Below the pieces are notes generated by a model. That model was given only the letters and a program-made list of their open reading frames with translations, did no database searches and was not told the origin of the DNA. A program made the translations under genes and the position numbers. Positions 1-64,000 of a DNA stretch of 64,000 nucleotides are shown here, in pieces (position 1 is the stretch's first letter; each line of letters opens with the position of its first letter). The stretch is from Geosiphon pyriformis uo1 (Eukaryota > Fungi > Glomeromycota): contig JAAOMT010000512.1 in assembly GCA_016748015.1 (NCBI GenBank), positions 1,312,893 through 1,376,892 of the forward strand, read 5' to 3'.

Positions 1-516
1 GAAATGTTAGTTGGGTTTTGGGGATTTTCCAAGTACAATAATTAAAAAATTTGGTTTTTTCGAATTATTTGATATTTATTTCTTTTTGTGTGTATAAGAA
101 CGGTTTTAAGAGATAAATCTAAAGTAAGATACATTTTCCAGAAGAGAAAAGCTCTTCTTTTATACAACTTGTTGTAGTACTAGTTTATGAACTTGCACTT
201 TTTCTCTTTGCCCAAATTCCGGCAAACTAAAAATACATTTTGATGAGCTACAAGTTATTTTGCTGAACTATTGATTAATTTGAGTAAACTATTCATAATT
301 TCGGCGAATTTTTGAATGTTACAAAGTTCAGAGTATTGTGTAATTTGATCATCTTACTTTCTGTTATACTAATTAGATTATTTTAATTGAATCGTGATAT
401 GTGATAATTGATTAAATAATAAATGATAATTTGAAATGATATTAATATACTAATGAATTATAGGAATTATAAGGGTAATTTTATGTTAATTAATAGCTAA
501 AATTCTATTGGTAACA

Positions 517-3500
517 CCACCCAGATCTGTGAATCCTTAGTAGCCTTAAATTCCAAAAACTTGTGAGACCTATATAATTTCCTAAAATACGCCAGTGTTT
601 GTTCAACCAATACTCTGTCATAACCATTGTCCAAAGAACTTTTGAACTTTATAGCTTGATTAAAGTTCAAATCGACTCATTTATCAACTAAAGTCTAAAG
701 TCTTTCTAAATTACCTGATTTGTATACATTCAAAATTTTTGCCACTAAAAGTTCTAACTTGTGAAATCTAGAAAAAGCAGAAGTTTTGATTAATCCACTA
801 TTCCTGAACCATGTTTTCATGAGAATAGCTTCTGCTGCAGAGTGCACCATTTGACAAAGGAGTGTTCATATCCCATTGATATTATTTTTGGTGGTGTAAT
901 ATTCAAAATTACCAGCTGATATTGAAAAAGCAGCCAATAATACATCTCTAAACTTTTTCTAAACCTTATCACTAACACCACTAACTTTGTATTTCCATTT
1001 TTCTTTTGCAGCCTGTTTGTGTACCAAATTAAACTGAAAATTGAAAAAGCCCCTCAAACCAATGTCCGCTAATACTACCAAGTGGTCAAAATCAAAAAAT
1101 TCAGCCAAACAGTAAACTTTTTGGTTGAAAAACAAACTGCAAAGACCATTACTAACTAATATAAAATCTATGCACTTTTGAACACCCCTCAAATTAGACC
1201 ATGTAGAAAGTCTGTGTAAAGAAAAACCATATAAGGAATTAAACAAACTCAGATCCAGACATTTCTTGAAGCTTGCATTGCAACCAGAATCATTTTTATT
1301 AAAGTCATCACTAAGAACAATAAATATACTGCCATTTAAAACCTCAGCCATTATTGAATTGATGACATGGGAGTGAGCCAGCCTCTTTTCCAAAATGGCA
1401 TCTGTATACAAGCCCAAAACTATCAATGAAAGTTTGTTTTTGAAGAGCAATTTCACAGAAATAAGTTGACCAGACATCTCAGAAACTTTGCATATATGCT
1501 TTGCTAGAGAAGCATCCATAATTATGGCGACACCTGCACCCAAATAACCAGATTCTAAACCAGAGGTGAACACTCAAATGCCATCAAACTTATTTATAAT
1601 CCAAAGATGAACTTTGCCTTTCAACTTTGTTTCAGTAATTACAGAAATCATGTTGCCCATATTTTTGTGCCATTAAACAATATCCTCCTGTTTAGCAGGA
1701 TTGTTCATGTCCCTGACATTACACATAGCCACTTTCTATGCCAAACTACTCATTGAGAAAGAAAAAGAGCTGAAGAACCTGTACCAGAATACAGACAATC
1801 CAATCTTTCCAAAACCAAACCAATTGAAACCTCAAAAGCTACCATTTTTGATTCTAATCCACTCACCTTGAAGATCAAAACCTTAGAAAAACTCGAGCTA
1901 GAATTATGGACTATGTCATCCACAGCTGAGAGAGGAAGAGCAGAAGCCAATGTCATATCATCCAAAACCATATCCACATTCAAATGTGGCACCAAAAAAG
2001 TAAGAGTGGACAGAGAAGGAACACTAGAAGAGGTCACTGTAGATTTCAGTTTCATGCCACTTAATTTTTTTAATATACCAGACACTTGATCTGTCAAAAG
2101 CTCTAAGAAGCATTCCAAAGTGGCCAAATGAGCATTCAAAGAAGAAATGTTGGCTGAAGTGAAAAGAGAACCACTGTTTGAATCTGAGGCACCAGAAAGA
2201 GGAAGGCTAGAACTAGAACCAAAACTGAAATGAAAACCACCAGAAGGACCAACAAGTGTGACCACCTGGGCCCAAGATTTGCCATCAAAGGCAGCAGAGT
2301 AAGATATTGGAACACTTTTCTTTTCATACAACTTAGCCAACTGAAGACAACATTCATCAGATGCAATCTTTTTAAATGTTCTTAAAGGCTTAGGTGGGGA
2401 TGCAACAGATATATCATATTCTATAGCAGAATAACCAAACTTTCCACATTTTTCACACCAAACCAGATTCATCCTTGCCCAAAAATGTTTAAGACCACCA
2501 AAAATTGGCTCCGTGTGAAAGGCAGACTCCAGATCATCATCAGATTCAAAATCGACTACAGCACAACAAATCCTATTACCAGTTTCCAGAGATCTGTTTA
2601 TAATGCAAGTTTTCCCACCAGCCCTATCTAAAAGAGTTCCAAAATCATGTGCTGTTGTTCCCACTGGCAAAGTAAACAAAAGCGCTCTGAATGGATCTCT
2701 TAATGCCCAAGTCTCATGATCTTCCACTGCTTTGGCTACATGCACAGAATCCTTACCAATCAGAAATGACCACTTAGAGGCTAATAAATCAGTTTGGCTT
2801 AATTCAGCAAACTTCACCACAGTTTTTTGCCACATCCTAATCAGTTGAATTTTGATTAACTTAATTTTCCCAAATTCGAATATTGCAGTGATGATCATAT
2901 TTTTAGGTGTGTTCATGGGAATTTTCTTAATTACCACAGCCCAATCTGACCTCATTCCTTGTCTCTTAAGATCATTGTTTACGTTAATCCCCTTTTCTCT
3001 GGCCAATAATACGGCCATTTCTATGCTCTTTTCTGAAGTAAATGTCAATCGGATGATTTCTTTAAATTTTGAGGAGGTAGTGGCCCCTCCAAAACCATTG
3101 ACTGATGAAAAAATTTTTCTGATGTATTAAGTTTTTGCTATTGCAGATTTTTTTTCAACAGCACTAAAATTGATGTCAAGAGCAAAAAACTTTTTGACAG
3201 AAACTTCAATTTGAGATTTGACAATTTTTGGGTCAACCCATTTTTTTTCAAGAGAGATTTTAAGAAAAGAAGGGAGGGGCACATCATCTTCATCCATTCC
3301 ATAATCAATTAAGCCAAGAGGGGAGCCACAAACCAGATTGGAAGTTGCTTTTCTAGCTTTAGGGGTGTTCATTACTGAATCAAAGAAAGAACCATCACCA
3401 GCACCAAGAAAAATATCATCATCTTCACTATTACCAGATACACTGTCCATATCCGAATACACATCATGATTAGGATCAGGTTTGACCAAAGAAATATCTT

Positions 3501-3700
3501 TTTCATCTTCAAAGTGTTTGACATTACCAACAGAAACCCTTTTCTTTTGAAAAAAAAAATTCCCAACAGGACCATGAAGAACCCCTATGAGCACCTTTTT
3601 TTTAGACATAGTACTACCTGAAACAGCAGCCAGGTTTACCACAAAAGAATTATTTGATTGAAAAATGTTTGCAAGAGACAGTAAGAAAAAATAAAAAACT
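517..3700 (-). mobile_element. Degenerate LINE (non-LTR retrotransposon), 5' part: ORF1 plus the APE endonuclease region of ORF2, interrupted at ~517
   Basis: ORF1 pieces 3127-3642 and 1750-3048 are in frame across a TAA and contain a decayed zinc knuckle (CEKCGKFGYSAIEY). ORF2 starts at ~1753; 959-1573 has APE motifs (GVAII, LSDDFN, TWSN, IDFILVS, FDH). Clearly homologous to the element at 38560-45270. Confidence 0.9.
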
Positions 3701-3799
3701 TCTTTTTCAAAAAAATGCTTTTTGGGGTTTTTTGGAAATAAGAGAGAAAAAAATTTTTATAATGTATATTGTATTGTATTAAATAACAGTTTTGTATTT

Positions 3800-4800
3800 T
3801 GAAAATAGTATTTAAAAACATTTTTTGTGTTTGAAAACATTAAAATTACTATTGATAAAATTGTAAATTTAAGTATAGATTAAAAATAATCTATTATAAA
3901 AAAATATAATTAGTTTATTCTAAATATAAAACATTTTTAAAAAAAGTAATTTAGTTTTTTGTAATAGTTTTTTGTCTTTTGTTGTTATTGATTTGTTATT
4001 TTTGTTTTTTAGTAATATTATAAAAATGCTTAAAATTGTTAAAAATTTTGATATCTGTTTTGGAATATATAAGTTTTGTTTATTTTTTTTAGGAATTAAT
4101 AATATTGTTAATATTAAAATAAAATTATAATATTGTCTTAATTGGTTTAAATAACTAATTATATGTAAACAATACATAATTTATATTTAGTTTAGATTAT
4201 TTAGTTTGGTATATTGTATTAAGTTATATTTAAGTTTTACTTATTAAATAAATAAAATAAAAAAATTATATTTTTGTAAATAAAAAAATTATTAATATAA
4301 AAACTAATAATTTTTAATAATTTAAAGTCTATTTTTTTACAAAAATTATTAACTATAAACTTTTTAATAAAATAATATAAATAAAAAAAATAATAATTTA
4401 AAAAATAATTTTTTACAAACTTAATTTTATCTATTAAAATTAGTAATTAATTAATTAATTAAAAATAGGTAATTTCAAAAAATAATAATTATAAACAAAT
4501 ATAATTATTTAAATAAAAATCTATTTTTATTAATTAGTAATAATTATATTAATTTAAAAAATATAATTAAATATAAAATATATTTTTTTAAACAAAAAAA
4601 CTTTTTCTATGTATTTAATTATATACTATTTTAAATTTTAATATTTTTTTTATTAATATTTTTTATTTTGTTAAATAATTAAGTATTTTGCTAAATTTTT
4701 AAATATTTCTTAAATATTATAAAGTTTAAAGTATTGTATAATTTAATTATTATATTTAATTATACTTAAATATTATATAAATTAAATTATTAATTAAATA
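3800..4800. other. AT desert, probable hypermutated transposon relic
   Basis: Very few G/C, continuous with the LINE 5' end; no credible ORF. Confidence 0.6.
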
Positions 4801-4801
4801 A

Positions 4802-5295
4802 GTTGTGGTTAGCACGGCTCTGTGTAAAGGTTTTGTTTTTAATGATTGGTACCATGAATCAGTTGCTGTTTTTAAGGATTCCAAAATGGTGGCTCTGACT
4901 GTCGTGGACTTTGTGTGTAAATTTTGTCTTGCTTTTTGGGAGGAGGTTTGGTTAGTTCATGCCAAACACAGGTCTCTTATAGAAAGAAATGGTTTAATTC
5001 CACGTAATAGTTCTCTTCTTCTTCCTGTTATAGGCCTCTCTAAGTTACTTTCGGCTGGTGTGGTTAAGTTATTAAGTATTGCTGATGCCTTTGGTATTAA
5101 CTTTGGGTTTTATAAATCTTGTCTGTTTTTTTCTGGTGTAGGTAATATGATTTCTGTTCATATAGATGTCTAGTATTGTTCTGATTAGCTCGAGTGGCTG
5201 GTCACGTGTAAAAAATGCATGATTCACACCTAGTTTAGATCATTTGCATGATGTATAGTACTAAGTAGCATTTGGACTTCACTCATTAAAAAAAT
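4802..5295 (+). mobile_element. 5'-truncated LINE 3' fragment (ORF2 C-terminus, 3' UTR, A-rich tail)
   Basis: ORF 4805-5173 (KGFVFNDW...VWLVHAKHRSLIE...GINFGFYKSCLFFSG) aligns with ORFs 38677-39054/39002-39391. 3' UTR gctggtcacgtgta...cctagtttagatca...ttggacttcactcattaaaa matches the reverse complement of 38560-38676. Confidence 0.92.
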
Positions 5296-6314
5296 TAAAA
5301 ATTAAAAATTAAATAATAATAATTAATAATTGGTTAAATAATAAGTAATAAAATATAAAATCACAATATATATTAATTAATAATAAAAATTATAAAAGTA
5401 ATTTTATGTTTTTAATAATTTAAATTTTGTCTAATAGCTTTAAAATAAACTTTAAATAATAATATAAAAATTAAATTAGTCTTTAAAAAAAATTTTATAA
5501 CAGATTTAAATAAAAAACACTTATAAAATTTTTAAAAAACATTATTATTTTAATATAAAAACCATAAAAATTCTCAAAATTAATTGTAATTTAAATTAAA
5601 TTTTAGATATTTGTATAGCAAAAAATTAATTTTATAATAATAGCTAAATTTAGTAAATTATATTACTATTTAAAAATTATATTATTTAATAATTTAAATA
5701 AATTAATATAAAAAAGCAAATACAATTATTAAATTTTTAAAATATGGTTTTTAAAAAACAATTTTAAATAAATAGTTTACATATTCGGTTTTTTTAATAT
5801 TATATTTTATTATAAATATTGTATTTAAATTGAATTTTAAAACTAAATATATTAATTATTGATGTTATTTATATTAATTATTCTATTTTTAAAATAAATT
5901 ATTAATATACTTATTGATTTAATTATTAATTTGATTATTAATCTAATTATTAACTGAATTATTAATTTTTTTGAAAATATATGAACAAAACTTTTTTAAG
6001 TTATAAAAAAGTATTTATATTTAAATTTATACTTAGATTAAATAATTTTAAATTATAATTATTTTCTTAATTACAAAATTAATACAATAATTTTAACTTA
6101 TTTATGTTCTTAATCTTATTTTTTTTAATTTGTATATTGTTAATTTTTATAAAACATATTAAATAAATATTTACTAAAAAATACAAATAATATTTGTTAT
6201 TAAATTATAAAAGTGTTAATATAAAAAATATAATTATAACAAAACATTTTTGGTAAAATTATATTAAATTTTGGGTTTTATAAATTTAATTATAGTGAAA
6301 AATACATTGTTATA

Positions 6315-6400
6315 AAGTAGTTTTGATTAATCTGGGTAATTAATCACATATAAAAAGTGCATGACTTATGTCTATTATTGAATATGTACATGTATATGTA
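6315..6400 (+). mobile_element. Heavily decayed LINE 3' UTR remnant
   Basis: tgattaatctgggtaattaatcacatataaaaagtgcatgacttatgtcta aligns to tgattagctcgagtggctggtcacgtgtaaaaaatgcatgattcacaccta (5182-5232), almost entirely by transitions. Confidence 0.65.
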
Positions 6401-7414
6401 TAATAAAGTAAAGAAATAAACAACTATAATAAATAAAGCATTTAAAAACATTAATTTGAATCTTATATAATTATTTTATTATTGAAATATTATTTAATCA
6501 AACATTTATTTATGTATTTTATTTTTAAAATCTTAAATAAATCATTGTTAAGAAATTAATCAATTGTACAAGACCACATTCTCTCATTTGAATACTTATC
6601 CTCCCTCAACTTCTAAAGCAATAGGAAAATTGGATGGATTAGCCAATTAGCAGAATAACATGACATATCACCAGCCGTCGTAAACTTTTCTCCTCTGTTA
6701 CTTTTTCTGAGTTTAACGGTTGATTGAATCCGAGGTCACGCGATATTTAATTTATCAGAATGATAAGTATTTGCGCATGTCTACATGTTAGATAAACACC
6801 ATACTCGAATGTTTCAGCATTTTTGTATAATTTCATAGATTGAATAGCTTCTCACCCTTATTAATGAACATAGCTCCTGAATATTTATATATCAAAAGTG
6901 AAAAAATGAAAAAGTATAATAACAAATAATAATAATAATAATAACATTGATTACCTTTCCAATGTGATTTCTTCTTAAATTTTATTGCTACTTCCTATAT
7001 ATTTTATATTTACTTCTTTTATATTCCATTTTACCCTACTCCACTCATCAATCCATCAATATAGGTTGGCTGAACACCAATTATTCTTATTGATACTCAG
7101 GGCACTCGTTACTATCATGAGTTTTTGGTTTCCATGGTGTGGGTGCGTTATTATGTTTTCAATAAATAGCATTTTAAAAAGGAGTGTTTCTTTTTAAAAG
7201 CTTTTATTGATAGTATGTTTAGAAAGTAATATTTAAAAGGCGGAGTTCGTATTTATGCTGTTTCTCCATCAAAGTATTATTAGCTATAATCTTTTAAAAC
7301 GGGTTTAACTATTAAGACGAATCATCATAAATTAAAATTTTAAACTAGCATTGTTTATCTGATCTTATCCCCAATACTATAAATCATACAACTTTAATAC
7401 TTTCTTTCATTGAT

Positions 7415-8920
7415 ATGACTTACCCAATGCTCGAACTTTTTATTTGGGGTTCTAGCTGGGATCTACCTTCAATAGATCCTGCCTGTCTAGCTATAATTAC
7501 ATGCTTACAAATATTTTTTTCAGATGAGTGGGGGGTGATTGAGTGCAATAACCCTGGCTTGTCACCAACTGGTTTGTCTACTTTGGGATTCTCCTCCCAC
7601 TACCTTCATTGACTCACCTAAGCCTCCCTGATTCAATAGGGGAATTGCCAGTGCTGAAAGATGGAAATGAATGGTTCGCCGGGTTTGATAACATTATAAA
7701 ACATTTAAGCAAAAAGGTATACAAAGTAAAGTGAATCCGCATTGGGTTTTTTACCGAAAATCCAAATCCAAATCTTATATTTAATCACAGGGTCTAGAAG
7801 CAAATCAGGATTTGACAGCTCAACAGAAAGCTGAAAGCGCTGCGTACGTGTCGCTTCTCTTTTGATGTAAAAGTTTTTAACTTTTGACTAAAATATTTTT
7901 TAAAATTGTTTCAGATTCTCTGCACTAATGCAGAACTTTCTGTACGATGCCATCGTACGTATATATTGAGTTGGGGTATTGAATTGAACACACCGATTTA
8001 TTTTTTCAGCTTTTCACTAAGAAAAACATCCAATAAAAGATCTTTGAGTGGTATTGCGATTTAAAAAACTTTGTCCAAGCTATCAGGCCTTTGTACGGAA
8101 AGCTACTTCCCTTAAGTGTTCGATATGTTTTTCCTATACAAGCGCGAAACAATGCCAAGGCCAGATTAGGGAAATATGGGATACCGGACAAAGGAGAGCC
8201 AAACATAGCCGTTGACCAAAATCACAAAGTTTGAACCTTTTTGATATTACTATGGCCTTAGTTTTAGATGTTTTATTACTAATTTTCGCGGTGGCCTTTA
8301 GATTTATAAATCCATCAGACGAACTTACACAACATTGGACCAGAAACTCGGGGAGCAGGATTATTTTTTTGGGAGTTCGTGAGTAGAATTATTCCAAATT
8401 TATTACAATCAACATTCCTTAGTAATCCATTCTAATCATCAATATCAGTCCAACGATTTCGGATGGAATTGCCTATGGTTATCTCGCACTCCATTTGTAC
8501 CCAGACCTTCCCAATCCAACTTTATCGAATATTCTCAAGACTGAATTTCCACAATTATCGCAATTTTGTGACCGCATGAGAAACAAATCCTCTCAAAAGC
8601 CGCTGACAAAACTAACAACCTCTAATCTCCCATCATTGTTTTCAATTTTTCTGTCGCCACGAGAATGGTTTGTCAACAGTTATTGGAACCCCGCAAAAAA
8701 AGAAAAACCCAAGGAGGAAAAATCACCTGCTCAAATTGATTTTGAAAGAAAAAGAGTAATTGCAATTACTGGGGCAATGTTGTTGATGGTTGGTTATATT
8801 ATATGGAATGGCATCATATCAATAGAAATCACAGAAGTAGAAGAGGACGATAATGATGACGAGACTAATGATGTAAATTCTCTGGAAAAGCTAGAGGATG
8901 AAGGGTCCGACAACAAATAA
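7415..8920 (+). CDS. SAM37: Sam37/Tom37 (metaxin-1-like) mitochondrial outer-membrane SAM complex subunit, about 7 exons
   Basis: Spliced translation LELFIWGSSWDLPSIDPACLA...NPGLSPT|GELPVLKDG...|...LDQKLGEQDYFFGS|PTISDGIAYGYLAL...FPQLSQFCDRM shows metaxin GST-like N and C motifs. C-terminal hydrophobic anchor (VIAITGAMLLMVGYIIWNGII). GT-AG introns, e.g. 7572-7639. Confidence 0.9.
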
Positions 8921-9161
8921 GGAAAGTTGGCAATAGATACAATATGAGTTTTGTAATCATCTAATTTGCCAAGAAACTTGGAAAGCTCAATATTTAGATA
9001 CATACGCTGAATGTTAAAGTTTGCATTTTATAATCGATTGCATCTTGATACCACTAAGGTCAAAAGCAATTATTTGGTTCTTTGAAACTTTAGAGCAACA
9101 ATAAACAATATACAATATTCTTCAACCTTAAAATAAAACTTCGCGAGACAAATTGGCAGGC

Positions 9162-9858
9162 TTAATGATGATGTCCTGCGTCTCCATCCTCTGGACCATC
9201 ATAGTTCAATTTGTATACAGATCCACATTCTGGGCATCGGTCGAATTCATGGCTACGTTCAAGTCTCAACCAAAGAATATCATGAGAATCAGCCGGAAAA
9301 CCTGAAAATAACCCAATTCAGTTGGGAATACTTTCGGATCTTTGATTATAACAATGGTTTCAGAACCAACCAGTGCACCCGAAAAGCCTGAAACTCTCAG
9401 AACTCCGGACGATAATTGGATCAGCTTTAGTGCCCAAATGGTCAACTTTTAGAGGTGATAAGTCCCATAACTCCCTCCCTTCCAATGCTGCTAGAAGTTC
9501 AGCACGTTCGGGACCAGTGGCTTGTTCAAGTCCGGTAGGGATAGTACCAGGCTTGGCACCCGGTCCAAATCTATCTTTGACAAGTTCTACGAAATAGGAG
9601 AATTTAAGGGGCTAATTTGCTGGGCAGTTTGGAAAGTTACTGGCAACACAGCACAAATGCGTTGGCCTTATTCTTTGACTGCTCACCATGTGTCTCCTTG
9701 CTATTGGTAGATTGCCGAGCTCCCAATATTGAAAACTCTCGAAAAACTTTAGAACTCTTCCTTTGGCGTTTCACAAAAGTCCTTGCAACGGAACCTGTTG
9801 CAGATCTTAAGTGAAAAGCTCCTAAAGCTGTTGTACGTCGAAGACTAAGAGAAAGCAT
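9162..9858 (-). CDS. COX4: Cytochrome c oxidase subunit IV (fungal Cox4 / COX5B family), 3 exons
   Basis: Arg/Ser-rich presequence; GPGAKPGTIPTGLEQATGPERAELL; GTKADPI; GCTG|FPADSH...RCPECGSVYKL carrying the zinc ligands; stop at 9162-9164. Confidence 0.95.
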
Positions 9859-10129
9859 AATTTTAAAGTAGGATAGGAAATTATTCGAAATCCTTATTTA
9901 ATATCATCAGACCATAAAAGGTTATCGTGATTGGCTAGCTTTCCTGTTTTAGAAAGTATTTCCTCGACCACAGCATTAAAAATCTTGAAATTTAAATTAA
10001 ATTTTCATCATCATATTTTTGTAGGAAAACTCACTTTTATATACTAAAAAAGTTCAATTAAAAATTTTTTATTAAATATCATTGTTTGCTAAATTAAATT
10101 TTTTATGTAATGTTATTTTTTTATTGTAT

Positions 10130-10520
10130 TAACAAGTGTGACCTAAAGTTATACAACATACAAGCTATAACCAGTTATTCAGGCTGATTAAAACTACACT
10201 ATACTCCCAAAAGGCCTTATACTATCAAGTAAACAACAATCACAGATAAAAACATTAAAAACCATGTAATTAACAGCATTTATACTAAAATAAATCAACA
10301 AACTTCTAAAAAAACTATTCATGTAAACATTTATTACATTAAAACAATATAATAAACCAGTAATATTAAGAATTATTAACTTTTTAAACTTAGTTTTTAA
10401 TTTTGCATTAGAAAACCAAATATGTTTATAATAATTGAATGTCAAACTATACATTAAGCCAAGAATATTTATAGTTGTCATTTTAAAAACAAAAAAAGCT
10501 TTACAAATTTAACATATTAT
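10130..10520 (-). mobile_element. Decayed LINE 3' end (related family) grading into AT desert
   Basis: The minus strand after the ORF 10194-10481 stop reads ttttaatcagcctgaataactggttat, matching the LINE 3' UTR hairpin region (ctaattggtctgaatagctggtcat in the 38.6 kb copy). G+C falls progressively to the right. Confidence 0.6.
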
Positions 10521-13500
10521 GTTTTAAACATCAAATTTTTTATTAATATTATGTAAATATTATTATTATTTTTGGTTTAAATTAACAATTATAATATTAA
10601 AAACAAAACAACCATAATATTAAACAAAAACTTTTATCTATGTATATATTTATTAAAAATAAATAACTTATTAACCAAGTTAAATATATATAAAAATACA
10701 TAATTAGAATTTTTTTTAATATAATTAATATTTAAATAATAAAGATTATACAATTTTTTTTAACAATAATTAATAATTTTTAATTATAAAATTTTTATTA
10801 AATACATATACAAATTAGTTATTTTTTAACTAATAAAACCAAATTTAAAACTTTTATTAAAATAATATATAATTATAAATTTAAATTCTATATTTTAAAT
10901 TAATATTATGTTAATAAAAATTACAAAAAATTTTCTATTAAAAATAATTAAAATTATTATATAATATTTTAATAAGATAATAAATATTGTTAAATATTTT
11001 TATATTATTTATTTTAATAATTTTTTTTAATATTTAATAATAAACAATATTTAAAAGCAAAAGTTTTATTAATTAACATTAATTATTATATTTTTAACAA
11101 TATTAAAATGTTTTTTAACTTTAGATTAATTTACAATTTTTTTTTAATAATATTAATTATATAATTATATATTAATTTAATATTGTTTTAAAAATTAAAC
11201 AATTCTTTTATTATTTTAGATTTATAATAATTTAAAACTGTTTAATTATTTAAATATATATTAATAACACTAATTTAAATACATAATTTAAAACCAAAAC
11301 AATAATATAGAATTTAATTAAAATAGATAATAAAATACTAAACATATCAATTTTAATACTTAAATTTTAATTAAAGAAAAAATTATTTGTAGAAATTATA
11401 TTACTAAAGTCTTTACATTAATTAATTAATAAAAATTTAAAAATAATTAAAAATCAAACTTATTTAATATATAAAAAACTATTTTATTCTAATATGTTTT
11501 AACAAATTAATTAAAAACTAATTTTTTAAAATTAAATTTTTTTTGTTAATAAAAAGTTTTAATTATATAACTTTTATTAAACACAAAACTTTATGTATTT
11601 ATTTATACTATTATATATTTTTAAATTTATAAAACACAGTTTTTGCAAATATTTTATTAGCAAAAAAAACAATAATACTTTTTAATTTAAAAATTTAAAA
11701 AGTTATTTAAATTAAGCTTAATTAAAACTAAATTATAATTGTTATTAAAAAAAACTAATATTTTATTTTGTATTATATTTATTAAAATTTTTTTTTATTA
11801 TAATTATTAATCTAATTTTTAATTTGATTATTGACTTAATTATTAATTTTTTTAGTAATTATATAAGTAATAAATTTTTCAATTATAAAAAAACTTAAAA
11901 TCTAAATATTAAATACAATAATATATATTTAATATATTTTTTATATTACTTAATTTTTTTTCCAATTTTCTATTTTTAATAATTTAAATATGTGTAAATA
12001 AAAGATTACTTATTGATATTTACATTTTTGATTTTTTTGATTTGTAATATTAAAATTAACTTAAAATACAATAATATTTGTTATTAATATTAAAAATTAT
12101 TAATTAAGATATAAAATAATAATAGTAATATTATTTTGTAATAATTACAAACTATTTTTTTATCTTTAAATTTTTTAGAAAAAATTAAATAATTATAATT
12201 TTAAAACCAATTATATATATATTATATTTTTATAAATTTAATTTATTTTTTTGATTATTTCTATTATTTTTAATAGTTTTTTTTGTTATTTATTAAGTCA
12301 AATTTATAGTATAAAATTTAATTATTAAAATAAACAACTTATAATTAAACAAAAATTTAATCAGCAAAAATTTATTAATAATTTATAAAAAAAACAAAAC
12401 TTTAAACTCAAATTAGTATTATAAATCTTTTTTATTTATTAAATTAAAATTACATTTAAAAAAATTTTTTTTTTTTTTTATAATAATTTAATTTAATTTT
12501 AATATTAACAATTATTTTATTTTTAAAAAAAACCAATAATTTTTATTAAAGATTAAAATTAAAGCAAAAATTTGCAAAAAAAATGACAACAACAAAATTT
12601 AATATTATAAAAAAAACATAAATCTAATTAGAATATTAACTTAATTAATAAACAACTCTAAATTTTTTTAAGTTTAAATATATAAAAAACCAAAAAAAAT
12701 ATTATTAATATTTTTACCAATTATTTAAGCTTAAAATTTTTTATTAAATAGAATCAAAAAACTAATTAAAACAATTTTTTAATATAATAAAATACAATTT
12801 AATATTATTTAATATTTTTTAGATCAAAAAAAAATATATTAACAGAATTATTTTTTAAAATAATTTAATAAAAAAATTAGAAATTATATATTTAAAAAAA
12901 TTAAGCTTAGCTTATATTTTAAGTTTTTTAAAATAAAAACTTAATTTAATATAATTTTTTTTAATTTAAAACAAACTATAATATATTAAAATTTTGTATA
13001 AATAACCAAATTACAATTAATAATACAAGTTTTTTTACTTATAAAATTTAAAATATTATTAAAATTATAAACATAAATATTTATTAACAATATATATAAC
13101 AAAATACAATATTTTTTTTTATTTATGATTTTTTGTTTATATTAATCTTAATAATATACATATTTTTTTAATAAAATAAATTATATTAATATAATACAAT
13201 TAATTTTGTTTTAATTTAGTGAATTTTATTATTAAACTTAAATAATACAATAATTATCAATAACAAATACAAATTTTTTTTAAGTAATAAAAAATTAGCA
13301 ATAACTATTTTTAATAAAAACAAAAATAAATTTATTATTATTTTATAATAATTTTATTTGGTAAATTAAAATTTATTCTTTTAAAAAAATTTATTATAAT
13401 AAAATATTTTTTAAATATTATAATTATTAAATTATTTATATAAATTTTTGATGTTTTTTTATTTATTAATTTTAGCTGTTTTATTTTTATTTATATTATT

Positions 13501-16500
13501 AAATTTATTTTGAATCTTATTTGTTTTTTTAAAAAATCATTAATATTATTAAAAGTTTTATTTTTTTTAATATTAAAATTTGTTATGTTTTTGTTTTAAT
13601 TTTGTTTTTAATAAAGTAATTAGTTTTTAAACAAAAATCTTTTTAATTCAAAATATAAAAAATATAAAATAAAAAAACATTTTTTGAAAGTTAAAATAAA
13701 TAAAAATAAAAGTTTTTATAATAATATAATTGACTTTTTCAATTTTAAAATTTAAAAACTTTATAATAAATTAGTTTATATATTAAAAAATTGTAATTTT
13801 TAATATTTATAGTAAAATTTATTATTATTATTATAATTATTAAAATTTGTAATACTTTTAATTTTAAATTAATAATATTCAAGTTAATTAAAAAACTGTC
13901 TAATAAATTTTTATTATTTAAAAATATAAAATAATTTAATAATTTATTGTTTTTTGGTTTTTATTATATGTAAAAATTATTATTTATAATTTAAAAAATA
14001 TTATTATGTTTAATTTCTTAATTATTTATTAATTTAAATATTTATATTTTTTTATTTAACAAGTATAATTTAATTATTATTTATTGTAACATAATTTATA
14101 AAAAATTTTAAAATAAGTATAATTTATGTTTTTTAATATATAATTAGTAACTTAAATTAATTAACACTATATTATATATTAATAATACGTAAACCATTTA
14201 TAATTATATAAAAAACTAATTACAAATCAATAATAAAACCAAAATTAATAGGCTAATCTTAAGCAAAATATTTTTATAAAAAAGTTTTTTAAAATTAAGT
14301 ACTATAAAATCATAAATATTAATTAAAATCAATTTATTAATAATAATTAAACTCATTTTTTTACAAATAATTTTTAGCTTAAAATTTAGCAATAAAATTT
14401 TTACTTTATAATATATTATTATATTATAAACAAAATTTTACTTTATAGTATATTATTATATTATAAACAAAATTTATTATATATAAATAGTTTTAATAAT
14501 ATTTTTAAATATTATAAATAATTTAAAAACCCAATTTCTAAAAACGAAACTTTTAATAATAATTATGTAAATATAATTATTAATAACAATATTATAAAAC
14601 AGTTAAAAAACAAAAAAGTTTATAAATAATTATAGTAACAAATAGTTTTTATACAAAGTTTTTATAAAATAAATATAAAAACTAGCAATATTGTAATTTA
14701 ATAAATTAGTTCTAAATAACTATTGTTATTTAAGTAAAAAATCAATTTAATTATAAAAAAATATATAATTAATATATAAGATATGCTGCAATAAAACCAG
14801 ACAAAGTAAATATTTAATTATGTAATATAAATGAGAAGCTAGTGTGGCTGTAAGTTAATTAATTTGATTATATTTTGATTATTTCGGTTATAACTACAGT
14901 TTATATTTTAAGTTGTTATTATATGTCTTCAAGTTGATTAGAATAGACTTTTACTTGAATTATAATATGCTTAATATAGGATTATGTTTATATAAAAATA
15001 TAAATATGAAACTAATTTTACATTAAATTGACTATAGAACCAAAAAAGTACAACACAATTAGAAGCATTCTAAAAAAAAAACAAAAAAAAAAATTGCTTA
15101 ATACATTTTTAAAATGAATGACATTAAAACTTTTAAGGAATATTTACATAAAAAAAATCACTTATGAAATTTATCAAGAGGAAAAGAAAATAATAAATAT
15201 TAAAAAAAGAAAGCAGGATAAAGATGTACTATTATTATTAACAAATAAAAAACAAAAATATTTGAATGAAAAAATTTAATGCAAACAAATATACCATCTA
15301 TTTTCAACTTAATAAGATTTCTAAACACAATATTTTAATGTTCCAAACTTTTACTGTGAATACAAAGTTCTTTTGTTTTTAATGCATGTACTATTAAAAG
15401 ATGAATTAATCACTAGATCTAAATGAAAGTTTAGGGAAGACATCGTTAATTACAGGTAAAATACATTAAAAATATGAAAAGTAATAAAAAGAAAACATCA
15501 AATAAATTATTAAGATAGAAACTGTTTAATTAACGAATCAATTATTGCATACAATTTGATTAGTATCTAATGAACTTATAAAAATAACACAATTCACATC
15601 TAATTTATTAACATTAATTAAATTTAAAACTTGTTATTAAAAACAATAAAATAAAAAATTAAAGTATTTTTTAACATAAATAATAGCAAAGTAGTTTTAA
15701 TCAACTATTTAATAATAAATTTATTATATTAGATTTATTTTATTGTTTTTATGTTTTATAATTTTTAATTATCTTAACAACATAAACAGAATTTTTATCA
15801 ATTAATATTAATCAACAAAAGACCAAAAAATTAGCTTGTTTTAATTTAATATAATCTTTTTTTATAGTATAATTAATTGTAATTAGATTAATATAATTTT
15901 ATAAAATTTAAACAAAGCTAAAAAACTTACTTTTTTATAAATATTTATGAGAATTTTTTAATAATTATAATTTGATTTGATAATATGTCTAATTTTTTAA
16001 AATTATTATTTATTAATATTTTTTTATTTTTAACCAATATTATATCTTTAACCAAACTAGATTTTAATATAAATATATTAAATTAATAATTTCTTAAAAC
16101 TATTTACTAATAAAAACAATTTTTTTATTATTTGTAATTTTTTTATAAAGTTTTTTTATTTAATAATCAAAAAATTAATATATTTAATACATAAAATTTT
16201 TTAACAGTAATTTTTAATTTTTTTTTTGATTAATATAAACTTTTTTAAATTATGCTTGGAATTAGTTTTTATGTTATTAAAAATACCAAAAACTTTAATT
16301 TTTATTGTTTAAAAACAAGATAAAAAATAAGTTGTATTATTAATAAAAAATAATATAACTTTTATAATTATATGTTTTTTATATTAACAGTTTTATAATT
16401 TAAAAATAAATATTATTTGTACTTTTTAGTAAATATTTATTTAATAAATTTTTATAAAAGTTAACAATATATAAAAAAAATAAAAAATAAAAAATAAACA

Positions 16501-16914
16501 ATAAAAATAAATAAAATTGTTGTATTGATTTTATTAAGAAATTTAATTGAAAATAAATGTAGTTTAAAAATAAATTGATTGAAGTGTAAAATATTTTTTA
16601 ATTAATCAGATTAATAATTAGATCAATAATCAAGTTAATAACCAAGTTAATGATTAAGTCAATGATTAATCAAATTAATTAAATTAATAACTAATTCTAA
16701 ATATAAGTTGATTAATACATATAACTAAATATAATTGGATAATTAAATAAATTAAAAACTAAAAGATTTAATTATAATACTACTATTATTGTTGCAAAAA
16801 AACTTTAAAAATTTAAATTATAATCAATAATAAAATTATTATTTCTTTTAACAACTTTGTTTTATGTTGTTTAGATTGGCAAAAAATGTTAAAAGAGTTA
16901 AAAAAAACAATTTT

Positions 16915-16950
<36 letters not shown>
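10520..16950. other. Large AT desert, probable nested hypermutated transposon fossils
   Basis: Many 60-nt lines have only 2-5 G+C. Contains fossil 12-bp tandem repeats shared with 5911-5968. Confidence 0.7.
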
Positions 16951-16953
<3 letters not shown>

Positions 16954-17250
16954 TCAAAAATGTTTTTAAAATTTTTAATTAAAAAAAATTTTTTTTTAAC
17001 CAGTGACGCTTAACTATTTAAATTCAAAATCAGTTTTTTAATTTTTAATTTTTTAATTATGCAAATATGTGAAAAAAATTATTGATATTTTTAGGTGGAT
17101 CTATTTTTTATTTTTCAAAATTTTTAATAAATAATTGATTAAAGAAAAAAACAAGAGTATAAATATTTCATTCTTAAAAGTGTGAATAAGTCAAACAATT
17201 TTTTTTTTTAAGCGGGAAAATAAAATTTTTTGTATGCAAAAGATCATTAA

Positions 17251-17252
<2 letters not shown>

Positions 17253-17302
<50 letters not shown>
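17253..17302 (+). repeat. Poly(A)50
   Basis: Direct reading. Confidence 0.95.
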
Positions 17303-17304
<2 letters not shown>

Positions 17305-18054
17305 GTAGATCCGGAAAAATTAAAAATCTTATTTAATTAATATGTTTCAATAATATATGGTTCAAATTTCAAAAGATAATATATAGACTAAATTGAATGA
17401 GTTTTTTCAACGTCCTTAAAAAGGGGGTTGGGATATCAAAAAGGGATGGGGTATCAAAATTCTTTTTTTAAACTAAATGCTTTGAAAATTTATTGTCAAT
17501 ATTTTGATGTATCAAAAATGTAAAATTGTTTAGAGAATAGTTGAATTAAAAATTTGGAAAATTATTATCCGGGAATCGGTCTCTTTTTCGAAAAAATGAC
17601 AAGAGAAATACGATTTGAAAGTGAAGAAGGATTTTGTTAAAAAAAAATTTGTATCAATATTTTTATAATATCAAATGGAGGTATAGTACAAGTATCTATC
17701 TATTTGATAAAGTTTTATAATATCCGGCAATTTCTCAGACTATGGTATCATGGTAAAGAGGGGATTAATCATCGGTATATAGGAAAAGACGACAGAACTA
17801 TGGAAATTGATTTGTAACTAATTACTCAAAATATTTTCTTAAATTCGTTTAACAAGAGGTTAGGTGATTAGAGGTGAAAGAATAAGACTGGCTAATCTAT
17901 TAAATGACTGAAAATGGTATGATTAAATTAAAAAAGAAAAGGCCAAATAGAGAAACAATAAAAAACTTTAAAAAGCAATGAAAATCTACTTGTAAATGAG
18001 ATCATTTTAACTCATTCACCCATATAGAACATTAAACCATCAAGATGTACAAAT

Positions 18055-18147
18055 TTTGTTGAGATAAATTTATCAGGAAACAATGTAAATCGGATATTTG
18101 ACTACAAAACAACGATCTATTCAGATTCTGATGGGTGGAATGACAGC
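18055..18147 (+). repeat. Dispersed noncoding module family 1, copy A
   Basis: tcaggaaacaatgtaaatcggatatttgactacaaaacaacgatct is homologous to 21203-21304 and to the reverse complement of 19319-19440. Confidence 0.8.
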
Positions 18148-18362
18148 TTTAAAAAATAAACAAGGATTATAAGCACACAACCAGCCTGATTGATGATTGT
18201 CCATGATTTTCTGAGTCAGAGAAAAATAATTTTTGGGTTTCTAAATAAAAATTTCAGGATTTTATATTTTTTTAACAATTTGATTTTTAAAAAAAGTGAC
18301 AAATCAAAATTATCGTCATATTCTTTTTATAAAGTAACTTTGAAATAATAGTAGTAATGATA

Positions 18363-18432
18363 AATCAATTAATCAATTCAATTCAATTCAATTAATCAAT
18401 TCAATTCAATTAATCAATTAATCAATTAATCA
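18363..18432. repeat. (TCAAT/TAATCAAT)n microsatellite
   Basis: Direct reading. Confidence 0.85.
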
Positions 18433-19068
18433 ACTTGATCTTTTTTGTTATTATTTATCAAAAAATTCATACTTTTAAACTTTTCAATTCATTCAAGGGA
18501 AACCGGGGTTGAATTCAAATGTAAAAATACATATAGTGGGTACGTATAATAACCCGCAAAGATTAAAACTCAATTCAAAAACTAAACTATACCTTAAAAT
18601 AGTAAAGCTTTAAAATTCAGACTTTAAACCCCATCCAATCAATTTGATTTAGAGTTCGTTAATTTTACATTACAAGCATGAAATTTTCAAAAATAAATGA
18701 TTTTGAACTCGATATTCCTTCATAATAATCATCATCATAATCATCATCATACTTGGCCAATTAAATTTACCCCAATTTTAGAGCGAAAAATCCAAAAAAC
18801 GGCATTTCCCTTTTTTTCTTCTATAATCTTCATTATCTTAATATGGTAATTTTTGAAAATTTCCTGCTATCAATTGGATGCTTTGATTGGTAACAATTAC
18901 AAAAGGAAATTAAAATAAGATTATTCCGAGAATACATTCATTCCAAAAAAAGCCAAAAAAAAAAACGCCCCGATCCCATTGTAAAATCAATTTGGAAAAT
19001 TAAAATATACCGAACGCCCCGGTGTTTAGACTTGTATTGTGTTTTCAGAACTACTATCGACCACGCAG

Positions 19069-19170
19069 GCACAAATTTGTCAATTACCCTCGGGAATCTA
19101 GAAATTCAATACATCGGCCGACTCATACGCTCCCGAAATCGACATCATGCATACAATCAATAAATCAAGT
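19069..19170 (+). repeat. Dispersed noncoding module family 2, copy 1
   Basis: Shares exact CCGAAATCGACATC (19133-19146) and colinear flanks with 20017-20120. Confidence 0.8.
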
Positions 19171-19318
19171 TTCGCAGAGTTTATTACTATTACTGCTGCT
19201 GCAATCAAAAATATCAGACATTTTTTCTATTTGATCATTCATTCAATCATTCATTCCAATAAAAACGGTGTTATTAATCAATGGCTTTTAGTGCGTGTAT
19301 CGTTTTTTGAGTCTAAAA

Positions 19319-19440
19319 TACGATTCGAAAAATTCCCTTTACTGACATTACCGTCATATATACCGAAAAGATTGAACAGATCGTTGTTTTCTATTTAAAC
19401 GACCGATTAACAACAACCCTGTCTGAATTATTTGAACAAT
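19319..19440 (-). repeat. Dispersed noncoding module family 1, copy C (inverted)
   Basis: Reverse complement reads gacagggttgttgttaatcggtcgtttaaatagaaaacaacgatctgttcaa. Confidence 0.85.
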
Positions 19441-19724
19441 GTTTAAAACCTAAACGTCCAGTCTATCGGTTTAAAATTTTTTTATGTATGAGATAGTGGG
19501 AATTTTAAGAAACGTGTATTACCTTTGTTTTCCTAAATGATTTGATATTATCTTATGGGGGGGGGGCGGGGTGGGAGGTTGAAATAAAAAATTTTCTCAT
19601 TTTTAAAATTTGGAAAAAAAACCATCATATTCAACGCTATTATTATTTCAAAAAAAAATTATTAATTTTATCTACCGTAATAAATCAATGATTTTAAATC
19701 ATACATTGTGAGGTTAGGATAATA

Positions 19725-19900
19725 TAAAATAGAATAGGATAGGATAGGATTGGATTGGATTAGAGTTAGGGTTAGGGTTAGGGTTAATGTTAGGGTTAGG
19801 GTCAAGATTAGGATAGGAGGATAAGATGGGATAGGATAGGTTAGGTTATGATGGGATAGGATAGGTTAGGTTGTGATGGGATAGATGGGGTGGGTAGGGG
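19725..19900 (+). repeat. Compound G-rich microsatellite (GGATA/GGATT/GGTTA) containing interstitial TTAGGG repeats
   Basis: Five perfect TTAGGG units between 19766 and 19801 plus variants. Confidence 0.85.
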
Positions 19901-20016
19901 GGAAGGAACACAAACAAGAAAGCAAGCAAATAATAAACCTTTTAAAAGTTCAAACGCCCAACCAACCATTTGGAATTCTGAACTCGACAATCAAACAATC
20001 GAGTTTTCACGAAACC

Positions 20017-20120
20017 GCATAAATTTCATCAATTCCCCCTTTAAAATCTAAAAATTGAATTAATCGAACGAATTCTCCAGGTCCGAAATCGACATCTTGA
20101 ATGTATCAAATGATCAATTC
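20017..20120 (+). repeat. Dispersed noncoding module family 2, copy 2
   Basis: CCGAAATCGACATC at 20083-20096 with flanks colinear to copy 1. Confidence 0.8.
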
Positions 20121-20603
20121 ATGTACACAATCAAATCATAGTTAAATCTGGTTTTCCTCGTACACTCAGCACAGATATTTAAAATAGGGCACGTGCATAA
20201 AAGATTTGAGTATTTGAATCGGTGATGCCATTAAATTTTATTGATGATGGAAAACGTGCACTTTTATAATGGGGCTAATCGAAATTTAAGCTCGAAAAGA
20301 GCCGCATTTATCAAACTCTCGAGATTCCCAATTTTTTTTTTATCCGTAACTTTTGTACACATTGGGATAAAATTTAACGTTTCATCATCATCATCATTTT
20401 AAAAAGGTGGTGATGGTTTTTTAAAACAAAAAGAGTTATTTCTCGTTTTTACATTTATAATTTAAATGAGGGTTTCTTTTTAAAGTTAAAAATTACCATC
20501 ATCTTTATAAACCTGGTCTGGAATAATGGCGATTTTTCTGGAAAATTCCAATTTTTTATTTTGACTAGTGAAAATTTTGGAATTTTTACATAATAATAAT
20601 TAA

Positions 20604-20646
<43 letters not shown>

Positions 20647-20896
20647 TATTCACAACAGTCAAAATGTTAAAAGATCCTTTTCGTTTCCGAAAACGGTATT
20701 TCATTATACAAATCGGTATGCGCGAAAGAAGAGAAAAAATTCCAATTTTTTTGGCCATATAATGTCAGACTCATGGTCAATGTGCATAAAATGATGTAAC
20801 TAGCACGTGATTTAAAAATAAACCGTTAGATGATGATGGAGCACCACTACCATAATGTTCATTAATTCATTCATCAACAAATATTATTATACTTTA

Positions 20897-20927
<31 letters not shown>

Positions 20928-21202
20928 GATTTAGATTTAGATTTAGATTCTATTTCATAAATAGATCCTTATTATTATTATCAGAAGTGATAGACAAATA
21001 TGTGTATGATTAAGATAATTGTACAGATTCTATTGTCCGGAACATTGTAAAATTAAAAAAACTAAAATGACTAACAATAAAAAATAAAAAAAAAGCATCA
21101 TTTCTTTTAAACATGGTTTCACATACAATATTAAACACATTCACAAGCATTTCCGAAATTGGCAAAGCGTGATTACCGCATTTATGTAATACAAATGTGA
21201 GG

Positions 21203-21304
21203 TTTGTTGGGCCAAATTTTGTCAGGGTCATCGTTAATCGGTTGTTTGAATACAAAACAACGATCTGATCAAATTTTCTAAGGACTATCTGATAGAACGA
21301 CAGG
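21203..21304 (+). repeat. Dispersed noncoding module family 1, copy B
   Basis: gtcagggtcatcgttaatcggttgtttgaatacaaaacaacgatctgatcaa. Confidence 0.85.
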
Positions 21305-21398
21305 CTGTCAATAGAGGTAGTTTTTTTTTGTGTGTGTGTGTCTACTATTAGAACTGAACTGATCCTGGGTGATCAATCATCTAGAAATTTTTTTTTTT

Positions 21399-21413
21399 GT
21401 GTGTTGTTGTGTG

Positions 21414-21448
<35 letters not shown>

Positions 21449-21450
21449 GT
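21399..21450. repeat. (GT)n microsatellite
   Basis: Direct reading. Confidence 0.9.
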
Positions 21451-21869
21451 TTAACACCAGTACCAGTACCCCGCACCTGTCTAATTGAAACCTTTTTTTT
21501 TAATGGTAGGCAAGTGATTTAGAAGTTCTTTTTACTACTATCTTCCCAGGAAAGAAAATTTTCAAAAATATTTTATTTTATAAAAATTTAATATTGAAGA
21601 TAATTTATGTGAAAATAATTTTTATAATAATTTTGAAATCTCAAATAATTTAAATATTCAAATAGAAAATCTAAAAAAATTTCCAAAAAAAATTTAATAT
21701 AATAAAAAGAAAAATTTTTAAATCATTTTTGTCTTGAAATTTTATCCAAAATAATATCATTGATTTTTTTTTAATAATATAATAAATTCTTTTAATGAGA
21801 TAAATTTTTTTTTGACTTTTTTCTCAAAATCATAAATATTCCTTATATGCAATGGAATAATAAATAAAT

Positions 21870-21935
21870 AACCAACCAACCAACCAACCAACCCAACCCA
21901 ACCCAACCCAACTAAACCAAACCAAACCAAACCAA
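21870..21935. repeat. (AACC)n/(AACCC)n/(AAACC)n compound microsatellite
   Basis: Direct reading. Confidence 0.9.
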
Positions 21936-22769
21936 AGAATCGTATTTATAATTTTTTTTCACCAATTTCAAATTCTGTGCTAAATATGTGATTCTTTTTA
22001 ATCATATATAGTACAATGGACGTGTGATCAACGATTGTAAAAATAAAAATTGTTTCATGATTAAAAATTATTCAACATTTCCCTAATATCGATTAATTAG
22101 CATTCGGGAAAATAAAAAAATCACTCCACTTGATATCCCTAATTCAGTTTTTCAGCCTTTTCGGCGGGATCTTGTCCATTTCAGCCTTGAAAATCCCCAA
22201 ATCAAAAATACAATGTTTTCCCAAATGTCTAACCAAAAATCTGCATTAAAAAAAAACTCTAAACTAAGAATTTCCCATCAAGTCAAAAAGTACACACAGA
22301 CATTTTTTTTCCAAAGATAAGTCAAAGATAGGAAAATCAAATCGTGAATTTGAAAATCAATACAATTCATCCAACTAGGTAATATTATGGCTAGGACGAG
22401 TCTGGGGAGTTTTTTTTTTTTTTTTTTTTAATTTATATTGTTGTAAATTTTCCTTTTAATATAATATAATGTAATGTAAAAATTTTTGATAACATGAGAC
22501 ATTTCACTTTTTTTTTTTTTCATTTTTTCATTTTTTCATTTTTTTTTTTTTTCGCCCTTTGAAACACTCAAAAGACTTGGATTCATGTAAGACAAGAAGC
22601 ACCACTCCTGAATCTTAGTTGACATAACATCGGGGGTTTTTTTTTTAAAAATCCTACTTTTTAATTGATAAAAATTTTTTTCTATATTCGAATCGATTTT
22701 TAAAACCAGACTTTCCACACCATCTTTTTTCACATACTGGTAGAAATACCTGATGATAAATGATAAATG

Positions 22770-22844
22770 ATGGATGATGATGATGTTGTTGTTATTATTG
22801 TTATTGTTGTTGTCGCTTTTGCTGTTGTTGCTGTTGTTATAGTT

Positions 22845-22888
<44 letters not shown>

Positions 22889-22985
22889 TGTTGATATTAG
22901 GTTGTTTTTTTTTCTTATAATTTAATACTCTAAAATGCATCATCATCATCATCATCATCATCATTATTATTATTATTATTATCAT
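22770..22985. repeat. Trinucleotide microsatellite cluster (GAT, GTT, TAG, CAT, TAT)
   Basis: Direct reading; explains spurious ORF 22536-22985. Confidence 0.9.
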
Positions 22986-22988
22986 TTA

Positions 22989-23068
22989 TGATCGTTTAAG
23001 GACATACTGATCAAAATTTCCTATGATATCTCAAATTACGACGCAGTAGAAAGGGTTTTCGAATCGTA
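22989..23068 (+). repeat. Dispersed noncoding module family 1, degenerate copy D
   Basis: tcgtttaa...ctgatcaaaatttcctatgatatct matches copy B (ctgatcaaattttctaaggactatct); cagtagaaagggttttcgaatcgta matches copy C (cagtaaagggaatttttcgaatcgta). Confidence 0.6.
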
Positions 23069-23365
23069 AAAATTGCTCATATTTTTTGTTTTCGCGTTTT
23101 TTTTTTTGTTTTTTTTTTTGTTTTTTAAATTCAAATCAATTTTCTTCTATTTCTTTCTCGTACTTTTTAAAAATTTATACAATACTTTATCGGTCATCTA
23201 AGAGTTTATCATCATTTTGTTGTGGATTTTTATTTAAATCCTCATAAATTTTCTCACTTGATTTCCATTAAATTTCTCTTTAGCAAAAAGAAAAATTTTT
23301 TATAAAAAAAAATAAAAAAAAAAAAAAAAATTTAACACCAATAAGAGTAATGATAATAAAAATAA

Positions 23366-23411
<46 letters not shown>

Positions 23412-23731
23412 TAATAGTGATAATAAATCAACAATTCGTTAATAAAAAAAAATTTTTACCTAAAAAATCTGATAATTTATATTATATTCTATTCTAAAAA
23501 TCAACTTAGTTTATCAATATATATATATATAAATATATATTGATTTTTTTTTTTTAAACTATCAATAAATTTAAACTAAAAATTATCGTAAAAAAAAAAA
23601 ATTTTATTTTTATTTTTTTTTTTAGCATTTATACAACCCAGATCCTGAACCGAGTGAAACAATTCTGTCAGAAAAGAAAAACAAAAAATAAAATTGTGCC
23701 TATTGGATTTTTTCTTTTTCAGCACTTTTCT

Positions 23732-23766
<35 letters not shown>

Positions 23767-25002
23767 TCTCTCTCTTTTCAAACCAAAAAAATAAAAAAGC
23801 CATCTTTTTTTCGTTTACACTTTTTTTCACACTTGCCACTCACACTCACCCACTCACCATTGTGGCTATTATATTAATAAAAAACATAAAAACTTTAATT
23901 TTTTGTGGCTATTACAACGAAAATAATAGTAACTTGATCCTTTAAAGAAAAACCCTCACCCAGAAATATTTATTACTCATCACTATACTCATTTATCCAT
24001 CTACTTTTTGCTGTACAAATTCCCAATTCTTCCAGAAAGGTAAATAAAAAAAACTATACTATTTTCTTTTCTTTTAATTTGTCACGTGTCTCTTTCTCTC
24101 TCCCTCTCTCTGTCTCTTCATTTCTTTTCTTCATTTTTCAAATGTGCATATCTTTTTTTTTTAAAAAAAAAATAAAAAAAAAAGTAAAAAAAAAAATAAA
24201 AAAGTATCACTCCCTTTTTGTTGGTCTTTCATCATAATCATGTACTCTATCTATTATGTATGGTATCCTCTATAATTTTCCGAAACAAAAAACATGTATA
24301 TATATACCCTCGTCTTATTGTGTCTGCTTGTATGTTTGTCTGTCTGTCTTGTTTATGCTACTTTTTGCCGTACATAGAGGAATACGTATATATCATAAAA
24401 AGATATTAAAACTCTTACGAAAATCTACTCAAAATCTTATATTATCGTCTAATGTACCATCACCATTTTGAATCAATCAATAATTATCGATTTCGAGTTT
24501 CATAAGCAATTCGCTATAGTGCGCAACCCATTAAAAAATAAAAAAAATAAAAAAATTCACGCTCACGTTCTCTCTGTTAATTTCTCCACTCAGGACACGT
24601 ATCGAAAAGAAAAATAATTATTCTTACTTCAAAACCCCCCGCATAATTGTTATCTAAGCAGTTAAAATTATAAGGTATGTTTTTTTCTCGGATTATTACT
24701 TTAATTAGAGCGCTTTTATTTTTTCGGCTTCTTCCTTCTATCGTTTTGTTGCTTTTTCTTCGAGTCAACGTGCTCACAAATTTTTAAAAAATTCCCGAAT
24801 AAGCCATCATGTTATATATTCCAAAAATATTTATCAAATTCTTTCTCCTCCTCCTCCTCCTTCTTCTTATCTTCAAAAGGTTTCTTGGTCTACTATTAAT
24901 TTCAATCAAACTGAAAAAGTCTGGGACAACCAACACACAGACCGTCCCAAAGCATTAAAACCTCTTACTTAAAAAGAATTCAAATCTTAAAAGATTTTAT
25001 CA

Positions 25003-27221
25003 ATGACAAATGCTCCAGGTTTCCCACAAATAAGAGAAATTCTTCGAAAATGCAATCTCATGGAATACTATGAAAGGTTGATTGCCGAAGGCTTTGACGA
25101 CTTGCAATCGGTAAATTTTTTCTTCTTCATTCCTAAAGATAGATAAAATTTGACATAAAATTATGTGTTTTTATTGGGGAAAGAACTCAAAAAAAAAGAC
25201 GTGCTTTTTACTGGAACAACAAAAATCATTGTTACTTTTTTGAAAATGAGCTTGGCAAATTTCAAATTAAAATATGGTTAGTTGGTAAAAAAAAAAAGCG
25301 CAGTACTTGGTAAAAGACACCGACTGACCGACCTCCTGCATACCGCAAGAAAAATACCGTCGACCGAAAAAGCAAAAAAGTTTTGGCACTTTATCAATGG
25401 TGTGTAACATCTTTCTTCCCACGCCCGAGTCACCCATAAATTCTCCGGTTGGATTTTCTGGAAAAACATGACAATATATATTTCCTACACGTGACTTTAT
25501 TTACAATGACTAATATGACAAAATTATTCCTCCACAAAATTTCTAGCTGCTTGAAGTGACTGAAACTGATCTTATTGCTATGGACGTTAAACGAGGTCAT
25601 CGAAGGGTAATTATTTGTTTTTCATCACTCTTTTAAATGGTTAATGATTGATTGATCAATTAAACTAATCTCATCACATCACATCACATTTTAATTCTTT
25701 AAAAAACAGCGATTACAACGAGAAATTTCTACGCTCAAAGGAGTACCTGCATCCTTACCCTTGTACATACCTCCAGGTCCTGCATTAGAAGATCAAACCA
25801 ATACAAATTGTAAGTTATTTTGAACGAATTCACGTGATCCGTAGAGAATTGATTTTTTTGTACACAAACATGTGAATACTCACATTTATAATTTCTGAAA
25901 ATCGTAGCAATTCTACCGCAAGTAACTAGCGACCACGTTCATATGAATAACATTCTTCAAAATAACGCAAAAATGCTGTATGCCAACGTCGCTCCGGTCA
26001 ATTTGAATCGTGGATCTCCAATGTTACCACGAGATCATGCAAGTAAAGAGGATGATCCACGGGATAACAGAGATCCACAAAATAATGAAAATACCAAAAG
26101 AAAATATAAACGTCATCCAAAACGTGACAAAAATGCTCCCGTAAAACCATTATCCGCTTATGTCATGTTTGCTCATCGTGTACGAGAAGAGTATCAGGGT
26201 CAAAACATTCCATTTCCAGACATGGCCAAAATCGTGGGTGATCGTTGGAAAACGATTCCTACAGCGGAAAAGGAAGCGATCGAAAGTGAGGCTGCAAAGG
26301 CTAAAGGAAAGTATCGGGCTGAATTGGAAGTTTATAAGACAACTGAACAATGGAAGGTTTGTACTATTATTATTATTATTGTTATTAATTAATGATTAGT
26401 TCGATTCATTGCTCATTGAAATTAAATATCTTTTTTTATCCATTTAATTTTACCAGCAATATCAAGAATACCTTAAAGATTTTAAGGCAAAGTACGAAAC
26501 TTCATTCCGTGGAGATCTCAAACAAAGAAAACGTTCCAAAATAGAACCATCGCCGGAACCAGAGAATAATAGCCATTCGGGTTACTCGAGTGCTCGATCC
26601 ACATCACTTGGATACCAGAGTAGTGGTAGTAGTAATTCCAATGGTTGTAATGGTGGTGATCATAATATGCATCTTCACAATCATCAAGGGGTTTCAGTGA
26701 ATAATGGTCCACATATTCCTCACTCGTATTCTGGATCTAATTACAATGTCCCAAACTTTCATCAGAATTGTTATCTTTTAAATTATCCCAACATGTTCGA
26801 TTATAATCCCAATCAATCGAATGGTGGCATCGAAAATTTAAATATCTCAAAGAATCCACATCATCACAATCAACCTCATAATTTTGGTTCGAGACCAACC
26901 AATAATATGACGTCAAATGGTACCTCATTGGCAGATCTATACGCGAAAGATGACGAACAATCACCTTCCATGTCGCAGAATGGTGGTGGTGGTGGCGGTG
27001 GCCGTCGACCCTTTGATGATTCAGGAGTTTCCACAGATAATTTCTCGGCAACATCCAGCAACAATAATACTCCACCACCTGCATCAGTGGAGAGTGAAGA
27101 AACGAACAACGTACTGAACAATAGTGGTAGTAATGGTGGTCAATCCAAACAATCAACGGAACCGTCACGTGCCGGATCAATTTCTGTTGATCGGGCAATG
27201 GTACCACAACCTGTACACTGA
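25003..27221 (+). CDS. SAM-domain plus HMG-box (HMGB/HMG20-type) transcriptional regulator; exons 25003-25110, 25547-25606, 25710-25809, 25908-26356, 26457-27221
   Basis: SAM: IREILRKCNLMEYYERLIAEGFDDLQS|LLEVTETDLIAMDVKRGHRR|RLQREI. HMG box: KRKYKRHPKRDKNAPVKPLSAYVMF...FPDMAKIVGDRWKTI...KGKYRAELEVYKTTEQWK|QYQEYLKDFKAKY. N/S/G/H-rich tail. All introns are GT-AG and keep frame. Confidence 0.93.
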
Positions 27222-28552
27222 TAATTATTAATAGTAATAGGAGTAGTAATCGTGATGAAGATGGTGTTGATGGTGGCAATTAATAAGTGATAAGGAAAAA
27301 AATTGAACAAAAAAGAAATACCGATATGCCTTTACGCTGTGTGTGCACATTTTTCTTCGCTTTTTCTCTTTTCCTCTTCATTACTTTTTCTCTTCCAAAA
27401 AGTTTCAAGTGATAAAATTTTCTTACAACCCCTAACAATCAAAATATAATTAGATGAACTGGAGGAAACAACATAAATTTTTTTTATCACGCTCTTCTCT
27501 TATCTTCAGAGTGTTTTATTCTCTTGATTTTTTTAGCACGCAAATTTTTACCCATTTTTGCTTTTCTTTCCATCCTGCCTTATCTCAAGTACGTCAAGAA
27601 ATCATCGTAGTCGTCGCGAATGATTACAAAATTACTGGTGTCGACTACGATTAATCTCTTTGCGAAAACCTTCCCATTCTTACTCTATAGATTTTATATA
27701 CACTTTGATTTTTTGTTTCCATCAATTTCATGATTTTTTTTCCTTTAATTATTGATATAAAAAAATTATATCACACCTTTTTTCTTTCATTGTTTTCCTC
27801 AGTCATCTCATTTCTCCCTTTTAAATATCTAAGTCATTTTTTACGTAATTCTTAAGCTAAAGGTACACACATTCAAAGAGTCACCGTGTGGATATAGCTC
27901 ACAAGGTGTGTGTGCATATCGCATACGATGTTTTAAACCAAGTTTCTTTTTTGTAAATAAACTGTAAATTTTTTAAAATTTTAAGAAAGTGATCTTGGGG
28001 AGTAACGGTAATATATAGGAAATATATATGGAGTGGAGGAGTTATTTTATGCTTGAAAGGGAATAATTTACCCAATTGAAGTGGTTGTTGACTCGTGGAA
28101 TTGAGTGTTCCTAATTTTTGTTTATTGAGAATATGATCGTGAGGAGGGACAATGAGTTGGGTAATATAACATCATAATAACAAAAAAACTAATAAGAGGG
28201 ACTTTTTTGATTGTTAATTCAATATGTTTGTGTTTTGACCAATTGGGATGATTAAAGACAATAATGTTTAGGAGGAGGATCATGATGATGAGGCCACGAG
28301 AGATGAAATATTGAAGAAAATGATGAAAAGGAAATATCTCATAGATATTAAGCATATATTAGAAAGTGTTGGAAGATGAAATATGAGAGGAAGGTTGCGT
28401 ATTAATGCAGAGTTATTTTTGACAAGAAGGAGAAGGAAGAGAAGAAGGAGGAGAAAGAAGGAAAAGAAAGGAAAATCAAATACACTCAAACTTGAATTTG
28501 ACCACAAACACCGCATCTTCGACTACAACTACCCAAGCAGAAAAGCAGTAAA

Positions 28553-28554
<2 letters not shown>

Positions 28555-28623
<69 letters not shown>
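28555..28623 (+). repeat. Poly(T)69
   Basis: Direct reading. Confidence 0.95.
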
Positions 28624-28624
<1 letters not shown>

Positions 28625-30097
28625 ATTTTCCGAATTCCTTTTTGGTATTAAGTTTCATGTTTAATAAAAAAAAATTTTTGTTTAATTAATTGTAGACGGA
28701 AGCATAAGATTTGGAACAAATAGTAAAGAAGAGAAAGAAAGTTTTAACATTTTAATATTTATAATAGCAGGAAAAAAAATATTGAAACCCTTTATGGATC
28801 AAGGTTAACAGGTTTAAAAATTTTTTTTTTGGCATGCAGGTGTTGACTGAAATTAAGGTATACTCAAAAATATCGAGAAAAATTAGATGTACGTTTCACA
28901 GCTTTTTACATAGTGGGAAAATTTTAAAAAAGAGGATAATAATAATAGTTGCATCAATGGATAATTTATTATTTTAAAACCTGATGAAAAAAAAAATTGA
29001 ATAATTTAATTTTGTGCATAGAAAATTCATAATGGAATTTTTCAATCTTAAAAAAACGGTTTTTTTAATATTTGGCCATTGTTAATATCGATATTTTTTA
29101 TAAAGAAAATTAATATATATATACTTTAAACTCTAATATATATCTTTCCATCTCCAAATCTTCGATTAATATAAACTTTTAAGATCTTGGTGTTCAGCCT
29201 GTCAACAAATAATTTCATGCAGTGTTACCCTTATCTAATATTAAGTTGTAATAGTTTCGCCCAAAAACTAAAAGTTTTTCCCAATTATAAAAGGCTTCCC
29301 TCCTGAATTTTACGGCTGGACTTTTTTTAATAATGTATGGTAACAGTGTAGCAATTAAAGGCGAAAAGTTTTAAATTTTTTACAAGTATGCGTAACAATG
29401 TATTTAGACGCCTTGTTTTTTTCATAGCATAAGATGGTGAGTTGGCAAATGTGCAAACCTTTCTTGTTAAAAGGTTAATTTTCTTTTTTGATTATCAAAT
29501 TTGGGAAGGGACGTAAAAGAAAATTATTGAAAATAATACCAATAATGAGAGATGTTGAATTCCCACCCCTCTCGATATCAGATCTTTAAGAAACCCGAGT
29601 CAATAAGAAGTTTGGGGGGGGGGATCTGATCAGTGTTTGTTAAAAAAAAATCATGTATGAAAATATGTTGTTTCTAGTGATCTCTATAGTTATCCGGTGA
29701 TTTCTCGGGGAAATTTTATGAAAGAGATGAGCGTTACCGCCAAACAAAATAAGTTAAAACATGCAAAGTCGATCTATTAAGAAGATATGCACGTGTTTTA
29801 AAGTTGCGCAATATCGAAGATCGAAAAACATTCATTGTGCATTTTCCCATTGTTTTCAACAGTAGGGAAATTCAAATAAGCAAAATATAAAACCTGTTCA
29901 AAATTCTTTTTAATTAAGATCAGGAAAATTATAATAACAATTTAAAAGAGAATCGATAATTTTATCCGTGATAATAGGGAATTTAGAGTTATCAGATTTT
30001 TTTTTTATCCTTTTTTTACAGATTTCCCCATGTGGTTTTTACTTGAAGAAAAAAAAATTTTTAATTCAAGATTTTCTGAACCTTTTGTATATACATG

Positions 30098-30099
<2 letters not shown>

Positions 30100-30129
<30 letters not shown>

Positions 30130-30165
30130 TGTATGTATGTATGTATGTATGTATGTATGTATGTA
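30100..30165. repeat. (TATG)n microsatellite
   Basis: Direct reading. Confidence 0.9.
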
Positions 30166-30564
30166 CGTGCAGTATCATGATGTACATCTTTTTTTAATTT
30201 TATATTTTAATAGTTTATAAGTGATGATGAATAAATTTTTTTTTTTTTTTTCAGAAAAAATAAAAAAATCAAATAACAAAATATAAATCTATTCCTTTTC
30301 TTTATTTCAATACGGGGAAAAAAAAAGAAAGAAGACGGAAAAAAAAAAGAATTACCAAATGATCATTCTGAATCGGTAATAAATATAACAATCTTTGATG
30401 AACGGAATAATTATTTAAATGAATTATTAAAAGATTTCTTACGGAATTTATTTAACTTTAATTCTATGAGAATTTTGTGAAACTTTTTTTTTTTGTTTTA
30501 CTAACTGAAAAATTCAAAAGTTTTTTTTTGTTTAATATCCAATACAAGAAAAAATTCTGGCGTG

Positions 30565-30599
<35 letters not shown>

Positions 30600-31914
30600 G
30601 CTAATTATGTTGTTGATGTTTAGGTAGCGTTATTAACCTCATTTTAACTAAAATGATTTTCATAATTTTAAAAAGTGAAAAGCAACAATAATAATAGTGA
30701 CAATAACAACAACAATAACAATATAATAATAATAATAATAATAATAATAACAGCACTCACAATTAAATCTGGAATTGAGAAAATTCTTGATATTGCAAAA
30801 TTCGGTAAAAATAAAAGCTAACCAAATTCAGAAATACACAAATAAATGTATGACATAATTTCATATCTGTTATGACATCTAATGATCTTTGTATAATTGC
30901 GTAATTTCGCATGCAGGGAAATAGTACGACCATCAAGGAAATTGAAATGTTGATTTTTATTGACGATCAAATGATAAAATAGCGAATATTATCTAATTTT
31001 GCATGTTGTAAAGTCAAACTGAGGGGGAAATTTTAAATTTTTTTTTCATGTTTAATTATGGCGTCATTAATATTGCGCTGACGGTGAAAAAAAAAAAGAA
31101 ACTTTTTTTGTACAATATTCAAAATAAAAAATAATCATTGTGAAAGGTTTCAAATCAAGGTAGGTACCGTTTTGTTTCGCGAAATTCCAGAATTGAGTAA
31201 ATCATATTTTAAAAAAATTTACATATAAAATGTTGGATTTTCTATTTAATATATATCTTTTATCATTTAGTCACCCGGATTTGGGGATTTCCAAAATTTC
31301 AAAATTTGGCCTCTTTAACCCAAATTGAGAATTTGAATAATCAAAAAAAAAAAAAACTTTCATTTAAATCATATATCCTAAAGAAAATTTAAATTTTGGT
31401 TATTTTAAGTAATGTTTTGCAAACATGAAATGAAATTATTCTTATAATCTCTTGGAATCAATCTTATTCATTAAAATCTTTTACTAAATCTCGATAATGA
31501 AAAGCCATAACTATTGATCATTAATAATTGATTTTCAAAAATTTTCATGAAATTTTAAAAAGTATTCTTAAACATAAATATGAAATTTAAAATTTTTTAA
31601 TCCCGCATCTAAATTATAAATGATCCTATTTCATGCCTTTTTTCTTTTTAGATCATTTAGGTTCTTTTTCAAAATTAAGACTGTTAGAACTTTCAATAAA
31701 TAGAGTTTCAAACTTATTTTTCCCATAAATTTTGAAATAAAACATGCAAAAATCTTATTTCAGACCTTTTCAAAATTAAAAAAGTAAATTATTATAGAAT
31801 ATTTTCTGTGTATCTCTTATAAAGAATTATAACCTATCATTATTTTTGTTTATTTATAATCCAAAATGAATGATGTAATTTTCTTTTAATTATTTTATCA
31901 ACAAAATATTTTAA

Positions 31915-31952
<38 letters not shown>

Positions 31953-33048
31953 TGTAACTTAATTTCTTAACAAATGATATAATAAACATTTTATTTTTAT
32001 AATAATATTTTTTAAATCATAGTATATTAATTGATTAATTAATTAATTAATTATTTGGTAAATTTGCATATTAAAAAATATTTTCAAATTTGATTATTAA
32101 TCATTTATTTTATTCTTTTTAACTAATAAATATATTTTCTACTAATGATAATTTCATTTTAAAATAACTTAAAATTATTGATTTTTTTTTAAATAAAGTA
32201 AATAAACAGTCAATAAATTTATGAAAAAAAATTTTAAAAATATTATTTACCCTATTTTATATATAATTATTATTATTATTTAATTAATTGAATAATTAAA
32301 ATTTTAATAGACATATTAAAGATAAAATAAAAATTAATAATGAATTAAGTAATTGTCATGTTAAAGAAAAAAAAAATTTTAACCAGTAAAAAAAGTTGTA
32401 ATTATTTATTTGAGTAATTATGTTCTATATATTCAATAAAAATATTAAATTAATCCATAAAATCTCAATTTATTTCTTATTATAAAGAGTTTGGTATGAA
32501 TAAAACATTTAAACGAATTAATGACTTGCATTTTTGAAAAGAAATCGGTCGACTGCATGAGGAACAATCAAACTTTCCTCTAAAAAAGTACGTCGACGTA
32601 GTTTTTAATAACTAGAAATACCCTTAATATTGTAAAGAAAATATTTTTAAAATATTATCAACTATATTAATCTTTATTTTGAAGATGAATAAAAATTCTG
32701 AAACCCAATCAAATGAAATTAGTTTATTACATAAAACCAAAATAGAAATTCCTTTATCAAAAAAACAAAATTCATTTGATGAAAAATTATAAATTTATTC
32801 CACGCCACTTTTTTTATTATGGCAATTTTTTTTAAATAATCATCTTTTAACAAATATCTATTTTAAACTTTAGAAACATATTAGTTCCTTAATTATAACT
32901 GGATTTATTGGAATTATTTTAATGAGTCATTCGATGACTCTTTCAAAATGGCTGTTTTTTACACTAAAATGTTGACACCTAAATTGGCAATTAACAATAA
33001 CCATTATTCTATGGTGTATATAATCTAAAATAAGATTGAATGTACATA

Positions 33049-34176
33049 CAGTGTGTTGCAAAAAAAATTGGACAAAAATGCACATTACAAAACTTGTTAC
33101 AGTTTAACTAATTTTAGTTAGTTTCTAACGGTTGAATTAGGAAGTGAATGCTAAGATAAGTGACTAAATATAATAAATTTTTTTTACGCGTTTTACTAAT
33201 AATTTTTTTAGAAATTTTCTTGCACAATGCTACCTTCCAAGCAAAAAATACAGCGCCAAACCGTATTATATTTTTGGAATTAAGAGATATAAGACACAAC
33301 TAAAATAAAACAGTGAACAAATATACCACGCTCTAATATCTATAATATTCTTAAAAAACTCGAAAAAACAGGAATGGTGGAGCATGTGGGTGAAAATGGT
33401 CGGCCACGAAAAATTAAAAGGAGATGCATCACGAACATTAGGATAATACCTCCGTCGAGATTTTTCAATATCTTTGAGGACTTTGAAAATAAAATTAGCA
33501 AAAAAAAATGTAGATGTTTCTCCTAGTACTATCCAAAGGCATTTAATTTATCATGAATATAAAAAAGACTTGCCTTTGGCAACTCTAATGCTTACCAATC
33601 TCCACAAGGAAAATCGTGTAAAGTGGGCTCAAGAACATTTCAATGATAATTGGAAAAGAACTGTTTTTTTGGATGAAACAACTTTTTGTCTATTCCTAAA
33701 TACAGTAGAACGTTGGTATAAAGGCTAACGACCAACTCATGCTATATCAAAAGATCGAACAAAAATTATGACGTGGAGTGGTTTTTATGATAAAGAAAAG
33801 GTAAGTTTATTTTGTTTTACCCAAATAATGGATTTTAAGTTCTATGTAAAAATTATTCGTGAAAATTTACCTGAGATAAGAAGAATGTTAGGGAATAAGT
33901 GGCAGTTTCAACAGGACAATAACCCAAAGCACAAGCCATCTAGCCAAAGCCTTTCTTCAAAAGAATATGCCTAAAGTTATGGCTTGGCCATCTAATAGTC
34001 CTGACTTGAATTCCATTGAAAATTGCGAATAAGGGAGAAAGAATATCATACTAAATTTTTTTTAATAAAATCGTGTGCTTTTTAGCTTTCTAATAGTATA
34101 TAATTTATATCTTTTAGTGCATTGGATAAAGCCCAGTGATTATTTTTTTCTGTCCAATTTTTTTTGCAACACACTG
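33049..34176 (+). mobile_element. Tc1/mariner-superfamily (Tc1-like DDE) DNA transposon, defective
   Basis: Perfect 26-bp TIRs CAGTGTGTTGCAAAAAAAATTGGACA; TA target duplication at 33047-33048 and 34177-34178. Transposase fragments VSPSTIQRHL, RVKWAQEH, WKRTVFLDETTF, FQQDNNPKH, WPSNSPDLNSIEN, broken by stops and frameshifts, with the C-terminus apparently deleted. Confidence 0.95.
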
Positions 34177-34303
<127 letters not shown>

Positions 34304-34747
34304 ACAGTTATAAAACAAATTAAAGGTGAAAGTTTTCACCTTCAAAAAGCCGAATTTTAATGATAATTGCTAAAATCTCTATCTCTTCTTAATATTATAC
34401 ACTCTATATTTCTTTCCTGAAATTTTACTGAAAACTCAAAGATTGAATTCTTTCGTGTCTATTAAAAAAGTTTATTATTTTGGGTACATGCTGTAAACTG
34501 AAATTATTTATTGATCGATCGATCGCATTCACTTTAAAGCTTCAAATGATATTATGCTTTCACATTTCTCAATTATAGCTTTTCAAACACTTGAAACCTC
34601 GAGATCATATAAAGTTTGGTTAATTTAAAAATCATTATGTTAACATTAGTGATTTGCAAATTTTCGTTTCAATTTAGACATATTTAAATATAGCTTTAAA
34701 AAAAAAGTTTAAATAGACTAAACTATTTAATTTACTTTTTTTTGATT

Positions 34748-35911
34748 CTAAATTTTGCTGTTAAAAACTTTCTCAATCGCTTTTCCAACTGCCTCCAAAT
34801 CTTCTAATAAATCTCTATGGGAATTTTTAGACATAACCGTCTGGTAAGGAATTCCCTCAGGTAATTGGGCATTTTCAAAAGTGACAGTACCATCACCTTT
34901 AACTAGAACTTGATTTTTTAGGAAAATCGAAATCTTTCCATCTTCTGTTTGCTCAACTAGTAATCCGCCATTTGTATCATGGGAATCATTAACCAGAATA
35001 GCTAAAGGCGGATACTTATAATCATCTTTTTTACATTTCAATGTCTCATAGAATCTTTTGCTATCAGCTAAAACTCGCTTAAGGTACGTAATCCTTTCTT
35101 CACGTGTACCTAATTCTAAGCTTCTTTTCGTGTCAGTTTGGATTATATCAGTCCAATCATTTTTCAGCCATGTATCTATATCAAAATAATCTACAATAAC
35201 ATCCTCCCCTGTTTTATGATCCTTGAAGGCTTTAAGATTCCACGGAAGAAATCCAAATTCGGGTCGTAACGCAAAAATTGCCTCAACGTCTTGAAGTCTT
35301 TTGTTAAACAAAATCGGATATCCCATCTTGAGATCTAAAAATATTCTTGGAATTCCATGAAAAGGAGTTCCTGCAAAAATTGCTCCAGCGAAAAGATGTG
35401 GTTGTAAATGAAGACTAGATAGCATGATCAATCCACCATTTGAGTGACAGATCACATACACCGGTTTTCTGCCATTTTTATCATAAATTTTTTGAACAAA
35501 TGCTACAAATGTTTCCACTGATGCTTCATTAGTGCGTCGCCAATCATAGGAAAATGTGTGAAATGTAAAGACGGATTCTTCTTTTTGGTATGATTTTTCT
35601 AAAGTTTTCAAATGCGTTATTAAACTATCATAATATTTGGTCCATAAAATCTTGGTCAGGATTCCATCTGCGATTAAGCGATCTGGCTCATTTTTGATGA
35701 TATCCAGAGGTAAATCGATACTTTCTTTGCTGCACGGTAAAAAAGGAAGTTTGAGATCAAGCCAAACACGCTTTTTTCGCTCTTGATCCCAGAGTGTTGA
35801 AGCACGAAATCCTGGAATAAGGATTACATCAGAATGCAAGTATTCGAATCCTGGGATTTCGGTTGGTTTCATACTAGGTTTTGAATTTTGTGAAGGTTGT
35901 TTTAAAGACAT
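34748..35911 (-). CDS. Intronless LCAT-family / PLA-like alpha/beta hydrolase, 387 aa
   Basis: VILIPGFRASTL (oxyanion strand), YDWR, ICHSNGG nucleophile elbow, AGTPFHG, GDGTV (Asp), SHRDLL (His). Confidence 0.88.
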   Translation of the reverse strand: MSLKQPSQNSKPSMKPTEIPGFEYLHSDVILIPGFRASTLWDQERKKRVWLDLKLPFLPCSKESIDLPLDIIKNEPDRLIADGILTKILWTKYYDSLITHLKTLEKSYQKEESVFTFHTFSYDWRRTNEASVETFVAFVQKIYDKNGRKPVYVICHSNGGLIMLSSLHLQPHLFAGAIFAGTPFHGIPRIFLDLKMGYPILFNKRLQDVEAIFALRPEFGFLPWNLKAFKDHKTGEDVIVDYFDIDTWLKNDWTDIIQTDTKRSLELGTREERITYLKRVLADSKRFYETLKCKKDDYKYPPLAILVNDSHDTNGGLLVEQTEDGKISIFLKNQVLVKGDGTVTFENAQLPEGIPYQTVMSKNSHRDLLEDLEAVGKAIEKVFNSKI

Positions 35912-36777
35912 GATAAATCAAATTTGATAAAGGTAAGATAGATAAAAGTTTGCAGATTTATATTGTCTACTTGCTTATTAATGACGTTTTGAATAGAATT
36001 GCCGATTACTTACTTGCTTACTAAACTTTTTACTAAATTTATATTTTATGACGTTTTGAATTGAATGATCTCATTATTATATTGGGATTGCCATCAACTT
36101 TTGAGAGCTTGGCAATTCCCCACGAGAAATGAATAGCTCTAAAGGGAACAACGACACGATCCGTGCAAAGGATCGATCGGATAAAATAGATTTTCTTGTT
36201 AGGTTACGTAATTATCAAACCTGAGATGTCAGAATCGAACGGCGGATCTTGTTCTTTATACAATTACTTCTTCTGCTTATATTCTTTTATCCCACATTTT
36301 ACCTATCTCTACTATTTTTTATCTCTATACTGACCGATACTGAAAACTTGTCTTTAATGGTTCTTATCATTGTATCCATTAAAAAGCCTATGATTGAAAA
36401 GTTTTTAAAAGATTATAAAAGTGTATTGATGTTGATAAATAAGTATCAAGTGACAAGTCTAAATTAAGGAATAAGATCAAGAAGATGTAGTCAGTTAATT
36501 TCTCAAAGGTTTGTAAAATAATTCAAAGAATAAGAAAGTTGTTGTTATTCTATTTAAAGCTTTTTTTCCTAAATCCAAGTTTTTGAATATTATATGAAAT
36601 TATAATTTTAAAATTATAATAATTATTTTCATTTTATTTAATGGTTATTCGGATATTATTAATAAAATTATTTTAGATAAATAATTCAAGCAAGTTTGAT
36701 TTTTCAAATAGAATATAATTATTTTGATTAAAATTATTTTTAAATAAAAATATAATAGTTTAATTTGGTTTACTTGA

Positions 36778-36819
<42 letters not shown>

Positions 36820-36820
<1 letters not shown>

Positions 36821-38550
36821 AAAGCTCCATAAATTAACATATATTTATTTAAAATATATTTTAAGTTGTACAAAATTTTTATGTAAAAAATATAATTAAC
36901 AAAAAATTTTTTTATTGTTTAATATAAAATAATTCAATAGGTTATTATAGTGTAATTCAATCATTAGTTATTTTTATACAATAGAATTAATATATATTAA
37001 ATGTTAATTATACTAAAACAATACATAACTAATTACTTAAACCAATTAAAACTATTTTAAATTAAATAAAAAAAGATACTTAAAAAAATAATTATTTAAA
37101 TAATTTTTCTTAACAACAAAATTATTTATTCAATTTACTATTATTATTTATTTAACTTTAATCTTTTGTTTTTTAATAATTCAAAAAATTTACCAAATTA
37201 TAAAACACATTATTATTTATATTAAAATTTAATTTACCAAATTTATTTTTAAATTTTAAAAACTTTTTTAAATATATTTATTACTGTTTTATTAAAATTT
37301 TAATCTGTAATTTCAATATTTTTTTTTATTTAATATGTTAACTTAATTATTATTTAATACAATATAATAATTAAATATTTTAAATTAAATATAAATTCAA
37401 TTCAAACAAAATTACATTAAATCTATAAAAAAACATATATTAAGAAGATATTTTATGCATAAATACATTTAAAATACTATTATTTATAACTATTTTACTT
37501 GTTTATTTAGCAGTTTTATTTTTATTTAACTTGATATTAAGTATCTAATACTTTTAAAAAATTATTAATTGATTAAATATTTCTATATTTAAAATATTAT
37601 TAAGCAAATTCATATTGTTATTTTTAAGTTTGTATTTTATTTTAAGCTTAATATTATTCTAATTTATTTTATTTAGAGTTTTGTTAAAAATAAATATTTT
37701 ACTTTAAATAATTTAATTATATTTTTTAATTTAATATATAAAACAACTTAGTTCTTAAAACAACTAAAATACCAATAAATTTAATAATAAATTTAATAAT
37801 AATAATAATAATAATAGAAAAAATAATAACAGAAAAAACCAGTAAAGCAAAAATTATAATATAAAATTTTATATTAATATAATAAAATTTAAAAATTTTA
37901 AAAAAATTATTTATTTAAATAAAAACTTATAAGAAAAAAACAAAGATATCTTATAATTTACAGCCAAATAATTTGTATTTTAATACTTAAAACAATATCT
38001 AAAATTTTTTTATTAAATATAAAATTTTTTTAATATATTAATTTTAATAATAATAATTTTTAAATAATTTTTAAACCAAAAATAATAATAATATATTATA
38101 TTTGTTAAATAAAATTAAGAGAATAAAAAATAAACAAATGCTATTATTAATCTAAAAAACCAACTTATTAATTTTAAAAACTGTACAGCTTAAAAAAAAT
38201 TAATTAATTTAATTTTAAACATATTTTTAAAAAAAATAGTTTTTTATTAATTTATAAAAAAAAATCTAATATTATTTTTGTTTATTATAACTAATTAATA
38301 TATTAAAACAATTGTAACTATATTAAAAAACTTAAAATATATAACAGCATATTATTAAATATTAATAAATTTTAATATAATCTTAAAAACTTTATTATAA
38401 ATATTATAATTAATATTAATAATACAAAATTAACAAAAAAGTCAGAAAAAACTAAAGCAATCAAAGCTTTAAAACATTAAAACAGTCAAAAACATTAAAA
38501 AAAAATTTTTTAAAATTTTAAAAAAATTATTATTAATTATAATTTTTTTT
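36820..38550. other. AT desert, probable transposon fossil
   Basis: Near absence of G/C; residual C mostly follows A. Confidence 0.65.
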
Positions 38551-38559
38551 TTATTACTT

Positions 38560-41500
38560 TTAACGAATGAGGCCCAAATACCATCCAGTACAATACATCA
38601 AACTAAGTGATCTAAACTAGGCACAAATTATGTACTTTCTACACATGACCAGCTATTCAGACCAATTAGAGCAACACTACAAGTCTATCAAAACAGAAAC
38701 CATACTATCTACACTAGAGAAAAAACAGCAATGTTTATGAAAACCAAAACAGATACCAAGTGCTTTAGCAATTCCAAGCAATCTAATCACCCCAACTGAA
38801 AACACACATGACAAATCATGAGTCACTGAATACACAAAATCATCAAATGAAATCAAATCACTCTTTTCTATTAAAGCTCTATATTTAGCTCTAACCAACC
38901 AAATGTCTATGCGGTAGACAGCACTCCAATTCCCAAACAAAATCAACAATAAACTTTTCTGTAGTCTTGGTATTACCCAGAATAGACATAGCTTCTTGAA
39001 CTCAATCTTTGAACAAAAAGCCTTTGTCCATGGTAGTATACAACATATCATCAATCACACACAAAAAAAGCACTTGCGAAATGCGAAATAAAAGTGAATC
39101 CAAACCAGATACACAACACCACTTTGCCAGATGAGATGCGAGAATGCTCTTATGGGCATCAAAGTCAAATATACAAACAAAAGAGTAATTGGAACTTTCC
39201 ACATCACCACAGCGCAGACATGAAACACTTGGGTAAACCTTACTATACAAATGCTTTCTTACAGTAACCAGTAGATGACAGTAGAAGGCCTTTAAAAAAT
39301 AAGAGCACAAACTAGCCATAGATTTACTGGTAAAGCCAGTCACCATATGGGAGTCAGAGTGCCACACCGAAACAGTATGAGACCAATTCACATCACCACG
39401 TAAACTGTTATCAATAACATTAAAACCAGGACCAACCTTCTAATGAGCACAATTAATAGACCTAAAAATCTCACAGACAAAATAACAAATGTTCTTAGAC
39501 ACTGCTAATCTGCCAGTCTTGATAAATCTCTTCTTAACCAATACAAGAAGTGCCAAAGTAGAACCCACAGCCAGACTGGCTAATTTGTCAGCATGTTTAT
39601 TACCTATAACACCTGAGTGCCCTTTAACCTTGCACCAAGAAATATCAAGCTGCTTTCCTTTAATTAAATTAAGAATGCCATGTCACTCCATCCAGCAGTG
39701 GTTGCAGAAATCCAGAAACATCAGAGCTGATTCAGCCACACAAGCATTCAAAGCAGCCTAACTGTCTAAAAAAACTACTACTGAACTGTCAAGAGGAACA
39801 CACTCCAAAGCCAAAGCAATTGCTTGTAATTCTACTATAATCAAAGACACCAATCTATCAACCCTAGCACCAATACCCAGATTCAGATCAGGGAAGTAAA
39901 TAGCAGCACCACACTTCATTTCACATGAACCTAAATCCCTTAATGATCCATCTGTGTAAACACTAATAACCTTCATATCTGCAGAAAAGAGACACTGATC
40001 CAATCTGGAGACCTTACTTGAGTTGTAAACATTCATAGCCTGCAAACTTTTAACATGCAAATCATCAGAAAAAAAAGAACAATCCAAAAAGTTACAAGCC
40101 AAAGTAAACCAACAAGGAACAGAGCCCCTTGGATCAAGTCTCTTCCAATGTCGAAAACTCTTCCAATTAAAAACCAAACCTTTTTTGGTATACAGCTGCT
40201 CGGCAAAGACAACCCCAAACTTTTTAAAAGAAGAAAAAACATCATAAAACAAAGAAGCTCTTAGAACTATAGACATCAGTGTCCTACCAGAAAAGCAGAA
40301 TGCAGAAACAAAGAGATTGTCAAGGGACATGTCATAGTCCAAAAAAATCTTAACAACACCTGCCAAAAAATTATTGACTGGACTAACATGCAACTTAACC
40401 GGACAATATAGAGAGTAAATAGGTGACCAACCCAGAACCTGAAGATCCAGAGACTTATAATTGAACATATAACCAAGAACACCACTAACATTTGAAAAAC
40501 ACAGCACAGAAGCCACCTTGCATTCAGTCTGCAACTGCTCAAAAGATTTCAAGCCATACAAAGATGGATGGTGAAGAGTCTTATTGGGAAAGTCTTTCAA
40601 AAGTCCAGTTTTAAGTCTTAACTCCCTTTTAATTAACATATCCCACTTTGTACACACATTCTTAAAAATAAAGCTGAACTAAGTCCTATAACTAACAATG
40701 AGTTGCAATATAGCTAATACTAGATAAAGAAACTGCTTGTCTGAAATAACCTAATGTCCACATGTACTTTAGCCAAATTGGGTTTGGACAAACCTTCAGA
40801 TAATAAATAAATGCCAAGGTACCGATGAGACTCCTTCTTGTGAGCAATTGAAATTGGCAGACCACTAATTGACAATGACACATCATTAACTCTTTGATTG
40901 ATAGGAATGGCCACAGTTTTCTCATTATTGATCGAAATGTCATTTACCATGAAGAATTCACTTGCTATATTCAAAATATACTGAATAGCAGTCTGACTGC
41001 TACTTACCCAAATAGTATTATTAACAAATATACCAGCAGCTAGAAACAAAATCAAACTGTCTTGGTTTTCTACTCTACCTGTCTTGACAACAAATTTAGT
41101 ATCAATTTGGTATTCACACAAACTTTCCTGCCTCTTGACCTCACACAAAAGGAGATCATAAAAGATTCTCTACAGCAAAGAAGAGAAAATCTCACCCTGG
41201 TCAAGACTATCATGTATCTGGTACCTATTAGTCAGACTGAAATTGGTCATAAACTAATTAATATAATCATTATAAATAGAACCAAAAAATCTAATAAAAC
41301 ACCTGCACATTTTGATCTGAACTAAACTATTATGTAAGTGATGCCATCTCACAGAGTTATAGGTTTTATGCATATCTTGCAGCACAAGCCAAAGTTCACA
41401 ATCTTTCTCCAAAGTGTCCTCAACAACCAAACCAATGGCAAAAATAGAAGACTGAGTAGTAGTGCCCTTAAGCATAGAAAAATTGTTCTCACAAAGAACA

Positions 41501-44500
41501 CTAAATAGACTGTATGCTGACAAAATCCTATTAGACAACAACTTAGAAAAAATCTTATGAGCAGTCTCAATTAAAGTAATTGGTCTAGTATTTGTTAAAA
41601 CACCCTTCCACTCATAGGGCTTAGGAATTATTGACACCTAAGCTTCCTTTCAACAACAAAGAACTGACTCACATACCAAACAAATGTTCAAAAGATTCAG
41701 AAGCCAGCCTAACACAGATCTATCACAATGTTTCTAAAGCTTATTTAAAATGCCAGACAAGTCAGCAGCTTTATCATCTGGTAAATTTTTAATTACACGC
41801 ATCAAGTTATTCAAACTGATAGCATTCATTACACCAGAAAAAGCATTATTATTGACATAATCCAATGACAGGTATTGATGCTGCCACAAATCAGGAGCAC
41901 TTTTCAGCATGGCCTTTTTCTTTTTTCAGTTCTCTATTATATCATCCACTTTGTTCTTAACTTCCACTGGATCTAAAATCAAATTGCCATCAGAAACCAA
42001 ATGGTCTAACACTACTTTGCAAAATGAACATTCCAAAACACTATGGATTGTGTGGCCTTTGTTAACCACAAAATTCTCCATTCTTCTTTCAATAGCTGAT
42101 CTAATGTTTGACTCTTCGGCTTGCAAAGACTCAGCAAGCTTAGAGACACAATAAGACCTCCTCACACCATAGAGAGCAGAATATACATGATCCAAACTCA
42201 CACCAAAGCTTACAAGACCTCAAACAACAAAAGCTTTGTTACTATCCAGAAAAACCCAGTGTCTTAAAAGAGACTCAAACCAGCCAAAGTCCATCTCACA
42301 AGAAGCTTTGACAATTTTTGAAACCAAAATCTCTAAGTTATGTAGCTTGAAAGACTTCTTGGTAAACACTCCATTATAATCCTTAAACCATTTTTTTTTG
42401 AAAGCTCTATTAGCTGAAAAAATTATTATTTTGTGAACAATGTTCTATATAGCATTCAGATTAGAGAACCTCCTGGCTAATTCAAACTTGTCCAAGAACA
42501 TAACAGTATTGGCTGCAGTAGCATTCTTAAATTCACTCCATTTCACTTCATCTGTATTTTTGACATCAAACTTCCAACAATTTTTATTTGTCTGCTTGTG
42601 TAATAAACTCAATTAGATATCAAGCAAACCTCCCAAACTCACAGAAGTGGAAACAGCTTTGTAATCAGTATTAAAATAGTCTTCAATACTGGCCACACTA
42701 CCATCTATTATAGTATTGACCAAACTTGAAAAAATGAGAATGTAATCAAGAGCTTTAGTAACACCATGAGAATTGGTCCATGTAGACATCTTTGCAAATA
42801 AACTTCCCTTTAGAGAATCAACCAAACCCAAATCAAAGCACTTTTTAAAGCTAGCACACTTTCGGGTATTGTTTTTATTGAAATCACCACCCAAAATCAC
42901 AAAAGAAGATTCATTTACAGCTTTTGCAATCAGAGAATTGATATCACCAGCCTGAGAAAACCAAGCCATCAAAGAGGCACCAGCATAAAGCCCCAAAATT
43001 GACACTGAGAGTTTATTTTTAAAAAGCAATTTGATAGACAGAAGCTGATCAGGCACTTCTGAAATTTTGCACACATGTCTCACCAAAGAAGAGTTCATAA
43101 CAATCACAACACCAGCACCCAGATAACTGGATTCCAAACCAAAGGTAAACACCTGCATACCATTAAATTTATTAACAATCCAGGGGCAAACTTTTCCTTT
43201 TAACTTTGATTCCATAAAAATAAAAGCTAAATTATCTTTTTTCTTATGCCAATGAATGATATCATCTTGTTTTGCAGAATTGTTCATTTCTCTAACATTA
43301 CAAGTCACAACTTTCCAGATTTTATCACTCATTGAAAAAGAAGAGGGGTAGAAATCGAATTAGCATTGTCTATTTTAGCCAAAAAACTCATAACTATGAT
43401 TGAAAGATTGTTTAATGTTTCTTCCATTTTCGAGATAACTGTAGAATCAAAAACCACCACTCCTGCAACAGTCTCACCACCAGTGGCCACACCCAAACTC
43501 TCACTTATCACTATATTTGTTCTTTGATTCTGTGATAAAAGGGTCACCAATGGCTGACATCTAGGGCTAAGCTAGAAAACCATTGGCTCAGGTGTGTCCA
43601 ACCTCTTAGCCAGTATGTTAACACACTCTGTGAGACTGGCAAGACTGCGCTCAAGAGTGGCAAACCTATTATTTAATTCCAAAAACACCAGTGGGGTAGG
43701 CTTCATCTCCGAAGAGAAACCAGCTTTTAACAAAATATTCTGACCAGGAAGAGAAGAGAAAGAAAATTCATCAACAATTTGGGCTCATGAGACACCACTG
43801 AAAGAAACAGAACAAGCAACTGGAGCTGAGCATTTGGCATATATGGCAGCCAGTCTACTTTTATCCAAGTCCAAAAGAGTTTTCTGTAATGAAGCACCAG
43901 AAGTAATATTCTTTTTTCTATTAGCAGGAAAAGCTAATAATATATGGTCCAATTTTCCACACTTAGCACACTTGGCTGAAACAAGATGAGACCAGCACAG
44001 ATTGACCCCTTTTAAAACAGGTGTAGTCTTTATGACAGTATTTAAAGACTCAGCAGAATCAAAACAAACAGTAGCACATCTGACCCAGGCATAAAAAACC
44101 AGATGACAGTCAATTACACAAGTTTTTTTACTCACTAAAGCAACATAATCTCAAATATTATGTGTATTGGTTCCTATTGACAGAGTGTGCAAAAGAGCTT
44201 TGTAAACATTTCATGCATCTCATAATTCTTTGTCCACATCAGATCTAGCAATATACATTGCATTTTTTCCAATCAAGATAGACTATTTTGCCATGACCAA
44301 ATTATCATAATTAATCTGTTCAAATTCAACCACTGCTTTTTGCCACAGCCCCACCAACTGCATCTTGATCAACTTAATTAAACTGAACTTGAATAGTGCA
44401 GCACACACAGCCTCTGTTAATGTTCCAATTGGAATTTCTTTCAACACCACAACCTGATTTGAATGTCCAGATGATTTTTTGAGATCGGTGTTTACTAAAA

Positions 44501-45270
44501 TCTTTGCTTCCTTTGCTTTTTTTGAAGCCTGCACCAAACTCAATTCAGAAGTGAATGTTGCTTTGATGATCCCAGCAAATTTTGAGGGGGTAAAGGCCTC
44601 CCCAAAACTATTGATTTTAGAAAATAACTTTCTGATAACCATAAGCTTTTTCTGAGCAGATTTTCTAACAACATTGTCCAAACCAATATTCAGAGTGAAA
44701 AATTTTTTGACAGAAACATTGACCAAGTTTTTCAAAGGGAGGGGGAGAACCAAAGGTTTGTCCAAGAGAATGTTATCATCATTATTGTTCAAAAAGTCAA
44801 TCTTCCCTAGTGGTTTACCCAGTGCTTTTTTGGTCAGAATTTTTGAACTTTTAAAAGTTTGTTTCAAGTCTCCACTAGTGAGAACCCCATCTTTTCCATA
44901 ATCAAAGCTAGTTTTCTCAACCAAAAATTTCTCCTCCATGTCTACACTATCTGATTCAGTAGTATCACCTGTCTCAGAACCTCATGAATGACTACTTGAT
45001 GCCTTAGCAGCAGCAAATTTTCTATTACCTATGTTATTCTCTAAAACATCACTTTTCTTTTTCTTTCTAGACTCAACAAGCTTAACACCAATATTGAAAC
45101 CAGACTCCATAATAGACTTAGTTAGAATGGCAATACTAGGGGCAATGGTGGCCTTATAATTAAGCAAAATTAGATTGGATTTAACGGACTGAATGATGAA
45201 AAAAACTTCTTTCAAAAAATACTTTGGCTCTTTTTTGGGAATTTGGGATGAATGAGAGAAAGAAGTTTTT
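38560..45270 (-). mobile_element. Near full-length (~6.7 kb) degenerate LINE: ORF1 (~45120-43329) and ORF2 (43332-38677) with APE endonuclease, reverse transcriptase, RNase H and C-terminal zinc knuckle
   Basis: APE: VVTCNVREMN, MESKL, LGGDFN, TWTN, LDYILI. RT: IIPKPYEW..NTRPITLIET, LQDMHKTYNSV, FVNNTIW, YLGI. RNase H: VYTDGSL, ELQAIALAL, FLDS, KVKGHSG..GNKHADKLA. CLRCGDVE knuckle; conserved 3' UTR; A-rich tail. Numerous stops. Confidence 0.96.
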
Positions 45271-45299
45271 TTAAGTTTTTTTGTTAATTTAATTATAAT

Positions 45300-47900
45300 A
45301 AATATTAAAAAGATTGTTTCTTAATTATTTTGGTTTTTTTGGCTATTTAAACAACAGTAAAAAGAAGAATAGAAAAAAAAATAACTTAATTACTGATTTT
45401 TTATTAAATATTTTAGAATTTTTTAAAAAAAAAATTTATTTTAAAATTATTTTAAATGAGTTTTTTTAATAAAACTTTGAAATTTTTTTTTAATTAAAGA
45501 TAAAAAATTGTTTTTAAATTAACAAAAAACTAGTTAATTATTATTTTATTTAAAAAAAATGTTTTTATAAAATATTATTAAGTAGTTTTTATAGTTATTA
45601 GTATTTTATTAATAAAAAATTATTAGTTGTTTTAAGTAATAAAAAAGTTACAATATTTTTATTTTTTGACTTAATTATAATCATAAAAATAAATAAAAGA
45701 AAGTTTTTTATATTATTATTTTAATAATATTATTTAAAAATTTGAAGTTTTAAATTTATATAACAATAATTATTATTTTAATAACAAAAATAATATATTA
45801 TAATATAAAATTTTATAAAACTATATATATATAATAATTTTAATATTAACAAAAAATATGTTTAATATTCAATATTAATTATTACTTTAAAAATAAAAAT
45901 TTTTAATATAATATTAAATAATAATTTAGTTCTTAAAAAATAATTACTATAATTAGATTTTTACATTAATAATCAAACAAAACAATAAATTACTAAAAAA
46001 AACTAAATAAATAATTAAAAAAACCAGTCTTATAATATTTAATACTTTTAAAAATAGTACTTATTAAATATTAAAAAAAATTAAAACAATTTAAAAAACA
46101 GCAAAAACTTGGATTTTTAATAATATTAATAATAAAAAACCACTTTAAATTACTTTAAAAACCATTTAAAAATATTTTAAAAATACTATAAAAATATAGT
46201 TTATGATAAGCAAAATAATTAAAATTAAAAATATTAGTTAAAAATAATAAATTTATTAAAATTACTGAATTTATTAAAAAACTATTAAATTAATCAAAAC
46301 TGTTAAAATTAATAAAACTATTAAATTAATTAAAAACTGTTAAATTTGTTAAAACTATCAACTTTATTAAAAAACTACCAATTTATTAAAATTGCTAAAT
46401 TAAAATAATTTTTAAATTAAACAAAAAATCCCAAATTAAATTAAATTAAATAAAATTTCTAAATAAACTAAATATAACAAATATAAAAAATATAACAAAT
46501 CTACTATTTGGTAAATAAAAATATTATTTTACTATTAGAATAACTTTTTTTAAAAGAATAATTTTTAATTAAAATTATTTATATAATTATTAATTAAAAA
46601 AAATTTTTTTATATTTTTAAATTAAAGAAATATATTAAACAATTACAAAAATAGTTTTAGAAAAAATTTTAGATAATAAATAAAATTCACATTAGTTTTT
46701 AAAATAATATATTATAAAACCTTAAAAAAAAATTTATTATATTTAAAAATAAGTTTATTTCAAACAACAAAATTTATTTTTGACTAAAAAATTCAAAACA
46801 AATTTATTGGCTTTTTTTTACTATAAAAAATATTATTATTATAAAAAAACTTCTTTTTTTTTTATGTTTAAAATTTTATAAAACTTTAAAAAAACATTTA
46901 TTACATACAAAAAAATTAAAAAAAATTAAAAAAAATAACAAATTAACAAAATATAAAAAAAAAACATTTTAAAAATTTGAAAAGATTTTTTAATCAACAA
47001 TTTTTTTGATCAATAAATCAATAATATTAAATTGAAAAAGCAACAGAAAAATTTTCAAGTAATTATTAAAAGCAAATAACATGAATAATAATAAGTATTA
47101 AATTAAAATTAAGCAATAATATTTATATTAAAAATAAAAGACTTAAAAGTTAATAATTATTAACTATTATTAACAACTATTAAAATAAAAATATTAATAA
47201 CATATATTAAATTTAACATACTTTTATAAATAAGCTGTAACAAAAACAATTAAATTAAAAAACATTGTAATTATTACAAATACAAATAATCAAAACAATT
47301 ATATTACTTAAATTAATATTAAATTATAAAAGTAATAAATAGTAAATATTACAAAACTTATAAAATCAAATATTAATTTAATTAATATTCAGTATTTTTC
47401 ATAAAAAAAAAAAAATTTAAACATTTATATTTTTTTAAAAACAAAACTAAAAATGTTTGTTCAATAATAAAACCAATTTATTCAAAAAAACTGACAATAG
47501 CAATTAAAAACTTAATTAAACATATTAAAAATTCAAGTATTAAATAAAAAAAAATTGAAATTTGTAACAAAACAATAACCAACTTCAACAAAATGTTACA
47601 GTAATTAAACAATAAAACTATTTATGTAAAGACAATACCAAAAAATTATAAAAAACTAGCAAAACTAAAATACTAATATATATGAAATTTAAATTGAAAA
47701 TAGATTATTGCAATAACAATAATTAAATTTACAATAACAAAATTTAAACTTATAATAACAACAAAAACAATTAACAAATACTGTTACAATATTTATGTAT
47801 TAAATAAATTATGGTTATTTACTATTTTAATACAGATAACAATAATATTAGTTGTAATAATTATAATTTGTTAGATAATAAATTTAAATAATAATACTAT
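45300..47900. other. AT desert with ~18-bp degenerate tandem repeat (46255-46405); possible Ty3/gypsy fossil
   Basis: Very low G+C; repeat units such as ttaatcaaaactgttaaa and ttgttaaaactatcaact; faint gag-like reading near 47050 (NFQVIIK/ANNMNNNK across a frameshift). Confidence 0.45.
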
Positions 47901-47904
47901 GATT

Positions 47905-48140
47905 AGTATTTTACAGCAAACTAAGCACTCTAAACTAGGCGCGACTCACGCACTTGCTACATGTGACCAGCCACTCGGGCCAATCAAGGCTACATTACGC
48001 GTCTATCCGAACCGTTATCCTATCGCTAAAACCAGAAAAGAATAAATTGCGAGCCAAAACTCATCCTAAACGCTTCAGCCACACCAAGCAGACGCACCAC
48101 GCCATCAGACAAAATGTCAGGTAGACCACCAAGCAACGAA
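47905..48140 (-). mobile_element. Short LINE 3' fragment with CpGs intact
   Basis: Reverse complement encodes GLPDILSDGVVRLLGVAEAFRMSFG...FFSGFSDRITVRIDA* followed by the conserved 3' UTR (gattggcccgagtggctggtcacatgtag...cctagtttagag). Confidence 0.92.
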
Positions 48141-48866
48141 AAAATTATTGTATAAAAAATAAAAAATATTAAAAATAATCAACTTTAATTTTAAGAAAAA
48201 AAATAATATTATCAATTAAAAAATAACAATTTATAATAATATAAATTAGTGATATTTATTGGAGATAATTAGGCTTGGTGCATCATAGAAGGTTGTAATA
48301 TTTAAATAAATCAATTAAGCAATTTTTAATATAAAAAATATTAGTAATAAATAATATTTTAGAAAATGATTAAAAATATAGTTCCAAAATAACATTAAAT
48401 TTTTTCAAAATATGTAAGTAGTATTATTATTATTATTATTTAAATTTTATAAAGCAACCAAAAAAAATCAATTATCTTTGTTTTTACTTAACAATTAATA
48501 TATGTTATTTTAAATTAAAAATTAATGTTTATTAATTAAAACAGATATTAATAGCAAACAAAAAATTAATTTTTAAGAAGAAATAAATAATTTACAAGTA
48601 ATTATTAATTATTATTAATAAATGAAAATTCATTAACAATTAATGCTAAAAATAAAAATAAAAATAAAAACAAATTATTTATACTATTCAATATTAAAAA
48701 TCAGTTTTTAATTTTAAAAAAATCTACTCAAGTATATGTAATTTAATTTATCTTACTATATATAGTATCTATCCATTAATTTCTCAAAATTTGTTAAATT
48801 TTGGCATGTCCGAGAAACTTTTTACTTTTATCATTCATGATAAAGAAACATTGTTCAAAATTGATA

Positions 48867-50364
48867 TTATAATGGAGAACATTCACCCATTTTCACATCC
48901 CAATATATCCAATGTGATTCAGTATTTGGGAGAGTTCCTTCAGCTGCCTGTACAGAACCGTTGCATTCCTATTCATAGATAAAATTCAAAAAATCAAATG
49001 GTTCAATTGAAAAACCAAGGAAACAATTTCTAAATCACATTACTCACCATATTTTCCTCGGAAAACAATGAAGAAGGATTTTCAACACCCAGACATAAAA
49101 AAATTGAATCAATACAATCATTACACGGATCAATCCAAAATTCACGTTCATGAGCCATATACCCGTATAACCAATCATCATCGTTTATTCTCTTGGGTCT
49201 TTGTGGGACATAATCATCGAAATGATTGATTCTGTTGACTTTTAAATGATGATTAACATAATGTGCGAAAAATCGATTGCCAATTCGTGGTTGGCCAAAT
49301 GTGTAAACGAGTATTTCTAAATTATTTTTAAGTTCTTTCAAATAAAGACCTATTAGTATCGCATATACTATAAATGAAAATAATCAAATTATTATTTGAA
49401 AGAGGTTCGAATCAGGAAAATATTAAGTAATAAACTGAATTTTGCCTACCACCCCCCACACCATGTGCTGTAATTATCAAATCAGAATTTCCCTTCATTG
49501 ATGCTTCAATTTTTTCCACCATCTTCTTTCTCCAGCGCAAGAAATCAAAATAAAATTCCTGATCAACAAATGTGTAAAAAGATCCTGGATATGAAATCAT
49601 TGAATTTTTCCTGGCTTCCCATTCTAAAACTCCCAACTCATTAGCTTTAAGAAATAATATGATATTTTTCGTGCCATATTCAGGAATTACTCTTGCTATG
49701 AAATTATTAACTGAGTTAGCTGAAATTTTAAAATTGGTCAAAGAAAATTCTCATTAATTTAAATTAAAATGGCTTAGGCACCGTAGATTCCTTCAGAAAT
49801 TTTATATTCATCCGTGAGACAATATGCTTCATTTGCAAGGTTTGCGAATTTTCTTAATTCATCCAATAATGCTTTATTATGTATTAAAAGTTTTGTTGAT
49901 CCTTTATCATTACGGGGGAATTTTAATGTCTTTTCGTTAAGGTATTTATTTGTGTATCTTTCATCATTGATATTATTCGCATCTAAGAAATTTTTTTTTG
50001 GAAATGACTCAATTCCAGCTGGCTTTTTTAATGACAAATTTTTAGATCTTTCATTGAACTGTTCATTCCATCCTTTTAAAATTTGAATTTCAGCATGAGA
50101 AAGACTATAAATATTTTTAAGAGAGATTTTATCTTTTATGCTTTGGAAGGTTTTCTGTTCAGGCCAACCCCGTAAAGTTTTATTGCTCGCAAAAAATATT
50201 TGATTTATCTTCTTGAATAATGTCACAGATGGGTTTATCGTTGACGAAATTAGTTCTCGATTCCAAATCACAAAAATTGTAAAAATTCCCAAAATTGTAA
50301 AAAAACATTTCCATGAAATCTTGAGTGATCTCTGAGATTTGTGGAAGAGAGAAAGCAGGGACAT
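48867..50364 (-). CDS. Class-3 lipase homologue with N-terminal membrane anchor and Ser-to-Gly nucleophile substitution, 4 exons
   Basis: ANLANEAYC; IITAHGVGG|VYAIL; YTFGQPRIGNRFFAHY; RINHFDDYVPQRP; HEREFWID; ECNGS...SHWIYWDVKMGEC; hydrophobic FFTILGIFTIFVIW near the N-terminus. Confidence 0.9.
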
Positions 50365-51284
50365 GAGTTTGAATTAGTAAAAACTCAGTCAAAATGTTTA
50401 ATAATACAATAAAAAATCATGTGCACTAATAGTAATTCCGAGGAAATTCCGTAATCTGGAAAATCTTTTGAGTTTGCAAATATTTTGGGCATGCTTCAAA
50501 GATTGATATTGATATCTATTCAAAATCTCAACAAATAATAGGGCAAAATCTTAAATTAAGTAAAAAATTAAATTTATTTCTAGGCCATAGTATGTCACGA
50601 TTTCTTAAATTGCCCTTCATCGAAATTACACTCCAACTTGAACTTTTAATTTATATCAAATTTGGTATTTTGGAAAGTTTCTGTTTAAACGCCTGGAATA
50701 TTATTTGTTAAAGTATACGATATAAAGCATTTAAAAAACATTAAATACTTACCCTTTTTTTTTTTTTTTTCCTATAAATCGATAAATATTTCGCAATTAC
50801 ACGGTCGATCTCTTGATTGAAAAATTTCCAGAAAACTTTATTACCTCATTCTTAATATTCACAAGATTACTAAAACTCAGATCTTAACCCGAAAACTCAT
50901 TATTATTATTATCGCTGCTGCTCATGTCCGCTTTCAAGTGAAACCAGGTTTTATAGACCAAAAACTTAAGCAACAACAGCGAAACTAGGATGAAGTTTTC
51001 AATCCTGATGTATGGTATTTGATGATAACAAAAGAATAAGTAAATAACAACGTTTTCCAGTAATATGAAAAGTAATTAGAACTGATTGGCAGTCACATTA
51101 ATTGTCAAACCCCAAAAGAACATTCTGAAGATTTTGTAGTGGAAAAAACAAAGTGAAAATAGGGTTTGAAGTAAAAGCTTAACATTGTAATTTTATTTAT
51201 AAAATTAAAAGAAAGTTTAGTTTTCTCAAGTTACATATTTACTTTTAATTAAAAAATAGCTTGATCCAACAACCAATATCCACA

Positions 51285-51285
<1 letters not shown>

Positions 51286-51357
<72 letters not shown>
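51286..51357. repeat. (AAT)n microsatellite
   Basis: Direct reading. Confidence 0.95.
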
Positions 51358-52114
51358 GTAATCAATTTTTAATATAAAATTTTATTAGACTTAACATACA
51401 CCTTGAGTTAAATTTGGATAAGTCATAAGCATTTTGTACTGGCTTTAAACATGTGATATCTTTAAATTCATCTTTCACACATGAGCAAATAAAAATATCT
51501 TTGGCGTTAGCTTTTAAAAAGAAAAGATATTCATTGAAAAGAGAAAAGACAGTTTGGGAGAAAACGGAAAACCAACCAACTCAAAGGAAAATATTTTTCA
51601 AGCATAAAGATAATAATGATAGGTAACTCCGAACACAAAGGAGAAAAAGGATTTTTTGAGTTGATAATAAATTATCTTTGAACTGGAAAAAACTCTTTGA
51701 AACAATAGCTCTAATTTATATTTCCAAAACCAAACCGAGTTTAAAAAAGAAAAAAGTCTCCAAAATAGAAAATTCTTATCAACAAAAAGCAAAACAAACC
51801 CTTATTGAATTTATATTTTTGGATTTGTCACATCGTTTGTATTTTACAAAGTAAAACAAAAAATTATGTAGCAAGAAACAACGAAAATATCACATTATAG
51901 TGGTGCTGTTTTTGGCAGCACGTCCCCACATGATATAAAAATATGAGGCTTTAGATAAAAATTTCGTCAATGTAAAATATTTTGAACTACTTTAATTTTT
52001 ATTTTTATTTTCTAAAAAGTAAAACTTTTCCAAAATTAAAGTATGAAATAATTTTAGTTATAAATATGTCTTTACCATGATAAATATTTAATATCCCAAT
52101 CCCTCCTTCGCTTA

Positions 52115-53634
52115 TCAATCCTTATTAATAAGTTGTTGAACCCATACGGTAAGTCGTATAGTGGCAGATGACAAAAAGATTGACCAAAGTACGACACAAA
52201 TAACTTTGAATCGTGATGTATCTGGCACATATATTCTTTTTCGAGGTGTTGTGATGCCAGTACAGTGTGTATCCAGATAAATGTAGAATGAGTAAAGTGA
52301 GTATGTAATGGTATAAGATAATTGGAATGCGTAGAATCTATATTGATATAGTGATGAAATATAGTGATTAAATAATTAATTAAATTTCAAAATTTTAATA
52401 CATGAATTTGATTTCTTTACTTACGCCTTCAGATTATCTACTAAAAGCGTATTTGTAATATTTCCGATAATATGAATAATCGCCGCCAGAATCAATAGTA
52501 TTAAAGGACGTGGATGGTGAACAGACGTCGGGAAAAAATTGTATTGTTCTTCAGGAATTAATTCCCCTAAGGATGAGGATTGTATTTCTCCCTGTTCGCT
52601 GGTAGAAGTAAAGATTGGTAACGATGTGCCGTTCTCTTTGAGATTTTTTTGTGTTCCGTAATATAAACGCGTAAATTGGATTATTAAAGCCCAATCAGAA
52701 CAAAGACCTTTTATACGATAGTGGGTTCATAATTAATTTGAGGGTTCAATTTCATTCAAAATCGACTTAATATAATTCTCACTCACCTTGCCACTTAAAC
52801 CAAAGCCCATCAAAAGGCCAGCTTAAAGTTATACTTAAGATATTCACCAAGATTAAATAGCCAGCTAACAATCCGAAAAAGCCTGCATGACTGGTAACTT
52901 TTCCACCATTGTGCAACACCAACATAATAGCGATCTCGAATACATTGTGTAATGAACCCGTGATCGCCCATAACTTCCCAATATCGAATAAAATATATGT
53001 AACGGAAGCGATAAATGTGATAGACACATATCCGGCCAATAGTCGATTAAATAACGTAGTTGGGAATGCTACTCCATTTTTGGAGAAATAGGAATTTTGG
53101 AGTCCGGAACCCGTTTTTGATGTGTATGAGGTCCATCGAAGGGTGTAATACCCGGAAACTCCCAGGGTTATGAAAGAAAATTCTACAAAGGCTTGATACT
53201 TTTCTGCTTCAAAAGCTAAAACAGGTTTGAATAAAAATTTTCAATTTAATTGGCCTGTATACTTCAAGAAATTTTTCTGACATGGGTTGCAATTAATTAC
53301 TTTTATATGATTTTCAAATTGCAATCTATTAAAGATGCCATCTTTAATTGTGAAGTGCATTTATCTTTGAATTTCAATCCAGAAAACCAATATAATCCAT
53401 TAAAAAAATATACTAATGATCAACTTTTTAAACCGAAATTTCGGCCACTACCCTCGAAAACACTTTTTTTCCTAACAAACCTTTAATAACCGGATGCCAC
53501 GCCGGATAACCAGTTAACTTTGAAGTATCCTGTTCGGGCACGCTCCCCAAATCTTTCGGGAAACTGGCGAATAGTAACACCAACAAAAAAAATATCCCAG
53601 TCACTGCCAAAGTCTTTACCAAGCCTAAACTCAT
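52115..53634 (-). CDS. Uncharacterised multipass membrane protein (about 8-9 hydrophobic segments), about 4 exons
   Basis: Spliced ORF MSLGLVKTLAVTGIFF...WHPVIK|AFEAEKYQ...GSLHNVFEIAIML...DGLWFKWQG|LCSDWALIIQF...AAIIHIIGN...|FYAFQLSY...LINKD*, with GT-AG introns. Confidence 0.8.
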
Positions 53635-54517
53635 ATTTCTTTATCGTTATTCCTCACTCTGTGTTTTTATCAAAAGAAAGGAGGAATATTATTCAAAAAA
53701 CTAAACGTTTAAAGTTGCAAAGTTCAAAGCTTAAGTAACAAAGGCCTTCAGAACAGAAATAAAAAAGGCAGCGCAGTCTAGAAAAAGTGAATTTACACAC
53801 AAATTAAACCTTGTTTCTCGAAATTGTTTTGCATCCGTCATTCTCAATTTAGTTACTTTCTACCCACAAATCATTTCTCAATCATGAAAAAAACAGGTTT
53901 CTTCTCGTTAAACGGCAAATACTTTGTGAGGAAAAAGATCGCTCAATCATGTGATTAATATAGCTACATTTAGATGTAAGAATTCTAAAGCGAAAATTTC
54001 TTATTGCTACTGATAAAGGTATTATTATGTTTCCTATCATATTTTTCGAGGCACCTCTTTTCATCCATACTTTGTATAATCACTGATAATCTTTGACTAC
54101 TTTAATTATAACAAATGAATTTTGGGGGTAAAACAGACCCCGGCAAGGTTAGTCTAGTTTTCGGTTCCTAATCTCCCCGATTGCTTGTGAAATTCATCAA
54201 TGAGATGCCCAATTGGGAAATTTCTTTTCAAGGCCACCGATTCACAGAAAATTTGAAAGGGTATATGATGAATGTAATTTTTACTTTGTTGAAACTATCC
54301 AAGATGCTAACCGATGAATGCTAAAAATACAATATCTACATAATATACTTGATTGCTTCTTAAAATAGTCCTGTTAAAATACTTGCACAATAGTTATATA
54401 TATATCATTTTCCTAAATTCTTAGTATATCCTGTCATATAATCTATTCCCTATAATTTTAAAATTGAGAATTGTCGATTTGCCCTTCTTTCAATCATCCT
54501 TCATCAAAAATTACTAA

Positions 54518-56788
54518 TTAATCACCTCCCATATCTATATCTGTATCTTCACCAAATAAACTTTCCTTTCTGTCATCAAATCCTGCACCCCCACCTAATC
54601 CCACAAAGCCAGATTCATCTTCATCTGGATAATCGTGATCTATCACAATATCCCCACCAAAATACATAGTTTCATCCAGACCTCGCAACCTTGCAACTAC
54701 ATTTTTGGCGACAGGCCTCTTAGCAGGATCCTTATTTAACATTTCCTGCAATAGTTTGACGATCCCTTCAGGTGCCACATCTCCATTCAAAAATCGGTAA
54801 GTTCCTGGTCTTTGGTCACGGGAAAGTGTAGAGGGTGGAAACTCTGCATTATGACTGTCTGCCAAACGCAAACGTTCTTCCCACTCCCAAAATTCTCCTT
54901 TCGATATCCAAACCATCAATTCAACCGGATTACGCATATTACGGAATGGTTCTTTAGCCGTGAATCCAATGATGTATAATGTGACACCTAGCGAATATAT
55001 GTCAACTGGAAATGAGTATGGGAAAGGCGATTGCATCACGAGTTCAGGCTACACATACAGTTTAACCAAATCAAGTTAATCTTCAGTTTGGATATGATAA
55101 AACAACTTTGATAAATTGAAAAAGAACATAATTAATAAATATATACCGGAGAATAAGGTGGCGTACCACGACCTATACCATCTTCCAGGGGTTTTCCCTC
55201 ACTAACGAATAACGCCGCACCAAAATCTGATAACTTTATATCAAGTGCCTCCGTAAGCTAATACCAGAAGAAAAACGTTCAATCGATATCAATTTATTTG
55301 CTTATTAAAAATGTCCCCACAATCAATTAGAATCAAATCACTTGCCAGTATGTTGTGGGGTTTAACGTCATGATGAACTATTCCAACAGCATGAACCCGT
55401 TCAATAGCACTAGCTAGTTGCCTTGCCCATTTCATCCAAAGTTTCCTGCCAATCTTTTGCTTATGCAACTGAACCCAGTCCCACAAACTTCCATTTGCAC
55501 AGTAATTTAAAAGTAAAACTAGCCTTGCGGAAGGATCATCGACAGAAATAGCTGAAACAGTGGATGATGCTGAAAGCGATGCGAGGGACATGGGTGAAGT
55601 TGGCGAATATGATGTTTCATGGTGAGCATTAGGTGGGCCGGATTTCGTTTGAACAGGAAGTAATGATGTTGTAATATCATAAAGAACATTTGGTGCATAG
55701 GTATCAGCTTCATCCTTTATCCCCAAAAAAGCAATAATATTTCGATGCTGACCACCAAGGCACGCAAGTCGTCGTAAAATAAATGCTTCACTAAGACCCA
55801 AAGTTTGCGATTCTGGGGTAGGATTTAATCTTTTTGCTGCACACATTTTTGGTATTGGTGAACTTGGCGTACTAAACTTGGCCTTATAGACTTGTGAATG
55901 TCGCCCTATTCCAAGTAAATTTTTCTGTGTTGGTAATAAAATAAGATTAATCTCATGAGGTCTTGGAAGTGGAGGAAGTGAGGCAGAATCTCTGATCAAA
56001 TCTATTCGAGCTGGTGACGGTGGATATAATGGTGAGTGTACAAATGGTGAGGATATCGAATAAGGTGATGTCTTGATTTTTAGAGGTGGAGAACTGCCGA
56101 CCAATAATGAATCAGTGACTCCAGGAAGTTTTCGAGGTCTTGGTAGATGGGTTTTCGATTTTTTATTAGTGACATTGTCCGAGTTTTGTGAATCGATATC
56201 CTTTAGTACAAAATTGTTGTCGCCTTTGCTAAAATTGGACTTTTCATTTTCAGAAGGTAATGGTCTGATCGAAGGAGGTGGTCTGATAGGTTCATCATCC
56301 ACAAAATTGAAAATATCATTTTTAGATTTTTGACTTGGTTCTATATATGGAGCAGGAGTTGTCCAAGTTTGATTGAAAATGGAATTTTTTGATTTTGGCT
56401 TCGAAGGTGGTGGTGATGATAAGTGCTCCAATTGATCTGAAGAAGATGGCACCACCAATTTGGGACTTTCATAAAATATTGAATCAGAACGAAAACCATT
56501 ATGATCGCGAGAAGGGGATGATAGTTGGGGATCAGGTGGTGGTGAAGGAGATTTATACTGATATTCTTGAAAATGATTCAATAAGCTGCTATTTACGGGA
56601 TCTAAAGCGACGAATGGATCGTATATGAAAGGTGAAATTCCATCATTTGTATTTCCATAAGGATTCTGGTAAGGATCACTATCTCGAGCTCTGGTTGTTC
56701 CTATATTTAGGTCAACGAAAGAACGAGTTCTTGAAAGAGGATGTCCTTCATTTTTGTGCCAACCTGTTGCTTGTGAATGGGCTTCCAT
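54518..56788 (-). CDS. Ser/Thr protein kinase (non-RD) with long Pro/Ser-rich N-terminus, 3 exons
   Basis: LGIGRHSQVY, AAK, HRNIIAFLG, HHDVKPHNIL|...KLSDFG...GTPPYSP|PEL...DIYSLGVTLY...DPAKRP. Confidence 0.93.
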
Positions 56789-57720
56789 TGTATCTTTAAA
56801 CTAGTTGGTTCTGCTTTCTAAAGGTATTTGTTATTTTCCCTTTTTTAACTGAGAATTTGACAAAGAAGGGTAGAAAATTGAATATTAAAGGCTACACGGT
56901 GAAAGAAGTTTATCACAAGCAAACACATACACACCCACGTAAATAAAGGTTGCTCAAAATCAATTATCACAAAAAAAAAGTGAGGTGCGTGCGTAGAAAC
57001 GCGTATATTTATTGTAAGAATTTTTTTTCAAATTGATCAATTTCCAAGTTATTCGACTGACAAACTAATCATGGATCTCCAAATCAAATGAACGTATTTT
57101 GTTAAATAGAAGTACAGAAGGATTCCCAAAAGTGTTTATTTGATGGATTTTTTTTCCCACTACTTGGAATATAAGATTTTTGTCTTGCTCATTTTACGAA
57201 ACAAAAATAAATTAACACATGCCTTTTGCTTCGATGGCAACAAACCAGTTTTTTTTTGAGTGATCGTCCTCTCAATGGCATATCAATTGCTGATCATGTT
57301 TCTTCCTCTGACCCATTGATTGGTCGAAAGTTTGATGAAACGTAATACCTACAAAGCAAAAGACTCTTGACTTCAAACAAATATGATGAATGATGATGGG
57401 ATCCTTCCATTTTTTTGTGCGGATCACCGATGAAAAGATTTGCTTAATAATGCCTATGAATAAAACTATTAATCAGTTGTTTTATCAAAAATAGATAGTT
57501 ATAAATATAGAAAGTCTTAAGACGAATTTCATTCATTAAAGGCTGAAGATATAAGACCATTAAAGTGTAAATCATGCCAGAGAAAATTTTTATATAATCA
57601 AATGCAAAAATAATAATTTAATCTTTTAAAATTAGGATATTAATATTATAAGAGTATTTTTAAATATTCTTATAATAAATATAAATTGAAAAATTGCTTA
57701 GTTTTTAAAAAGCAAAAAGC

Positions 57721-57757
<37 letters not shown>

Positions 57758-58655
57758 ATTTTTTTGATTATATAAAATTTGAGAATAATTTAAAAAATTA
57801 TTTAAAATTTTAAATTATTAATTTATATTAATAAATCAATTTTATTAAATTAAATAAAAATAAAAAACTTAAGATTTTTTGTAAAATAACTAAAAACTTT
57901 ATTTTATTAATGTTTAATTATCATGTCTAAAAAACTATACAAAAAATTAAAATAATTAATGATTAACAAATAATTTTATTCAAAAATAAATTTGTTTTAA
58001 AATATTTAAATAAATATTAATAATGTTAATATTACTATATTATAAATAACTCTTTTTAATTATTTAACTTTAATAAAAAACTATTATATTTATCATATTA
58101 ATTAATAAATAATTTATTATTATTTCAATAAAGATTAAACACATTATTTTTCTATCTTATAAATATATCAAATACATTTAAAAAATAAGTCATTCAAAAA
58201 AATCCAGAAATTTGGCCGATTACATAACTAAATAAAAAAAACAAATGCCTTTTTTCTTTTGCTTCATATCATTTTTTTTAACAATCAATCTCGGTTTTGT
58301 TCTTAAAATCAGTTTAATATATATTCCGCGCGGAATTCTTATTTATTTATCTTTCGCCTCTTTCTTTTTCTTATGGTTTAAAAACATCAAGATTTTTTGC
58401 TTTAGTCATATTTGTTTGAAGATTTTTTTACTTCATGAAAAAATTCTGTTCGAAATCACTTTGCTGTCTTCTTATTGGCTGGATATAATGAAATAGAAAT
58501 ATACATATCAAATAATATACAAAAGTTGTTTGGAAAGAAATGTTAGTAAAGGTTTGTCTGTCTACAAAAAATGGTATCATACAAGTCAGGATAGATTGAA
58601 AGTTGTGAAAAGCTTCAAGCCTGGGCTTTCCGATGCGGAAGTATCCAATATGATT

Positions 58656-60053
58656 TCAGTTAGAGGCTCTCGAGAAATATCCGGTCAAATAACTGGTGAG
58701 ACCAATTGCTTGAGTTTGTCGCCGTCTAAGCTCCTGATCATCTAAGGTTCCATTGCCTGATATATCTTCAGCAGCTTCTCTTTCCACCCTTTCAAAATCC
58801 TGCTCATCTTCTTCAACCTCATAATATACAGGACTCCTACGATTACTATTACTTTTCTTTGGTCTCTTCCGAGTACTTCCGGCGTTGGAATCTGGTGGTG
58901 ATGATCGTCCAGGGGTTGGAGGTGGTGTCGATGACAAAGTTTCAGAGTTCCACTTACTTCTCTCTTGAATTTCTTGTTGAACCTGCTCAAGATTATTCAT
59001 CATCAATTCCACTTGTCTCTTCTGTTCTTGAAGATAAGCTTGCTGTTCACTGATCGGTGCATCAAAAATATCATCCGGTAGAACAGACCCAACAGGATGA
59101 GCCAAATATATTGTAGGTGAAGATGGCTCATTACTTGCAACTGGTTTTTGTGTTGGTGAAAGGTTGGGAGGATAGAAAAGGGATAATAGCTTTGAAGGGA
59201 TAGCTCTGCCTTGCTCCCAATACCCACTAGTTCCCGAGCTATGCGCCATCGTATGAGGGTCAATATAGCTCGATGGGCGACCAGGTTTCTCAGTCGAGTC
59301 AATTTGGGATCCAACTGATTCATTCTGAGCATTATGTCCCTGTGAAATGTTAAGAAAATTACAAATAATTCTGATATCAATTATCAATAGTACAACCAAA
59401 TATTATTGCCTAATTACCTTTAACAAATTATGAACTGCAGTTCCTTGAATTGCCAGAAATCCTTTTTTAGCCCATTCCAAACTAGTCGCTTTGGCTCTCT
59501 CTTGTGCAATCCACAAAGCCGAATCAATTTCTTCTTCATGATCTGCAAAGGTGGGATCAACGACTGAATTATAAAGAACGATGGCTCCCTAGATATCAAT
59601 AGTTTAAATTTAATGGGAGTTTTCAATTGAAAATCTAGATTGATTATAGCAGCGTACCTGCGTCTTGGGTAAAATCAACCAAATTATAAAAATCATTTTA
59701 AGCTCGTAGTAAAATGGGAACCTATGAAAAGAAACAGGTCGTAAGAAATTTAAACAGAAAACATGCTGCGAACAGTAAAAAACGTGAATTGATATACCAA
59801 AATATGAACTTGTCAGTGATTCCTTCAGCAATGATGAACAAAGAGAGTACAATCCAATACATGAGCCATGGGATAGTTTTTGAAATGTTATTAGTTTTTA
59901 TTGCTTTGTAGGAGGCGTAGGCGGGATATAATAGTCCAACGAAGTTCCTGTCGAGATAAATGAATGGAATGTTGAATAAAGAAAAATGAAAAACTAAATC
60001 AGAAAAAAGTAAGATTTTAACCAAATTATAGTGGAGAGTAAATAGCCAAGCAT
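58656..60053 (-). CDS. REEP/Yop1 (TB2/DP1/HVA22) ER-shaping protein with long disordered C-terminus, about 5 exons
   Basis: [13 protein letters not shown]...WLMYWIV...FW|[21 protein letters not shown]|[22 protein letters not shown]. Confidence 0.93.
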
Positions 60054-60226
60054 GATGAGATTTGATTCTAAATAATATAAGTAGATAAAATCTTTGCTAC
60101 CAACAGATGTAAATAAGGGCAATTAAATGAGGTGAAAGTATCTAGGGAGTGTAGAAGAAAGAGAATTTCAGATTGGTATTTAATGACACAGACTCTACTT
60201 TTTAAAATGCTGTTCTTGTACCGCTG

Positions 60227-60232
60227 ACGCGT
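60227..60232. promoter_or_regulatory. ACGCGT (MCB-like) motif in the divergent REEP / Esc2-Rad60 intergenic region
   Basis: The motif is present in a 442-bp divergent promoter; another copy lies at 56999-57004 upstream of the kinase. A single hexamer is weak evidence. Confidence 0.25.
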
Positions 60233-60495
60233 TCCGGAGTTACCTGTTGGGTTGTTGGATGCTAATTACGTAATACATTCAACGCTAAATAAATCATAGA
60301 TTATCTTTCAAGCCTGATTTTATTGCTAATATTTGGCCGATCCTGTGATTGATCACTTGAACAATGTGAAACAGAATGACTCAAAGCGAATAGTCCGTTT
60401 CCAACGTATGAGTCGGTTCATTAGATGTTTTGAATAATGAAGATCAGCTTCTCTTTGATTTTAGACCTTGAAATTTCGCAATTCTTTCGAATAAA

Positions 60496-62394
60496 ATGGT
60501 TTCCTCTGACGAAGAAATTGTTCCCAGACGTCAAACTGTTAAAATAAAACCACGTGTAGTTCCCCCAAAATCACGACGCGTCATTTCCGTATTATCAGAC
60601 CAGGTTTCGAGTTCCCCGCAAGCTTCTACGCAGATAGATTCTAAAAAGACCCGTAAGCGTACCAGCTCTATAGATGATGAGGAAGATTCCTTTTTTACTA
60701 GAAAAATAGTGTTCGTCCCTCGCAATACGCCTTTTTCAAAGACCTGTAAGTTTTATAAATACTTCGTGTTTACGTTGCTCCTTTAAAATTATTCAATTCC
60801 TCGCCTCTTACCCAAATTAAAGGCCCAATAAAAGATTCAGTTGAATTTGAACAGCATGAAGAGAATTGCAATGCAATACCGCATGAACACCGCGGGAATA
60901 AAAAGGGGAAGACTAGGATTGATTGGATGAAACCCAAGGATTCAATTATAGATCTGGATGACCTTATTGATAAATATGTATCGTACGTTATTAAGTCTTG
61001 TTTGGTTTCTTCCGCACCTTTTGTTTCATCCAATTGTTTTATTTATTCTTTATTTAAAGTGATGATGATTCTGACGAAATATCAGAATTATTGGGTAAAG
61101 TAAAAAGGAAAGAAAGCAAGGGGAGTGTGGAGACTGTAGTCGAAGAATTGATCGAAAGAGAATTGACCCCACCCCCAGACCCTGACAGAAATCAATTTCA
61201 ATCAACGATGAATGCGCTACAGTAAGTCCAATTTTGGCTTTATAGAAACATGTACTTTCTACATTTATCAGCTAAATATGATCTTTCTTCTAGACAGACT
61301 TTGACACAGTATTCTGAGAGTTTACGTGCAACAACTATTGCTGATCTTAGTATTCTAGATTCATCAAAAGCTTCTTTTGAAATTGATCTTGATCCTGAAC
61401 TTCGTGCAATTTCCGAAAATACTGCACAATCGTTGCAAATAAAAACAAATCGACCTTTCAATATGCCGGCCAGGAGATCTTTAAATGACAAAGTTGAAAT
61501 ACTTCTAAAAGCTTTACGACACCCCTTGCTCGTTATTACCGAACAAAATCGCGCATTCGTTTCTGATTTCGAAAAACCCATGAAATTTATATTAATGGCT
61601 GTGAGTTGCTTTTCGTTCGTTTGAAAAGGTTTCAATGGTGGATTCTTAAGAGTAACGCCCCTTTTTATAATACAAACATCAAGAGTGATACTTTTGAACA
61701 AATGTTCTCCTATTTTTGTCAAAAGAAATCGATTGGCAAAAATGAATTGGTTGTTACCTTCAACAATATAAAGGTATTTCCTCGTGGAACCCCTATGAGT
61801 TTGAACATCACTGGCGAAGTAGTTATGGGTAAGTATCTCTAATTTAGGGAAATCCTCCACTTTACTATTTTTTCATCCAGTGTTCCGATTATTTTTATCG
61901 CTGCTGAAAATTGGAGACATTTGATTCAATTCAGAGGCATGTACGAAGCAGACACACGAATATATTCGTCAACAGAAAGAAATCCAGCAGCAACAAAAAT
62001 TGAAACAACTGGAACAAATGCTCGTTAAAGAGGAGTTAATGGTAGAAGGGGCTCTGCCTCTTGCAAGTGTCAATGACAATGGTGAAGAGTTTTTACATTT
62101 TAAATTACAGAGTAAAGATGGTTCCATTGAAAAACTTAGGGTCAAAAAGGTAAATTAAAGATCTCGATATTCAATAATTTCTTTTCAAACACTTGTATTT
62201 TGCTCACAATTTCCATCGTTATTTAGACGACAACAGTGCAAGCCATAATCAATAGGTATCGTGAAATAAAACACATTTCGGAAACAGCATTAGTACGACT
62301 AATCTTTGAGGGAGAAAGCTTAGATCCTAGTGATATTCTGGAAAACACAGAGCTAGAGGATGGGGATATGTTATCTGTTAAGGTTGGTCAGTAA
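60496..62394 (+). CDS. Esc2/Rad60/NIP45 (RENi) family protein with tandem SUMO-like domains, multi-exon
   Basis: Disordered acidic/basic N-terminus. SLD1: SDTFEQMFSYFC...VVTFNNIKVFPRGTPMSLNI. SLD2: HFKLQSKDG...LRVKK|TTTVQAIINRYR...RLIFEGESLDPSDILENTELEDGDMLSV; no terminal GG. Confidence 0.85.
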
Positions 62395-62964
62395 TGCATA
62401 AAAGTGATTAGTTTCTAAATTTCATGATCTTCAAGGCTCAGGGTCCTGATTGAAAGGGTTGGTGGTACATGTCATATTGGGATTCATCTTATATTGGATA
62501 TAGCAACTATGGTCGATAATCGCGAGATGATCATACTGAACAATAATTTCCCACTTGTACATATATTTTCTCGGGATCGAAAATTTTGTTATTATTTATT
62601 GGTTCTTAATGAAATCAAAGGTAAGAATCCTTGTTAAAGATTTTTATTCGCTACAAATATCTCGATGTTTTCATTCCCTGAGCTGTAACTCGGAATAGAT
62701 TAGATTTTAATTTGTTCCAAGTCTTCATTTTACAGTTCAATTTTTGAATTAGGGTGAAACAGCTATGTTTTAAAAAGTCAAACAAAACTGTAATTCCAAA
62801 AGGATTTCTAATCAACATGAGTGTTCAAAATACATTTGTTTATTCAAGTCCTTGAGTACCTTTCGAATATTCGCCTTTCTAAAAGAATTCTCGTTTAATT
62901 TATGATTGAAAATATGCTATGTAACTTGGCAAGCTTGTTTCAATCCTGCCACATTATTGTAAAA

Positions 62965-63389
62965 TCACCATAAAGACCACCCACCACCACCACCTCCCTG
63001 CTGTGCTTGTTGCTGCTGTTGTACTGATAACTGTTGTTGTTGCGTTTTCTGAGCCAACGCCTCCCCAACCTTGGTGCTCACCTCGAAAAATTTAGCAGTA
63101 CATCGATCAATGCATACGGATTCACCCTTGTTTAAATCAGCCTCGATGTATTTTGGCGGGATACATTTCTTGTAGCATGAGTCAACGATGCTTGAAATTG
63201 CAATATTCAATTTTCCCAGTGGATGATATGATTTAAGATTGTTTGAATCAGAACCAAATGAGATTCTTTTTGATTTTACCGTTGAAAGGTCTCTGTGACC
63301 ATTTCCAGTTCTTGTTCGGCCATTGCTACTGTTTGTGGATTCACCGTCTGTTGTTGCCCGACACTGCCATATGGTAGAAAATGTGTCAT
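62965..63389 (-). CDS. TIM10: Mitochondrial small Tim chaperone Tim10, 2 exons
   Basis: [14 protein letters not shown]|[35 protein letters not shown] contains the twin CX3C motif. Confidence 0.95.
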
Positions 63390-64000
63390 TTTTATAGAAG
63401 ATAATAGAAGAAAGGGGATTCTAAGAGGGGGTTTTTGTGACTGTTGTTTTTAAGGATCTATGATCGTCACAGCATAAACCTATTTATCAAATGCTTATTT
63501 GGATATTCTCAATTAATAAATTTGATGCCCTAAATCTTATTATTATTAAAATAATTTTACTTGCCAATAAAGTTCAGAAATTTCAAATCCCAAACATTAT
63601 AACGCCAATTTCCTAAAATTGTGAATTATAAAAAAAGGCACATTTTTTAATAGTAACCAAATTTCTTAAGTAGCTTTTTAAAGAATCAATACAAATGATC
63701 CTCCAGGCCCAAGAAAAATAAAATAACTTTTTGGTTAAAATACTTTGTATTTCACTTAAATAATCCGAGAGAATAATAAATTTACTTAATGTCACGCGGA
63801 CTTGGAAAAAAAATAAAACTATACTGCCTCACTTACGTTGAAAAGCATTGTCTACTTTTTTTATAATTAAATGGGCAATTTTAAATGTGAAGTATGAGAC
63901 AGTGAAACTAATTTGCTTTAGTACAATTAAAGCGAATTTCGCATAATTTTTATTCAAATTAGTAGTGGCAGGAGTCTCGATCCATGTTATCGATGCCATC

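Follow-up and report, generated by a model that had tools for sequence, protein, structure and literature searches.

A short non-coding module reiterated upstream of a SAM-HMG gene in Geosiphon pyriformis and conserved in Ambispora: a candidate distal cis-regulatory element

Conserved non-coding elements and distal or 'shadow' enhancers near developmental transcription factor genes of animals and plants are conserved above neighbouring exons, keep their linkage to, and roughly their distance from, one regulator gene even when its neighbours are rearranged, and combine block-wise conservation with flexible spacers, either orientation, and several elements per locus. In fungi, UAS elements and phylogenetic footprints (e.g. 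those from Saccharomyces comparisons) are short words that have stayed conserved while the promoter region around them has diverged, and enhancers several kb from a gene are not the usual pattern. Arbuscular-mycorrhizal fungi are not routinely transformable, and to our knowledge no cis-regulatory DNA has been defined so far in these fungi and their relatives, among which Geosiphon is the only group member living with cyanobacteria; nor do we know of an earlier deeply conserved distal enhancer in Glomeromycota.

Here we describe a repeated module in a window of 64,000 nucleotides of the Geosiphon pyriformis genome (contig JAAOMT010000512.1), the whole stretch of DNA that was analyzed. The module shares the above features with the animal and plant elements, and its short conserved words in a diverged upstream region with the fungal ones. 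It probably regulates the SAM-HMG gene downstream of it in cis, as a conserved distal element of the enhancer or UAS-like kind.

Copies of the module in the Geosiphon genome

Alignment bears out three full copies at the positions reported in a preliminary description of this DNA. Copy A lies at 18055-18147 (+ strand; core at 18081-18143), 6.9 kb upstream of the conserved ATG of the SAM-HMG gene; copy B, which is inverted, at 19319-19445 (- strand; core at 19346-19415), 5.6 kb upstream; and copy C at 21203-21326 (+ strand; core at 21229-21300), 3.8 kb upstream. Pairwise core identity among the three is 74-83%, local alignment scores range from 25 to 40 against a shuffle mean of ~10 (p < 0.002 for every pair), and the similarity between B and C spans 19327-19429 of copy B. 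A five-sequence profile matches copies B and C with E = 1.6e-16 and 4.6e-17, respectively, and copy A, the most diverged of the full copies, with E = 2.5e-13, and the window contains a 31-nt core pattern 3 times (0 expected). The fourth copy that had been proposed, D (about 23007-23069, + strand), stands in part: its 3' half is recognizable (CTGATCAAA...TATCT...ACGAC...TTTTCGAATCGTA), with 23007-23043 aligning with the 3' half of C (p = 0.002) and 23050-23069 with the tail of B (TTTTCGAATCGTA; p = 0.03), but the AAAACAACGATCT 13-mer core is absent and the core profile does not detect it, such that D is a partial and degenerate copy rather than a full module.

A larger segmental duplication was ruled out by sensitive self-BLAST, which gives only the module and one 86-nt pair. 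This pair constitutes a second local repeat, R2 (copy 1 at 19069-19152 and copy 2 at 20017-20102, both + strand), whose copies share CCGAAATCGACATC and are 71% identical over 86 nt; no match to R2 was found in the Ambispora upstream regions, so that R2 may not belong to the same system. The CpG observed/expected ratio of the upstream region is 0.97 (gene-like) vs 0.30 in the adjacent degenerate AT-rich tract. Across the 128 Mb G. pyriformis genome, the core pattern with up to 3 mismatches has only 3 matches, all at this locus, and the five-sequence profile returns only copies A-C (E between 1e-13 and 1e-17), with the next match at E = 0.28.

Conservation in Ambispora and constraint on the core

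Using nhmmer with a profile from the Geosiphon copies alone, the core was located in two Ambispora species, both times on the + strand and upstream of the orthologous SAM-HMG ATG: in A. leptoticha at L058:5808-5868, 4.2 kb upstream (E = 5.7e-10), and in A. gerdemannii at L060:2506-2572, 3.2 kb upstream (E = 1.4e-9). A core of ~60-70 nt has been kept 3-4 kb upstream of SAM-HMG, on the gene strand, since the divergence of Geosiphon and Ambispora. The profile scan of this and related genomes that had been suggested at the outset returned a module that is unique to its locus in Geosiphon, and the concern raised alongside it, that relatives might lack the module, is answered by the core upstream of the orthologue in both Ambispora species. 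Copy C is 94% identical to L058:5814-5847 over 34 nt, vs 70-80% for exons, and matches the A. gerdemannii contig with E = 7e-8 (sliding nhmmer); copy A is 83% identical to the Ambispora copies over 52 nt. In sliding nhmmer and tblastx comparisons, the core is the only Geosiphon-matching part of the 6-7 kb Ambispora upstream region. Copy C resembles the Ambispora elements most, whether judged by sequence, position, or strand, and is thus likely their positional orthologue. A GT2-like gene is the upstream neighbour in A. leptoticha and lies ~25 kb off on the other side in Geosiphon; the module has stayed with the SAM-HMG gene despite this displacement.

Conservation is shown for three species of a single order. 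In other orders, the sequence upstream of the orthologue yielded no module in Glomus cerebriforme, Funneliformis mosseae, Diversispora epigaea, or Paraglomus brasilianum (2.4 kb upstream only in Paraglomus); short orthologous contigs (L009, L010, and L059) were left out as they hold too little upstream sequence. Another block, at about -1.6 kb, is conserved among the Glomeraceae orthologues; homology of this block with the module is not claimed. Two metagenome pattern scans gave no match and 47 chance matches (bacterial contigs, 30-61% GC, no flanking similarity), respectively; the patterns demanded AATCGG and a final T, where Ambispora has TATCGG and ...GATCC, and these scans are uninformative on relatives.

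The most conserved part of the core, as in copy C, lies at 21237-21265 (+ strand) and reads ATCGG-TTGTTTGAATAC-AAAACAACGATC. Its two arms, ATCG(G)TTGTTT and AAACAACGAT, make up an imperfect palindrome with a centre of 7 nt; over the five sequences compared (Geosiphon A, B, and C plus the two Ambispora elements), 90-93% of cells retain the palindrome, and 29 alignment columns are invariant in all five. Among A-C, invariant columns are clustered (longest run of 13, AAAACAACGATCT, P = 0.007; sum of squares P = 0.002) and, as had been observed before, the blocks AATCGG and AACGATCT, both CpG-containing, do not vary. Ambispora retains 31/33 of the Geosiphon-invariant columns vs 10/20 of the other columns (p = 0.0004), and columns invariant between the orthologues are in turn retained in copies A and B (p = 0.03 and 0.003, respectively). 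Given that paralogues and orthologues are constrained at identical columns, and that paralogue-paralogue identity (74-83%) is similar to Geosiphon-Ambispora identity (69-81%), these patterns indicate that all three full copies are under selection.

Conservation is block-wise, the spacers are of variable length, and copies occur in both orientations, features that are typical of protein-binding modules. A coding exon or micro-ORF was ruled out, as the lengths of the indels between copies are not divisible by 3, open reading frames are short and differ among copies, and tblastx between the Geosiphon and Ambispora upstream regions found no coding signal.

Transposon, RNA, and promoter readings

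The arrangement of A (+) and B (-) as an inverted pair 1.3 kb apart, and the repeat-derived AT-rich tract adjoining the locus, would fit what is left, without function, of a low-copy transposable element (MITE or terminal repeats) or of a neutral local duplication, and the module resembles MITEs in its length of ~100 nt and its occurrence in both orientations. We nevertheless consider this reading very improbable and already largely refuted. While the preliminary description had named hundreds of dispersed copies with terminal inverted repeats (TIR) and target-site duplications (TSD) as the mark of a MITE, there are three copies in 128 Mb and no TIR or TSD is visible at the copy ends or flanks in the window. 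Similarity weakens toward the copy ends and peaks internally, which does not follow TIR/TSD logic; constraint is position-specific; and the orthologous position is kept in two Ambispora species whose surroundings have diverged beyond alignment. The module is not a MITE, since genome-wide pattern and profile searches match this locus only; a transposon in general was ruled out by the copy number of three together with the orthologous conservation.

It is also improbable that a conserved non-coding RNA, either encoded by the module or extending beyond it, acts via the hairpin ATCG-G-UUGUUU / AAACAA-CGAU. The retained palindrome is compatible with such an RNA, as are its slightly better pairing on the minus strand and one position that has changed on both sides, being G-C in Geosiphon copies B and C and A-U in A. 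gerdemannii, while copy A and A. leptoticha show G-U intermediates on the minus strand; however, variation in the 5' arm is mostly uncompensated and the 3' arm is near-invariant. Fold (MFE) z-scores of the copies are -1.5 to +0.1 on either strand, the consensus fold reaches only about -5 kcal/mol with unfavourable covariation terms (+0.56 and +0.24), and the palindrome pair measures are no better than shuffles, 285/500 and 313/500 of which reach the observed values (five sequences, low power). The covarying outer pair of the preliminary description was lost once the orthologues were added, its helices (60% and 77% paired) are not above shuffles, and the covariation check on five sequences found none beyond controls (low power). 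An undescribed structured RNA/DNA element, which had been offered as an alternative, is likewise not supported, as neither the folds nor the consensus folds of the two strands exceeded controls, and the three explicit pair counts did not do so either. Known RNA families were ruled out, there being no Rfam match at gathering score and no tRNA or tmRNA in the whole window, and opposite orientations at one locus are less in keeping with an RNA gene family than with a DNA site. Only one public run (X1, rated 'probably DNA') contained the stretch, and its contigs form two sharp islands of genome-single-copy sequence, at 19018-19494 (477 nt, depth 30) and about 19691-20341 (depth 81). The first encloses copy B and, since X1 could be RNA, it may speak for a transcribed module, but copies A, C, and D have no X1 contig, and the islands are not conserved in Ambispora. 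The same islands are the basis for a further reading, which we also regard as improbable, in which an unannotated intergenic transcript, be it an lncRNA upstream or a distal, alternative first exon of SAM-HMG, has the module as its promoter or promoter-proximal element, and the module is not a classical enhancer: the first island has copy B at 54-175 nt from one of its ends, and a conserved donor-like word, TTTTAG|GTAA(C/T), follows both Ambispora copies. In Geosiphon copy A, however, this word is not conserved; the X1 contigs show no spliced joint, A and C are again without contigs, and X1 is of uncertain type (RNA or DNA).

The SAM-HMG gene and the regulatory reading

The presumed target, SAM-HMG gene G9A89_019218 (25004-27221, + strand; Pfam HMG_box), has exons at about 25004-25110, 25547-25608, 25704-25811, 25908-26357 (HMG box), and 26458-27221. 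The exons were located separately using tblastn, and the full-length database protein, which contains SAM_1 and HMG_box, was used in place of a joined spliced model. The database model has 33 extra residues upstream of the conserved Met; the ATG of the orthologues aligns at 25003/25004.

Autoregulation had been suggested, on the premise that HMG boxes bind TTGTT/AACAA-type sites. HMGB/UBF-class boxes are generally not sequence-specific, and sequence-specific HMG boxes have Asn where KPLSAY has Ser. The SAM-HMG box carries KPLSAY, and its best 40 PDB relatives include HMGB1, NHP6A, Abf2, TFAM, HMG-D, SSRP1, TOX, and a SWI/SNF subunit; a free-standing SOX, LEF, or MAT box is absent among these 40, the sole sequence-specific entry being an SRY/HMGB1 chimera. 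Judged by its sequence, the box is of the HMGB/NHP6 architectural type, which leaves autoregulation via SOX-type TTGTT sites unsupported. The SAM-HMG protein PaHMG2 of Podospora has been classed as HMGB-UBF (PMC3730723). Within the module, the left TTGTT word of the core is variable (ATATT, TCGTT, TTGTT, TTATT, TTAAT), and the TTGTT words at the left arm and 5' end differ from copy to copy and do not appear in the Ambispora alignment. AAAACAACG is conserved, yet it is not the A(A/T)CAA(A/T)G-type consensus, and the invariant words are AAAACAACGATC and ATCGG, not AACAATG, with AACAA-like words present. These results correct the tempting story in which an HMG protein binds its own TTGTT sites.

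We favour a distal cis-regulatory element, and the reiterated composite enhancer of the preliminary description appears well founded in so far as the module is conserved at the orthologous Ambispora loci and unique to its locus. Such a module would act as double-stranded DNA bound by sequence-specific factors at short invariant blocks, for which we propose GT, ATCGG, TT-A-TA, AAAA-AACGATC, and TC, together with, at a distance that varies, a second block like (G)GTTATCTGATGG. Some of its words presumably resemble GATA-family (CGATC, TGATC, TGATAG) and AACAA-type sites. Amplification in Geosiphon has produced three full copies, in both orientations, and one decayed copy, with constrained positions identical in each full copy, and the extra copies may serve as redundant or additive 'shadow' copies. 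A bolder account is speculative and rather unlikely: that a palindromic composite distal enhancer, kept since the Geosiphonaceae/Ambisporaceae split, is now a three-copy array controlling a SAM-HMG chromatin regulator, or that the hairpin is a new small structured RNA/DNA element.

The module is short and precisely bounded, displays demonstrable purifying selection, and is tied to one conserved regulator gene. It offers a handle for DNA-affinity and one-hybrid factor screens, and a tractable Mucoromycota host could be used for reporter tests of it. Comparison of Geosiphon with Ambispora can reveal distal conserved non-coding elements in these AT-rich genomes.

Set beside the distal and 'shadow' enhancers of animals and plants, the module differs in its early-diverging fungal host (Archaeosporales), its length of ~60-70 nt, and in its conservation being shown across three species of one order only. 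The core contains CGATC(C/T)GATC and more GAT words, which may resemble the paired GATN/CGATN light-response elements of the White Collar complex. Compared with fungal UAS, which lie within a few hundred bp of the start codon, the module is located 3-7 kb away, and it is the whole composite module that is repeated.

Copies of the module in the Geosiphon genome

The window, with 27% GC, is AT-rich eukaryotic DNA of Geosiphon pyriformis. Sequence inspection together with alignment of four stretches identified three good copies of the module upstream of the SAM-HMG gene, namely copy A (18055-18147, +), copy B (19319-19445, -), and copy C (21203-21326, +). Of the four copies listed in the preliminary description, these three are confirmed, while copy D is partial and lacks the 13-mer core, with 23007-23043 matching the 3' half of C (p = 0.002) and 23050-23069 the tail of B (p = 0.03). 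Sensitive self-BLAST gave 73% identity over 73 nt for A and C, and 81% over 63 nt for B and C, which are alignable across ~110 columns; pairwise Smith-Waterman scores (25-40) exceeded all 500 of 500 shuffles for every pair. A 31-nt core pattern occurs three times in the window versus zero expected, and invariant columns are clustered (longest run 13, P = 0.007; sum of squares, P = 0.002).

Within the Geosiphon genome, to which this statement applies, the module is unique to the locus. When up to 3 mismatches were allowed, the core pattern was found only at the positions of A, B, and C in the whole 128 Mb assembly, and copy C as a BLAST query matched only itself and B. A profile (R1) built from the five-sequence module alignment, for which the best 150 of many first-look candidates were scored, likewise recovered only A, B, and C (E = 1e-13 to 1e-17), the next match having E = 0.28.

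Besides the module, self-BLAST returned a single other non-trivial repeat in the region, an 86-nt pair (R2; 19069-19152 and 20017-20102) that is 71% identical over 86 nt, locus-specific, and not conserved in Ambispora. Both R2 copies contain CCGAAATCGACATC, and CGAAATCGA recurs in inverted orientation at 24487, close to the 5' UTR of the SAM-HMG gene. In the middle of the upstream region, GGATA/GGTTA units form an interstitial tract (19711-19892) that follows a G-run (19560-19580) and contains several perfect telomere-type TTAGGG repeats (19764-19800). The tract directly upstream of the module region (10500-17000) has 10% GC, a CpG o/e of 0.30, and a GpC o/e of 2.0, unlike the module-bearing region (CpG o/e 0.97).

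Conservation in Ambispora and anatomy of the core

Orthologues of the SAM-HMG gene were found by searching the whole library with exon 4 (HMMER) and with the full-length protein (word search), and their contigs were taken with as much as 10 kb of flanking sequence. A profile built from Geosiphon copies only matched A. leptoticha contig L058 at 5808-5868 (+; E = 5.7e-10; ATG at 10001) and A. gerdemannii contig L060 at 2506-2572 (+; E = 1.4e-9; ATG at 5750). The position is orthologous, lying on the gene's strand 4.2 kb (A. leptoticha), 3.2 kb (A. gerdemannii), and 3.8 kb (copy C) upstream of the ATG. By BLAST, the A. leptoticha element is 94% identical to copy C over 34 nt and 83% to copy A over 52 nt. 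When 150-nt sliding queries from both Ambispora upstream regions were compared with Geosiphon 17500-25003, the module copies were the only matches; given that the two Ambispora species are mutually alignable across most of this region, the module is the survivor of the deeper comparison. No hidden coding exon was revealed by tblastx of the upstream regions. Since exons of the gene are just 70-80% identical between Geosiphon and Ambispora at the DNA level, the module core is more strongly conserved than the coding sequence. In A. leptoticha, the gene immediately upstream is GT2-like; its Geosiphon homologue is at ~52000-53630 (-) of the window, ~25 kb downstream of the SAM-HMG gene and on the opposite strand. 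The neighbourhood was thus rearranged, yet the module has stayed beside the SAM-HMG gene. On contig L058, 0.85 kb downstream of the element, an inverted sequence (AAAAAACAACGAGCT; 6685-6703, -) weakly resembles the core's right arm (E = 0.47); this may be coincidence or a second copy that has decayed.

Specific positions are evidently under purifying selection: A. leptoticha keeps 31 of the 33 columns invariant in A, B, and C versus 10 of the 20 others (p = 0.0004), and A (p = 0.03) and B (p = 0.003) preferentially keep columns invariant in C and the two Ambispora elements. Because the same positions are kept in old duplicates, all three full copies are constrained and under the same selection. 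The Geosiphon copies nonetheless diverge from each other (core identity 74-83%) as much as from the Ambispora elements (69-81%). The alignment contains the invariant blocks GT, ATCGG, TT-A-TA, AAAA-AACGATC, and TC, with a second, (G)GTTATCTGATGG-like block downstream at a spacing varying by 0-12 nt. The core forms an imperfect palindrome (ATCG(G)TTGTTT - 7 nt - AAACAACGAT), of which the right arm is nearly invariant and the left-arm TTGTT word is variable (ATATT, TCGTT, TTGTT, TTATT, TTAAT). Its GATA-like and AACAA-like words may be leads on the binding factor.

Searches of the 10 kb preceding the orthologues in Glomus cerebriforme, Funneliformis mosseae, and Diversispora epigaea, and of the 2.4 kb available for Paraglomus brasilianum, detected no copy of the module. 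Two metagenome scans were uninformative, as their patterns excluded the Ambispora variants. A different 140-nt conserved non-coding block (84%), ~1.6 kb upstream of the SAM-HMG orthologues, is common to the Glomeraceae F. mosseae (L079, 8310-8447) and G. cerebriforme (L061, 8388-8526); other orders may also have conserved elements upstream of this gene.

Regulatory DNA, structured RNA, or transcript

The module is probably a distal cis-regulatory element of the SAM-HMG gene, conserved in evolution and triplicated in Geosiphon; it would work as protein-bound DNA on this gene, with the Geosiphon copies redundant or additive. That it is a neutral or transposon relic seems highly improbable. A transposon is ruled out by three sites in 128 Mb, no terminal repeats or target-site duplications at the copies, and a conservation peak that is internal, and the many dispersed copies of the MITE contemplated in the preliminary description are not present. 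A small structured RNA is unlikely. Palindrome pairing is retained in 90-93% of cells across the five sequences, with one two-sided change (G-C in copies B and C, A-U in A. gerdemannii; G-U on the minus strand in copy A and A. leptoticha), but more than half of shuffle trials reach the same values. Single-copy folds on both strands were not better than shuffles (z -1.5 to +0.1), the consensus folds at ~-5 kcal/mol with unfavourable covariation terms, and neither an Rfam match nor a tRNA was found in the window. The outer helices previously proposed to covary are 60% and 77% paired and unsupported, and pair counts gave nothing beyond controls. RNA structure of the module is consequently unsupported rather than excluded, because five sequences make a weak test.

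We also find it rather improbable that an unannotated transcript has its promoter or first exon in the module, a reading on which one public sequencing run matching the window (X1; Logan contigs of unrecorded type, which the tool classed as 'probably DNA') bears. X1 contains 28% of the words of 17900-27400; within 17950-23949, its identical contigs are confined to two stretches, 19018-19494 at depth 30, where copy B lies, and 19885-20341 at depth 81, with none on copies A, C, or D. The second island continues ~190 nt into simple repeat, and so spans ~19691-20341. Both islands are single-copy in the Geosiphon genome, so that their depth is not a repeat effect, and sliding queries against Geosiphon revealed no conservation of them in Ambispora. 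Such sharp islands are more in keeping with RNA or an enrichment library than with evenly covered shotgun DNA; they may be unannotated transcripts or enrichment-library peaks, and the sequence around copy B may have a transcribed role. Each island has one R2 copy.

To our knowledge, no cis-regulatory DNA has been defined in this lineage, and the interest of the module lies in this together with its clean, testable 40-nt core.

The SAM-HMG gene and its HMG box

In the SAM-HMG gene (25004-27221, +), exons 1-3 encode a SAM domain and exon 4 encodes an HMG box; the gene product is G. pyriformis G9A89_019218 (database protein P0008; 100% identity). P0008 (526 aa) begins 33 residues before the Met (25004) that matches the start of the Ambispora orthologues, and this N-terminal extension (window 24850-25003) is probably 5' UTR misread as coding. 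The same architecture is present in orthologues across Glomeromycota, Mucoromycota, Basidiobolus, and some Ascomycota; the family is old.

Sequence-specific HMG boxes have Asn where the motif KPLSAY has Ser, and the box of the SAM-HMG gene has KPLSAY. Its best 40 PDB relatives include HMGB1, NHP6A, Abf2, TFAM, HMG-D, SSRP1, TOX, and a SWI/SNF subunit, with no free-standing SOX, LEF, or MAT box among them and an SRY/HMGB1 chimera as the sole sequence-specific entry. Judged by these relatives, the box is of the architectural type, and HMGB-UBF is also the class given to PaHMG2, the SAM-HMG protein of Podospora (PMC3730723); the argument of the preliminary description for autoregulation via TTGTT/AACAA sites has therefore lost its basis. 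Deletion of PaHMG2 gives a wild-type fruiting pattern in Podospora (PMC3730723).
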